Part shown: positions 1-64,000 of the stretch, piece by piece
Layout of the letters: every line of letters starts with the position of its first letter
How positions within the stretch are numbered: position 1 is the first letter of the stretch
Source: Camelus dromedarius
Lineage: Eukaryota
Reading direction: 5' to 3'
DNA length: 64,000 nt
Assembly: GCF_036321535.1 (NCBI RefSeq)
Contig: NC_087469.1
Coordinates: forward strand, 7,998,001 to 8,062,000
Notes under the pieces: generated by a model
Told to the model about the DNA's origin: nothing
The model's input: the letters and a program-made list of their open reading frames with translations, nothing else
The model's database searches: none
Program-made: the position numbers and the translations under genes

Positions 1-265
1 CATTCTAAAGTTTCTGCAGCAGACACGCAGTACTTTTATACAGGGTGGAAAGAATAAACAAAAGGATACATAAAGATATCCTCCCTGCTACTAGGAATTT
101 TTAACTCTCCTCAGCCCAATCTCTCACCATTTCCCTACAGTTTTTAAACTTCTCCAAAACCCCATTCTCATTTCTAAAGACCACAAATATCTAATAGAGC
201 AACTAAGAAGTCCAAAAGAAAGCACCTAGGGAGTAAGTCCCTCTTACGGGCAATCAAACGCTCAC

Positions 266-2266
266 CTTTAGAATCATGCTGCTTACTTCCAGACTGGGAC
301 CTTGCTTGCTTTTTTCGTGGAGGAGAGAGGTCCGAGTCATAGTCATATTTGCTGTTCTTTGGGAGTGAGGGATGAGAGGGTCCTGGCCCTTTCCAATGTG
401 GAGAAGTTTTGCTAGAGGCTCTTTCTGGGGCTTTGCTGCTTTGGGTTCTGGGCAGTGAAGGAGGAACATTAGAAGCCAAATCAGGGGAATCATGACGGGC
501 CCTCCTGAGCTGTGATGTGTCCACAGAGTCAAGAGTCCTTCTAGGTTGAACTGTGTCAGGGAAGCTGTTACAGGCCCTCTTTGGGGGAGAGCTATCTGAG
601 GAACTATGGTGGGTTCTCCTAGGAGGAGATGGATCTGGTGTGTCATGACGGGCCCTCCTAGGAGATACACCTGAAGAATGACGATGAGGCTTCCTGAGGG
701 GAGAAGGATCCAGTGAATCATGACGGGCCCTCCTCAGGGGAGATGGTTCTGAGTCATGATGGGGCCTCCTGGGGGGAGACAGATCTGGGGAATCATGACG
801 AACCCTTCTAGGAGGAGAAGGAGCTGGGGAGTCGTGACAGACTCTCCTTGGAGGAGATGAATCCGGGGTGTCGTGACGGACCCTCCTTGGAGGAGATGGA
901 TCCGGGGTGTCATGACGGACCTTCCTTGGAGGAGATGGATCCGGGGTGTCATGGCGGACCCTCCTTGGAGGAGACGGATCTGGGCTGTCATGATGGAAAT
1001 GTCTGTATGAAGGTAAATCTTCATTGTGGCCTAAACACAAATAACAAAGAGTCAGATTCCCACAAATGCTCTGTTCACCCCCAGGAATCAAAGTTTCAAA
1101 AGATGTCCCAGCAGCACACATCTCAAAACTACTCAGAAAGCCCAAACGGTCTGTACAACTCTTTTACTTAGGGGTAGTAAGCCAGCACTCAACAATACCT
1201 TAAGAATAATCTCTCCTATTTGCCTAACAAGTCGTAAATCTGCAAAGCATTCTAAATATATTTTCCATATTAAACACACTGTAAGGTAAGCAGGGCATAT
1301 ATCCTTATTTTACAGACATAAAAACAGACACTCTAAGAAGCTGAGTGATACCTTACCTAGGGTCACACCTACTAAGATGAAGCGACAGGCTAGAACCCCA
1401 GTCTTCTAACCCCCAATCCAGTGCTCTTCCCAAAACCTCATTTGTGCAGAGCTCCTCAGCAGAGGTACCTACTGATACTGAGCATAGATAATTCATAGTT
1501 CACACTCACTCTTGTTTCAAAAGGCAAAATGACTGAATCTGTGCCACATCAAAATGAAATACTGTTAACTATTTAATCCATGCCATCGTGCTCCTTATTA
1601 GGGACAGAGAGAGCACGAGAAAGAAAGAAGGGTCAGCATTTACTGATCACCTATTGCATGCCCATGTTGTATATAGATTACCTCATCTAATTCTCACAAG
1701 CAGCCTAGGAGATAAATAGTTATACTCATTTTATAGATGAGAAGTTGATACTCAGAAAGATTAAGTAAATTGCCAAAATCATACTGCTAATAAGTGGCGG
1801 AATGAATATCCAAATCCAGATTTGACTCCAGAGTCCATATGATAATCTTCACAAAGGAAAGAGTTTGAGACTTTCAATGTTCAAAGGCACAGCAGAATGA
1901 AATGTTTATAGCAAATAAGGTCATTTCCAAAACCCAGTCTCTCCTCTCCCTCTAGTTCTTATCACTGAGCTCCAAAAACAAATAAAACACAAATACAAAA
2001 AAAAGCTGAGCAGGCCCCAATGAACACCTGTTAAACGGATGAATTAAACCAAGTGAACTCTTTTACTTTGGGGAACAGGCCTATCTGATTGGAATCCATC
2101 CAGAGAGAAATGCTGACATCTGTGGAATACCTGATGATTAATCTATAAGGTTGATAAATTCCATGATATTTATAAAAAGGAAATAAGGGTCAGAGATCAG
2201 TGAGGATATTTCCAGTAACAAATGGGGATGGGCCAGTAACAGTGAAGCAAATGGAAAAAGAACTAT

Positions 2267-2315
<49 letters not shown>

Positions 2316-5300
2316 TCTGTACCACTTCATAGGCCTACAGATAAGAAGTTCAGAAGATCCTCTCTGAAAAAAGGATTATGAAAAACACTGGAAACACAAC
2401 TACAGGATACGCCTAAAAGTAACAGATTAAGAGTGAACAGGATTCTGATAAAAGAATAGTGATAAAGTTTTCATTCATAAAACATAATAATAATGTACTA
2501 AAAATTAACTGAGGCCATAGTGATTATTAACCTATAGCCAACTGTCACTTTTGTTATGCATTTTTCTCTAAACAGAATTGTAGGATAATTAAACTAAAGG
2601 CACAAAATATAACACAGAGAGAACAAATCCTGTTTAGAAGTAAAGTCTTATACCCTCCATGTATGAAAAACAAACATGTATCAAGGGTAAATTGGAGTTA
2701 AACAACTATCAAGAAACAAGATCTGTGTTTATGGAGGAATGAACAGAGCAAGTGAAAACCAGCTCCCTTCCACTGGCCACACAGAGCCCAAATGACTGCT
2801 GGGACCAGGGCTGTGACTCAGTGGGACTAAGTCTGTGTCTTAGTAAGCAGACCTACCCACTAAGTTTTTGGAAAAGGGGAAATGACTGCTAAGTCCCCAG
2901 TGATGATTTAGCAAAGAGCAGTAGGCTACAAGAATCAAACATCTATTCGCAATTCAAGAAATATTTATTAACAGCCTCTCCTGGTACTGGGCAGTGGGAA
3001 TACTAAGGTAAATAAGACCAGGCCTCATTTCTGCCCAGACATAACAAATGCCTTCTGTCTAATTTTCAAGAATTCAAAAAATGTTCTAAATAGGGAGTTA
3101 AATTATTGGCCTAGGGAGAGGATGTAGAGTGGGCAAGTGGAGGATAATGCACTGTAAAATACCAAAATTCAAGGGAAGAGCAATGAAAGACTTACCAATA
3201 TAAAGAAAAAGGACAGAAAACATTGGTCCTTAGCACATACATGAACTACTTCATGCTGGGAGAGGAGAGAGCTTGCTGAAGTCTCCAAACTCTGTTCCTC
3301 AGATTCTTGAAAATACCTGCAAACTCCTGCCTGTATACTAAGTGCACTCCTATTCTGGCCAGAGAGGAGCGGGTGCTCAAAGTCCCCCAAAGGAGTCACT
3401 TCCTAACCTCAGAAACCCTAATACCAATACATAAGTGAAAGAGGAATACTTGGTTTCTCAGTTTCCAAGTCTTACTACCTTGCAAGAAGTTCTGAATTCT
3501 TTTTCACTTATATTCTTCAGGATCAATGACATAAGAAAACAAACTATGTATTCCTTTAAGAAGAAAAGTGTAGAACAGAGAAAAAGGCTTCCTCTATAAA
3601 TGGGAAAATCAGATTTATCTATTGTTGGAACTCACCTCCCAGAAGCTTCCATTTGGCACTTGAACGAAAGACTTCCATCTGCTTTACCTCTTCTGGCCTC
3701 TCATCCACAAACTCAGCCACCTGTGGAGGGAGAGCAGTATGTTGAGGAAACCCACAGGATCCAGCCAAGGGGCACTGATGTCTCAGGGACCTGAAGCTAT
3801 GACCATTCCCATTCCTAAAAATACATGACACACACAGACCCAAAATGACCATGAAGAAACACATAGTGGTCCTCAGTTACGTTTGCTCCATGAACATATG
3901 ACTGTCACTGGATGGTTTAATTATAGATCTTTCTCTGACTAATCAATTTCCCTCCAAGGTTAATTACTTTCATTACAAACCTTTTTTATTAACCTACTAG
4001 GTATACAACTGCCACTTGTAAGTTAAAAACTAAATTCTTTTCCCTTTCTTAGTTTACATTCAGAGTGAAAACACAGGCAGGCTCTGTGTCATACCTTCAT
4101 TCATCAAGGCTTCGGGCTCTTTGTGAAAGCTTTCTTATTGTAAGCAGTCATAATGATAGGTTCTCTTGAATCCAATCAAAAGAATTCGTTAAGATGTACA
4201 CAGAATCAGAGATGCTTTAAGGGATAAAACTATACTTTGTATCATCCAAATTCCCGAACAAATCTGGAATGTTCTCTATAGAATCCTTGATAAATGATCA
4301 TTCACCGAGTCCCTCCCTGACAGGGAAACATTTCACTGGCAGGGAACTAGTTATATTACAAGGCAGACCACTAAATTTTGGGGCTAGAAAGTTCTTCGTT
4401 TTTTGGACTCGTATCTACTTTCATGTAACTTCGTCCCATCAACCCTAGTTTCTGACCTCTGAAGCAACAGATCCCCTTTCCACATGACAGCCCTTCAAAG
4501 ATAGCTGGCTTAATAAATTCTAGATATAGAGGAGCAACTATGTGCAAGGCACCGTGTTTTGTGCTTCTCTTATTCAATCGACACAAAAACCCCACAAAGA
4601 AAGGCTCCACATTACTAAAGAGCTCAGAGAAGTGAAGTAACTTTTTCTCAGTGTTAAAAGATAGCAAGTGGCAGAACTGTATTTCTAACCCAGGTCATAA
4701 TTCCCCTCTACTTCTTCTCTTCCCCCAAGATCCTATCATCATTCTTCACATAATCTAGTTTTGAGGTCTCTCACTGGGCATTAAAAACACAAGCTTAAAG
4801 CAAGATGAATAGAGATCTAAATCCCAGCTTTGTTACTTAATATTTTGTATTTGTAATATACTTTGTGTAACCTTTGGCAAAATATTCTAAGCCTCAATTT
4901 CCTCATTTGCAAAAGTACGATCAAAGGATTGCTATGAGGATTCAATGAGATAATTCATGTAAGCTCAGCAGAGCTCAGTACATGGTAAATTATACCTATT
5001 ACTCTTGCGCTCCCACTGCTACTGTGGTTGTCCTAATTATTTTACCATTACTAATGGTGGTGCTGATCTTGCAGTAACAAAAGTGAATTTAATAATCAAG
5101 ATCTGTTTTAACCAGCATAGAGACCAGTGAGGCTAAAGCTTCCCTTGTTTCCGTTCTAGGACAATGATAAGAGCAAAAGGCAACACTATAAAGGAGAATT
5201 AATAGAGTTGACTATATAAAAATTAAGACACTAAAATATCAAAAACTATTATAAATGAAAAAGCAAATGATAAAATATACTTACGACATGTAAAAGAGAT

Positions 5301-8300
5301 ATTATTGTTACACAAATAGCAAATAAATCAAGGGAAAAAATTAAAATTCCAATTTTCTAAAAAATGGACAAATACAAGAAATTCATAAAACACAAATGTC
5401 CAATGAACAAATAAAAAATTATTCATTTCACTATTTTTCAAAGACACAGGATACCACTGGTTCACCTGCCAAATTGGCATAAGTTTGCTGTTGTTTTTAT
5501 TAATGCTAATAATGCTCCAGTATTGATGAAGAAATGGGGAAACTGGCGTTCGCATATACCTCTAGTGGGAGTGTAAACTAGTACCGCCTTTTGGAAAGCA
5601 ATGTGGGAAAGAGCTCAAAAGGGATCATTCTCTCCAACCTACTAATTTCACTTCATGAGAATAAAGAAATAAACAGACTCCTACAACGATTTAGGTCTAA
5701 GATGCTAATTAGAGCCGGAAACAACTCGTATGTCTAATAACAGGACAGGTTAAATTAATATGTACATTGAACTACTATGCAACCATTAAAAGTCACATTC
5801 TCAAAGAATATTTTAAAGTCTTATTGAAGTATTGCTAACATATTATTAAATGAAAAAGCAGGCTCCATAATCATATGTACAGTATGATCTGAATTATATT
5901 TTAAAAAGTAAATAAAATATAATGAGTTAATAAATAAAATCTATGAGTTAAAGACGGATGCATCCAAATGCTAGCAGTTGTTATCTCTGGATGGTCACAT
6001 TATAAGTAAGTGATCATTATATTCTTTTTAAAACTTTCAACTTTCTTATAATTCCAAAACATTCTATAATAAATATGAATTGCTTTTATAAAAATAAAAT
6101 ATAACAACAAATATTGTAAATATTAATCAGGCTTCAGTAATTCATTCTGACTGAAATTATACTGGTTCCTTATGATCACTATTTCCCATCTAATTACTAA
6201 CAAATCTTCTTTTAAGTGACCTATTATAGAAATGCTGGGGATTAACATTAAATATACTTATCTGGAACTCATCTTTACAACCTTTTAGTATAATACACCC
6301 TAACAACAGCTCTCTTTTTCATCACCTTGTTTCTCAGCAATTCTGAGCAAAGGTCCCATGACGATACCAACACTAACTCATTTGCTTATGCTGTTAACCC
6401 CCTGGCTCTTACTCATCCTTTGAAATTCAGTTCAGATATTTACATCCTTTGTGGAATTTCCCAATGGAATAAAAAGTGTGCTACCTTCCCTGTGCTCTAA
6501 TAGCACTTGATGCATATGTAAACAACATCTCCTACATTTATCATATGGCTCAAATTATTTGAAACTCGGTCTTTCATTCTAGGGTATGACCTCTAAAGTA
6601 TAGACACTGTGTTCTGTTAATTTACATATCTCCAGTACTCAGGGTATACAATTTTAAAGCTTAGCTGAATCAATGAACAAAGAGAGTGAATAAAAAGTTT
6701 CCTATAATTGAAATTGTGCATTGTTTCTGAAGTAGATTCCAACAAATTGAACCATGGCTAACTCTAATCATGGCTCTATCACTGACACTGAGGAGTCCTG
6801 CCTCTCTCTGTGATTAGTTCCCATATCTAAGCTGATGGATCCTCTAAAACAAAGACTGTACAGGCATCATCAAAGAAGATTATTTTAAAATAGTTCTTAG
6901 AAAATGTCACCTCTTCTCTGCCCTCAACTTTCCCCTTCATAAATCTACCCTGCATTGGGAGTCAAGATTGAGAAGCTTGGATTTCAAAGTCCTCACAGCC
7001 TCAAAAGATACATACCACAGGCAAATCCCCATCATCTTCCTCTTCCTCCTTTTCCAGTTTAGTGGTGGAGATAGAAGTCCAGCTCACATCATCATCCACA
7101 ATCCGCATTCTAAATGTGAAAAGATAAAAGATCAAAAGAGAAGAATCACTCTTGGATAACAGCCTACAAACACTTAACCTATTGGTTTTAGGATAAAGCT
7201 CAAAATCCTACAAGATCCTGCATGGTCTAGTCTTTGCCCATGTGGCCAACTTCTCTGGTACCACTGCCTCCTCAGTTCACTACTCGCTGGTCATCTTTTG
7301 GTGCCTAGAATGAGCCAAATTTCTTTCAGATCAGTTTCACATACCCAGTTCCTTCCCTCTGCCTGACCTACCTTTCTCATTCTTTACTGGGAAACTCTTA
7401 CTCATTCTTAAAAACCTAGCACATATATAACCTCCTTGAGCATGCATACCTAACTTGACTATTTGACCATTCCCCCTTATCCCTTCCAGCTAGGAACCCG
7501 TTACACATTCTTGGAATACTTTCATTTCATTTATTACAAAAGAAATAAATCAACAGGTTGTTAGTTTGTTTAAAGGCTGTAGTCCCATTAAACTATAAGC
7601 TCCATCGGAAGAGGGACGCCTCTCTCATTCACAGTGATATCCTCAACACCCTGCAGTAATTGGCATAGAAAAGTATTCAATATGTGTTTGTTACATGGTT
7701 TAACAATGGATGAGTCCAAATGATAACAATGACCACCGTGATGTAATTAGTTATTATTTGAAAAGCCAAAATCACTAATCACAAAAACCATTTAATATAA
7801 GTGATATCATTCAGTATTACTTTCACTTTAAAGATACAGAAACTGAGGCTTAAAGAGATGAAACATTTTGCGCAAAGCCACACAGCCCAAAAAATGGCAC
7901 AGCTAGGATGCAAACTCTGATCAGTGTTGCTTCAAAACTCAAGCTAATTTCATTACATGGCACTGCCTCCAAAGGATCCACACAAGTCAGAGGGGCAGGA
8001 AGACAAAAGGCATGAATAACACAACCAAACCAGGAAAGGAACTGGATTAGTTCTTTGGAACTATTTGACTTTACTGGGTATATTAGTTTCCTAGGGCTGC
8101 CTAACAAAGCATCAAGAATCGGGTGGCTTAAAACAGCAGAGACGTATTCTCTCACAGCTCTGGAGGCTTCAAGTCTGAAATCAAGGTGTCCGCAAGGGAA
8201 TGCTCACCAGAAAGGCTCTAGGGAAAGAGCTTTCCTTGACTCTTCCAACTTCTGGTAGCCCTGGCCATACCTTGGCTAGTGGTGGCATACATTCACTAGC

Positions 8301-9235
8301 GTTTCAGCCTACATCTTCACATGGTCGTTTTTCCTCTATACCTGTTTCCGTGTCCAAATTTCCCTCATCTTAAAAGGACACCAGTCATACTGGATTTAGC
8401 ACCCATCCAAACCCACTATGACTTTACCTTAATTACATCTGCAAAGACCCTATTTCCAAATGAGGTCACTTTCTGACGTTCTGAGGTCAACTGGAGAGGA
8501 AAGGGCACTATTCAACGCAGCACACTGGGCCACATAAGTTTTCTCGTTTGAAAAATGGGGAAAACAACAATATGTACTTCATGGTCGTGTTATGAAGCTT
8601 AAGTAAATTCACTTAAGTCTAAAGTACCTAGAACGGTGCCTGGTGCACGACAAGAACTGTGTAAATCTTATTGTTAGGAGGACAAGTAAGAGTAACAGGA
8701 AGTAAGCACAGGTCTCTGACTCAGGTCCAGAATCTTTGGGATTAGAGAACCCCACAGACAGGTTCTGGGCCCTAAATATCCAAGCCCAGAGCCTCTGAAT
8801 TCGCTCCACCATTATTCTCAGAGCACAATATTCATTCTCTACGCCTTTGACGAAATGCTACAAAGGCGGGAAAAGAGTAGTGAAAGTTACCGCCTGGCCT
8901 GAACACATCGAAGATCCTGCCCAGGAGCGCGAGGAGCGGCCTGAGCGGGCTCCGGGCTCAGACAGTGTCTGGCGAGCAGTCAGAAGAGCGGGGCCGCGGG
9001 CGAGGAGCCCAGAAAGAGCCGGGCCGAGGGCGGAGCTGGGAAAGTGAGGGGCGACGAACCGCGCGGACCCCGCGCCACCGGGGCCAACTCACCCCTTGCC
9101 GCCGGACCCGCCAGGCTTCGGCCGCTTTTTGCGACGCTTGCGGCCGGACTCAGGGGCCCCGTCGACGCCGGCATCTGCCCCGGACAAGTAACGCTTCAGA
9201 TACTCGGCCTTGGAGAGCAGCGGAGCTGCCGCCAT
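266..9235 (-). CDS. BUD13: BUD13 homolog (RES complex splicing factor), exons 1-4; 3' part lies beyond the left window edge
   Basis: Exon CDS 9093-9235 (MAAAPLLSKAEYLKRYLSG...), 7016-7109 (MRIVDDDVSW...), 3636-3720 (VAEFVDERPEEVKQ...), 266-1030 (RHDxPDPSPPR repeats). All junctions are GT-AG and phases are consistent (143+94+85+765). Confidence 0.97.
560..1000 (-). repeat. Coding 39-bp (13-aa) tandem repeat HD[TS]PDPSPPRR[VA]R in BUD13 exon 4
   Basis: Repeated ccggggtgtc(a/g)tgacggaccctccttggaggagatggat units; about 11 units at protein level. Confidence 0.9.
2269..2310. repeat. (GT)21 microsatellite, BUD13 intron 3
   Basis: Direct reading. Confidence 0.95.
8075..8524. mobile_element. ERVL-MaLR solo LTR (MLT1-like)
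   Basis: Recognised motifs tattagtttcctagggctgcc...ctcacagctctggaggc...ggacaccagtcatactggatt...ccctatttccaaatgaggtcac; subfamily not determined. Confidence 0.75.
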
Positions 9236-9500
9236 GGCAGCGGCGCGGGCGGGGAGACGGTTCGGCGCTGGGGACAAACTTCTTGAACGCGAAACAGACG
9301 GCGGCGACTCGGGGGGGCGGGGCCATGACCGGAAGTGGCTGTGTTTGGAACCGCCCAGGCTGACAGGTGAGAGCGTTTGCAGAAACACGCCTGCTTCCCG
9401 GGCCCAGTCTACATCCCTTAGATCGCACAACTGCGCTTCTTCTTTGTCCGTCCCTCTGCTCATTCAACAGACCACACAGCAAGCGCTGTTGTAGCCCCGA
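8930..9500 (-). promoter_or_regulatory. BUD13 CpG-island promoter with ETS/GABP motif CCGGAAGT (about 9330-9337)
   Basis: High CpG and GC content around exon 1; motif read directly. Confidence 0.75.
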
Positions 9501-11981
9501 GGCTACAACCACGAGCCCAAAAGACCTCTGCCCCCAGCAGCTTCAGAAGCACCATAGGCTAGTAGATAAGAACACGAACTCTGGAGTTGCAGTGTATCTA
9601 AGTTTGAGTTCTGGTTCCGTAACATTGTAGCTGTACTACCTTGGGCAAGTTATTTACAAAATGGGATAATAATGACACCTAACTCAATGGTTCCAAGGAC
9701 TGAGGTAATATTACTGTGTAAAGTGATTAGAACAGCACCTGGCACACAGTATGTCAGTTATTTTTATTAGTATGTTTAGGTGGAGAGGAATCTGCTTCAA
9801 TAGGCTTTCAAGGACCATTCAAGAGAGAAGTCAGTAATGCCAAACCCAATATAATTGCCATTAAAAATATGGAGGTTTCTTATCGTGGAAAAGAATCCGA
9901 AAGTGTTTTTTTCTTTGCAAAAACCCTCAGCTCACCCAAGGGCCACAAAAAATGGGTGTGTGTCTGTATGTAGCTGAATCATTTTCCTGTGCACCTGAAA
10001 CACAACTCTGCAAATTAACTATACTTCAATTTTTCAAAATCTTTAATTGAAGTAGTCAGTTACAATGTGTCAATTTCTGGTGTGCAGCACAATGTCCCAG
10101 TCATGCATATACATACATATATTCATTTTCATATTCTAAAAAAAAAATTAACATGGACGTTTCTAACCTATCTCCCCCACATTTTATATTATTGGTTTGG
10201 CCCTAGCTATCTCTTGTGTAGAATTTTCCAATGAAAAGGACCTGGACCTATTTTTGGCATAGCAAAAGAGAGAAACTATAGATTGAATTCTAATACTCAA
10301 GTCTGGGAGAAAAGTCTTTTCTTCTTGTGGACATTAAGAGCTTTACTTGAATTATCTCATTTAACCGTCACAATTCTCAGATGGTTTTATTATCCTTACT
10401 TTACAGATGAGAAAATTGAAGCTTGGAAAGGTTAAGTTGCTCAACTTCACAGCCACAACATATGACCCTTGGGAGCAGAGGCTAGCAAACTGGAGTACAA
10501 GAGGTAATCCAAATTTCTTGGGAAAAAAAAAAATTGATTGTATATTTTGTCTCACCATTTATGTTAAATTTTTGTTGCTATTTATATATAGTCAAGAAGA
10601 CATTTTTATACTTCATAAACAAATACACATATCTTGGGATACATGCTCAGAAAATACTTATTTAATAACAAAACAGGTTTGGAGATCACTTCCCTGAAGC
10701 ACGCATTTTTAACCACTGGGCTATACTGAATGGTCACAGCACAGGCCTAGGAAGAAAAGCAGGTCAGGTCTCTGAGGACTAGTGAGAAGAGGCATTGAAC
10801 TTCACTAGCTGGAGGGCCCCATGGGTCCCCCATCCACAACCCTGTCTTGGTTTCTAGTCCACTTCAATGCATCTCAAACTGAACTCCACAGCCCTGCCTC
10901 CACCCTGGTGTCAGCAGGTGTTTGGGAAGTCTCACATTTCTGTTCCAGTGAACAGTACCAGTATAGTCCTCTCAACCCATCACCTCCTGCCCATTTCTGT
11001 CTTCAGTTCCACCTCTACCTGTTCTACTCAGTATCCAACCCAACCTTACCCTGACAAGACCCAAGCTCAGGTCTTAACCCTGTCTACCTCACAAGGAAGT
11101 TAAGCAGGATCAAATGATTCACGACCAGTGGCACAGTCTAAGTTTTGCCCCTTCTTGGCAGTTCCATCTAATAAAAGCAAATGCCCCCATCTTCCCTGGC
11201 ACTACCCAGACTCCTTCCCTGCTGAACATTCCTCCGTAACATGGTGATTAATCTGACACTGTTTTACTTGTGGGTTTATTGTCAACCTCCCACCCACTCT
11301 GCTTGCCAATTTCCCCCACTACACTTGAAACCGCATGAAAGCAGAGCTTTATTTTGTTCAGTTCTATGATGTGCCTGGCACAGAGTGAGCACATAAGCAT
11401 CTATTAAAGGAATGAATGAAATGCCAGCTCACTCTGGAGAAAATTTTCTTCAGGAGGTTGTACTCTACCAGCAGACCAAACAAGGACAGAATGAATTCAG
11501 AGGCCAGTGCTGTTTGAAAGCCACCATTTTAATGAGAATTTCTTCACCTGAGCTAGACTCCTTCCCCTCAGAAGACTCTCTCCTGTTGAAAGCCAGTGTT
11601 TATATACCCAAACCAACTCCCAAATTTCATTTGTAGCTGTCTTCTACCTTCTCAACTTCAGAGTGCCAACCCTAGGTGAGAAAGTGTTGTGTGGAGGGAG
11701 GGTAAAGACTTAATCAGAAAAAAAGTGTCAATGACATGCCTGATGGCTCATTTCCAGGTTTCTTTCAGGCCAACTCAAAACCTCCAACCCAAGATCAAGT
11801 AACCCAAGAGGCTTGCACTTCCATCACAAGCTGTTCAGAAAGTGTGCCCAGATCTCCGACTCAGACCAGGTGTCCTCCCTACACAGGCAAGGCCTGGTGA
11901 AAGGGACACTCCAGCCTTTTCCACTGCAGTAATAACCCTGTGGTTGAGCAGCACTGGGGGCTGGCCGGGAACCGCCCACTG

Positions 11982-14900
11982 CTACCGTGGAGAAGCCAGG
12001 CCTGTCTCATAGCCTTCCGTCTTCATGTCGTTCAGCCCGAGCTCCTCGTTTTGGTCAAATGTGCGCTTGTAATGCTCCACCTTCATCTCAGGATCGTCCT
12101 CAGGTGCGTACACATTCTGCAAGGCCAGACTGTCAGTGCCTGTGCCATCCTGAGATCCTCTCTCCCCCGGCAGCTTCCAATTCCCACTTCCCCAAAAACT
12201 TCATGAGTTTTTTATTTCTAAGGGCTTCCAATACCTCATGGCTAGGCTCAACTCACGGGCAGCAACAGAGCCCACATGGGCTCAGAGTAGGACTGTCCAG
12301 TCCCAGGCGGAATGAGGGAACAGTTTGCCTAAAAAACTTCCTATCTAAAGAGAGCAGCATAGTCTAAATTGTGGAGAGACCTTAGAACAGTTGTGCCTGG
12401 CCCATAATAACTGCTCAATAAATGTTGAAGTTACTATCAATCACCAGAATATCTCACTAGTCACAGCTTATAGCCTTTCAGTTTCCCTATCTTGGCCTCT
12501 GGAAAAGGCACCATTCCTCCTTGCTCCACAATCAGATTTGCAAGATGAAAACTCCATTGCTGGGTTCAGAGCTGGGGACACCGGCTAGACTAGAGGAAGA
12601 AGGAACCTGGGGGTCTCCTTTTTCCCCTCTTGACATATAATCACAGTCCATCCCACCTTCCCGCTTCCTCGCTTATGTTCCGATTTCTGCTAAGAGGTTC
12701 CCTGACAAAAAATAGTTCATTCAGAATTAAGTCTCTCTGTTTCTGGAAAAATGATACATATTTTAGGAATGTCAGAAAGTATCTCTCTATGAAATACCAG
12801 GGAAGGTCTACTGTACCTGCAAGTAGCTGTTTCCTGCTGGATCATCCATAACAAAGTGGGCCTTCATGTCACCGTCCAGGATCTGAGGGAGAGAGGGCAC
12901 AGCACGAGCACGTAAATCTCACAGGCTCCTGGCAGGAAGGGACCATGTCTGCCAGACAAGAACCAACCCAGTGTACACTGCAGAATCCCCCAGAAGTTCT
13001 AAGAACTTGTGAAATGAGGTACGTCTAGAAATGGAGTGAGAGGTTCTAAAATAAGGACTGTCTGAAAGCTACCTGAGAAGCACTCCGGCATCCCTAATCT
13101 CTCTCCCACGCCAAAAAAACCAACAACCGCCCTTCCCCAATCCCAACAGGAGACTGATGACTCTGTGGAGAAGTAACCACAGCATGCCATGGACTGGGGG
13201 ACACTGACCCAGTTGAGGGCAGAGGGGAAAAAAATCAAGAACAGGAGACTGACTGTACCCTTAATGGAAACAGACATACCCACACTGCAGCCCTCTTCCC
13301 ATGCTGGGCTCTCAGAACATTGCCAGCCAAGCCCGCACTCTCAGGCCAGGAAATGGAACACCCAGTGATGGGAATCTGAGCAGCCCAAGAGGACACACCT
13401 AACCACTCTGGTATTAGTTACCTCAGTGACGTGGCTAAGCTAAATCCCCCTCCAATGAGTCCAATGTCAACAAGACTCAGCCCAATCAGGTGTTTTAGTC
13501 ATTTACTTTTAAAAGACAATCAATGATTACCAGACATCTGAACAAAGCCTCTAACACTGAACGACAGATATCAAAAAAAAAAAAAACTTAAGATGAAATG
13601 GAAACTATGCAAGGAAAATAAAATGTCAAAAATAAAAAACCCAACATTAAAATATTCTCAAGAATAAAAACTCTACATCCTTTAAACAAAAGGATGCTAT
13701 TTAAAAAAAAAAAAAAAAAGGACAGGAAGTATTGAAAGACCAAAAAAGGTCTTGGAAAATAAAAATATGTCAGTGGAAATGAAAAACTCAATTGAAAGTT
13801 CGGAAAATTAATCTCCAAGAGTAGAGCAAATACAAAGAAACTGAAAACAGGACAGAAAAATAAGTAAATTACAAAAGACCAGACAACTCTACCCAACAAC
13901 CAAAACAGGGGTTTCAGAAAGAGAGAAGAGAGGGAGAGCAATAAAATCATTTTTAAGAGCTCCCTAGAACTGAGCCATATTCCAGATTCAAAGGACCCCT
14001 CAAGTGCTTAGCACGATGGTTGAAAGTTGACCCACACCAAAGCACATCCTGAAATTTCACATCACAGGGGACAAAAAGGCATCAAAAGACTAGGTCACAA
14101 ACAAAAGATCAGGAATCAGAATGCCTTCAAACTTCTTAATAGCCAAACTCGAAACTGGGAGACATTAGTGGGAGACTGAAAGACTTCAGGAATTCTGATA
14201 AAAACTCATTTCTATGCTAGAATTCTATTCCCAGCCATTAGTCAATCAAGTATGAGACTGAAATAATTTTCAGACATGTAAAGTCCCAGAAATCTTACTT
14301 CCCACGCACTTTCTCAAGAAGGTACTGGTGAAGATGCTCCAACAAAATAAAGGAGGAAAAAACCAAGAAAGGAAACAGCATGGGACAGCGAAACTAGGAG
14401 AATCCCCAGCATTCTGGTTAGATGTTAAAACGTGGCAGGAAAGGGTATGCAGCCTGTTGCTCCCTGGAGCCCCAGACCACAAGCACAGACCAGGTGGTCT
14501 GAGTCCTCTCACCTGGTCCAACTTCTGACTAAACTCCTGCAGTTTCTCCGTCTGGCCAGGATTGGAACTGTCACCCAGTGTGAAAGGGTTCTTGGTCACC
14601 TGCAATAAATGACATCCAAACTGCTAGAATGCTGGCTCTTTGCTTGTTACGCTTAACCATAAAGCTGGCGGGAGGGGCCCAGCAGGGAAGCTTGGTCTCC
14701 ATGCAGGCCACACCACCTTTCCAACCTGGACAGCCACTCCTAAGACTGTGTGGCTGTATCTGCCAAAATGGCAACATGAAACAAAACTATAGCAACATTC
14801 TTAAATAGGAACTATGGTCCTCATTTGAAGAAATGCAAGGTAAAGTACAACTTACAAAGACAAAATGCCTGGCAACTGAGAATCAATTAAGTGAAATGAT

Positions 14901-17900
14901 TCACTAAGAGGCAAAACACATGGATTAAGTCAATGCACACAGATACATGTACATCCAGGAGTTTTAGGTGCTGGAAGGACCCTCATGCTCCCATTTTACA
15001 GCGACATAAATGACTTACGCAAAATCACAAAATATCTCCATCGGCCAAGATTTAGGCCTGAGAATTTCCATTCTGAATTTACCATAAACTTATCATCACA
15101 ATCCAAAATAACATTTAAGTTTCTCAAATCAGCTTTAAAGCAAAGAAACTCCAGTTATCAGCCCCCAAAACTAGAAATTTGGGGTCTTCTAGCCCCTTCC
15201 CCACAGCCACCCCACAGAAGCTGCCATCAACTATACTCAGGGGACTCACCAGTTCCCGAATGTCTTTCAGCATCCCCTCCAGTGTGGTGAACTTGCCCCC
15301 GAGGACAGCCATTCCCAGTTCAAATTCCAGCTCTGGGATTTCCACACTACATGTCTCAGACTGTGAGATGAGAGATCAAGTTAGGCTTTAAATCAGGAGC
15401 CACTAGAGAAAGCTAACCAGAGTCCTGTTGCCAAATTAATACCACCAAGGACAGCTTGGGGACAAAGTCAGCTGTCCCAGTTTTCTCTGAGTCTCTAGTT
15501 AAAGCCAGACTCACTCCTGGAACCAGCCTAAAAGGGGGCATTCTGAGTCATGGCTTCAAGCTGGCAAGCATCCTGTCATTAGAGGCCAGAAACAAGGGCT
15601 CTTACAGACAGGAGGCAAAAGGCTGCCAAGTCATCAGAAAGAGCCTTTCTTTCTGGGTCACCTTCTGAATCTGCACTTCCAACCATAGATAAACTATGCT
15701 CAGGGATCCTCAAACCCAAGTAAGGAGATACCCCATGACCCCAGGACATAATCAAAGAAAGACAATTTCCCCTCAGCAGGGACAGCCACATGCGGAGAAT
15801 TTCCCAAGCAGGCTGTTACCTTGAGCAGGTCTCTGGTCATATCTGAGGGATCTGTGATGTGGAAGGTGATCCTGGTGCCCAAGGGCTCCACAGCCCCTCC
15901 AGATTTCACCTGCATAGACAGCAGTGTCAGGAGCAGCAGCAGAGGAGACCCCGATCCTTACCTGGTGCGGGGAGACCTCGGGGGTAGGCCTGGACCTCCA
16001 ATCAGGCCCTCTAACAGCTACCATGGACAGTGCCTTTTAAACCCATAGTTGCAGCAGTCACCCAAACCAAACACAGAACACTCAGCCCAGGAAGCTGCCA
16101 AAACTTACCCCAAATTGCCAAGAAACTGAATTCACCTTTTAAAAAAAAATGACTCTTGGGGTTGAAAGGGACTTCCAACTACAACTAATGTGTAGATCCC
16201 CTTTATAATTTTCTAGTTTAAGAATTTAAACAGTTTATGCTTGAATATACCCTGGGAAAGGGAATGTACAATCCTCCAGGGTGACCCATTCTACTTTCAG
16301 ACAGATCTAGAAAGTTCCTTATTACTAAGTCAAAATCTGCCTCCCTGCAATTCCACTCCTCTGAGGGGTAGATCAAAAGTGGGTCTCTCTTCCACATAAC
16401 CAACTTTAAATACGTCTTCAATAAGCTATGCTGTCTCTAACTTTTCCTCTGTAATTCCTAGTCCCTTCAAGAGCTCCTCACCCTAAGCAGCTTTAGAATG
16501 GATGAAAGTTAGGCGTTACCCTCAAGCTAGCCTTCCCCAGTGATGACGCCCACCCACCTCATTGGTCCGATGGCCGCAGTTCTCGCAGTTGGTGGCCATG
16601 ATGATAACCTCCTTAAAGTGGGGGATTTCTGGCAGGGGGAATTAAGGAAATCTGCTTCCAGGATAGCAAGACCACCCTCTGGGGAAGAACAAACCCAAAC
16701 ACATAGTTGCTGGTCCCAGGATGCAGGAAACAGATCACAAGAAGCAGCCTAACACAGACTGCCCCCCAGAAGAGGGCAAGGTCACACCCCACGGTGATCC
16801 CTGTTCACCAGTGTTTGACAACATGGCTCAGCTCACACACAGGAGCCTAGAGACCATGGCCTGACGCTCTTTGACCCCAAAAGCCAAGGTGCACAGTCTC
16901 ATCAAAGGCAACATCCTCCTCATCACTCGGAATAAAGCATGTGCTTTCCTTGAAGGGAGTACTCTCCAGCCTGAACATAATCTTCATGCCTGAGTCAGAT
17001 GAAGGGCAACCCAACTGCCTGATGAAAGATACGAACTAGCTTCATGTTGGTCTGGGCCGGAGCATTGCACTCCGGGCAGTTTGTGTTGAACTGGAGCACC
17101 TGCAACACAATGTGGGGATGCAGGGTGAGGCCTCCCAGGCGGCTGAACCCTGCTCAGGCTAAAGACACTCAGCTGGTATGCTGGTGGCCGCCCGTGTTGG
17201 TGGTGAGGAAGAGAGACACTGAATAGCACCAGTCTCAGCCCACAACTCTGCTCCTTCCTCCACTGTAGCCAATGGGACTCACTTCGTTTCTGAGATCTTC
17301 CTCTTCTGGCTTCTCTTCTGGTGCCTCTGCCTAAAGTAGCAGAGATGCAAATCAGACGTCACATAGATCTCAGCCTCCCCAACACCCCGCCCTAGAGGGA
17401 AAGAAAATGCTCTGGATGCTTATGTCAGTTGCCACCTCATGGGTTTAACAGAGAAATCAGAAAGCAAAGCCCCAGTCAAGGGAAGAACAGAGCTTAAGAC
17501 AGAATCACAGCCCCTGCTGTTCTGTGTTGTAAAGTTTATCCTAAGTCCTTCCATGAGCTGGATGAGAGGCACTCATGTGCTGAGACAGGATGCACAGGAC
17601 GGCAGCAGCAAAATAAGTTCCCACTGACTCCAAGCAATCCAGAGTGCAAGATAACTCCAGAGCATTCTTCTGGCTTCTTCAGTGCACTTACCTGGAGCCC
17701 CAGGATCTCTTCCTGCTGTTGAGTCCGGTTATAGTGTGTGATCACCAGGGCATCATCTTTCCGGGGAGCGTGTGGGTTTTCCACAAAGCTGTTCCCTGAG
17801 GGATCATCAATGATCTAACAGATGGGTAAAGAGAGCAGTTACAAGAAATCACATGCAATCCTCCACCTGCCATCAGACTACTCAGGCACCATAGTAGAAA

Positions 17901-20221
17901 AATCTCAGACAGTCTTAATGGTCTCTCCTCCCCTAAATCTAGGGCACCTAGAGTCCCTCAGTACTCACCAGGGTGAAAGGAGAGGCAACCTGCTTTAGCT
18001 CTTTCAGTTTGACAATGAACTCATCAATACTTTCAGCCATGGCTTCTTCGTTTGCCTGACATGAACAGAGAGTAATAGCATCGACCCTGGTAACAGACCT
18101 TGTGTCCCCACTCCGTCATGCCCACATCACTTCCAACAGGAAGTCACCGTCCATCTTAGTTTGAGTGGAAACAGAGACTCAGGCTTCACACTAAGAAGTA
18201 GCAAGTGAGCTAGAAGTTTACGGGGGGGTGCCAGACGAGCCTTATTTTCTCACTCATTCAACCACTTAGCCCAGGCCTTCATGCCAGGTTACAGACAACA
18301 GTATATAAATCAGAGTCCTCTTATGGGGCTCCACAGCCAGTTAAGAAGACAGATGACTAAATGTGCAATTATATTATTTCATACATATGTGTGAAATATC
18401 CTAATATATATAAGATACAATGGAACACTCAGGAAGTACAGATAAACCCAAGGGTATTAGGAAAGGCTCTTCAGAGGTAATATTACAGTATCTGTCTGAG
18501 AAGAGGCCTCAGAATACACTGGGGGAAGGGCAATGGAAAGGACAGCGGTACAACACAAGCAACATCCAGGCAGCCACAGCACCACAGCATGCTTCCCCCC
18601 AAGTTCTCCAACATTCAATCAGAGACAGTTCAGCTACACAGGAAGCTCAACAAGTATATACAACTATATACTATAATTATTCCCTGAGCTGCTGCAATCA
18701 GAAAACCCTAGCTCACCCTTCGTGTGGGCTGATCCTGCTCCAGGCCAGAGATAGCACGGCTGATCAATCCTTCAACAGTGGTCAGAGCTGGTCAACAAGA
18801 ACAAAAGATAGGTAAGTCTGGCTCTCCTATCAAGTGCCTGTAAGAGCCTGGGCATTTCACTTGAACTCTCTGGGCCTTAATGTCATATGTAAAATAGGGA
18901 GGCAGGGAACAAGGTTCCATTCACATCTAATGAGAGTGATGTTAAAGTTCTGTAATAAGCACATCACTGTCTTAGTATGGCTATCTACCATCTCAAGCTG
19001 TTTTTATCTAAGCTTTCCACTTATGTGAAACCAATGAAGATCACAATGATTACATGGCCAAACCCATACACAAGCCACTACACCTGGTACCAGGGATTTT
19101 GCAAGAAAGCAAGATTTCGGCTAGGCATGAACATGAACAGACTAATTATTCTGATCTTAATGTTACCTCCTTTCTGGCTGAAGGCAGGAATTTCAAAATC
19201 CAGCTCTGGGATCCTAGTGGTGGCAAAGTCAGTCTTCACTACTTCTCTGTTCATGTCCTGAGCAAAAAGAAAAACTCTCAGTCCAGAGAGGTCAACAGTA
19301 CAGGTTCTCTGCAGGAAATAGCACACTGTCCCCCTCCATCAGAGCCCCCGGCCCACTGTTTCTTCCTCTCTCCACTCCAGGGAGTCTAGACTACTCATGT
19401 AGGAGAGTACCTTGATGGAACCAGCTGCCCAAATGGTGAGAGTACCACTCATAGCAACCACTGCTCTCTTGATTCCATCTGACAAAGTTTACAAAGCACT
19501 TTCACAAGTCTCATCTCACCTGAGCAGATGACAGCACCGATGCCATTTTTCAAAGGCGGAAACTGAGGCTTGGACACATAAGGAAATTTGCTCAAGGTCG
19601 GACGGCCTGAACCAGAGCTCTGACTCCAGTCCCCGGGCTTTCTCTAAGACACTAGGGTAACTGCTGTGGTTTCCTCTTACCTCCNNNNNNNNNNNNNNNN
19701 NNNNNNNNNNNNNNNNNNNNNNNNNNNNNNNNNNNNNNNNNNNNNNNNNNNNNNNNNNNNNNNNNNNNNNNNNNNNNNNNNNNNNNNNNNNNNNNNNNNN
19801 NNNNNNNNNNNNNNNNNNNGTGAGGAGGAGGCGCGTCATGCCCTGGGAAAGCAGAAAACAGCTAAGGAAAGAGCCAGTGAAACCCCTATCCCCCTGTCTA
19901 CCGGCCCCCGGGCCTACCTCGCCTTCGGGTCCCCAGCTGGGCCCACCTGACCGGATCGCCGACTCTCCCCGCCACAACCCACCCCTAGACCCCAATCCCT
20001 CAACCCCGTCTCAGCCCAACCCTCCAGGTGTCCATGGCCGCGCCCCGCCTCACGTTGCGGTAACAGTTCATGCACAGCGACTCAATCTCGGTGGGCTGCT
20101 GCTCCTCGTCCTCGGCGCTGAAAGGTCGGAACAAGTGCCCCGGCCCCGGAGCCCGGGCCGCTGCGGGCGAGGGGGCGGCAACCCCCGGGGGCCCGGGCTC
20201 CACAGCCCCGCTGGCCGACAT
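11982..20221 (-). CDS. ZPR1: ZPR1 zinc finger protein (ZNF259), 14 exons, 458 aa
   Basis: Exons 20054-20221, 19681-19842 (internal N gap), 19167-19257, 18717-18787, 17969-18055, 17692-17814, 17283-17330, 17033-17099, 16558-16628, 15820-15909, 15250-15360, 14513-14599, 12817-12882, 11982-12116 (TAG). Sum is 1377 nt. Zinc-finger motifs CMNC and CPEC...CENC are visible. Confidence 0.97.
13590..14400 (+). mobile_element. HAL1 / old L1 ORF1-like fragment in ZPR1 intron 12
   Basis: A-rich, with motif ccagattcaaagg...gacccacaccaaagcacatc...aaatttca typical of HAL1/L1 ORF1. Confidence 0.5.
19685..19819. other. Assembly gap (135 N) inside ZPR1 exon 2
   Basis: N run flanked by exon-2 coding sequence on both sides. 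Confidence 0.98.
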
Positions 20222-20650
20222 CCCCACCACGCGCAACTCAGGCGCCGACTTCCGGCTTTTGCTGCCTTTGTGGCCCCTCCCCTTCCTCCGGCACTTCCGC
20301 CAGCTGCAGCCCCGCCCTTTCTTAAAGAGGCCGGGGATTCTGGGCCCTCGGGGAAACGTACCTGACGCGGTTTCCCAGTTGCCGGGATTATTTGATCCTG
20401 ATTCCCATAGCCAGCTGGATCCAGGAGTTGCCTCCACCTCAATTCAGGCGTCACCGCTCCAGGACGTCCTCTCAAACCCAGGACAGTTTTTTGCTCCTTG
20501 CAGTAACTCCGTCGCACTAGATTCTAACTATTGGTCCGCAAGTCTGACTGCAGGACCCTTGACCACAAGGGATCTGACTGTCCCTCGGTATCCCCGAGGA
20601 GGTGCGCTCTGACCCGGGATGGCTTGGATCCACTGTTGGGCCAGACGCTG
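19820..20650 (-). promoter_or_regulatory. ZPR1 CpG island / promoter with ETS motifs (cacttccg, gacttccgg)
   Basis: CpG-rich around exon 1. Confidence 0.7.
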
Positions 20651-22305
20651 CTTTGGCTCTAGATCCCCCTCCCTTAGTCCCTCCATCAGTCTCTCCCTTC
20701 CTGTTCTTCTCACTCCCTATTTCTATCCTCATAAACACCTGCCCAAATTCCAGCCTCAAATACACGGCCCTCATTTTCACTCCCACCCCTTCATCCCCAC
20801 CACATCCGACTCCAGCTGAATCACTCCTCCTGGTTTCCTAACTAACGACAACAAAAACACCTCTTCGGGGGGTAAACTTTCCTTTCCAGCACCTCCTCTC
20901 CCTGGGCACCGCTCTCCCAGTTCTGTTGCTAAATCTAGGGTGTCAGGGAAGAAGTCCAGTTTTTAGGTATGATGAGGCCAGATTCATGTGGGGTGCGTGC
21001 TATGCAGGAGTGAGGCAGTGCTGAGAACCCTGTGCACTGCGGGCTAAGCTGGGAGGAAAGAGTGCCGCACAGGACAGTCCAAGGGTACTGGCCTGGGTGT
21101 GTTTACCCTTTCCTTTTTCCTCCTCCCTCTACCTCACCCGCCCCCAATTTCAGAGTTCCCAGGGATCTATAAGGAGCTTGGTTGCCCTCAAGTGAATCTG
21201 TACATGGGGAATGGGGAGTTAAGAGTTTGGGGGTCCCAAGAAGGTCAGTCATGAAAAGGGGCATTCAAAATCTGATACGGTGGTGACAAAGGAGACAGGC
21301 TACCTCAGGCCCCTGCACCTCATGCACACAGTCCTGAGGTAAGCAGGTGGGTGAACAATGCATGTGCAGAGAAAGGGTCTTTAACCTCTAACCTGGGACA
21401 CCCCAGGCATGACAGGCAGCTGTCAGCCCAGCCAGAGCAAAAGCCCTCTGACAGACCTGGGCCGGGAGGGGGTCAATGTGAAGGAACAACGAGGGTTTGG
21501 AGGGGATGGTGGATGTGCTTTAGGGATAGCGGTAAGGCCACTGCTTTCAGAGATGGTCCACATGAGAGTCGCACCAGGCAAATAAGCTTCCATCATAAGC
21601 ATCTATTTCATTTGTGTCAGAAGTCTAGACTTCAGCCTAGGAATCAGCAGGGAGGGGCCAGAGATGGGGAGAGCCCAAGGTTGGCTCTTCAGAGGGTTTA
21701 AGAAGCCTCGAGTTTGGAGAGTTCAGTCAGCTGTTTAGATGTAGAGCTAGGTGAGGAAATCCGGGCTCTACTCCCTCCCACGGTAACCCACACCATTTGT
21801 CCCCACCAGCAGGGACATATACACACACACTCCTCATACTTTCTTCCTTTCTCCCTTCGCTTCCTCCAACAGAGGCTGTCATGGCAGCCCCAGGGAGAAA
21901 CAAGCTCCTCTCTGCGTACCAGCAGTAGCAGTGGCCACCAGGTGGCCAGAAGTGATTGAAGCCAGGCCAGAGGACGAAAAGGCACAGGCTTCCAGCACCA
22001 TGGTAACAGGCTTATACATAATTATTCACACACTGAGTGCCTCCTCCCTCCCCACTCCCGCCATCCTAGAATGAAGCAACTCAGGATTCCCAAATGAGGA
22101 AGGGGAGCCGGGTTTACAAAGCCTGGTGAATGTATTGCATCTGGATGGGGAATTGCAGGAAGCAGGATATGCCAAGGATGACAGCCCCTTCCGTGGCCTC
22201 AGCTATCCTGTGCAGGGCCCTCCACCCTCTGCCCAACAGGCCACTGTCCAGGACTGAGCCATGCTGGCTCCCCAGATAAGGATCTGGGATTTGGGAAGGA
22301 AACCC

Positions 22306-24093
22306 TCAGGGCTCCCCCTGATGGCCAAGACCATGGTCATGAAGGCTGTAGTTGATGTCTTCCCACAGGTCGTCCAGACGAGCCTGCAGCTCACTCCGGG
22401 CCTTGTCTGGGTCCGCTTGGAGGAACTCTGGGGCGAAGGCGCTGTGACCTGGCGAGGGCGGCGCCAGCTGCTGCTGGACCTGCTCGGTCTCCTGGTCAAT
22501 GGCACGGGTGAAGGCGGCGATCTGCAGGAAGGTGTCCTGGCGGAAAGCCTGGAGTCGCTGGCGCACCTCCTGGGACAGCACCTGGGGGTCGGGTTGGGCC
22601 TCTTCCTCAGCACCATCCGCACCGGCACCGACAAAGGCGCTGAGCTCTTCGCGCAGCTGGTCCAGGTTCTGCTGGATGCGTGCGTGCAGGGCCTTGGCCT
22701 TGCGTGTGAGCTTGCTCGAGAGCACCTGCACGCAGCGGCTGAGGCGTGCGGGGCTGGCGGCGGCGTGCGGCGCCACGCTGCGGTGCAGCTCCTGCACGTG
22801 GCGCCCGATGCCTGTCACCAGGCGCTCGGCGTACGGGTGGAAGAGCGCCTTGACGCGGCTGGTGTGGTGCGCCACGCGGTTCTGCACCTCCTGCAGCAGG
22901 CCCCGCGCCTCGTCCACGCCCCTCAGCAGGTGGGCCTTGGTGTCCTCCCCGACAGCGTGCAACTGCTCCTGCAGCTCCTGCACGCGCAAGGCCACCTGCT
23001 CCATCAGCTCCGAGGTGTAGGGCTGCAGCTGCCGCCGCAACCCTTCCAGGTTCCAGCCCACGCGCTTGTGCACCTCCGCCATGTAGGGCTCCAGGCGCTC
23101 CCTCACCTCCTCCAGCTCCTTCTGCAGCAGCTGCCGCATGTCCACCGGGTCTTGTGGGAGCCCAGGAGGCTCCCTCCCCGGCCCATTCAGAGGGCCCAGT
23201 TTTTCCAGGAACTTGTCCATATCGCTGAGGTTTTGCTCAAGGCTGCCTTTCAGGCTCCTGGGGAAGGGGACAATCAGGCCATCAGACTGCTAGACGCCTC
23301 ATCTCTTTTGCCGCAAAGACATTGCTCACTGATCCTCTGGGGAAACGGAGGATGCAGGGCCGTGGCTCCAGAGCCAGGGTTCTAGTTCTAACCCCAGCCA
23401 ACCGCAACTCCTCCCACAGGAAGTACAAACACAAGGCACATGTGTATTCAGACCAGCACTGCCCAGGGAAGCCCAGATGCACCTGAACAATCCTTTCATT
23501 CTGGAGAAAGCAATGGATGGGTGGGGGTAGGGGGGCGGGGAGGGGGGGAGTGTTGGGATGGGGGAGGGGAGGTCCTCTCCACTGCTCCCAGGTCCCACAG
23601 TTCATTGGGCAAAGAGGCACCAGCCTTAGAGAAGTCAAGAAGGAGGCTGCTGCCAGCAGAGGGTGCTGAACAACCCAGGACTGCCGGGGTAATGGGCAGA
23701 ACTAGCGCCGCTCTTTTCTCTTCCCAGAGAGGACCATGAGGGAATCCGGCAGTGCATCACCCCACCCCCCAAGGTGTCTCCTCCCTTCGCGCGCACACAC
23801 CCTTTCCCTGGCCACTCACGTGGGCTCCCAGGCCAGCTTCTGCTGCTGGATCTGCTCCACCCTGCTTTTGTCCCCGCTGCTCTGGCTGAAGTAGTCCCAG
23901 AAGCCTTTCTGTGCCTGGGTGGTTGATAGCACTGTGGAGAGGGAAGGGATGAATAGGGACCAGGTTTCCTCCCCCGAGGTGGACGGGCCCCTCAGTCCAG
24001 CTTCCGCCCACACCTCCACACTGATGTCAGGGTTGGAGACCCACCTGAGAGGAGGGCCAGAGCCCGGGTCAGAAATGCAGCCACACTTGCCAT
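22306..24093 (-). CDS. APOA5: Apolipoprotein A-V, 370 aa
   Basis: CDS exons 24045-24093 (49 bp), 23820-23931 (112 bp; KGFWDYFSQ), 22306-23257 (952 bp), total 1113 nt. Putative tiny non-coding exon 1 at about 24602-24612. Confidence 0.97.
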
Positions 24094-24637
24094 GATGTAC
24101 TCTGAGAAGAAAGGTGAATGGAGGCCTGGTGAGGGTGAAGAAGCGAAGAAAGGACGTCTCTCAGGGGACCTGCCCAAAACCTGTTAACCCTTCCCTGCGG
24201 TTACTGAGCTGTCAGGGCTCAGGAGGACTGACCTAGGTGAACGTGGCTCAGAGAGAAAGGGTGTCTTCCTCGGGGGGGGGGGGGGCTCCTTTTTCACTTC
24301 AGTTTCATCACATGGAGTGTGGAGCTCAAACTGCTTTGTAAAAATTCCCACCACCACCACCCTCCCCAGACCCCAGGAGCAGCTCCCCCGGCCACTTCTG
24401 CCATCACTCCCCTGCTGACCTGTTCCTGCCCCCATTTCACAGCTGAGAAAACTGAGGTATCCCAGGAGGAAGAAGCAACTCTGCCAAAATGCTCCGAGAG
24501 GAGATCCTTAGTTCTTAGTTCCCACCCCCAGCTCTCTGCTGAGACCCCTCAATCCCCACCCTTAGGACTCCAACCCGCATCTCTCTACCCCGGCTGCTCA
24601 CCTACTCAGTTCTGGGCACAGAGAACAGACATTCCGC

Positions 24638-24884
24638 TTAATAGTCCAGGGTCTAGGCCTCTGGCAACAATTGCTCTGAGTAAATACCACGTGGAGGTTC
24701 AAAGAAGGATGACCTCAGCTGCCTCCCAGTGCTCACCTCCTGCCCTTTCCTGGTACCCAAAGGGTTAATGAGTGCCACAGGATCTGGGTGCTGCCCCAGT
24801 AGAAAAGTACTTCCTGGAAAGTTTTACAAGGAGTGGGCCTGAACTCCTCACCCAGTTCCCCCTAAACCCCATGACCTTCAACCT
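24638..24884 (-). promoter_or_regulatory. APOA5 promoter: TATTAA 24638-24643, E-box CACGTG 24688-24693, IR8 (FXR-type) 24696-24715, DR1 PPRE AGGTTG-A-AGGTCA 24872-24884
   Basis: Motifs read directly. Spacing matches the recalled human positions (E-box -76/-81, IR8 -84/-103, PPRE -260/-272) if the TSS is about 24612. Confidence 0.8.
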
Positions 24885-27800
24885 TCCTGCAGGCCTGCTG
24901 GCTGGCCCACCAATAGAGACCAGCTTGTTTGTCTGCTGAGGGTCCTGCTTTTGCTCAACTGCCCAGAGGCACTGTGCCCCAGCCAGACAGGGACAGTGTC
25001 CAGCTGCCAGCCTGAACCTGAGAAGCCCTTGACAGCTCCACTGTGGGCTACTTAGGCAGCCTGGGCAGAGCCAGCATTTATAGGGTTAAAGAGCCACCCA
25101 CCTTCCACTTTATAAAATAATCCTGGAACAAGCAGGGGAAGTTAGGTGGGGGTGCAGATAAAATAATGAGAGGCATCTGGGCCAGGTCTCTCTGCCCTAG
25201 TCCTGCCTATTCACTTCCGGCCTCATCTGCCACTCAAATCCTTGGCATTCCCTGAGCATGCCACATCTTTCAGGACACTGAGCCTCTGTACCTGCTGTTC
25301 CCTCTGTTTGAAGTATCCCTTGGTGAACTTATATTTATTTTTTTCAGACTTAGTTTGTGTTAGTTAGGATTAGGCTCAGCTGTAAGTGACAAAAAAAAAA
25401 AAAAAACCAGAAAGAGAATAGCTTAAACAAAATGGAATTATATTTCTCTCCCATGTAAACATGGACCAACCAAGGCTTATTCTGTCTTGTTGCACTATCC
25501 TCCTCAACAAAAGCCTCATGTCAAAGTTTCAGCTGCTTCAGTTCCAGCCATCAAGTCCACCTCCCAGCCAGCAGGAAGAAGAGCATATTCCCTCTCTTTA
25601 AAGACACATCCTGGAAATTGTTCTTACCACTTTACTGACATGTCATTGGTCAGAACCTAATCACACAGCTATACTTAGCTGGAAAGGAGAATGGGAAATG
25701 TAGTCTTTATTTTGGATTCCCTAGCTGGGAAAGAGCCATATTACTCAGGAAGAAGAGAAGAATGGATTTGAGAGGACAAGAGTAGGCTCTGCTGCACAGC
25801 TCCAGTGTCACTCTGAATGCCCTCTTCTGCCCTCACACTCCTCTGGATACAGACAATTCCATATTAATCATAGAAAATTTTGTATGTTCCTGGAGTAAAG
25901 CACTTACTATCCTGCAGTGCAGTGATTTACTGACATCTCTGAGAGCTCTCTGAGTGCAGAGACTTTATCTAATTCATCTCCATGCCCCCCTGTTATGTTT
26001 GGCACAGTGGATAATACATAGAAGATTGTGTGACTGAATTCATTCAACTGACTAAGGAACTGAGGTTTTGTCAAATGACTTGTCCATCATTACACAGTAA
26101 GAGGTACAGCCAGCATTGGAACCCAGATGTCTCTTTATTGGTAGTTGCGGGCAGATACATAGGCAGACTTGGGGCTTAAAGCAACTTCTGGGTCACTTTC
26201 TCAAGAATCACACGCATTGGTTTTGCAGACTAAGACAAGGAGGTGATCTTCCCGTTGGTAGCCACTTACAGGTGAGCTTCTGAGACTCATTCCTTCAAGT
26301 GCAAGCTGAGATGGTCGCTTCTCTAGCCCTTCCAACAGTTTTATAAACCTTGTATTTTCTACATTAAAGCCTTTCACACTTGAAAAACATAGAGTAGCTT
26401 CCATTTTTCTAACCGAGCCTAGATTAATACAATAGGTAGATGTAGGACATACTCATGCTTCCCTATTTGCTGAAATCTGAGTTTCAGCTTTTTTAATGTT
26501 TGGGTTGATTGGAGGTTTTTGTATATGTATATGTGTTAGGGGTTTGTGCGTGAAACCATTTTAAAAAATTGTAGACAGCATAACATTTCACCCTAACTAC
26601 TTCAACAGACATCTCCTAAGAATAAGGACACTTTGGCATAAACAGAATACCACTATCACACCTATGAAAATTAACATAATTCTTTAACACCATCTAATAT
26701 ATACTACATGTTCAAATTTTCCCCATTCTCCAAAAAAAAAATGCCTTTTATAGATATTTTTCTTTCTTTTTTTCTTTTTAAATTCAGGATCCAATGCATT
26801 TCACCAAGTTGTTTCTCCTCTGTCCTCTCTTTTCATTGAGAACAGTACTTCCCAACCCTTGACATTGACTTCTTTTGAAGAGTTCAAAGATGTCTTGTAA
26901 AATGATCTGGCTTGGACTGTTTGTTTCCTCATCATTAGACTGAGGTTAAACATTTTTGTTCATATCTTTGGTTTTGAAAACAAATCCCCCCAAAAGCTCT
27001 TTGAAATATTATTGATGAAGGGACTACTTTAGAGGAGGTGCTATAAACAATGAATAACTAAAATATTAGACCAAAGTAACATGGACGATGGGAAGAGAGA
27101 GATCAAACTGAAAGCATTCTGCAGTCTTTGCATTATTCAAGAAGAAGAGGAGAAAGAATATTGATTATCTTTAGACTTTGTTAAATCAAACAGGAAGATT
27201 AAAATTTCAAGGATAACCCATTAAAAGAACACTAAGAATGGATAACTTTCAAACTAGCATATGGGGAAAAGAGACTAAAGAACATCAGAAAGGCTTCCAG
27301 TGAAGGTTGGGGGATTGATTGCATGCATTAGCTCTGCTGTTTTCTGAAATCCCAATAAAATGGCATTAAAGTGCACTTTTTAAAAAAAAAAAAATGCATA
27401 GATCCACAAAGAGAATAGCAGAGGAGACAAAAGACATTTTGGAAGCTGGAAAGCTTCCAGGTGGTTAAACGGTAGTAACTGGACGTACCTGAGAAGATAA
27501 ATTTTGAAACAACAGTGGGGAAAGCCACGAAATGCCCTAATTTGTACTACTGAACTCCTGAAAGCTCAGACATTAGCAGCAACTAATTCTTCTGGAAGCA
27601 TGGGTGACAGTGAAGCTGAAAATGTGACAATTGGTTAAGAGTCAGTTTGAGAAGCCAATGTCCTTTCCAGCTTCGCTCAGTGGGGTTACTGTCCTTCTCC
27701 TAAGCAGCAGGAAGCCAGAGGTTTATTCTCTGGAGAGAGTAAAACTGGGTCTGTGTCCTGGGGATAACAAGATATTGTTGGGGGCCAGGGTTCTTGTACT

Positions 27801-28314
27801 CAGAAATAGAGGATTTAAGTAAAACTTTATATATTAAGTGACGCGTCTTCTTCCACACGCCATCCCTCTCATTGGCCAAAATATTGGCCAGTTCGACTTT
27901 ATCTTCCAGGAAGGAGACTGAAACATTCTCCCTGAGAAAGTAGACTAACCCAAGGGAATAGACCTGAAGAAACTCTTTTGAGGGTTTTATGTGGTCAAAA
28001 TGGTCTATTGTAAAGTAGCCCATGAACTCAAGACTTCACGTCAGCTTCTTTTTTTCTTCTAATTTACTGTAAAAATGTCCCATTATACAGAAAAGTTGAA
28101 AGAATAGTACAATGATCACCCTTACACTTACTATCTAGGTTTCAGTAATTGCTAATATTTTGCAATGTTTGCTTCCTTTCCTCTCTCTATATATGTATCT
28201 TATATGTATGCTTAACTGTTTTGAAGTTGCAGATTGCATGCACTTTTCCTCTAAACAACTTCAGCTTGCATATCCTGAAAAATACGGACACGCTTCTACA
28301 AGATCATAATACTC

Positions 28315-28416
28315 ATGTATGACTGGGACATTGTGCTGTACACCGGGAATTGACATGGTGTAACTGATCATACTTCAATTTAAAAAAAAAAAAAAAGCTA
28401 TCCAAAAAAAAAAAAA
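28315..28416 (+). mobile_element. 5'-truncated L1 3' tail with bipartite poly(A), inserted into an older L1 remnant
   Basis: ...tgtaactgatcatacttcaattt then A-run/gctatcc/A-run; 15-bp TSD with 2 mismatches, aagatcataatactc (28300-28314) and aagaccacaatactc (28417-28431). Confidence 0.65.
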
Positions 28417-29430
28417 AAGACCACAATACTCTTATCATACCTAGGAAAATTAATAATAATACCATAATATCATTGAGTATTCAGTCCATGCTCAAATTTC
28501 CCCATTTGTCCTTTAACAAGCTTTTTATTATTGTTTATTACTTTTTTGAATCAAGATCACAACATTTATTCATTGCCCCTGGTTGTTACTGAAGTACTCT
28601 TTAGACTCTACTAAAATGTTCCTACTTTTTTTTTTAATGATGTTAACTTTTTGAAAAGACCTAACCAGTTGTCTTGTAGAATGTCCCATATTCTGAATTT
28701 GTCTGATTGTTTCTTTGTAATGTCATTAACTTTGTTCCTCTATCTTCTGTATTTCCCATATATTGGAAGACTTAAGTCTAAACACTCAGCTACATTCATG
28801 CTGTGTTTAAAGTATTTCTGGCAAGAGCACTTTAAAGAGGAAGCAAGAACGTCACATTACATCACATCAGGAGAGACACAGTGTCCGGCTGTCCTGCTAT
28901 TGGTGATCCTAAGTTTCATCACTTGGCAAGGTGGAGACTAGGAGATCTCTTAGTTGTAATGAAATGCTGTTTCTCTTTGTAATTAGCAAGAAATCCCTTA
29001 GCACTCTGTAGCACCTTGGCAACTTGATGAGTTCAGCATACATTCAAGATTTTAGCCTGAATTGATTATTTCACTGGAGGAGGTGCAGAATGATGATTTT
29101 CTATTTCTGTTTTTCATTCTACGTGTTTTAGCTGATGTTAGTCTGTAAAGAAGAGTTCTCTCTCATCAGTGGGAATGCATTACTGTTCTTCCTGAAGAGG
29201 CAGAAAAAGTGCTTATTTCTTTGCCTTGACCAATGTATTCTCCTCAATGGTGGCAAGTTTTTCTTTCAGTTACTATGGACTCACGGAATTGTTTTCTTTT
29301 TCGATTTTTTTTATAATAAATTACAGTCATTACATACAATATATTTCTGTTTGGTGCTCAAACTCTTCCTCCTTTGGCCAGTGGGAATCTCCTCAAGCTG
29401 CTCCTGTATTCTTTTAACACACCCCATTTA

Positions 29431-29955
29431 TGAATCAGCGTTCTCTAGAGAAATAGAACCAACAGGATATATACAGATATATAAAAAGAGGTTTCTTATG
29501 AGGGATTGGCTCACATGATTATGAAGGCTGAGAAGTCCCATGATCTGCCACTTGCAAACTGAGGGACCCAGGAAACCCATCCAAGCGCAAAGGCCTGAGA
29601 ACCAGGGAAGCCAGCGGTGTGAGTCTCAGCACAAACTCAAAAGCCCATCAACTGGGGTGTGTCCCAGATGGCGTAAGTCCCAGAGTCCAAAGACCCCAGA
29701 ACCAGGAGCTTCACAGNNNNNNNNNNNNNNNNNNNNNNNNNNNNNNNNNNNNNNNNNNNNNNNNNNNNNNNNNNNNNNNNNNNNNNNNNNNNNNNNNNNN
29801 NNNNNNNNNNNNNNNNNNNNNNNNNNNNNNNNNNNNNNNNNNNNNNNNNCACTCCACCAATTAACATGCTAATCTCTCCAGAGACACCCTCACAGACACA
29901 GCCAGAAAAGATGTTTACCAGCTATCCTGTATTCCTTAGCCAGTCAAGTTGACAC
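29431..29955. mobile_element. ERVL LTR (MLT2-like), interrupted by a 134-N gap (29717-29850)
   Basis: gttctctagagaaatagaaccaacagga...gattggctcacatgattatgaaggctgagaagtccca...agccagtcaagttgaca motifs. Confidence 0.75.
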
Positions 29956-30879
29956 TTTCAGTGCTTCCTTGATTTCTGGTACAACTAGATTTCCTAAGCT
30001 CACCTCATTTGCAGTTTGCCCCAGAACTACAGCAGCCGTTTCTCCAAGGTGCTCTGGTCTGTTTTAGTGGAAAATGATATTTACAAACTAGGTTCTGGGG
30101 CTTGGTGTGTTCTTTGCTATTGGATTGTCTTTGCTTGTGACCCTTCCAGTTAACTAAAGGTAGGAAATCTAAGGAAAAAAACTCCTGATTTCAGGTAGAT
30201 ATTTCTAATTCAAAGTTTAAGTTGCAGAACTTTAATATTTTTACTCCTTTTCTCTTACATATGTATGAGTTTGCTTTAACCTACAATACACACAACAGTT
30301 TCTTTTAGTTTATCATTTGTCTTTTGACTTTGCTTATAGTGATTTGATTTTTTGCCCTGCAAAATATTTTTAATTTTATATAGTCAAATTAATCTTTTCA
30401 TGCAATGCTTTTGAATTTTCAGTCATAATTAGAGTTTCACTACTTCCAAGTTATAAATGTAATTCATCTACTTTTTCTTTTAGTACTTGTAAAATCTTTT
30501 CATTTAGACCTCTCATGTATTTGGAGTCCATTCATCTCTCATTTATCTCGGGTGCATTTGGAGTGTATGGTGTGAGGAATGGATCCAATTTTATCTTTTC
30601 CCAAATAGCTATCCAATTGTTTCAGTACTATCTCCTCATTATTCTAGATCTTACATTTCTCATTACTAAATTTCCATTTGCTTTGGGGTCTATTTCTGGA
30701 TTTAGCAGTCAGTTCTATTGGTCTGTCTCTTTTAGCAAGACCACACTGTTTTACTTTAGACATTTATCCTATCAGCTCCCTAAGGGTTCCCACTTATAAA
30801 CATCAGCAGATAACCCAGAATCATAGAACATCTCAGGAGAGTCTCTCATATGAAACATTGAGCCAAAATAAAAACCAGT

Positions 30880-31630
30880 AAACAGCAATGTAGAAAAAAA
30901 AGAGAGTCTTTGCAGGGAGAAAAAAGAAAAATGCAAAGAGATATAAGAAAACTATTGTAACCATAAAACTAGAATAGGATTTTTTTTAAATGACAACATG
31001 GATGGTCAGGGGAAAAAAAAGATTTTTAATTGGAATTTAAAAATATATCAGAAATAAAACAAATCAAAACAAACAAACCATAACTCAGTAGATGGGTTAC
31101 AAGACAAAGAAAGTTGGGAAAGAGGAAAGAAAATTTAGTAGATTAGAGAACCAATCAAGAAGTCTAAGATCCAAACAATAAGAATTTCAGAAAGAGACAG
31201 AATAAGGGAAATCATTAAAGAAATTATTTAGGAAATTTTCTCTGAATTGGAGGAAATGAGCTTGCAGATTGAAAGGGCTCATCTAGTGCCTAGAACAGTG
31301 GTTGAAAACAGACCCACATCCAAGCACTTCATCATGACTTTTTATGACCACAAGGAGAAAGAGAAGATACTTTTAGAGAGAGTGAGGACAACAAAAGAGC
31401 ACACGCAGAAGCTAAAAGATAATATGAACAGCGTTTCCTAAATTCTAAGAGAAAAATTTCAACTTAGAATGCTGTACCATCCAAATTATCAATTAAGCAC
31501 AAGGGTAAAATAAACACATGTTCAGACAAGCAAGATCCCCAAAACGGTACTTCTCATGCTCTTTCTCAGAAAGCTAGTGAAGGATGTGCTCCACCAAAAT
31601 AAGGAAATAAACCAAGAAAGAGGAAGACTG
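30880..31630 (+). mobile_element. HAL1 / old L1 ORF1-like fragment
   Basis: gcagattgaaagggctcat...gacccacatccaagcac motif, similar to the 13.6-14.4 kb copy. Confidence 0.5.
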
Positions 31631-32218
31631 GGACCCAGCGATCCACACAATCTAGCTTAGAAAACCTGACTAGGTCTCCAACCCTTGTAAGCCTTCCCCC
31701 ATTGTTTCTACTAGTCAATATTTATTATGAAGGTAAGCCCCCACCCAGGAAGCTAGCTGGCCTCAGGCTAGTGTGACTGCAGGCCCCATTGAGAAGAAAG
31801 GGACACCTGGAGGCGTTTGTGTTGCAAGGTCCAATGGCCCCTCCTTTTATGGAGAATTTCAGTGCTAGAAAATTAGATTGATTTTACTGAGAAAGGTGGC
31901 ACTTTGTTCAAATGCATCCATGTTCCAGATTCTTAGGGAGGTCGGTTTCACCTTCTAGGGTGGGCTTGATTTCTGCTCCCTGGCTGGCTTCCCTATGTTC
32001 CAGATTTACACGTCTGGGCAAGAACCTGGGGGTAAATTATTGAAACATATAGAAAATCAAGCAAACAACAACAAAAGACAGTTATTAACTGCAAGGAGAA
32101 AAAAAAGAGTCATGCTTCAAAAGGTACCATAGTAAACCACATGTGAATAACGTGTACATAATCACAATAAGTACTGATATCATAGTTTTAATAAGAAATA
32201 TGATATAATAAATTGGAA

Positions 32219-32763
32219 TGTTACCAAAGGCAAAGTTGTGTCGCACAAGGAGGTCAAACAAACCGAAAAGTTGGAGTTTGGGGCAGAGAAAGGTTTATTG
32301 CAGGGCCAAGCAAGGAGAATGGTGCCCAAGAAAACCTGGAAATCCTCGATGGCTTGAGGGGAGAAGTTTTTATAAGCAAAATTGGGGGTGAGGGTTACAG
32401 GGTGTGTGACTCTTTACTGATTGATTGGTGGTGAAGTAACAGGGCTGTGTTCCAGGAACGGGGGCTCAGCCTGAAGTTACCATCCCCCACCTGGGTGGGG
32501 GCCTGAGTTCCTGCAGAAGAACTTACAGATATGTTAGGCATCTCCCTCAAGGAGAAGCCACGACCCCGCTTTATCACTGCGCTATTGTTTCTTGTCTGCT
32601 CCTCCTTTGTTTCTGCAATACCTCCCCTCCCTAATTAGTAACTGTTTGAATCTGCTCTTTGGAACTCACACTAGGTCTAGGAGGTTGAAAAAGTTTTTTC
32701 CTGCAAAAGGGAAACAGGAGACTCAGAAAGGATTTGTAACTCACAGGGCCTCACCTGGTTTCA
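32219..32763. mobile_element. ERV1-class solo LTR (545 bp)
   Basis: TG...CA termini (tgttacc...ggtttca) with 4-bp TSD GGAA at 32215-32218 and 32764-32767. Confidence 0.75.
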
Positions 32764-35349
32764 GGAAAGCAGGAGATAAAGTCGTGTGTGTGGGTGTGTG
32801 GGTGTGTGGGTGTGTGTGTTGCGTACAAGGTGTGTATGTATATGTGAAAGAGAACCCAATTTTCATCCACCGTAGTTGGCAATCATAAGCCTAAAGATAA
32901 ATAAGCCTAAAGCTGAAAAATCAGAGTAATAACGCAAGACTTTTAAGAGCCAGAAGCTGTTGTTTTTGCAGAATGGAAAATGGGGATGAAGTTGAGGGAC
33001 TTCTGTTTTTTTTCTGTACTAACTTGTAGATTTGTTGGACTTTTAAAACTGTGTAGTGTGATAAAAGCAAAAGTTAATAAAACTGTTTTTTAAAGTAACA
33101 TAATAAAATCAATAGAAGTGCAAGCAGGAAGATAAAAGAAGCAAAGAAATGCCATGGTAAATAGAATATATAAGATGGTATGATAGAAATAAATCAATAA
33201 TAACAATGAAAGGAAACAGATTAAACCAGCCCCTAGAGCAGTGAGTCTGGAACTAGACTGCCTGCTGAAATGGATTAGCGCTGTGACCTTGGGCAAGTTC
33301 TCTGTGCATCGGTTTCCTTATTAGGAAAATAAGGACAATTATAGTATGCACATCATAGGTTCTGTGGGAAATAAATGTTTTCATACACGAAAAATAAAAT
33401 AAAAGCTCTCAGAGCAGTGCTCTGCACATAGTAAGTGCTTTGTAAGAGTTTACTATTGTTACTATTGTTTTCACGTTGGATTTTATTCAAATTCCAGTCA
33501 TTTGCTATTTAAAGAGACATACCTATAATATAATACCAGAGAAGAAAAAGATAAGGGCAGGTGGTTAAGAAAACATACCAGACAAAAATTGATCAAGAGA
33601 AAGCAAGTATAACAATATAATATATAAACACATAAGCTTTGGGGCAAAAAGGATTAGTGAAAAGACAAAAATTCACCAGGAAAATAAAACCTAACAGCTT
33701 AGCCTCAAAAAATATAAACCAAAAAGCTGCTGAGTTTCAAAGAGAACATGACAAATTTGATAGGAGATTTTAGTGCTATTTTCTAAAAAATTACAGTATC
33801 ACAGAAGAATAAAACAGTCAACAAAACTGATATATAAGGAACACTGCACACCCTGGGAAACAGAATTTTTACCATCAGTGAGTACATTCTAGGTCTCAAG
33901 GGAAATCCAAGCATTGTTCATAACAGCAAAAAAATATATATATATATAAAAGAAAGAAAGGAAGGGAGGAAGAAATGAAGGAAAGGAAATGGAAGGGAAA
34001 CAACCTAAATGTCCATCAATGGATAGACAAATAAATGATGGTGAATTCACAGAATGGAGTCTTACATTAGCTGGTAAAAATAAACATGTTCAATTTGTTG
34101 CCGAAAGATCCGCCCCCGGGCCCTGATGAGCCAAATAACTCAGAAACCAGGTCTTGGAGCTTTAAAGAAAAGAGGCAGCTTACTACTTTGCCAGGAAAAC
34201 GGGACTTCCAGGAGGCTAATGCCTTCAAAACTGTGAACCCACCTTGGGGATGGGGTAGGGTGGTTATAGAGCCATAGTTCAAACAATAAAGCATTGGTAA
34301 CAATCAACAGAATCATTTTGTCTCATAAGATTCCAGGTGACCAATTCTGTCAAGGCTAGAGGTTGTCACTTTTTTTTGAGCATCTCCTAGTGCCCGGTGT
34401 TTACCTTCATTATCTATAATGTAATGCTCAAGGCACTGCTCTAGGGTGGGTATTGTTATCCTCACTTTCCTTACAGAGAAACTGAGATGCACAGAGATTT
34501 GGGAACTTGCTCAGGGTCTTGCCCTGGGCCAGTTCCTGGACTGTCTGACTCTGAAGTCCACGCTCAACACACTAGCTCGTGCTCAGGATAAGAGAGAGCC
34601 CCACTCATGGGACCCGAACCACACAGAGCCTCTACACGCCTTACTGGGGGAAGCCAGGGACCCACTGTGCTCAGCAGAAAGCCAGGTCCCAGGGATTTAT
34701 GATTTGGGAGAAAGAGGGCTATTGAAATGTAGGAGGGCCAGGGTCCATGTGTAAGCTGATCTGGGCACAGGAACAGTACCTCAGGGCCAGCCAGGGAAAG
34801 GACAGCCAAGCTCGGGGACAGCTGCCAAGCCATCCCAGGGAGCAGAGTCCACCCCTCCCTCCTTGTCCCATCCCACACTTAAAGATGCCCCCTTCAGTTC
34901 CTCTCCTCTCCTGTCCCCTACAGAGGTAGAAGCAGCTTGAGTTAGGGCCAGAACAGCGGGGCCTTATATCTTTAGCCTTGTCTCTCTGGCCTCCGTGGGC
35001 CATGATCCATCGTGTCTGAGAAATGGCCCACAGCTAGATGTTTGTGCCAGAAACACCTGTGTGCAATAGCTGGGTGGGACCAGTGACGTGGATTCTGATA
35101 CTACAACATGTACTGAGCACATTGAGTCAACACAGTGATGGGGGCCAAGAAAGATAAGGATTTTAGTTGTTTGGAATTTGTTTACGTAAACTCTCCTTCA
35201 CCACCAAAGATGATTTGAGGCTACTGGCACTGAAAATTGAAATGATGATGATGAGGATGGTGATGATGGGGGGAGGGGGCTGAGAAGGGAAGAGAGAGAG
35301 GGAGAGAGAAGATCCTCAGACCAATGAAAATAAAAATTGTACAAGAGCA

Positions 35350-35475
35350 GGGAAGGGTACAGCTCAGTGGTAGAGCACGAGCTTAGCATGCACAAGGTCC
35401 TGGGTTCCATCCCCAGTACCTCCATTAAAAGATAAACCTAATAACCTCCCCCCTGAAAATAATTTTAGAATCAAT
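35350..35475 (+). mobile_element. tRNA-derived SINE (camelid type)
   Basis: gggaagggtacagctcagtggtagagcacgagcttagcatgcacaaggtcctgggttccatcccc head with A and B boxes, then taaacctaataacctcccc and an (AAT)n tail. Confidence 0.8.
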
Positions 35476-36130
35476 AATAATAATAATAATAATTGTAGAT
35501 GGAAAGCACCACCTGATAAAGCACGAGACACAAGCACAGGCAATAAGGGCTGACAAAGTTGCAATAGTTGACTTACACATTGGCTTTGGGTTTCCTGGAA
35601 GCCCGCGAAGAGGGAAATTCAGTCAGTTACATAATTGTAATCCAAAGAGGAAAACAGACCAGACTCCCAGGGAAAATAAAGCTTTTCCAAACACTGAATT
35701 GCAAAATAAACGTCCCTGTGGAACTTTATATACAGGGACTTCTGAATCGTATTAAAAGGCCACTGAGGAATGGCAATTTTTCGTAAGATCAAGGTGAGGT
35801 AGCCCAAATATCTAAGCTTCTGGTGACAAGATCTGTGGCTAGAATTAAGAGTGCCTGACATTTCTGAGTAGGAAATCCTGCCCACTAAAACATTAACTAA
35901 TATTAATAAATTGTTTTTTATTTTGTTAGTATTTGAAAGAGCACAATATAGAAAAAGCATAAATTACTGATAAGCAAAAAATATATCTAATCACCATAAT
36001 TCTACCATCAACACTTGTATATATATTCTCCAACTTTTTTATCTAGGCATATATTTAGATATTTTTACAAATTTATTTTTGTGCAGATTGTTTAATAACT
36101 TGATTTATTGTTTAAAGGGTATACCATTCT

Positions 36131-36273
36131 TTTTTGGGAGGGGAGGTAATTAGGTTTACTTATTTGGTTTTTCTTTCTTTTTTTTTTTTTTAGCGAAGGT
36201 GCTGAGGACTGAACCCAGGACCTTGTGTATGCCAAGCATGCACTCTACCACTTGAGTTATATCATCACTCCCT
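36131..36273 (-). mobile_element. tRNA-derived SINE (camelid type), second copy in opposite orientation
   Basis: Reverse complement of the same head and tail; TSD gtataccattct (36119-36130) and gtatatcattct (36278-36289). Confidence 0.8.
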
Positions 36274-38561
36274 AAGAGTATATCATTCTTACACACTCAT
36301 GTCAATTGATGCTCATTCACAATCTGATTTTTGATGGAGATTAATGTGGACATATCATAATTTAACAATCTTCTCTTATACATTGTGAGTTTTTTTTTTA
36401 ATTTTTAAAATTATAAACAGCACTGCAATGAACAACTTTATAACTAAATGCATACATTCTGTAGTTATTCCGTTAACATAAATCTGTCAACGGAAGGACA
36501 TCTTGACAAGCACATCCCTATTCACACATCCTCTGCAGTAACAGAGACCTCTCAGCATTGGAAACATTTAACCTCCCAGGATAGATCCAGTGACTTAGAC
36601 TCTAACAGAAAGATGCACCACAAAGCCTTCAGCCATTTTCTGTCTGTACTTTCACAGACTTCCCAACAAGCATGGCAGACTGGGTGTGTGTCTCTAATTT
36701 CTCCTTTCCCTGAAACCCCTATCAAACTATAGTGATAAGCTTTTCTAAAGAGAAGAAGTAGAGCCGCAGGGACAAAAAGAATAGGAGAAAAGACCACAGC
36801 AAAATTTTGAAAGTGAGAAAGCAGACAGACCAGTTGCAGCTCATTTAGCAGAACTGAGTAAGCTGATCTGAAGCTGGGAGGGGGGAAAGATGAGCTCCAC
36901 CTGACTTATTACCCTGTGTTTTCAAAAGGTTAAGGAATGGTAGTAAATCTGCTGCTAGCCACTGTTACACCTGTGTGCAAATTAAAAACTAACCTCTCCT
37001 TTCTGAAGTCATGTTACTGCCATCTACCAGAAGTCTGTCAGAATAAATGTACAATTCTGTGAGGTTTACAGCGTGGGAAAGGTGCCCTTGGAATTGTGCA
37101 GTGCACGTCTTGCACAGCCGTACATACCAGCCCTGACCTGGAGGCACCAGGTACCACTGAAAATAGAAGTGAGAGAGGAGGCTGTTGTAAAATAAGAAAG
37201 ATTGGCTGAAACTATTTAAAAAGCAAGAAAAGCTTTAGCTTTTCTCTCTCACCTTGGCTGAAGACTGGAAGTATATTCTCTGAAGAGGGAGAGACACAGA
37301 AGGAGAATGCCAGGCAGAGCTGAGGACAGGGGTACTGTCCTAGAAATAGAGAGGTCCAATCGAAGTATGCCCTCTGAATGCTGAGTCCCATCCTGCTCTT
37401 CCACTTGGCCCCAGGAGCACTGCTATCCAGGCCTTTACCCTCCAGGCAGGAGAGCAGGAGAAACTTCTAGGGAAACACGACCAGTTCAAAGGAAAAGACC
37501 TAAATATTTTTACACTGTGGGTCCCCCAACCAAACATTGCAGTGGATCACCCAACAGTGTAGCTCATAGTCAACAATTACTCTGTAGTCATGTGCTTGGA
37601 GTTTCAAATCAGCTTTCAGATCCCCACTCTGAAATTTAAGCAGACAAGGAAAGTTTACCAGTCATTTGAGGAAAGATTCTAAAATGAAAGACAGAGACCA
37701 AAACAAGCAGACATTTAAAAAGGAACTTGAAGAAAACAGAGACTATACAGACAGAAGGACCCTTAAAAATACCATTAATATCATCAGAGAGCTAAAAGAA
37801 TATATTATACTGATGAAAAAAGAACAGGATACTATAAAAGAACATCCACAGAATTTTTTTTTTGAGAAAATCTCTTGCAAATTAAAAGCATGATTGCAGA
37901 AACAGAAAACTGAATAAAGGGTGAGGAAATCTCCCAGGAAGGAGAACATGCAGAGATGGAAGAAATGAGAGAAATGAAAAACAGGAAGGTCCAATTATTG
38001 GAAGAGCTAGTGCTGCAGTCACCTTAGAAAATAATTCAGCCTCACCTGGTAAAGATGAACGTATATATATTGTATAACTGAACAAGAAAAAAAGATTTGT
38101 TAAATCCATTTATTTATTTAATAAATATTTATTGAGAACCTGCCAAGTTCTAGCCCTTGTGCTGGGCGCTGACTATACAAGAATAATAAACAAGACAGAC
38201 AAGACCTTTGCCCTCTCAGAAATCAACCCAAGATTCTTCATCCCAAGGCACCTGTGCCTTTTTGTCCACAAGGTTTGAGGCTTTATGCAAAGAGTCTCTG
38301 GACAGATTTCCTGTGAGCAGAATATGTGCATAAAGGAATTATAATTATTCTGTGGCTCAAAAGAGGAGTAAAAATTAAAACAAGGCTGTATTGAGAAAGA
38401 ACCAGTTTAATTTTAATAAACTTGGACAGAGTTGTTCAAAGATAGACTCAATCGTTTGGGGAGGTGGTCAGTTGGCTATCAGTGGAGGTGTTCACTATTC
38501 AGCAGGATTCATTCACGCAACACCTGAGTGATGGCCACGTGCCAAGCACTGGGCTAGGCAC

Positions 38562-39054
38562 TGTGTATTAGCCAACTATTGCTGCATAGCAAATCACCCT
38601 CAAACTTAGTGTCTTATGATCTCTCACAATTTCTGTCGGTCCATGGCTTGACTGTGTGGTTCTGGTTCAGGATCTGTCATGAGGTTGCAGGCAGGACATT
38701 GCCTGGGTCTACCATCATCTGAAGCCTTGACCAAGGCTGGAGGATCTGTTTCCAAGGTGGCTCACTCATGGCTGGCAAGTTGGTGCTGGTTGTTGAGCTC
38801 CTTCCTATGTGGACCCCTTCACAGGGTTGCCTGAGTGTCATCCAACATGATGGCCGACTTTCCTCAGAGTCAGTGAGCCAAGGGAAAGCAGCATGGAAGC
38901 CAAAATGCCCTTTATGACCAGCTTTGGGAGCCATATCCCATGACTTCCACAACAGCCTAGTGCTCCCATACATCAGCCCTCTTCAACGTGAGCGGGACCA
39001 CACAAGGCTGTGAATACTGGAGATGAAGACGGATCTCAGAGGCTGGCTACCACA
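38562..39054. mobile_element. ERVL-MaLR LTR (MLT1-like)
   Basis: tgtgtattag...tattgctgcatagcaaatcaccc...ggaggatctgtttccaaggtggctcactcatggctggcaagttggtgctgg...gaggctggctaccaca. Confidence 0.75.
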
Positions 39055-40019
39055 CTGTAGACACAATGACGAACAAACAAATGGGGCACCTGATCACAAG
39101 AGGCTGTTGGTGTAGAGTTATGATGATTTGTTAGAGATGATGTCAAAGGAACTGGACTGAGAGACAAGGTGGTTCCCTCCAATCCTAGTGTCCTATGATT
39201 GTGTTCTTCTAGGTCCTACTTCTTTAGTTACCATATCACTAATCCACCATCCCAGAGCCAGCAGCTCACATCCTCACCCCTCTGACATGGGCAATTCTGG
39301 AGTCCCCATTGTGAGCTGCTGGTCATCACCCAGTGAGATAACTGCAATGCCACCCTTGGTGCTCTCAGACACAGAAGTCCCCAGATAACCCCACACTTGC
39401 TGTTTCTCTCCCCAGAGCATGGCACTGCCTTGTGCTCCTCCTCCTGGGAGCACAGAGTGTCCTATGGCAACACCAGGAGAACACAGTGTCCCCATCCAAG
39501 AGTTCTTTTGACCCAGCTGGGGCAATCCCTCAACAGCAGCAAGGCCCTGTGGGTACAAGAGTAGAGCAGACCCATGCATTGCCTCGCCCAAATCTGAGCC
39601 ATGCCACCCGCCAGAGACTTCAGGGGCAGTGACCCTTCTGCCGTCGTTCTCAGATGTCTTCTGACCTTTGAGTTTGGGGGATAGGCACGGGGTGTGGCTA
39701 ATGTCTCAGCCTGGCCCACACTGGTGCTGGCCAACACTCCTCCTGGGGCACCAACCCATGTGCACTGAGGAGTCTGTTATCTCCAAGTCCCCCAAGAAGC
39801 CAGAGGTACCAGGCGAGCTTCAAGTCTGGGCTGGGCTCCAGGATTCTCCTAGGAGATACGATGTGGGCTGCACCGGAGTCCAGAAAACACCCTTCTCTGG
39901 CACTCGCAAGGGACCCTAAGTACACAGTTCTCCTGCATGTAAGTGCCTCAGTCTTGCCAGGTGGTAAAAACTGGATCTTGGAGAAGCTCTGGTGAATATG
40001 TATTTCTTTGCTCATTTAT

Positions 40020-40790
40020 AGTCTTTAAAGTAATACTATTAGGATGGCTATTTTTAACAACAACAACAGAAAATAACAAATGTTGGAGAAGGTGAGGAAA
40101 AACAAACCTTTGTGCACTGTTGGTGGGGATGTGAAATGGTGCACCTGCTGTGAAAAACAATATGTCGATTCCTCCAAAAATTAAACAGAATTTCCATGCA
40201 ACCCAGCAATTCCACTCCTGGGTAAATACACAGAAAAATGGAAAGTAGGGACTTGAAAAGGTATTTCTATCCCCATATGCACAGCCGCATTCTTCACAAT
40301 AGCCAAAAGATGGACGCAACCCCAGTGTGCCTGGACAGATAGATGAATGAACAGAATGTGGTACATACGTACCGTGGAATATTATTCAGCCATACACACA
40401 AAAAAGAAATTCTGATAAGTGCTACCACCTGGATGAAACTTGAAGACATCGTGCGAAGTGAAACAAGCCAGTCACAAAAGGACAACTATTGTATGATTCC
40501 ACTTACATGAACTGTCTAGAAAAGGCAAAGAGAGAGAAAGTAGATAAGCTATTACCAGGAGCTGGAGTGGGGGAATGGGAATGGAGAATCACTTAATGGA
40601 TACAGAGTTTCTGTTTGGGTGATGAAGAAATTTTGGAGACAGTGGTGACGGTCGTACCACATTGTGAATATAATTAATGCCACAGAACTGTACACTTAAA
40701 ATGGTTAAAATGGCAGATTTTTTTATTATATATATTTTACCACAATAAAAAAGTAATACTAAAACATTATCTTAAAATCCCAACATACAT
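40020..40790 (+). mobile_element. LINE-1 3' fragment (L1M-like ORF2 end and 3' UTR)
   Basis: gcactgttggtgggg...cccagcaattccactcctggg...ctggatgaaacttgaagacat...tgtatgattccacttacatga motifs. Confidence 0.85.
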
Positions 40791-42450
40791 AAATCTATAA
40801 AGTAGAAAGCAAAATCTCATTCTCCTGAGAGGACATCTGGTGCGTTTATCACCTAAGCTTAGAGGTTTTTTTTCTTCTGTGTAAGCCCCTCGTGTGGGGG
40901 ACGTCCCCCATTCTCTAGGGCATTCTTGGCGGGGCTGACACATCTCATTATGCTGGACTCACCCTGGTGGCACCACAGCCTGATAGTTCAAAGTAAAGTT
41001 CTCTAACTGGATGGCCCGGTTTCCAATCTCAATTCCACCACTTGCTAGATAACGTACCTCATCATTCTGTATAGCCTTTTCCTCACCTACTGCATCTTTG
41101 ATGTCACGTCTGTTGTGAAAATTATGTGCATCAATGCAGTACATAGACCATGGTTTTTAAAGCCCCTAGCACTCCTGAGTAGAGTGTCACCTTTAGTGCC
41201 AGCTCTGTATTTAAAAGTTTTAGAAACTTCTGCCACTGGCTTTCTTGTTGCTATAATTTTGGGGAGTGGGGCGGGGGTAGCCTCCTATTTTATTCCCTCT
41301 TGTCCCTTGGTGTCTTTCCCTTGAAAGGCCTGTATCCCATTCTGGGAAGGAAAGGGGTGCCCGGGCTAGAACTGCAGACCTGAGGTCAGAACTAACAGCC
41401 AGGATGTCAAGTCATTTGGGGCAAAGGCTTGAGGTGGCTCTTCTCTGGGGCTCCCTCCTGGGGAGGGTCTGTGAGTCTCTGAGGGTCAGGGGAGAGCCCA
41501 CCCCAGAGGCTGCAGCAGCTGTCCACAGCTGGCTGTGCTGATGACTCTGCTCGGGTCCCAACTTCTCTCTTCCCCTGCCCGCTGCCCCAGTGTCTGGCAA
41601 CCCCAGCCCCAGACAGACAGGCAGGCAACCCCTCTGCAGAAGAGTCCTGGGCAAAGCCCACTCGGGCCCCACAGGGACCCGCTCCACCCCACCTCCCAGG
41701 CCTCTGCCACGCCTCTACGCCACATTCCTCAACTCTGGAGGCCACGGGTTTAGCAGTCAAGAAATTTCTGAAACAAGCATGAATCAATTTTATAATACAA
41801 GTGGGGTGGGGTGGAATAAACCAAAATTCACACAAATAAGTCAGGTTAAAGGGACAGAAGAGCTTATGCGAGGAGGGACAGGCTCCCCCGCTGTGCCCTG
41901 AGCTCTCCAAAGCCAGGGACCCTGTCCTGCTTACCCCAGGGCGAAGCACAGTGTCAGACCCCCGCTGCACAAAAGTTGTTTTGCTCATTGTCCGGTGCCT
42001 AACACAGTGACTGGCACATTGAAGACGTGTGATAACTATTTGTGAGCTAAGTGAATATAAGCGGGTTGCATATTTTGTCTTTGGATAACGCTGACATCTT
42101 TCTCCACCTCCTCCTTAGAGCTCTCCACGCACCTCTCAACACCCTGCCCTCACCCCTCCTGCCTCCCATCTCCCAGCCCGCGGTGTCCCTCCAGGCACCC
42201 CCCACCTGCCCCTGCTAAGTTTTGCCAGGCAGTGTTCTCGCCCCCACCTCCGGCCCCGCAGCACAGAGAAGTCACATTATAACCAGACGGGGCTAGTTTC
42301 TCAGTAGATTTATTGAGTAATGGGAAGTAGTGTCACTTTCCACGGGACACATACCCAAGTGTTCGTACAAGAACTGCTTTGGGACAGACAGACAGACAGG
42401 GGGCGGGGCTGGGCAGGTGTCTGCGGTGGGGTAGGCGCACCAGGGGCAGC

Positions 42451-44697
42451 TCAGCCCTCCGAAGGGGCTGCTGGCTCCTGTGCGGGGAGGGCGGGGGGCT
42501 GGTCCTGCTTCTCTTTCTCCTTGAGGGTGCTGAAGAAGGAGTTGACCTTGTCCCTCAGATCCTTCTCCAGGAAGCTCAAGTGGCCTTCCACGTCCCCTGC
42601 TAAGGGGCCCAGCTTCTGCTTGAGCTCTTCCACCTGCTGCACCAAAACCCTGTTGAGGACCTCGCCGTAGGGCGCCACCTTGAGCCGGAACTCCTCCACC
42701 TGCCGCTCCAGCGACTTCTGCAGCCCCTCCGCGCTGTCCTGCAGATTCCCCTGCACGTTCTCGGCCACGGGCGCCAGCTTCTGCCGCAGCTGCTCGGCGT
42801 TGGCGGAGATCTTGGCCTTCAGCTCCTCGGCCTGCTTCTTCATCTGGAAGGCCAGGCCCTCCAGCTGGTGGTTGAGCTTCTCCTGGGCATCCTGCGCGTA
42901 AGGGGCCAAGCTGCTGCGCAGCTGCTCCACGTTCTCCTCGATCTTGGCCTTGAGTTCCTCCGCGTAGGGCATGAGGCGCCCCTTGACCTCCTCCACGTTC
43001 TCCTCGATCTTGGCCCTGAACTCGTCCGCGTAGGGCGCCAGCGAGGCCTGCAGCTGGCCCACGTTCTGCCGCAGCGCGGACTCCATGCGCTGCGCGTAGG
43101 GCGTCAGCTGGCGCTGCAGTTGCTGGGCCTGGGCGTTGACCTGGGTGCGCAGCTCCTCCGCGTAGGTCCCCAGGCGCTGCTGCAGCTCGCTCACGTTGTC
43201 CCCGATCTTCTGGCTCACCTCCGTGGCGTGGGGCAGCAGCCGGGCCCGCAGCTCCTCCAGCTCTTTCCGAATCTGCTCTTTCAGCTTCTCCGAGTCCTTG
43301 GTCAGGCGTTCATGCAGCTCCGTGGCAAAGGGCAGCAGCTTCTTCTGCAGGTCTTCCGTGTAGGCGTTCACCTCCCCAAGTTTGTCCTGGAAGAGGGTGC
43401 TGCGGGGGAAGGACACAAGGGGGTCACCTTGGCATTGGTTAAGCTTGGCGTTCCATGTGGGGACCCTTTCTCCTTATATACCACTCACTTGGTGCGCACC
43501 TGCCGCGGACAGGTGAGGGTGCAGGACACTGAGTTCTCCCATCTTTTCCCTGTGGCCTTCCCCAAGGTGGCTCATGATGTGAGCAAATGGATGTAGTAGA
43601 CTAAGGTATTACATTGAACTTGTATCTCTGAATCGCCCCCTGAGCTTGTCACAGTGTCTACCTAGCATGTGACCTTGGGCAGTTTGTTTTCCTCTCCTTA
43701 ACTGTAAAGTAAAAAGGCTAGACTTCGAGGTCCTTCTCAGCTCAGGTGTGCTGTGACAGAGATCACATTCTCTAGTAGAATGTGACGTTCCGAACCTCTT
43801 CCAGCGTCTTCTAGCTACAGCAGGTGCTGGCTTCCCTACACTCGTTCACCCTCAGAGGCTTTCCAGATACCCTCAACTCCCTTTCCATGATTTCACAGAC
43901 TCCTGTCCTTCTGGAATGTATTAGAATCACGTAACATTGCTTTCCCTCCCTTTCTTCTGTGAGCCTCAATGCTAAGATGTGGCCATTTGTCATACTCTAG
44001 AAAGTTCAAGCAGGATCTGGAGACCTCGGGGTCACTCAGTGAGTTGGTGGCAGGGCAGTGGGTATCCTAAGCTCAGGTCTCCTGCCTCCAAGTTCAGCCT
44101 TTGCCAACACATTGCATGGCCTTTAAGAAGCCCCATTCCATGAGCCCTGCCCCTCTTACTTGAGTTTCTGGGTGAGCTCAGACTTCTGAAGATGTTCCAC
44201 AGCTTTTTTGGCATTGTTGCTCAGCTGGCTGAAGTAGTCCCACATCACCGTGGCCACCTGGTCGGCATTGACCTCAGCCTGGGCACCTGGGTGGGATACA
44301 GAGCAATTCTTGAGGACTCACCTCCTCCTTTGCCTCTCAGCACCAGCCCTGAGCTGCAGACTGGATGCTGGGGTAGCACAGCCACTGACTTCCCTCTCCG
44401 CGATTGGCTAGTTAAAAGCCACAGGAGTGTGTGAAGCTGGTATAGCGCCCATGCCAAGGGGCCCACTGCCGTTTATGGACCTCACCTATGAGCTGGGTGG
44501 CAGCCAGACAACCCCCTGCACCCAGCTGTGAGCTGACAGGCACTCAGAAATGTCCTCTCACCTTGTCCCCAGACTTTCCACCCTTCCCTGCTTGATGCAG
44601 CAGATGCGTCCCGCCATAAAGCTCCATCTAAAGGCAGCTCCTACTCACCGGTGACAGCCACCAGGGCCAGGCTCAGGACCACAGCCTTCAGGAACAT
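42451..44697 (-). CDS. APOA4: Apolipoprotein A-IV, 374 aa
   Basis: Exons 44649-44697 ([17 protein letters not shown]), 44160-44286 (127 bp), 42451-43399 (949 bp); total 1125 nt. PolyA signal at 42309-42314, TATA-like TTTAAATA at 44835-44842. Confidence 0.97.
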
Positions 44698-46511
44698 CCT
44701 GGGTCCCCCGCTGAGCTGGAATAGTCTCTTACTGCACCGGATCCTTCCTGGAATCAGAGGGGGCCGGAGAAGAGGTTCTCAGGCAGCTCACCTGTGCTGC
44801 TGTTTGAACTGACTGAAGTGCACAGCCAACCAGATATTTAAATCCCCACCTGGCTGCCCTCCCCGCCTTCCTCCCCAGTGTGACTCCACGCTGGAAGGTG
44901 ACACAGTCCCAGGAGGCCTCTTGGACTTAAGTCAACGTGGAAGCTGACAGCAGATAGGGGCTTGGGCAGCAGTCAGAAGCAGCTGTTCTGTGTGTGGCTC
45001 CACCCAGCACTGAAGGGAGGGCGGGGAGCCACGAGCCAGGGGAGAAACGAGGCCTCAGGAACACCTGAGTCCAGGACGGATGCCTCAGCGGCTCTGTGGC
45101 AGTTCTGTGTCTGTGCCAGGCTTGGAGCATGGGTGGTGAAATTCACACCTCGTCTGTTTGTCCCACGTGGGAGGGCCCCCACCCCACATCCCCCAACCCG
45201 GACTCCATTTCAGAGCACCAGACACTGGACTGGGACACCCAAGGCCACAGACAGGGGCAGTGAGCTAAGATCCAGGGCCCTGGTCAAGGTGTGCCCAGGA
45301 GGAGGGGAGCCCTGCAAGCCTTTGGGAATGTGGGTGGAGTGGGTGGGATCCTGTGTTGAAGGTGTTCCCTGCAAGTGTGCTTCATGTCCCACCGCTGCCA
45401 AGTGTGCCACCTTGGTCTAGTGATTCAACTTGGCTTAGCTCTGAGCCTCGGTTTCTCCTTTGGGGTGTTGGGTATATTAAATGAGACGTTGCTTGTGAAG
45501 TGAGTAGTCTAGTGCCTGGCTGAGTAAGCATTAAAAAAAATAATTGTTTTTGTTGTTCATAATAGTATTATGATTTTCCTGATTTGGACCGAAACCGGGA
45601 ATACAGTAGAGTGCTTTCTGCACCAGTGAGATCACCATTTAGATCCAGCCCTGGGGGGTCGCTGGGCAGGCATGATGCAGGGGGAGGGGTGGGCCTGACT
45701 CCTGCCCACCTCCCCAGCCACCCTCCTGGGCAGGAGCAGCCGGCTTGTGATGAATCACGGGGCCTGAGGCTCTCGGGGGCCTCTCACTGGGGGATGGGGG
45801 GGTCTACTTGAACTTCCAGCGTTCTCTACAAATGAGATCACACACACAACCACAGAAAGACATCCGTCAAAAAGATGATCAGCTTGGGCCCCACTGCTGG
45901 CCCACGGGCATCATTATGAGTGACTATGAGATGAAACCCGTCGTATTACACTCTTGGCCCCCCTCTGTAAATGCAGGGCCCGGCGTGTAGATGGCCTTCC
46001 AGGAATCTGCTATTGGAATAGACTACAGTTGTGCTAACCCTGACTTCCTGTGTCTCCATTTTTTCATATACTATAGGTGGTTTGATGTCTCGTGGGATTG
46101 AAGACAGCTAAAGGGCCTTCTGATGCTTGCACCCCTCTGCAGAGTCCCAACTACAAGGCAGTGTCCCACCCCAATCCCGGTCACCTCCAGTGTCAGGGAG
46201 CTCCTCCTTCCTGGAGCAGCCCATGCTGTCTCACAGTAGATGTTAAAGATTCAGATGCTGGTGTAAGACTCCCTGGGTTTGCATCTGGGCTCCCCACTTA
46301 ACCGACTGTGTGACCTTGGGCAAGTCTCTTAACCTCTCTGAGCCTCAGCTGCCTCAGCAGGATATAGAACCTGCCTCCTGGGCTGCGAGGATTCAATGAG
46401 ATAATCTGAAAAATGCTGGGTACAGTGTCCAGCAAGCGTGAGCATGTTTTACCCCTGAAAGCTCTACCTCCCTGCGACACTCTGGAATCAGGCACAGTCC
46501 AGCCCAGGCTA

Positions 46512-46524
46512 AGTGCAAAGGTCA
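46512..46524 (+). promoter_or_regulatory. DR1 (AGTGCA-A-AGGTCA), candidate HNF4A element in the APOA4-APOC3 intergenic region
   Basis: Motif read directly; function inferred. Confidence 0.45.
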
Positions 46525-49269
46525 GTGCTCAGTGCCCCCATCCCTTTCCCCGGGGCCAGAGGCAAGGAGGGCAGTGAGTCACAGAGGGCACTCAGTTGCG
46601 TTGGCCTCCTGGACTTACAGTCTGAGCAACAGGTGCTGCCAGCATGTGATGGGTTCAGAGTTTGCTTCTGTCTCACCCGCCTGGGTGGACACACACTGTG
46701 CCTCTTTGCGCATGCCCAAGAGCCTCTGCTAGGATTCACATAAGGGCGCAATGAGTTTAGCTGTCTGTAAGCATAAAGCTAAGGCATGCAGCGGAGCATA
46801 GGCCTGCGTGTGCACCCACAGCTGCGAGGAGGGCGTGTCGCCTCCCAGCTTGTCGTGGGTGGGACGCAAGTAATGAATGCTCATGTTTCCCAAGGTCTGT
46901 GGACATGCTTTGTATTAGTCTGTGAACAGATCTGTTCTGGGTGGTGGGTGGGGAATGAGAGCCCCTGTGCCCAGTCTTGGAGGGTTGGAGATGCTGATGG
47001 AAAATGCAGACTCTGCCTCCAGCCCAGCATTTGGTTCTCTTTGGGCACGTGTGCTGGCAGGACTTGGCCCTCTGAGTCAGGGGATGGCCACATGGTGGGC
47101 ACAAAGAGCCTGTGTGATGTTGAGTGGGTCATGTCCTTTTCTAAGCCTCAGTATCCTTGTATGTACAACAGACAGACCTAATTGTCTATGAGGTGACAAG
47201 GCTGATAATCCAGCATTGCCTGCAGCCACCCACCTGTCCACCCATGGGGATCAAATTGGGGGTCAGCCCAGAGCTCAGAGTCAGGAGGGAAAAGCTCAGG
47301 CCCAGCCAGGGATGGGCAAGTCACATGGACACATGTCCCCACATATGCTCCACTCTGGCTGTCATCCCAGGGCAGAACTAAAGAGGGTGGCTCTAGGTGG
47401 GATACAAGGAGGAACTTCCAGCATGGAGGGTCATGGTGAGCCAGGGCCTCTGGCTCAGACTCTGATTCATCAAGGCTGCCCAGGCTAGCCTGGCTGGGGC
47501 ATGGGTCACAGAGGCTCACGTACTAAGCCTCATCCAGACACAGGTGGAATCAGAGAGAGTCAGCCCAACCCCAGAGGACCATTTTTGGTCCCAGCTGGTC
47601 AAGCCTTCTCCTCCTCTTCCTCCTTCTCCTTCTCCCAAACTACCACCACCAGTTATGGTCTGTAGGCCAAGCCTGGAGCAATTTCTTCATTTCAGGGGAG
47701 CCACAGTGGGAGGGAGGGAAGAAAAGAAGGAGGGAGTGGGGGGAGAGGCTTAGGGTGGCCACCGAGAGGACCCTTACTGAGATAGACCTACTGAGACCAC
47801 GGTGGAGCTGCTAGGAGGGGTCCAGGCACACAAAGGTGCCAAGCCCTTTGAAAGAGATAAGGTCCCAGGCCACATGGCATGCCCAGGTGCATGGGCCCGC
47901 ACACCTGGGTTCTCCACCCAGCTCAGCACCGCACCCCGGGTCTCTCTGCTTGCGTCTTCTGATCTCCCTGGGCTCAGTGGCCCACTGCCATGCAGGAGAG
48001 AGAGGACAGCCTCCTCCACACCCTCCACACACATGGAAAGGGAGCTAGAGGAACCAGGGTCAAGGGATCCAGCCAGCACATTCGAGCATGCCCCAGCCCA
48101 GCATGGAATCTGGACCCCCCACTGTGGCCTTCACCTCTGGGGCTGAAGAATAGACCAGAACAAACGAGGGAAGTGGACACAGTTGCTTCTAACTCCCCCA
48201 GTGTCCAAATCCCTCAGTGACCTCCTAATCACCTTCCTTTCCTCCCTACCCCATCACCAAAATCTGTGCTCAGCAAGAGGTCTGAAACTGATTAACTCTG
48301 AGATATGAGTAACTGATAAATCGCAAGGGTCTCATTTCTCCAAGCTGTTTGGTACCAGCATGTGTATTTAAAGACCTGGATTCTGGTTCCCAGCTCTACC
48401 ACTCGTGGGCATTGGGCACTTGGGTATGTCTCATGTTCTGCCTTAGCTTTCTTAGCTATAAAATGGGGTTAATAATGTCTACTTCACAGGAGTAGAAGTA
48501 AAAAATCTACATTTTAACAGATAGCAAGGTCTAAGTCACAGGAGTGAATCTCTACAGAGAAATTTCAAGTCTCAGTCACAGATAAAGAACTCTAAGGATC
48601 ACTTTCCAGGCCACTTTTTCAGGCCTTTGATTTCACCCTGTTCCTTCTTCCTGGGAGGTTGGCTGCCTGCCAAAAGCTCTATTTCTACATTGGAGGCTCC
48701 TCCTGCCTTCAGACTATGCTGCCTAGGGAAGGATAGGTATTTGGGGGAAAGGGAGAGAGGTTTATTGAGCCCCCTCCATGGGCCAGCTGCTTTGTACCTA
48801 TTTCTTTTCTTTTCACCACAATTCTGGTATATCGGTATTCTATCCCCATTTTACAGAGGAGAAAATTGAGGCACTGAGATGTCAGATCTCTGGCCCCAAG
48901 TCATGTGAGTAAGTGCCAGAGGCATTGTTTAAACCAAGAATTTCTTGACTCTGAAGTCTTAGCATTCAGAAGACAAAGCCCCCTGTTCCTGCGGTGGGGG
49001 CCTAGGGTACACCTCACCCCGAGAAGGGCCGAGGCCTCTCCTTGACAACCGACTGCCTATGTGGAGCACGTCTGCCCCCTCCCCACTAAGACTGGCTTCA
49101 CCACAACCTTGGTTCCTTCCAGTTGCCTACCCAGCCAGGGGACTATGAGGGCTGCTGTTTCCAAGCGAGGAAACTGAGGCCCGAGGTGAGAGGCTCTCAA
49201 CGCCAGGAGTCAATCCCAGCTGCCACAGTCTGGGGAGGGCCCCAGCCACGAGCCTGGATCGTGCCCCAG

Positions 49270-49420
49270 GAAATGTTATCAGTGGGTCCAGAGGGCAAGG
49301 TGAGGAGGAAGGGGTGATGGGACAAAGGCCTGGGGATAAGAGTGGACTTTGACCTTCTCCCACCACCCACTCACTGCCCTGGGCTCAGCTCCAGGAGGCT
49401 TCTGGTAAGCAGCACCCAGG
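49270..49420 (+). promoter_or_regulatory. APOC3 enhancer core with DR1 GGTCCA-G-AGGGCA (49285-49297) and DR1 TGGACT-T-TGACCT (49343-49355)
   Basis: About 730 and 670 bp upstream of the APOC3 TSS, matching the position of the known human shared enhancer HREs. Confidence 0.7.
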
Positions 49421-49924
49421 ACTGAAGCCCAGAGATGGAGATGCTGGGGAGGGGGGGCTGTGTGCACTCAGCTGTGTCACCCCTGCCCACACAAACCTCT
49501 GCCCATAAGTCTTCTGTGACTTCACTCTAGACATCCCCCCAAACTACCCCCTTGAGTTGTTCCCAAGGCTGAAGAAGCCCGTCACCCACTCACATCACCC
49601 CCATCCTTTCCAGGCTGTTGTCAGGGCTGGGCAGTGGATGGGAAGGACCCGGAAACAGAGTGTGAAGGGCTCAGGGGTGCCCAGTGGCCCCCAGCTTGTC
49701 CCCTAGTCCCTTCTCCCATCCCACTCGCCTCTCCCTGGGAAGCTATGTGCTCAGGAGGAACGGGTCTCCCCAGGCCCTGTCCACCTCCAGGTCCTGAGCC
49801 CACTGCAGGGGAGCAGTGTGGACACCCCACAGCACAGTTGGGAAATTAGAGCTTTCCCAACTCCCAGCAGGCCCGGCTGTCCCTGGCCACCCTGCTTCAG
49901 GGCCAATCAAGATTGATCAGCAGG

Positions 49925-50046
49925 TGACCACTGCCCTTTGCCCAGCTCACTGGGCCCTCAGTGCCCACTGCCCTGGGGACAGTATAAAACAGGTCAGAAC
50001 CCTCTTGTTTACCAATTCAGTTCATTCCAAGAAGCAGCTGCTCCAG
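49925..50046 (+). promoter_or_regulatory. APOC3 proximal promoter (C3P element 49925-49944, TATAAAA 49983-49989) and non-coding exon 1 (about 50013-50046)
   Basis: caggtgacc...tttgcccagc, tataaaacaggtcagaaccc and gcagctgctccag|gtaatg closely match the recalled human promoter. Confidence 0.85.
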
Positions 50047-50628
50047 GTAATGCCCCCTGGGAGGAGGAGGGGGAGGGAAAGGAGCGCGGGGTGGAGGGCA
50101 GCCGGCAAAGCCTGGAGAAGAGCAGCACCCACTCCCGCAAGGCGCTCCCGGGAAACTGAGGCCCATGGGGGACGGTCCCTTGCCCAAAGCTCCACAGAGA
50201 GCAGTAGCAGAGCTGGGACTGGAAGTGGCTCCAGATCTGCACATTTGCCCCTACTTCTGCATGTTTAGGACTGGAAGAAGCCTTCGATACCCTAGTCCTA
50301 GCCCAGAGAGAAAAACGGAGGCCTAGAGGGGGCAGAAAGCCACCCATAGTCACCCAGCCTGTTAGTGGCAGAAGCCCAGTCAGAACCCAGGTGCCTTGAT
50401 CCCTTGTCTGCTGGGTTTTCCGCTCCATGCCCCCCCTCCCTCTCTTGGGCCTGCGTCCCTGGAGGCTCCTGTCCAGAAAGCCCTTAGTCTCCCCGCTCCT
50501 ATATTAGCACAGGAGCAGGCCCTTTCTTCTCCTGGCTTGACTCAGCTCAGGCCCAGGGAGGGCCCAGCGGTGGTGGTGGGGCTTGGGGAACCTCTCACAG
50601 GACACTTCCCTGCAGGAACAAAGGCGCC

Positions 50629-51214
50629 ATGCAGCCCCGGCTCCTCTTCGTGGCTGTCTTCCTGGTGCTCCTGGCCTCTGCCCGTAAGCAGCTGGTGGGG
50701 ACTGGGCTGCGGCAGGGAGGGGGCAGCCTCCTGGAGGTGGCCTGAGGGTGCCAGGTCTCGATGGGCTGCCGGGCAACAGCCAAGGGTTCCCCAGAGGCTG
50801 ATCCACCCCACTCAGCCCCACTCTCCTCACAGGAGTTACAGAGGCCGAGGATCCCTCCTTTGCGGAAACAGTGCAGGGCTATGTGAAGCAGGCTAGGTAT
50901 GTCATCACTTCCCCACCCTGGGCTCCCACCTGCCCCAGAATCTCAGTGAGAGCCCAGGCAGGGGGCTGTGGGTCTCCTACGCCCACCCGGGACCAGCACC
51001 TCTCTGAGCCTCCATTCTGTCTATAAAGCAGACTCCCTCATAGGGAGAGATGCTGGAGGGGGCACTGCATCCCGCCTCTTCTCCCTTGGTTGTCCCTCCT
51101 TTCTCAGTGCCCTGTGTGGCTCTGACGAAGGCCATTCAGCCCTCTCTTGTACTTTCCTTTCCGATAGTCTGGCTGGAGGTTTGGCTTGGAAGGCTCTACC
51201 TGACCCAATTTCAG

Positions 51215-51258
<44 letters not shown>

Positions 51259-52007
51259 CTGCCTTGTTGCAAGCCCCAGGGCCCATGTGAACTGAAGTTG
51301 TTCCTTCCTCTCCCACCCTGCCCCTGCCCACTAGCTCTCTCCTCTCCCCAGCTCCCTTCCCCACCTCCACCCCACTGGTATTTACAGCATTCACAAGCAT
51401 TCCTAGTCTTCACAACCCGCTGTGGAGTATTATTTTCCCCACTTTGCAGATAAGAAAATCAAGTCTCACCTAACCAAGAGACCTGCCCCAGATCACACAG
51501 CTAATCAATCCTCTGACAATTTTCCAAATGAGAGACTGCCTCCCTCTGCCCCACCCCACTCCGAGCCACCGGGATGTACCTACCACTCTAGGGGGCGTCA
51601 TTTTCCTAGACCAGAGTGACAGTCCTGACTTCACACATTGCCCACCCCACTCAATCACTCCTCTCCAGCTTGCCTCACACCTGTGGTGGCACAAAGGTCT
51701 GCCCCAGCCTGGAGAAACATGGGTTGAACGAGTGCTGGGGGTCCCATTACCACCTTGGGCTGTCTTCCTGGGGAGGTAGCTATAAGGGGTAGGGACACCC
51801 CCCTCACGGCATTGCTGGGTGGGGTGGAGGGGGCATGGAGAGGCCGTGGGGATATGTGGGGGGCCCATGGTTTCCACTGCCTAGAGATCAGCCCTCACCC
51901 CCATCCCTTTTGCTCCCTTCACTGATTTGACTCCCAGGGACTGGGTGAATGAACGCATCAGCTCCCTGAAAGACTACTGGAGCACATTCAAGGAAAAGTT
52001 CTCTTAA
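50629..52007 (+). CDS. APOC3: Apolipoprotein C-III, internally deleted and C-terminally truncated (62-aa precursor); possibly a pseudogene
   Basis: Exons 50629-50683 ([18 protein letters not shown]), 50833-50896 (64 bp, donor GTATGT), 51938-52007 ([22 protein letters not shown]). Ancestral-position TGA in frame at 52059-52061; AATAAA at 52223-52228. Confidence 0.9.
51217..51256. repeat. (GT)20 microsatellite, APOC3 intron 3
   Basis: Direct reading. Confidence 0.95.
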
Positions 52008-54699
52008 TTCTGGGAGCCTATCCCCAAGGCCACACCACCTCTGGCCTCTGAAGTCGCCTGAGAACTCCGTCTCCCAAGTCCGCCTTCCTATCCATCCTGC
52101 GAGCTCCTTGGGTCCTGCAGCCTCCAGGGCTGCCCCCAAAGTTCCCTTGAAAGAGACAACATTCTCAGTGCCCTCCCATCCCACCCCAGACCTGGCCCAC
52201 CCTCAGGGTGAGCTGTCCTTCCAATAAAGCTGGACGAGAAGCTGCCGTAAGTGGGATGTCCCACGCGTGCCATGTATGTTTGGGTACGGAAACCGGTCAG
52301 GGTTCTTCTGTGGGTGAGCTCTGGACTGACTCCAACTCAGGCAGCAGCTGGGTGGTTTCTGGGCCCAAGTTTCTTCATCTGTGAGGTAGGAATGACCCTG
52401 TCTACCTTGCCTGCCTCGGCAGGTTTGCGTAGAGAAGCAAATGGGATAATAGGTTTGACAATATGTTGATAAACTGTCAAGTGCTGGGCAACATGACTTG
52501 AATGTGTGCTCTCTGCCAGACATTGTTATGTCATCATCAAAACTGATACTGTGTGTGTGTTCACCAAAATTCTGGAGCTGACTTGCATACGGGGGCTGCT
52601 GGCCCTCTCAGCACACTTCAGGGAAGGAGGCCTGTCGGGTGGTGATTGAAATAGGATACAACTAGGCTCTGGTCTTGGCTCAATCACTTCATATCAGCCT
52701 CAGTTTCTTATCTGTAAAGTAGGCACAATGATACCCATTGTAGGTTTGTTGAGAATGAATGAAGGACATCAGACTGTGCACAGCACCTGGCCCATCAAAG
52801 CACCTGTGAATGGCTGCCCTTGTCGCTCTAGGCTGAGCCGATTGTCCCCTTGGGACCAGGATCAGACTAGGGGGCCAGTGTCCTGGGAACTAAGAAGGAA
52901 CCCAAGGTCACCCAACACTGGCTGTGTCCCTTGTGTCCCCACCACCCAACAGATATTCGTATCAGATAGTTCCAGAACCACAGACTACTTGAGCAGCCGT
53001 ACTCTTCCTGCGATGAGACTGAGGCTCAGAAAGGTGAAGGCAATTGCCCCATGTCACTGAGTCACCAAATGGCAGACCTGGACCTCAAGCCCAGGCCAGC
53101 TGCCCATATTCTGCTCAGCGGACGCAGAAGAAAGCTGAGTTACTCCCATGCCTGGGGTCAGAGGGCTCCTTGACAGGTGTTGGTGACATCGGGATATGCA
53201 GCCCCACTGGGAGACGTCTGCTCTCCCTCCAAAAATCTACCTGGGCTTCTCTTCGGGCCCACGTGTGTCAGAGAGCCCAGCACCCACACCGGGAAAATGT
53301 TCTCACCCAAATCTGGGCTTGACGCCTATTATAGCTCTGGTTGGTTAGGAACCAAAAGCTCACCCCTCTATCCAAGAGCTGTTAAGAAATACTGGAGGTG
53401 GAGGAGGGGCAGATTATCCAGCACCAGGGGCAAAAGGCCCTGAGGGGAGACGGAAGGGAAAGCTCCATGAATGCACCGCCCAGAGCGCTGCAGATCCATG
53501 AAGCGACACGCATGCGTATGGCAGTACACCTACCTGAGTGTGAAGAGGGGCCAGCTGTGAACACGCAAGCCCAGATGAACTTGAGTGCTTGGACACACAC
53601 TTAAAAAAAAATAATAATAATAATAATCATGGATGTCCAGGAGCAGATGGGTTTAAAAAAGGCAACTCAGCCCATCCTGCTCTCCAACTTCGGATGTGAC
53701 TCCGCATCTCCGAGCTCCAGCGTCCTCATCCACACCATGGATTTAACGGCAGTCTACCCAGGATTTGGGGAAGGATGCAATGAGATGTTGGATATGAAAG
53801 CACCTTGGAAATAAAAATGTGTTAATTACCTGCAAGAGGGGGTGATTATTCTTCTGACTCAGGTCAGAGCTGGCAGACAGTGGGGCTGGCAAGGCGAGAG
53901 CCCAGCGTAGGGGACGGCTGGCCGGCCGGGCTGGGCCAGAGGAAACAGCGGCTGTTTCCTGGCAGGGTGGGAGTGTGCAGAGTGAAACGAGACCCTTGTG
54001 GAAACAGAAAAGGAAAGTGTTTGTTAAAGCGTTTTTTGAGTTAATAAAGGAGGAAGGAGCAAACGCCAAGCCCTTCAGTTGAATCCGTCGGAGGTCTTCA
54101 AGTCGCAGTGGCTCCTTAAGATCCATCCGCCTCAGCGGCCCTAGAGACGGAGGGCGGGGGGGTCTCCTGTCCCCTGCGCACTGGAAACACCTGGGGACAG
54201 GGAACCCACTTCTCCCAGCAAAGCCAGCGCTACTGGCTACAGAACTTCTTGTTTGAAAGGCTCTTTCAGGGAACCCGCTTTGGATTATCTCTTGCTTTGC
54301 CTGATTTTCTATTATTTCCCTTTCCGTTTGGTCCTCCTTAGCAAAGAGCCTACTACCTCACTCCCAAACCCCGGGCCTAGCAGGTCCTCCAACATTAAGG
54401 CCCCTAGAGACCTGGGTTCGGAGCTGATGACTCGGTGGAATCAACAGAGAAGTCCCTGATCCCTGGTCGCGCCCCCCTCCCACCCCCGACCCCGGACGTC
54501 CCCTCCAGCGCCCCTTAACCCGGCCCCCATTCTCCCCAAAGAGAATTTTTCTGAGTTTTGGAGAATTTTTATTGTTTAAAAATCATCATCCCTGAAGCCT
54601 CCCCAAACATACAACCCATCACATGGTGTCCTGCTCTGTAAACGTTTATTCTAAGAAACCGCACGACGGCGAGGGAATCCGGAGCGAGTGAAGGGCGGC

Positions 54700-56299
54700 T
54701 CACTGGGGGTTCAGCTTCTTGGAGGCCTCTTCGATGGCGGCCAGGATGCTGGTCTTGAGGCTCTCCAGCACGGGCAGCAGGCCCTGGCGGAGGTCCTCCA
54801 GTGCGGGCCTGGCCTTCTCGCCCAGCTCTTTCAGCTGCTCGGCGGCCTTGGCGTGGTAGTCGGCCAGGCTGGCGCCGCCGCCCTCCTTGAGCGCCTCGAA
54901 GCGGGCGGCCAAGCGCTGGCGCAGATCGTCGCTGTAGGGCGCCAGCTGCAGGCGCAGCGCCTCCACGTGGGCGCGCGCGCGGTCGCGGACCTCCTCGGCC
55001 AGCGGGCTCAGCTTCTCCTGCAGCTCCTGCATCTTCTGGCGCGCGTCCTCGCGCAGCTCCGCGCCCAGCGGCGCCACCTTCTGGCGATAGATCTCCATCT
55101 CCTCCTGCCACTTCTTCTGGAAGTCTTCCAGGTAGGGCTGCACCTTCTGCTTCACCTCCTCCAGATCCTTGTTCATCTCCTGCCTCAGCGTCTCCGTCTC
55201 CTTTTCCACCCTGTCCCAGAACTCCTGGGTCACCGGGCCCAGCTGCTCCTGCAGCTTGCTGAAGGTGCTGCTCAGGCTGTCCCAGTTGTCCAGGAGTTTC
55301 AGGCTGAAGGGGGAGAGAGAGAGGAGGGCTCAAGGGAGGGCTCTCAGGGACGCTGGGCACCTCCCCCACCCCGAGCTGCAGCCCAGCGCTCCCCATTTAC
55401 CTGGGGGTGAGACCTGGGCACACCTGCCCCTGAACATAGGGTAACTGGGGGCAGACCCTCAGCTTAGCTTCTCCCATTTGTGGTCTCCCCCAGGGTCCCC
55501 CCACTGCACCACCACCACAGCATCCCATTGACCAGGTGGGATGAGGATCTAGAAAGAGACAGAGCTGAGTCTGGTGCCCAGTCTTGTCTGTCTCTGAAGC
55601 TGGAGCTTTTAAGGGTCTGATCTCCACCCTTCCAGCCCATTCTCCTCTCTGAACACAGCCATCCCTGCTGCTGGCAGGAGCAGAGGAGGGGTTAAGAATG
55701 GGACGGGGCTTGTGAACAATGACTGGGCAGCGCTGGTCTGCCCCTTGGTTGTGATTCTGCATGGGGATCCCACTCTCATTTTCCATCCAAGCCTTCTACG
55801 GGGCCCATCAAATAGCAAGTGGGAATTCAGCCAGTCTGGTTGCTTCTTCCCACAGGCCTCTCCACCCTCCAGAACCAGCACCAGCACCCCCTACCCCTGC
55901 ACCCAGTCCCAGGCTGGGTTCTTACTTGAGTTGTTTTCCCAAAGCAGAGGCTTCAAACTGGGCCACATAGTCCCTGCCGCTGTCTTTGACTGCATCCAGG
56001 TACACGGTGACAAAATCCTTCACCCGATCCCAGGATGACTGGGGGTCATCATGCTGCCAGAAATACCGAGCCTGGCTCCCTGGGGGTGAGAGGGGAGACC
56101 CAGATCAGGCCAGCTCTGGGCCAGGATCTGAGCTGAAATGCTCAGGGGAGACGGGGTGATGGAGAAATTCTACTCCCAGTGCCCAGGAAGGTAGACCACA
56201 GGGATTCAGGGAGAAGGTGTTGCTGATGGTTGGCTCCCTAGGCTGGGGGCACCTACCGGTGAGGAAGAGCACAGCCAAGGTCAACACCACGGCTTTCAT
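54700..56299 (-). CDS. APOA1: Apolipoprotein A-I, 266 aa
   Basis: Exons 56257-56299 ([14 protein letters not shown]), 55926-56079 (154 bp), 54700-55303 (604 bp); total 801 nt. Non-coding exon 1 at about 56529-56549; polyA signal at 54645-54650. Confidence 0.97.
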
Positions 56300-56572
56300 C
56301 CTGAAGGGATGTGGGTGACCTAGAGGAGAAGAGGGCCCGGCTGAGTGGGGCGTGGAGGAGCCCGCGCATGCCCGCTCAGTCCAGCCAGGGAGGAGCAGGA
56401 GGGGCACAGAGTGGGAGGGTGACAGGTATCCAGAGTCTCAGTGTGGCGCAGAGGCTCAAGCCAGGATCCCAGAGCCTGAGCCTCGAATGCCTAGAGCCAG
56501 GGTAACCTGAGAAGGTAGCGGCACTTACCTCAGTGCTCCAGTGGTCTCTGAACAGCCGGCTCTCCCCCGGCC

Positions 56573-56758
56573 TATTTATGTGTCCAGGCAGGGGCTGGGC
56601 TGGGAGGCTGATAAGCCCAGCCCAGGCCTTGCCGCTGCTCACTGGTCCTGGCGATGTGGAACTTAGAGTTCAAGGATCAGCTCCGTCCCTGGGGCCGGGC
56701 AAATAGAGCTGGCAAACAGGAAGCTGTGGGGGCTGCAGGGCCAGGGATCAAGGGTTCA
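56573..56758 (-). promoter_or_regulatory. APOA1 promoter: TAAATA 56573-56578, site C 56665-56679, site B (FOXA-type) 56699-56718, site A 56745-56758
   Basis: Minus strand TGATCCTTGAACTCT, TGTTTGCCAGCTCTATTTGC and TGAACCCTTGATCC match the recalled hepatic enhancer sites C, B and A. Confidence 0.8.
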
Positions 56759-58225
56759 GGCAGGGGTGGGTGCAGGCTTGCAGGTCCCCAGAGTCGGGGT
56801 CAGCTGAGCCCGGCCCCTTCTCCTCAGTGGGGGCCGTGTGCCCACCATTGTCCATTGTGCCGGCGCAGCAGGCAAGAAGAAGGAACGAAGGAAAACATGC
56901 TCACTGCCAGGGCTGGCAGGGACTCATCCACTCAGGAGATATCCCCCCCAACCGTCCCCTTGCATTCCAGGGAGACTATCTCACCCCCACTCTGCCCCCA
57001 CCTCACAAAGGCAGCAGACGGTCCTGCCACCAATGCTGTCGCCTCTCTCATCCCCACCCCTCCCAGGGCCCCCGCAGACCTCCCAGATCCTAAACTGAAG
57101 GGAACCATGTGCTAGGATGCATCCTGGGCAGAGAGGACCGAACTCAGTGGCTCCCAGACTTTGAGATTTCAGAGGCGGCTAACATTTCCAAACACACTTG
57201 AGAGCCCAATGCTGAGATGCCAACTTTCCATTCTGTCCTGTAAAAATCTTACCCACTGCCAACCCCCCACCTAACCCAAACCCTGCCAGTGGGACCAGCA
57301 CTTCAAAAAAGAAAAGATTTTTTTTAACACCAAAAAAGGGCATAATCTCAGAATAAAGGACAGTTGCTTAAATGGAAAACGTATGTCCTTGCATTGTTCA
57401 CACTGATGCTGGGTGCCACACAGGTGAGAATGGACGCCAGCCCTTAGGGACGGCCCGTGTTGGGGAAAGACTTCTGGATTGCTAGCGGCAGGAGCCTGGT
57501 TTCTCATTTCATTTTGACCTTCAATTTGCAAAATCCTGGAGAAGGATAGTGAGTCATTTATGTAATCTCTCCGAGTCTTGGTTTCCTATCAGTGAAATGG
57601 AGACAAGAATGGGGGGTGTGGTTGTTGGAGGACAGACCCGGGGAATCCTGTAAATCAGTGCTGTGTGCTGGTTAGTGTTTGCAGCATCATTTTGTAAGGT
57701 TTCTCCTGAGAGGCCTGAGACGCCCAACACCGGGTCAGCAACAGGGCCCAGCTGGTAGAGCCTGTGAATGCGTAAGTGAAGGGGAGCTTGGAGATCAGCC
57801 ATTCCAGCCTTTCCGCAGCCCCGCCATCTTCAGATGAGGAAGCTGAAGAGGAGGAATTTGCCCCATGGTTCTGTCTCCCTGGGAGTTAGAGACATGGCTG
57901 GACTTAGAACCCAGGTCTCTGGACTGAGGACCTAGGGCAGACATGTGCCCTGCACCATCTGCCCAGGAAACTCCCTGGTGCTCTAAAACCCTGCTGGATC
58001 CCGGAGGGGCGGGGCTCCAGGCCTCTCCCGCCCCAGCCAGCCTCCTGCCTTTCTCTGCAGAGGAGAGAGCTTTGGAGCCTGACCAGCTTAGGTTTGAATC
58101 CCAGCTCTGCCACTTGTTAGCGGTAGGTCCCTAGGCAAGTCCAGGACCTCCCCGACACCTGTTTCTTCTCTGTTAGATGAAGATGATGCTGGGACATGCC
58201 CCTCCTAGTTATAGTAAGTTACATG

Positions 58226-58690
58226 TGTGGCAGGCAGAATAACGGCCCCCAAACATGTCCATGTCCTACTCCCTGGAATTCGTGGCTGTTCCTTTGCATG
58301 GTAAAAGGGACTTGGCAGATGTGACTTAAGGACCTTGAGATGGGGTGACTGTCCTGGGTTATGCAGGTGGGCCCGTGTCATCACAAGAGTTTTTAATACA
58401 CAAGAGCAGGAGAGGCAGAGGAAGAGGAGGAGGAGAGGAGAGGACGGAAGCAAAGGTCAGGGTGATGTGATTGCTGGAAGGGCCCACGAGCCAAAGAATG
58501 TGAGCAGCCTCCAGAAGCTGGAAGGGCCACCAAAGCAGAGTCACCAGGAGGAATGTGGCTCTGCTGACACCATGCATTTAGCCTCCTGTGACCCATTTTG
58601 GACTTCTGACCTCCAGAACTGTAGTGTTAAGACAATAAATTTATGTTGCTAAGCACTAAATTTGAACATGTATAGCAAAACTGAAAGACA
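58226..58690. mobile_element. ERVL-MaLR LTR (MLT1C/D-like)
   Basis: tgtggcaggcagaataacggccccc...gggacttggcagatgtgacttaaggaccttgagatgggg...ttctgacctccagaactgt...ataaatttatgttg. Confidence 0.8.
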
Positions 58691-61339
58691 CTTGGCCCTT
58701 AGTAAACAGTAACTGTTCTGTGTCCCAGAATCTGTTTCTGGCATTCTGTCCCCCTGCTCCCACTGAACACACTTGCAACTGTCAGACCAGAGCTACGACC
58801 TCAGCTTCTGGCAGTAGAGGTGGGGGAAGGCAGGGAAGCCCGTTTGCTCTGCGTCGCCTTGCCGTGCCGATGCTGAGATGAGGGGGCTCTGATCCAGGAC
58901 TGACCCAGCCCCAGGGCTCTGCGGACCCAGCAGAGAAGGAGGCTGCCACTTGGCCAGCCCAGCTTTCTGCCTGTTGTCTAGGGAGTGGGAGGGAGGCCGG
59001 GACCTTGCTGCGGCAGCTCATGGGTGTCTCAGGACAAGAGAAGCTCCTTTCTTGTTTGGGGGTAGAGCTCCGCCCAGCCAGTACACAGAGGCTCTCAGAA
59101 GCTTACCAGTTGGACTCCAAGTACTTGCCACTGTTCTGCCCTGCTCTGGCTCATCACTGAAATAACCATGGTAACCTAGCATCTGACACCTGCACGGTTC
59201 TTTAGTGGCCAAAGCTGTTTCACAATTAACTTAGTTTGTCCTTCTCAGGCCAGCAGGCCAGGTCCTCTCCTTGCTTTGCCCATGACAAGGCTGCAGCTGA
59301 GATCTGCTAAGAGCTGCCCTGCGCCCTTCAGTCATTAGTGCTGCTGCTGGCAGGAAGCGAATGAAGGGGCCTGGCTTCTAGTTCTCTGATGGTTGCCTGT
59401 TGGTCTCCAGCAGCCGGCCCCTGACTCCCACAGCTCTTGACCCCAGCCCAGGACTCCTCAGCTTCCTGGCGTGGGGATCTCACGGCACTGGGCTAGGGAG
59501 TGTTGTTTGACAGCGTCCTACCAAGCGGAAGCATCCTTTTCAATATACTTGTTCCCGAGTGCGTCTAATCCACCTCACTGTAAGACAGTCGGTTAAACCA
59601 GCCTGAGCTCCTCATTACTAACATTTTGGAGAAGGAGGAAGTCTTTCTGGACAGAGGCTTATGTGAAAACTACCACCAACAGCAAACGAGTGCATCTCAG
59701 GACCAGACTTGGGGTCCAGGCAGTCATTGCTGGAGGCACCATGAGCCTGGACTGGACTGGCTGTTTAGCAGGTACCCGTGTAGGCCCTCAGTCCACCACC
59801 CTCTCCCCCGATCTTGGGAGTCTCTGGAGCGACCGTTTCTGTAGTGGGTCCCCTGACACGGGTGGGAGTGTGGCTGGCTGTAGGAGTGGATTTCACTCAG
59901 AATGATGGGCCATTCATTTCACAACTGATGTCCCAACGTCACACTGGTCAGTATGCACTGGGAGGACTCTGTCCCCTGCTAGGTCTGGCACGTAACAGAC
60001 ACTCAACAAATATTTGCTCAGTGAACGACACTGGCACACCAAAGGAAGGGTCACCAAGAAGGTGGAGGGTCATCTGAAGGAGCAGCCCTGGGTCAGACGC
60101 AAGAGCCTGGAGCATTCAGCCTTGTACCACGGACCCTGCTCAGAACATTCACCCTGAGCGCATGTGGTGCAGGATGGGATGGGAGATGTGAGGTTGAGGA
60201 GGTTTGGACTGACCAGGGGAGAGAGGAGACCCGTCTCCTGCCCCCACTATTCACTATTTGGCAGTTTCGTTGAGATCCTGGTGATAGCTGGAGCCCCAGC
60301 TTAGGCCTGAGGGCAGGGCGTCTTAAACCAACCAAACGCGGTTTTCTCTTGGCCTCCTGCCCTGAAGACTAAGATGATGCCAGAGCAGGAGCAGAGGGCT
60401 GGCTCCTGGGCAGGCACACCAGCCTTCTGAATTCTTGATTCGTGTGGCTGGAGCAGGGTGGGGCTGTCACAAAGAAAGAGCAGCAAGCTCCTATCTTCCA
60501 GAGCTCAGATCTCAGGGTCTGTATCTGGGAGGCAGTGAGGGTTCTGAGCTCATCTCAAAGGCATCCCCGCTGACTATGGGAGGGCGTGGCACCTACTGCA
60601 GAAGGTTCTTACAGATTGTTTGAAGGCATCTGGGTTTATCGCTGTTTGGTTTCAGGGGCATTCCCAGCCTCTCATGGGGTTGTGTACAGACGCAGGTGAT
60701 TTCTAGAAGACCCTTCCTGAGGGGGCTCCTTTCTGTCCTAAGTAGTCCCACAGCAACTTTCTGGTCCACCGGGCACTCGAAAGCTTTCGTAAGTTCCTTC
60801 CTCTCACTTGTCTTTCTACAAACTCAGCTTGAGTAACCTTTCTTCATAGAAGACCTTCAATCAGCTGTCTCTTAGCCATGGCTGGGACCATGCTGGAAAT
60901 TCTACCCTGCCCTTTGGAGTCCAGGTGTGGAAAAAGGGGGAAACTACAGGAAAAGTCCCCTTCTACGCTAACACTTAGTTGGTGATCATGTCACGGGGCT
61001 GATGGAGGGTGCCCCATGAAGGCCCCAGCCTGTGCCAGCTCTTGGAGGCCTTCCTTCTACTCCTTCAAAAGTCCTCTCAAGGAATCTGTTCTTCATCTGG
61101 CTCAGCAAACTCAAATGCTCCCTTCTGAGAGGGCAGAGTCCAAGCCAGGTGTCTGGGGACCCAGTGCGGAGCTGAGCTCAGGCTTCTAGAGAATGCTTGT
61201 CTCACAAGGCCGGTGAGATAATGGATTGCTCAAAGCCCCACCCTTCGCTGGTCTTCAGCCTCCAGTGTTCTGGCTTCTATGTGCCTGATGGTTTCTCCCG
61301 ACTAGACTACGAACCATAAGGCAAATAACGTATCAGCAT

Positions 61340-63539
61340 AAAAGATCATAATCAGGTTTTTATTGTCACAATCCCCGACTTTCCAACTAAGTTACTAATG
61401 TAAGTGTCCACATGAAAAAAAGGACTAAAGGTCTTACTGCAACTTGGGTCTGGAGATTTTTTTAATCCTTTTTTTAGTTCAACATAAATGAGAAAGAAAA
61501 AATACTCTGACATTTTCAAAGAACAGAAATAGGAAAGTATATTCGTATACATTCAACATATACTGCGCATATTGGTTACTACAATACAAAGCAATGGTTT
61601 TTTCAAAAGTGTAGTTCGCAAGATGGCACGGTTAATAGGGTCACTGGCTTTCACCTGGGCGGTCGCTGGAGGGCGGCAGTCTGCTCCTCCATTGGCGCAG
61701 GACCGTGTGAACAGAACAGGCTGAGCCCGTGGTGGGGGGCCGTCAGGGGGCATCAGAGTTGCAACAGCCCAGAGAAGTCAACAGTGGCTGTTCGGGCTTG
61801 CTCGGTTGCTCCTTCTGGTGAGTAGTTGGTGACCCCACCAAGTGGAGGGGAGATCGGGGACCATGGAAACACGGAGAGATCCCAAGAAAGGCTCTTGCAC
61901 TGCAGAAACCCACTCGAGGGATGTCGGGTCCAGGAGCCGAGCTGCCAATATCAGTGAGAAGGCCAAGCTGCGCGGGGATCCTGGCGGCCACATCAGGATG
62001 GCCCCACTGGGCACCCGCTTTCCTCTGTGCAAATTCAGGATGAAAGACTAGAGGAGGCCTGGGGACCTTTTACTCTGCTTTCCCAGAAAAATGGATCAAG
62101 AGGCAGAATATTGAACATCTCTTTCTTGTTCTGAAGATCAGAAGGAGATAACCAGATCCTCTGTCAGCCCCCAGCCAGCAGAGAAGACTTTGGTTTCTAA
62201 CAGTGAAGAAAAATAAAGATAATGACACAAACAATAGCTACTGCATTTGCACTGCTTCAGCTGGGGAAGGAGACCACTACGTCTGTCACTGGCACGAGTG
62301 AGAACTGCTCACAATTGCAACGTCTAAATAAAATATTTTGAACAAAAGGTGCAAGTCACAATTCAAATAGAACAGAATCTGGTTAAACATTTCTCTTTTA
62401 AACAAAAATTCCTTTTGTTTTTATTTATTAATAATAATAACAATAATAATAACAATAATATCAACATTTACCAAAAACAATTCCTACATGATCAAGAATT
62501 AAAATAGGGGCTGAGGCTGCCCAGGGAGGAGGAGAAGGTTAGGAGAGAGGCAGGACCCAAGACAACCTCCTGTTCTTCTTGTCGGTGACCAAGAGGCTGG
62601 AAGGGAAAAGCATTATATATATATATATGTATGTATACACATATATACATATATATACGGAGAAACAATCCTTGTTATAGCACAATCTAAAATGAGAATG
62701 GAAGGTAACACAGAAGCATAGTGTGCCACTGCTGGGTGTTCAGTCCACGGGCAGGATGATAAAGGCAACCAACTTTCCAGGTTACAAGAGGGGAGCTGAG
62801 TCACACACCGAAGAGAAGGCCCACACCGAGACATTCTAACTGGCAACCATCAGCGCAAGTCACCCTCCGTCTCCATGCTAACCTTCCGACATGACCTTGG
62901 CTGGGGAAGACACATTTTTCAGTGGATCCCAGCAGGAACGACCTCTCCAGTTCCAGGCTTGGGGTGTCTCTTTTTGCTCTCCAAGGGCCAAAGGCTATCA
63001 CCCCTTCCTCTGTCTCTTTCTCCAGCAGCTAATATTCCAGAGGATGTTATCCTTTAGTTTCTGCTCCTGCTAAGAGCAGTGCCGAGGACTGGAGGGAGCT
63101 CTGTGGATGGAGGCTGGAGAGGGGAGTGGCTCGGGGCCCCTGGCCACTGAACTCTAACTGCTTTGCTCTTCTGTCTCAAAAACAAGGAAAGAAAGGAAGA
63201 AAAAAGAAAGAAAGAAAATCACCTCCAAAAGAAAACATACTTTAAAAAAAAAAAAACTAAAAATAACCCAAACCAAAACCACCAACTCAAATACACCAAA
63301 TACACTTTCATAGAAGGTGGCGAACATGGATTTCCTGTTTATTTCCTTGGTGACTTGGTCATACAAGCAAACATGGCAAAACCCCCCTCAGAACCCAAAA
63401 GAACAGCACACTGATGAACTAAATGTGAAGAAAGGAGCCAACGTTCTGGGTGGAGGGAAACACAATGGCAATTTGGCGCGATGCTGCTAGATACTGTTGG
63501 TTTAAAGTCAACCTTTTCATCCCCGCGCTGTACATAAAC
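61340..63539 (-). other. SIK3: Terminal 3'-UTR exon of SIK3 (coding exons outside the window)
   Basis: Synteny (SIK3 ends just upstream of APOA1 on the same strand), acceptor ctctgttgcag|GTTTATG at 63540/63539, AATAAA at 61359-61364. No SIK3 coding sequence is seen. Confidence 0.65.
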
Positions 63540-64000
63540 CTGCAACAGAGCAGACACAGGGAATTAGTTTGAAAAGAGAAAAACTCAAATATTCCATTGA
63601 AAACTTAAAAAAAAAAAAAGACCCAACTGGGTCACTTTACCGATATTTTAAGAGTTTTGCCATATTGAGGCTCTAATACGGATTTGCCAGACTGTTTTTT
63701 AACTTTCATTGTCTTTTCTGTCAATGAATTTTCAAAGACATAACTAATACCAACTACTATGTACATTTAGACATTACTCCAGGCAAATTGTTTTCTGTCA
63801 CTGGCCTCTGATCACATATTTCTGGAATATTTTGCTACTTACAGCATAGCCTTAAAAAATCTGGCTAGACATGTTTTCTTGCTGAATTTCATCCTTCAGG
63901 ACTGAGTTCAAGGACCACCTCCTTTCCCATTACCCTGGCCAGAGGCAGCTCTGTCTTCTGAAGCTGTGGCTCACTTGCTATATGAAGGCTACGGCCCCGC

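Follow-up and report, generated by a model that had tools for sequence, protein, structure and literature searches.

The APOC3 locus and its premature stop codon

The window analysed here (the whole 64-kb stretch of Camelus dromedarius DNA) contains APOA4, APOC3, and APOA1 in the order usual for this cluster. An APOA4 exon lies on the reverse strand at 42451-43416, the APOC3 gene on the forward strand at about 50010-52245, and an APOA1 exon, again on the reverse strand, at 54700-55233, with APOC3 and APOA1 standing tail to tail. The order APOA4-APOC3-APOA1 is also found in the Camelus ferus locus. The identification of the gene as APOC3, made in an earlier note on this DNA, is borne out by this synteny and by comparisons of the predicted product. 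The latter scores 50.2 bits against the Pfam family PF05778 (Apo-CIII; curated cut-off 34.1) in a match of two stretches, the best of which aligns residues 37-62 with positions 36-61 of the 69-position profile, and it is matched by the human apoC-III chain 2jq3 with an E-value of 1e-10.

The four-exon structure of APOC3, with its conserved splice sites and phases, is present in the window. A TATAAAA box read in the sequence (49983-49989, forward strand, like all APOC3 features given below) precedes a noncoding exon 1, which ends at 50046 and is followed by the donor GTAATG. Exon 2 (50615-50683) carries the ATG at 50629 and 55 nt of coding sequence for the signal peptide, a length also found in pig, hippopotamus, humpback whale, goat, horse, and muntjac. 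Exon 3 (50833-50896) has 64 nt instead of 124 nt, an in-frame loss of 20 codons. In exon 4, the coding part that would still be translated (51938-52004) runs from Arg/Asp-Trp to Lys-Phe-Ser and is closed by a premature TAA (52005-52007). Joined at the canonical GT/AG sites, exons 2, 3, and 4 read as one open frame of 62 codons, with this TAA as its stop. The 3' untranslated region extends from 52062 to about 52245 (the end is approximate) and includes an AATAAA signal at 52223-52228, in a block conserved across all species aligned. A 133-residue antisense open reading frame is expected on contigs of the spliced APOC3 transcript.

The premature stop lies 67 nt into exon 4, which is the last exon, as the earlier note had placed it; the exon reads AAG TTC TCT TAA TTC TGG ... 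GTC GCC TGA, and 17 further sense codons (52008-52058) separate the TAA from the TGA at 52059-52061. Residues 36-62 of 2jq3 align to residues 36-62 of the camel product, which puts the stop at the codon of human mature Glu63, in agreement with the position first proposed. The alignment with 2jq3 contains a second gap: the N-terminal part of the product corresponds to human residues 1-18, and about 20 residues are missing between the two parts. Directly behind the stop, the former C-terminal tail, now predicted to be untranslated, begins with the Phe64-Trp65 pair (TTC TGG) and continues as a Pro-rich segment with a single Thr at 52032-52034. The pair and the Thr/Pro-rich tail thus stand behind the stop, as had been claimed; the description of this tail as the equivalent of Thr74 was loose in its wording, in that its one Thr is two residues off human Thr74.

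Origin and spread of the stop codon

Exons 3 and 4 were aligned with those of the APOC3 loci of pig, hippopotamus, humpback whale, goat, horse, and muntjac. The codon orthologous to the camel TAA is GAA in humpback whale, GAT in hippopotamus, GAC in pig and goat, and AGC in horse, and the TAA would most simply have arisen by one G-to-T change from GAA, or in two steps from GAY. Exon 3 is 124 nt long in each of the five outgroups whose gene is intact (pig, hippopotamus, humpback whale, goat, and horse) as against 64 nt in the camel, and the 60 nt that the camel lacks lie between two copies of AGCAGGCCA, both of which the outgroups possess. The downstream TGA aligns with the stop codons of humpback whale, pig, goat, and horse and was rightly taken to be the ancestral stop. 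It is the alignment with other ungulates, and not the openness of the frame, that identifies the tail as the old one.

The lesion is common to independent individuals and to a related species. In particular, a genomic Logan contig (SRR36380801) shows 4 differences from the window over 1428 nt, all of them downstream of APOC3, and its exon 4 is identical, including the TAA. An APOA1 query led to a C. ferus protein with 99% identity, and scaffold KB016494.1 of this species carries an APOC3 locus in which the TAA, the 17-codon tail, and an exon 3 of 64 nt all recur. The coding sequences of the window and C. ferus differ by one synonymous substitution, in exon 3 (50882), and by no non-synonymous one; a further difference (A/G) is found in the 3' untranslated region at 52178, and the 2462 aligned bases contain 18 substitutions altogether (0.73%). 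A distance of this size marks the window as a Camelus other than C. ferus, most likely the dromedary. In the run index, the fraction of sampled words present, for the gene as well as for exon 4, is 0.99-1.00 in at least ten DNA samples of the window species, which stem from at least five studies. Judged from these sequences, the TAA is a real germline nonsense codon of the APOC3 orthologue, common to at least two Camelus species. The stop is apparently present in every camel sampled and appears fixed in the genus, contigs being blind to a minor sense allele.

The open frame behind the stop had also been read as a sign that the stop is fairly recent, which does not hold, as openness is uninformative on age and the same TAA is found in C. 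ferus. Of random 17-codon frames in the window, 50-62% are free of stops, and a new stop in the tail would result from only 5 of its 153 possible substitutions. A drift model, in which substitutions were assumed to occur at 1e-9 per site per year and indels ten times less often, puts the probability of an intact tail at 0.97, 0.90, and 0.82 after 5, 20, and 40 million years, respectively. Since C. ferus shares the TAA, the stop should be older than the split of the camel species, a minimum age that is valid barring introgression; introgression has been reported among camels (PMC12337305).

Transcript and predicted product

By the exon-junction-dependent rule of nonsense-mediated decay (NMD), a stop in the last exon spares the mRNA, and the APOC3 mRNA should escape NMD because of the place of its stop. 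In the run index, 0.89-0.92 of 26 sampled exon 4 words are found in small runs (19-129 million letters, with four other organism labels) and in RNA-Seq runs labelled liver or mammal metagenome. In the small runs these words appear to come from abundant transcripts, since a single-copy genomic locus could not be covered at such depth. This signal, obtained from an index of words, fits a transcript that escapes NMD. The two or three absent exon 4 words would fit one base difference, and C. ferus has exactly one in this exon, at 52178. With respect to loss of expression as the mark of a pseudogene, the word index points the other way, given the exon 4 signal in small RNA-type runs and in liver RNA-Seq.

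The earlier note weighed the stop alone; together with the 60-nt loss in exon 3, the predicted product falls well short of a mature protein of 62 residues. It would be a 62-residue precursor and, after processing, a remnant of at most 42-44 residues as compared with the usual 79-residue protein. Cleavage of the signal peptide would leave 44 residues if it follows Ala-Ser-Ala, or 42 residues if it follows Ala-Arg-Val. Retained in the predicted product are the acidic N-terminus, Gln-Gly-Tyr, and the helix from Asp-Trp onwards; missing are some 20 residues of the centre, Phe64-Trp65, and the Pro-rich tail together with its one Thr. The peptide has part of the C-terminal lipid-binding half and two of the three Trp residues; the complete half, with the Phe-Trp pair and the tail, is absent from the conceptual translation. 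ApoC-III is O-glycosylated at Thr-74 (review PMC12909363), and a passage of the same review, citing Meyers et al. 2017, deals with the role of its C-terminal aromatic residues.

We propose that the premature TAA and the in-frame loss in exon 3 together give a 62-residue precursor from an mRNA that is spared from NMD and still made. Removal of the signal peptide would then yield a peptide of 42-44 residues that is devoid of the protein middle, of Phe64-Trp65, and of the glycosylated tail. Such a remnant would probably be a poor binder of lipoproteins and have little or no inhibitory effect on lipoprotein lipase and remnant uptake. The most likely reading, in which we have moderate confidence, is that camel apoC-III is strongly weakened or null, that is, a genus-wide hypomorph or null.

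Human loss-of-function alleles of APOC3 (R19X, splice-site variants, and A43T) are linked to lower plasma triglyceride and described as cardioprotective (PMC5081052, PMC3905724, and the review PMC12909363). Like the camel lesions, they are truncating or disabling changes in the same gene. However, the human alleles are rare or founder alleles and mostly early, whereas the camel stop is late (mature codon 63), lies in the last exon, is accompanied by the in-frame loss of 20 codons, and is apparently fixed in the genus. Mutants of the C-terminal aromatic residues of human apoC-III are reportedly the subject of work by Meyers and co-workers from 2017. The Phe64/Trp65 region removed in these mutants is the one lost behind the camel stop, but the mutants are laboratory point mutants of the full-length protein, whereas the camel change is a truncation.

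Alternative readings and significance

The main rival of a loss of function, which we regard as possible but rather unlikely, is that a secreted peptide of 42-44 residues is kept by selection and works as a regulator at the lipoprotein surface, perhaps a weaker or differently tuned one, the stop having trimmed a dispensable tail. Both lesions preserve the frame of the remainder; in both camel species the gene still has an undamaged start codon, signal peptide, poly(A) signal, and set of splice sites; no change specific to the camel is seen in the core of the C-terminal helix; and the transcripts appear abundant by the word index. The intact frame and signals, the in-frame nature of the exon 3 loss, and the unchanged helix core all count against a loss and would fit a peptide under selection. 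The length of the ungulate tail also varies naturally: hippopotamus apoC-III ends 3 codons before the common TGA, the pig tail lacks 12 nt, and the black rhinoceros protein has 89 residues. All these variants, unlike the camel, keep the Phe-Trp pair and the 124-nt exon 3. On the other hand, one in-frame deletion has a 1-in-3 chance in the absence of selection, and the split of the camel species is too recent to expect further lesions in 186 nt, so the intactness of the camel gene has little weight.

Substitution patterns bear on the same question. In the part of the mature protein that is retained, the camel branch shows 9 non-synonymous and 2 synonymous singletons, six of which are clustered at residues 26-31; they give no sign of constraint, although the counts are without power. 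The camel tail has 4 non-synonymous changes and 1 synonymous change, like other lineages, and the frame downstream of the stop is not conserved beyond the neutral expectation. In the horse, where APOC3 is intact, the counts to be set against the 9 and 2 of the camel are 13 and 3, and such branch counts are without power to separate the two readings. APOC3 evolves fast everywhere.

A different light is shed by the muntjac Muntiacus reevesi, where the gene of an 'apolipoprotein C-III-like' protein (XP_065800243.1) has lost part of exon 3 without a change of frame (76 nt remain) and has its stop at the same codon as the camel gene. Its product by canonical splicing has 66 residues, much like the 62 of the camel. 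The muntjac lesions are independent of those in the camel: the borders of the deletion differ, and the stop is a TGA produced by a +1 insertion as opposed to a substitution. The short muntjac copy is a redundant tandem paralogue with an intact 96-residue APOC3 about 8 kb away on the same chromosome, whereas the broken camel gene is the only copy seen. Seen in a redundant duplicate, the same two kinds of lesion have the look of decay, which leans the reading of the camel gene towards loss of function. An interpretation of the muntjac gene as a convergent 'miniaturisation' of the orthologue was dropped, as an intact APOC3 adjoins the short copy.

The presence of an intact and a decayed copy on one muntjac chromosome also lends itself to the idea that the broken camel copy is redundant and an intact APOC3 paralogue elsewhere in the genome does the work. 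For the camel this is very unlikely. Protein-to-DNA searches with five ungulate apoC-III proteins as queries detected one APOC3-like locus only in the 64-kb window, and likewise in 24 kb of C. ferus, in both cases a single copy in the usual cluster order. No camelid, and hence no camelid apoC-III of normal length, appears among the 120 apoC-III matches listed, which span more than 100 mammal species.

Even less probable is that readthrough or recoding of the stop codon still gives some full-length tail. The old tail is intact and in frame, but chance alone would be expected to leave it so. Of the stop codons, UAA is the least leaky, and an example of a leaky context is UGA followed by CUAG. 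The camel stop is UAA followed by U, which does not have such a leaky context and to our knowledge fits no known readthrough motif; the earlier judgement of TAA-T as a poor readthrough context is in line with this general knowledge. Finally, an artefact of assembly or base calling, or a rare allele carried by the animal sequenced (the earlier note had named a base-calling error and a rare allele as grounds for rejecting the stop), is scarcely credible and can be set aside, since the sequence is identical in a contig from an independent run, in the assembly of another species, and, by the word index, in many samples from several studies.

The camel gene has left little trace in the collections searched. 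A protein search with the 62-residue product gave no homologue candidate, and its exact look-up was blank in both protein collections, as were exact look-ups of several open reading frames; no full-length camelid APOA1 protein was returned, two metagenome scans gave no hit, and a short isoform of the wild yak (P0124) was not traced to DNA. In the literature, we found no paper on APOC3 in camels or camelids or on loss of the gene. Truncating alleles of human APOC3 are well known, and a genus-wide one in another mammal appears to be unreported.

APOC3 acts as a brake on the clearance of blood fat and is among the best validated human targets for triglyceride lowering, against which current drugs are directed; people with broken copies of the gene are protected from heart disease. 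If loss of function in camels is true, the camel would be a lifelong large-animal model of APOC3 inhibition, and if the whole genus lives with a stump, a lifelong near-absence of apoC-III would be compatible with normal mammalian life. Such a state would also be a natural experiment on the parts of apoC-III required to bind lipoproteins and to inhibit the lipase. Should the stump be active, it would define the minimal functional apoC-III. The state of APOC3 could further bear on the handling and storage of fat in camels. We tentatively suggest, as a possibility that we consider more doubtful than otherwise, that camels are a natural genus-wide APOC3 knock-down or knock-out and that the loss was favoured, as an animal with a fat store in its hump would be well served by clearing triglyceride-rich lipoproteins into adipose tissue more quickly.

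Deletion within exon 3

Exon 3 of the camel APOC3 gene (positions 50833-50896 of the window) is short by 60 nt, and the same deletion of 60 nt is found in the second Camelus species compared, C. ferus. Paired copies of AGCAGGCCA flank the corresponding stretch in hippo, pig, humpback, and goat, a pattern that fits slippage or a microhomology-mediated deletion.

Short and variable C-termini in other ungulates

A tandem duplication of the APOC3-APOA1 segment is seen in Muntiacus reevesi (OZ005633.1; segments L001:6001-7359 and L009:8001-9731), where APOA4 is followed by intact APOC3, then by an APOA1-like gene of 187 residues and a short APOC3-like gene, with APOA1 last. The short APOC3-like copy has an exon 3 of 76 nt and carries a +1 insertion that leads to a TGA stop, which occupies the identical codon position to the camel TAA (52005-52007). 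The same end point is observed in predicted apoC-III isoforms of 81-82 residues in two bovids, sheep X3 (P0190) and wild yak X1/X2 (P0192 and P0124), all of which terminate in Lys-Phe-Lys and have a full exon 3.

The length of the apoC-III tail also differs between other ungulates. The hippo gene (locus L004) has a TAA three codons upstream of the shared TGA (52059-52061 in camel), 12 nt of the tail are missing from the pig gene (locus L005), and the protein of the black rhinoceros (P0072) is 89 residues long, whereas that of the white rhinoceros has 100.

Other features of the window and odd run labels

APOC3 intron 3 contains a (GT)n microsatellite (51208-51250) at which the window and C. 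ferus show a difference of 8 nt. The site of the camel stop is crossed on the minus strand by an antisense ORF of 98 codons (51888-52184), known from a gene-caller record on a Logan contig. A Pfam search with this ORF gave no match, and it looks spurious; it served only to retrieve an independent contig. Two runs of N, of 135 and 133 bases, are located at 19685-19819 and 29717-29849, respectively. Finally, 0.09-0.12 of the camel APOC3 gene words are present in two RNA sequencing runs labelled as marine sediment metagenome (X19 and X20), which may be an oddity of labelling or contamination.
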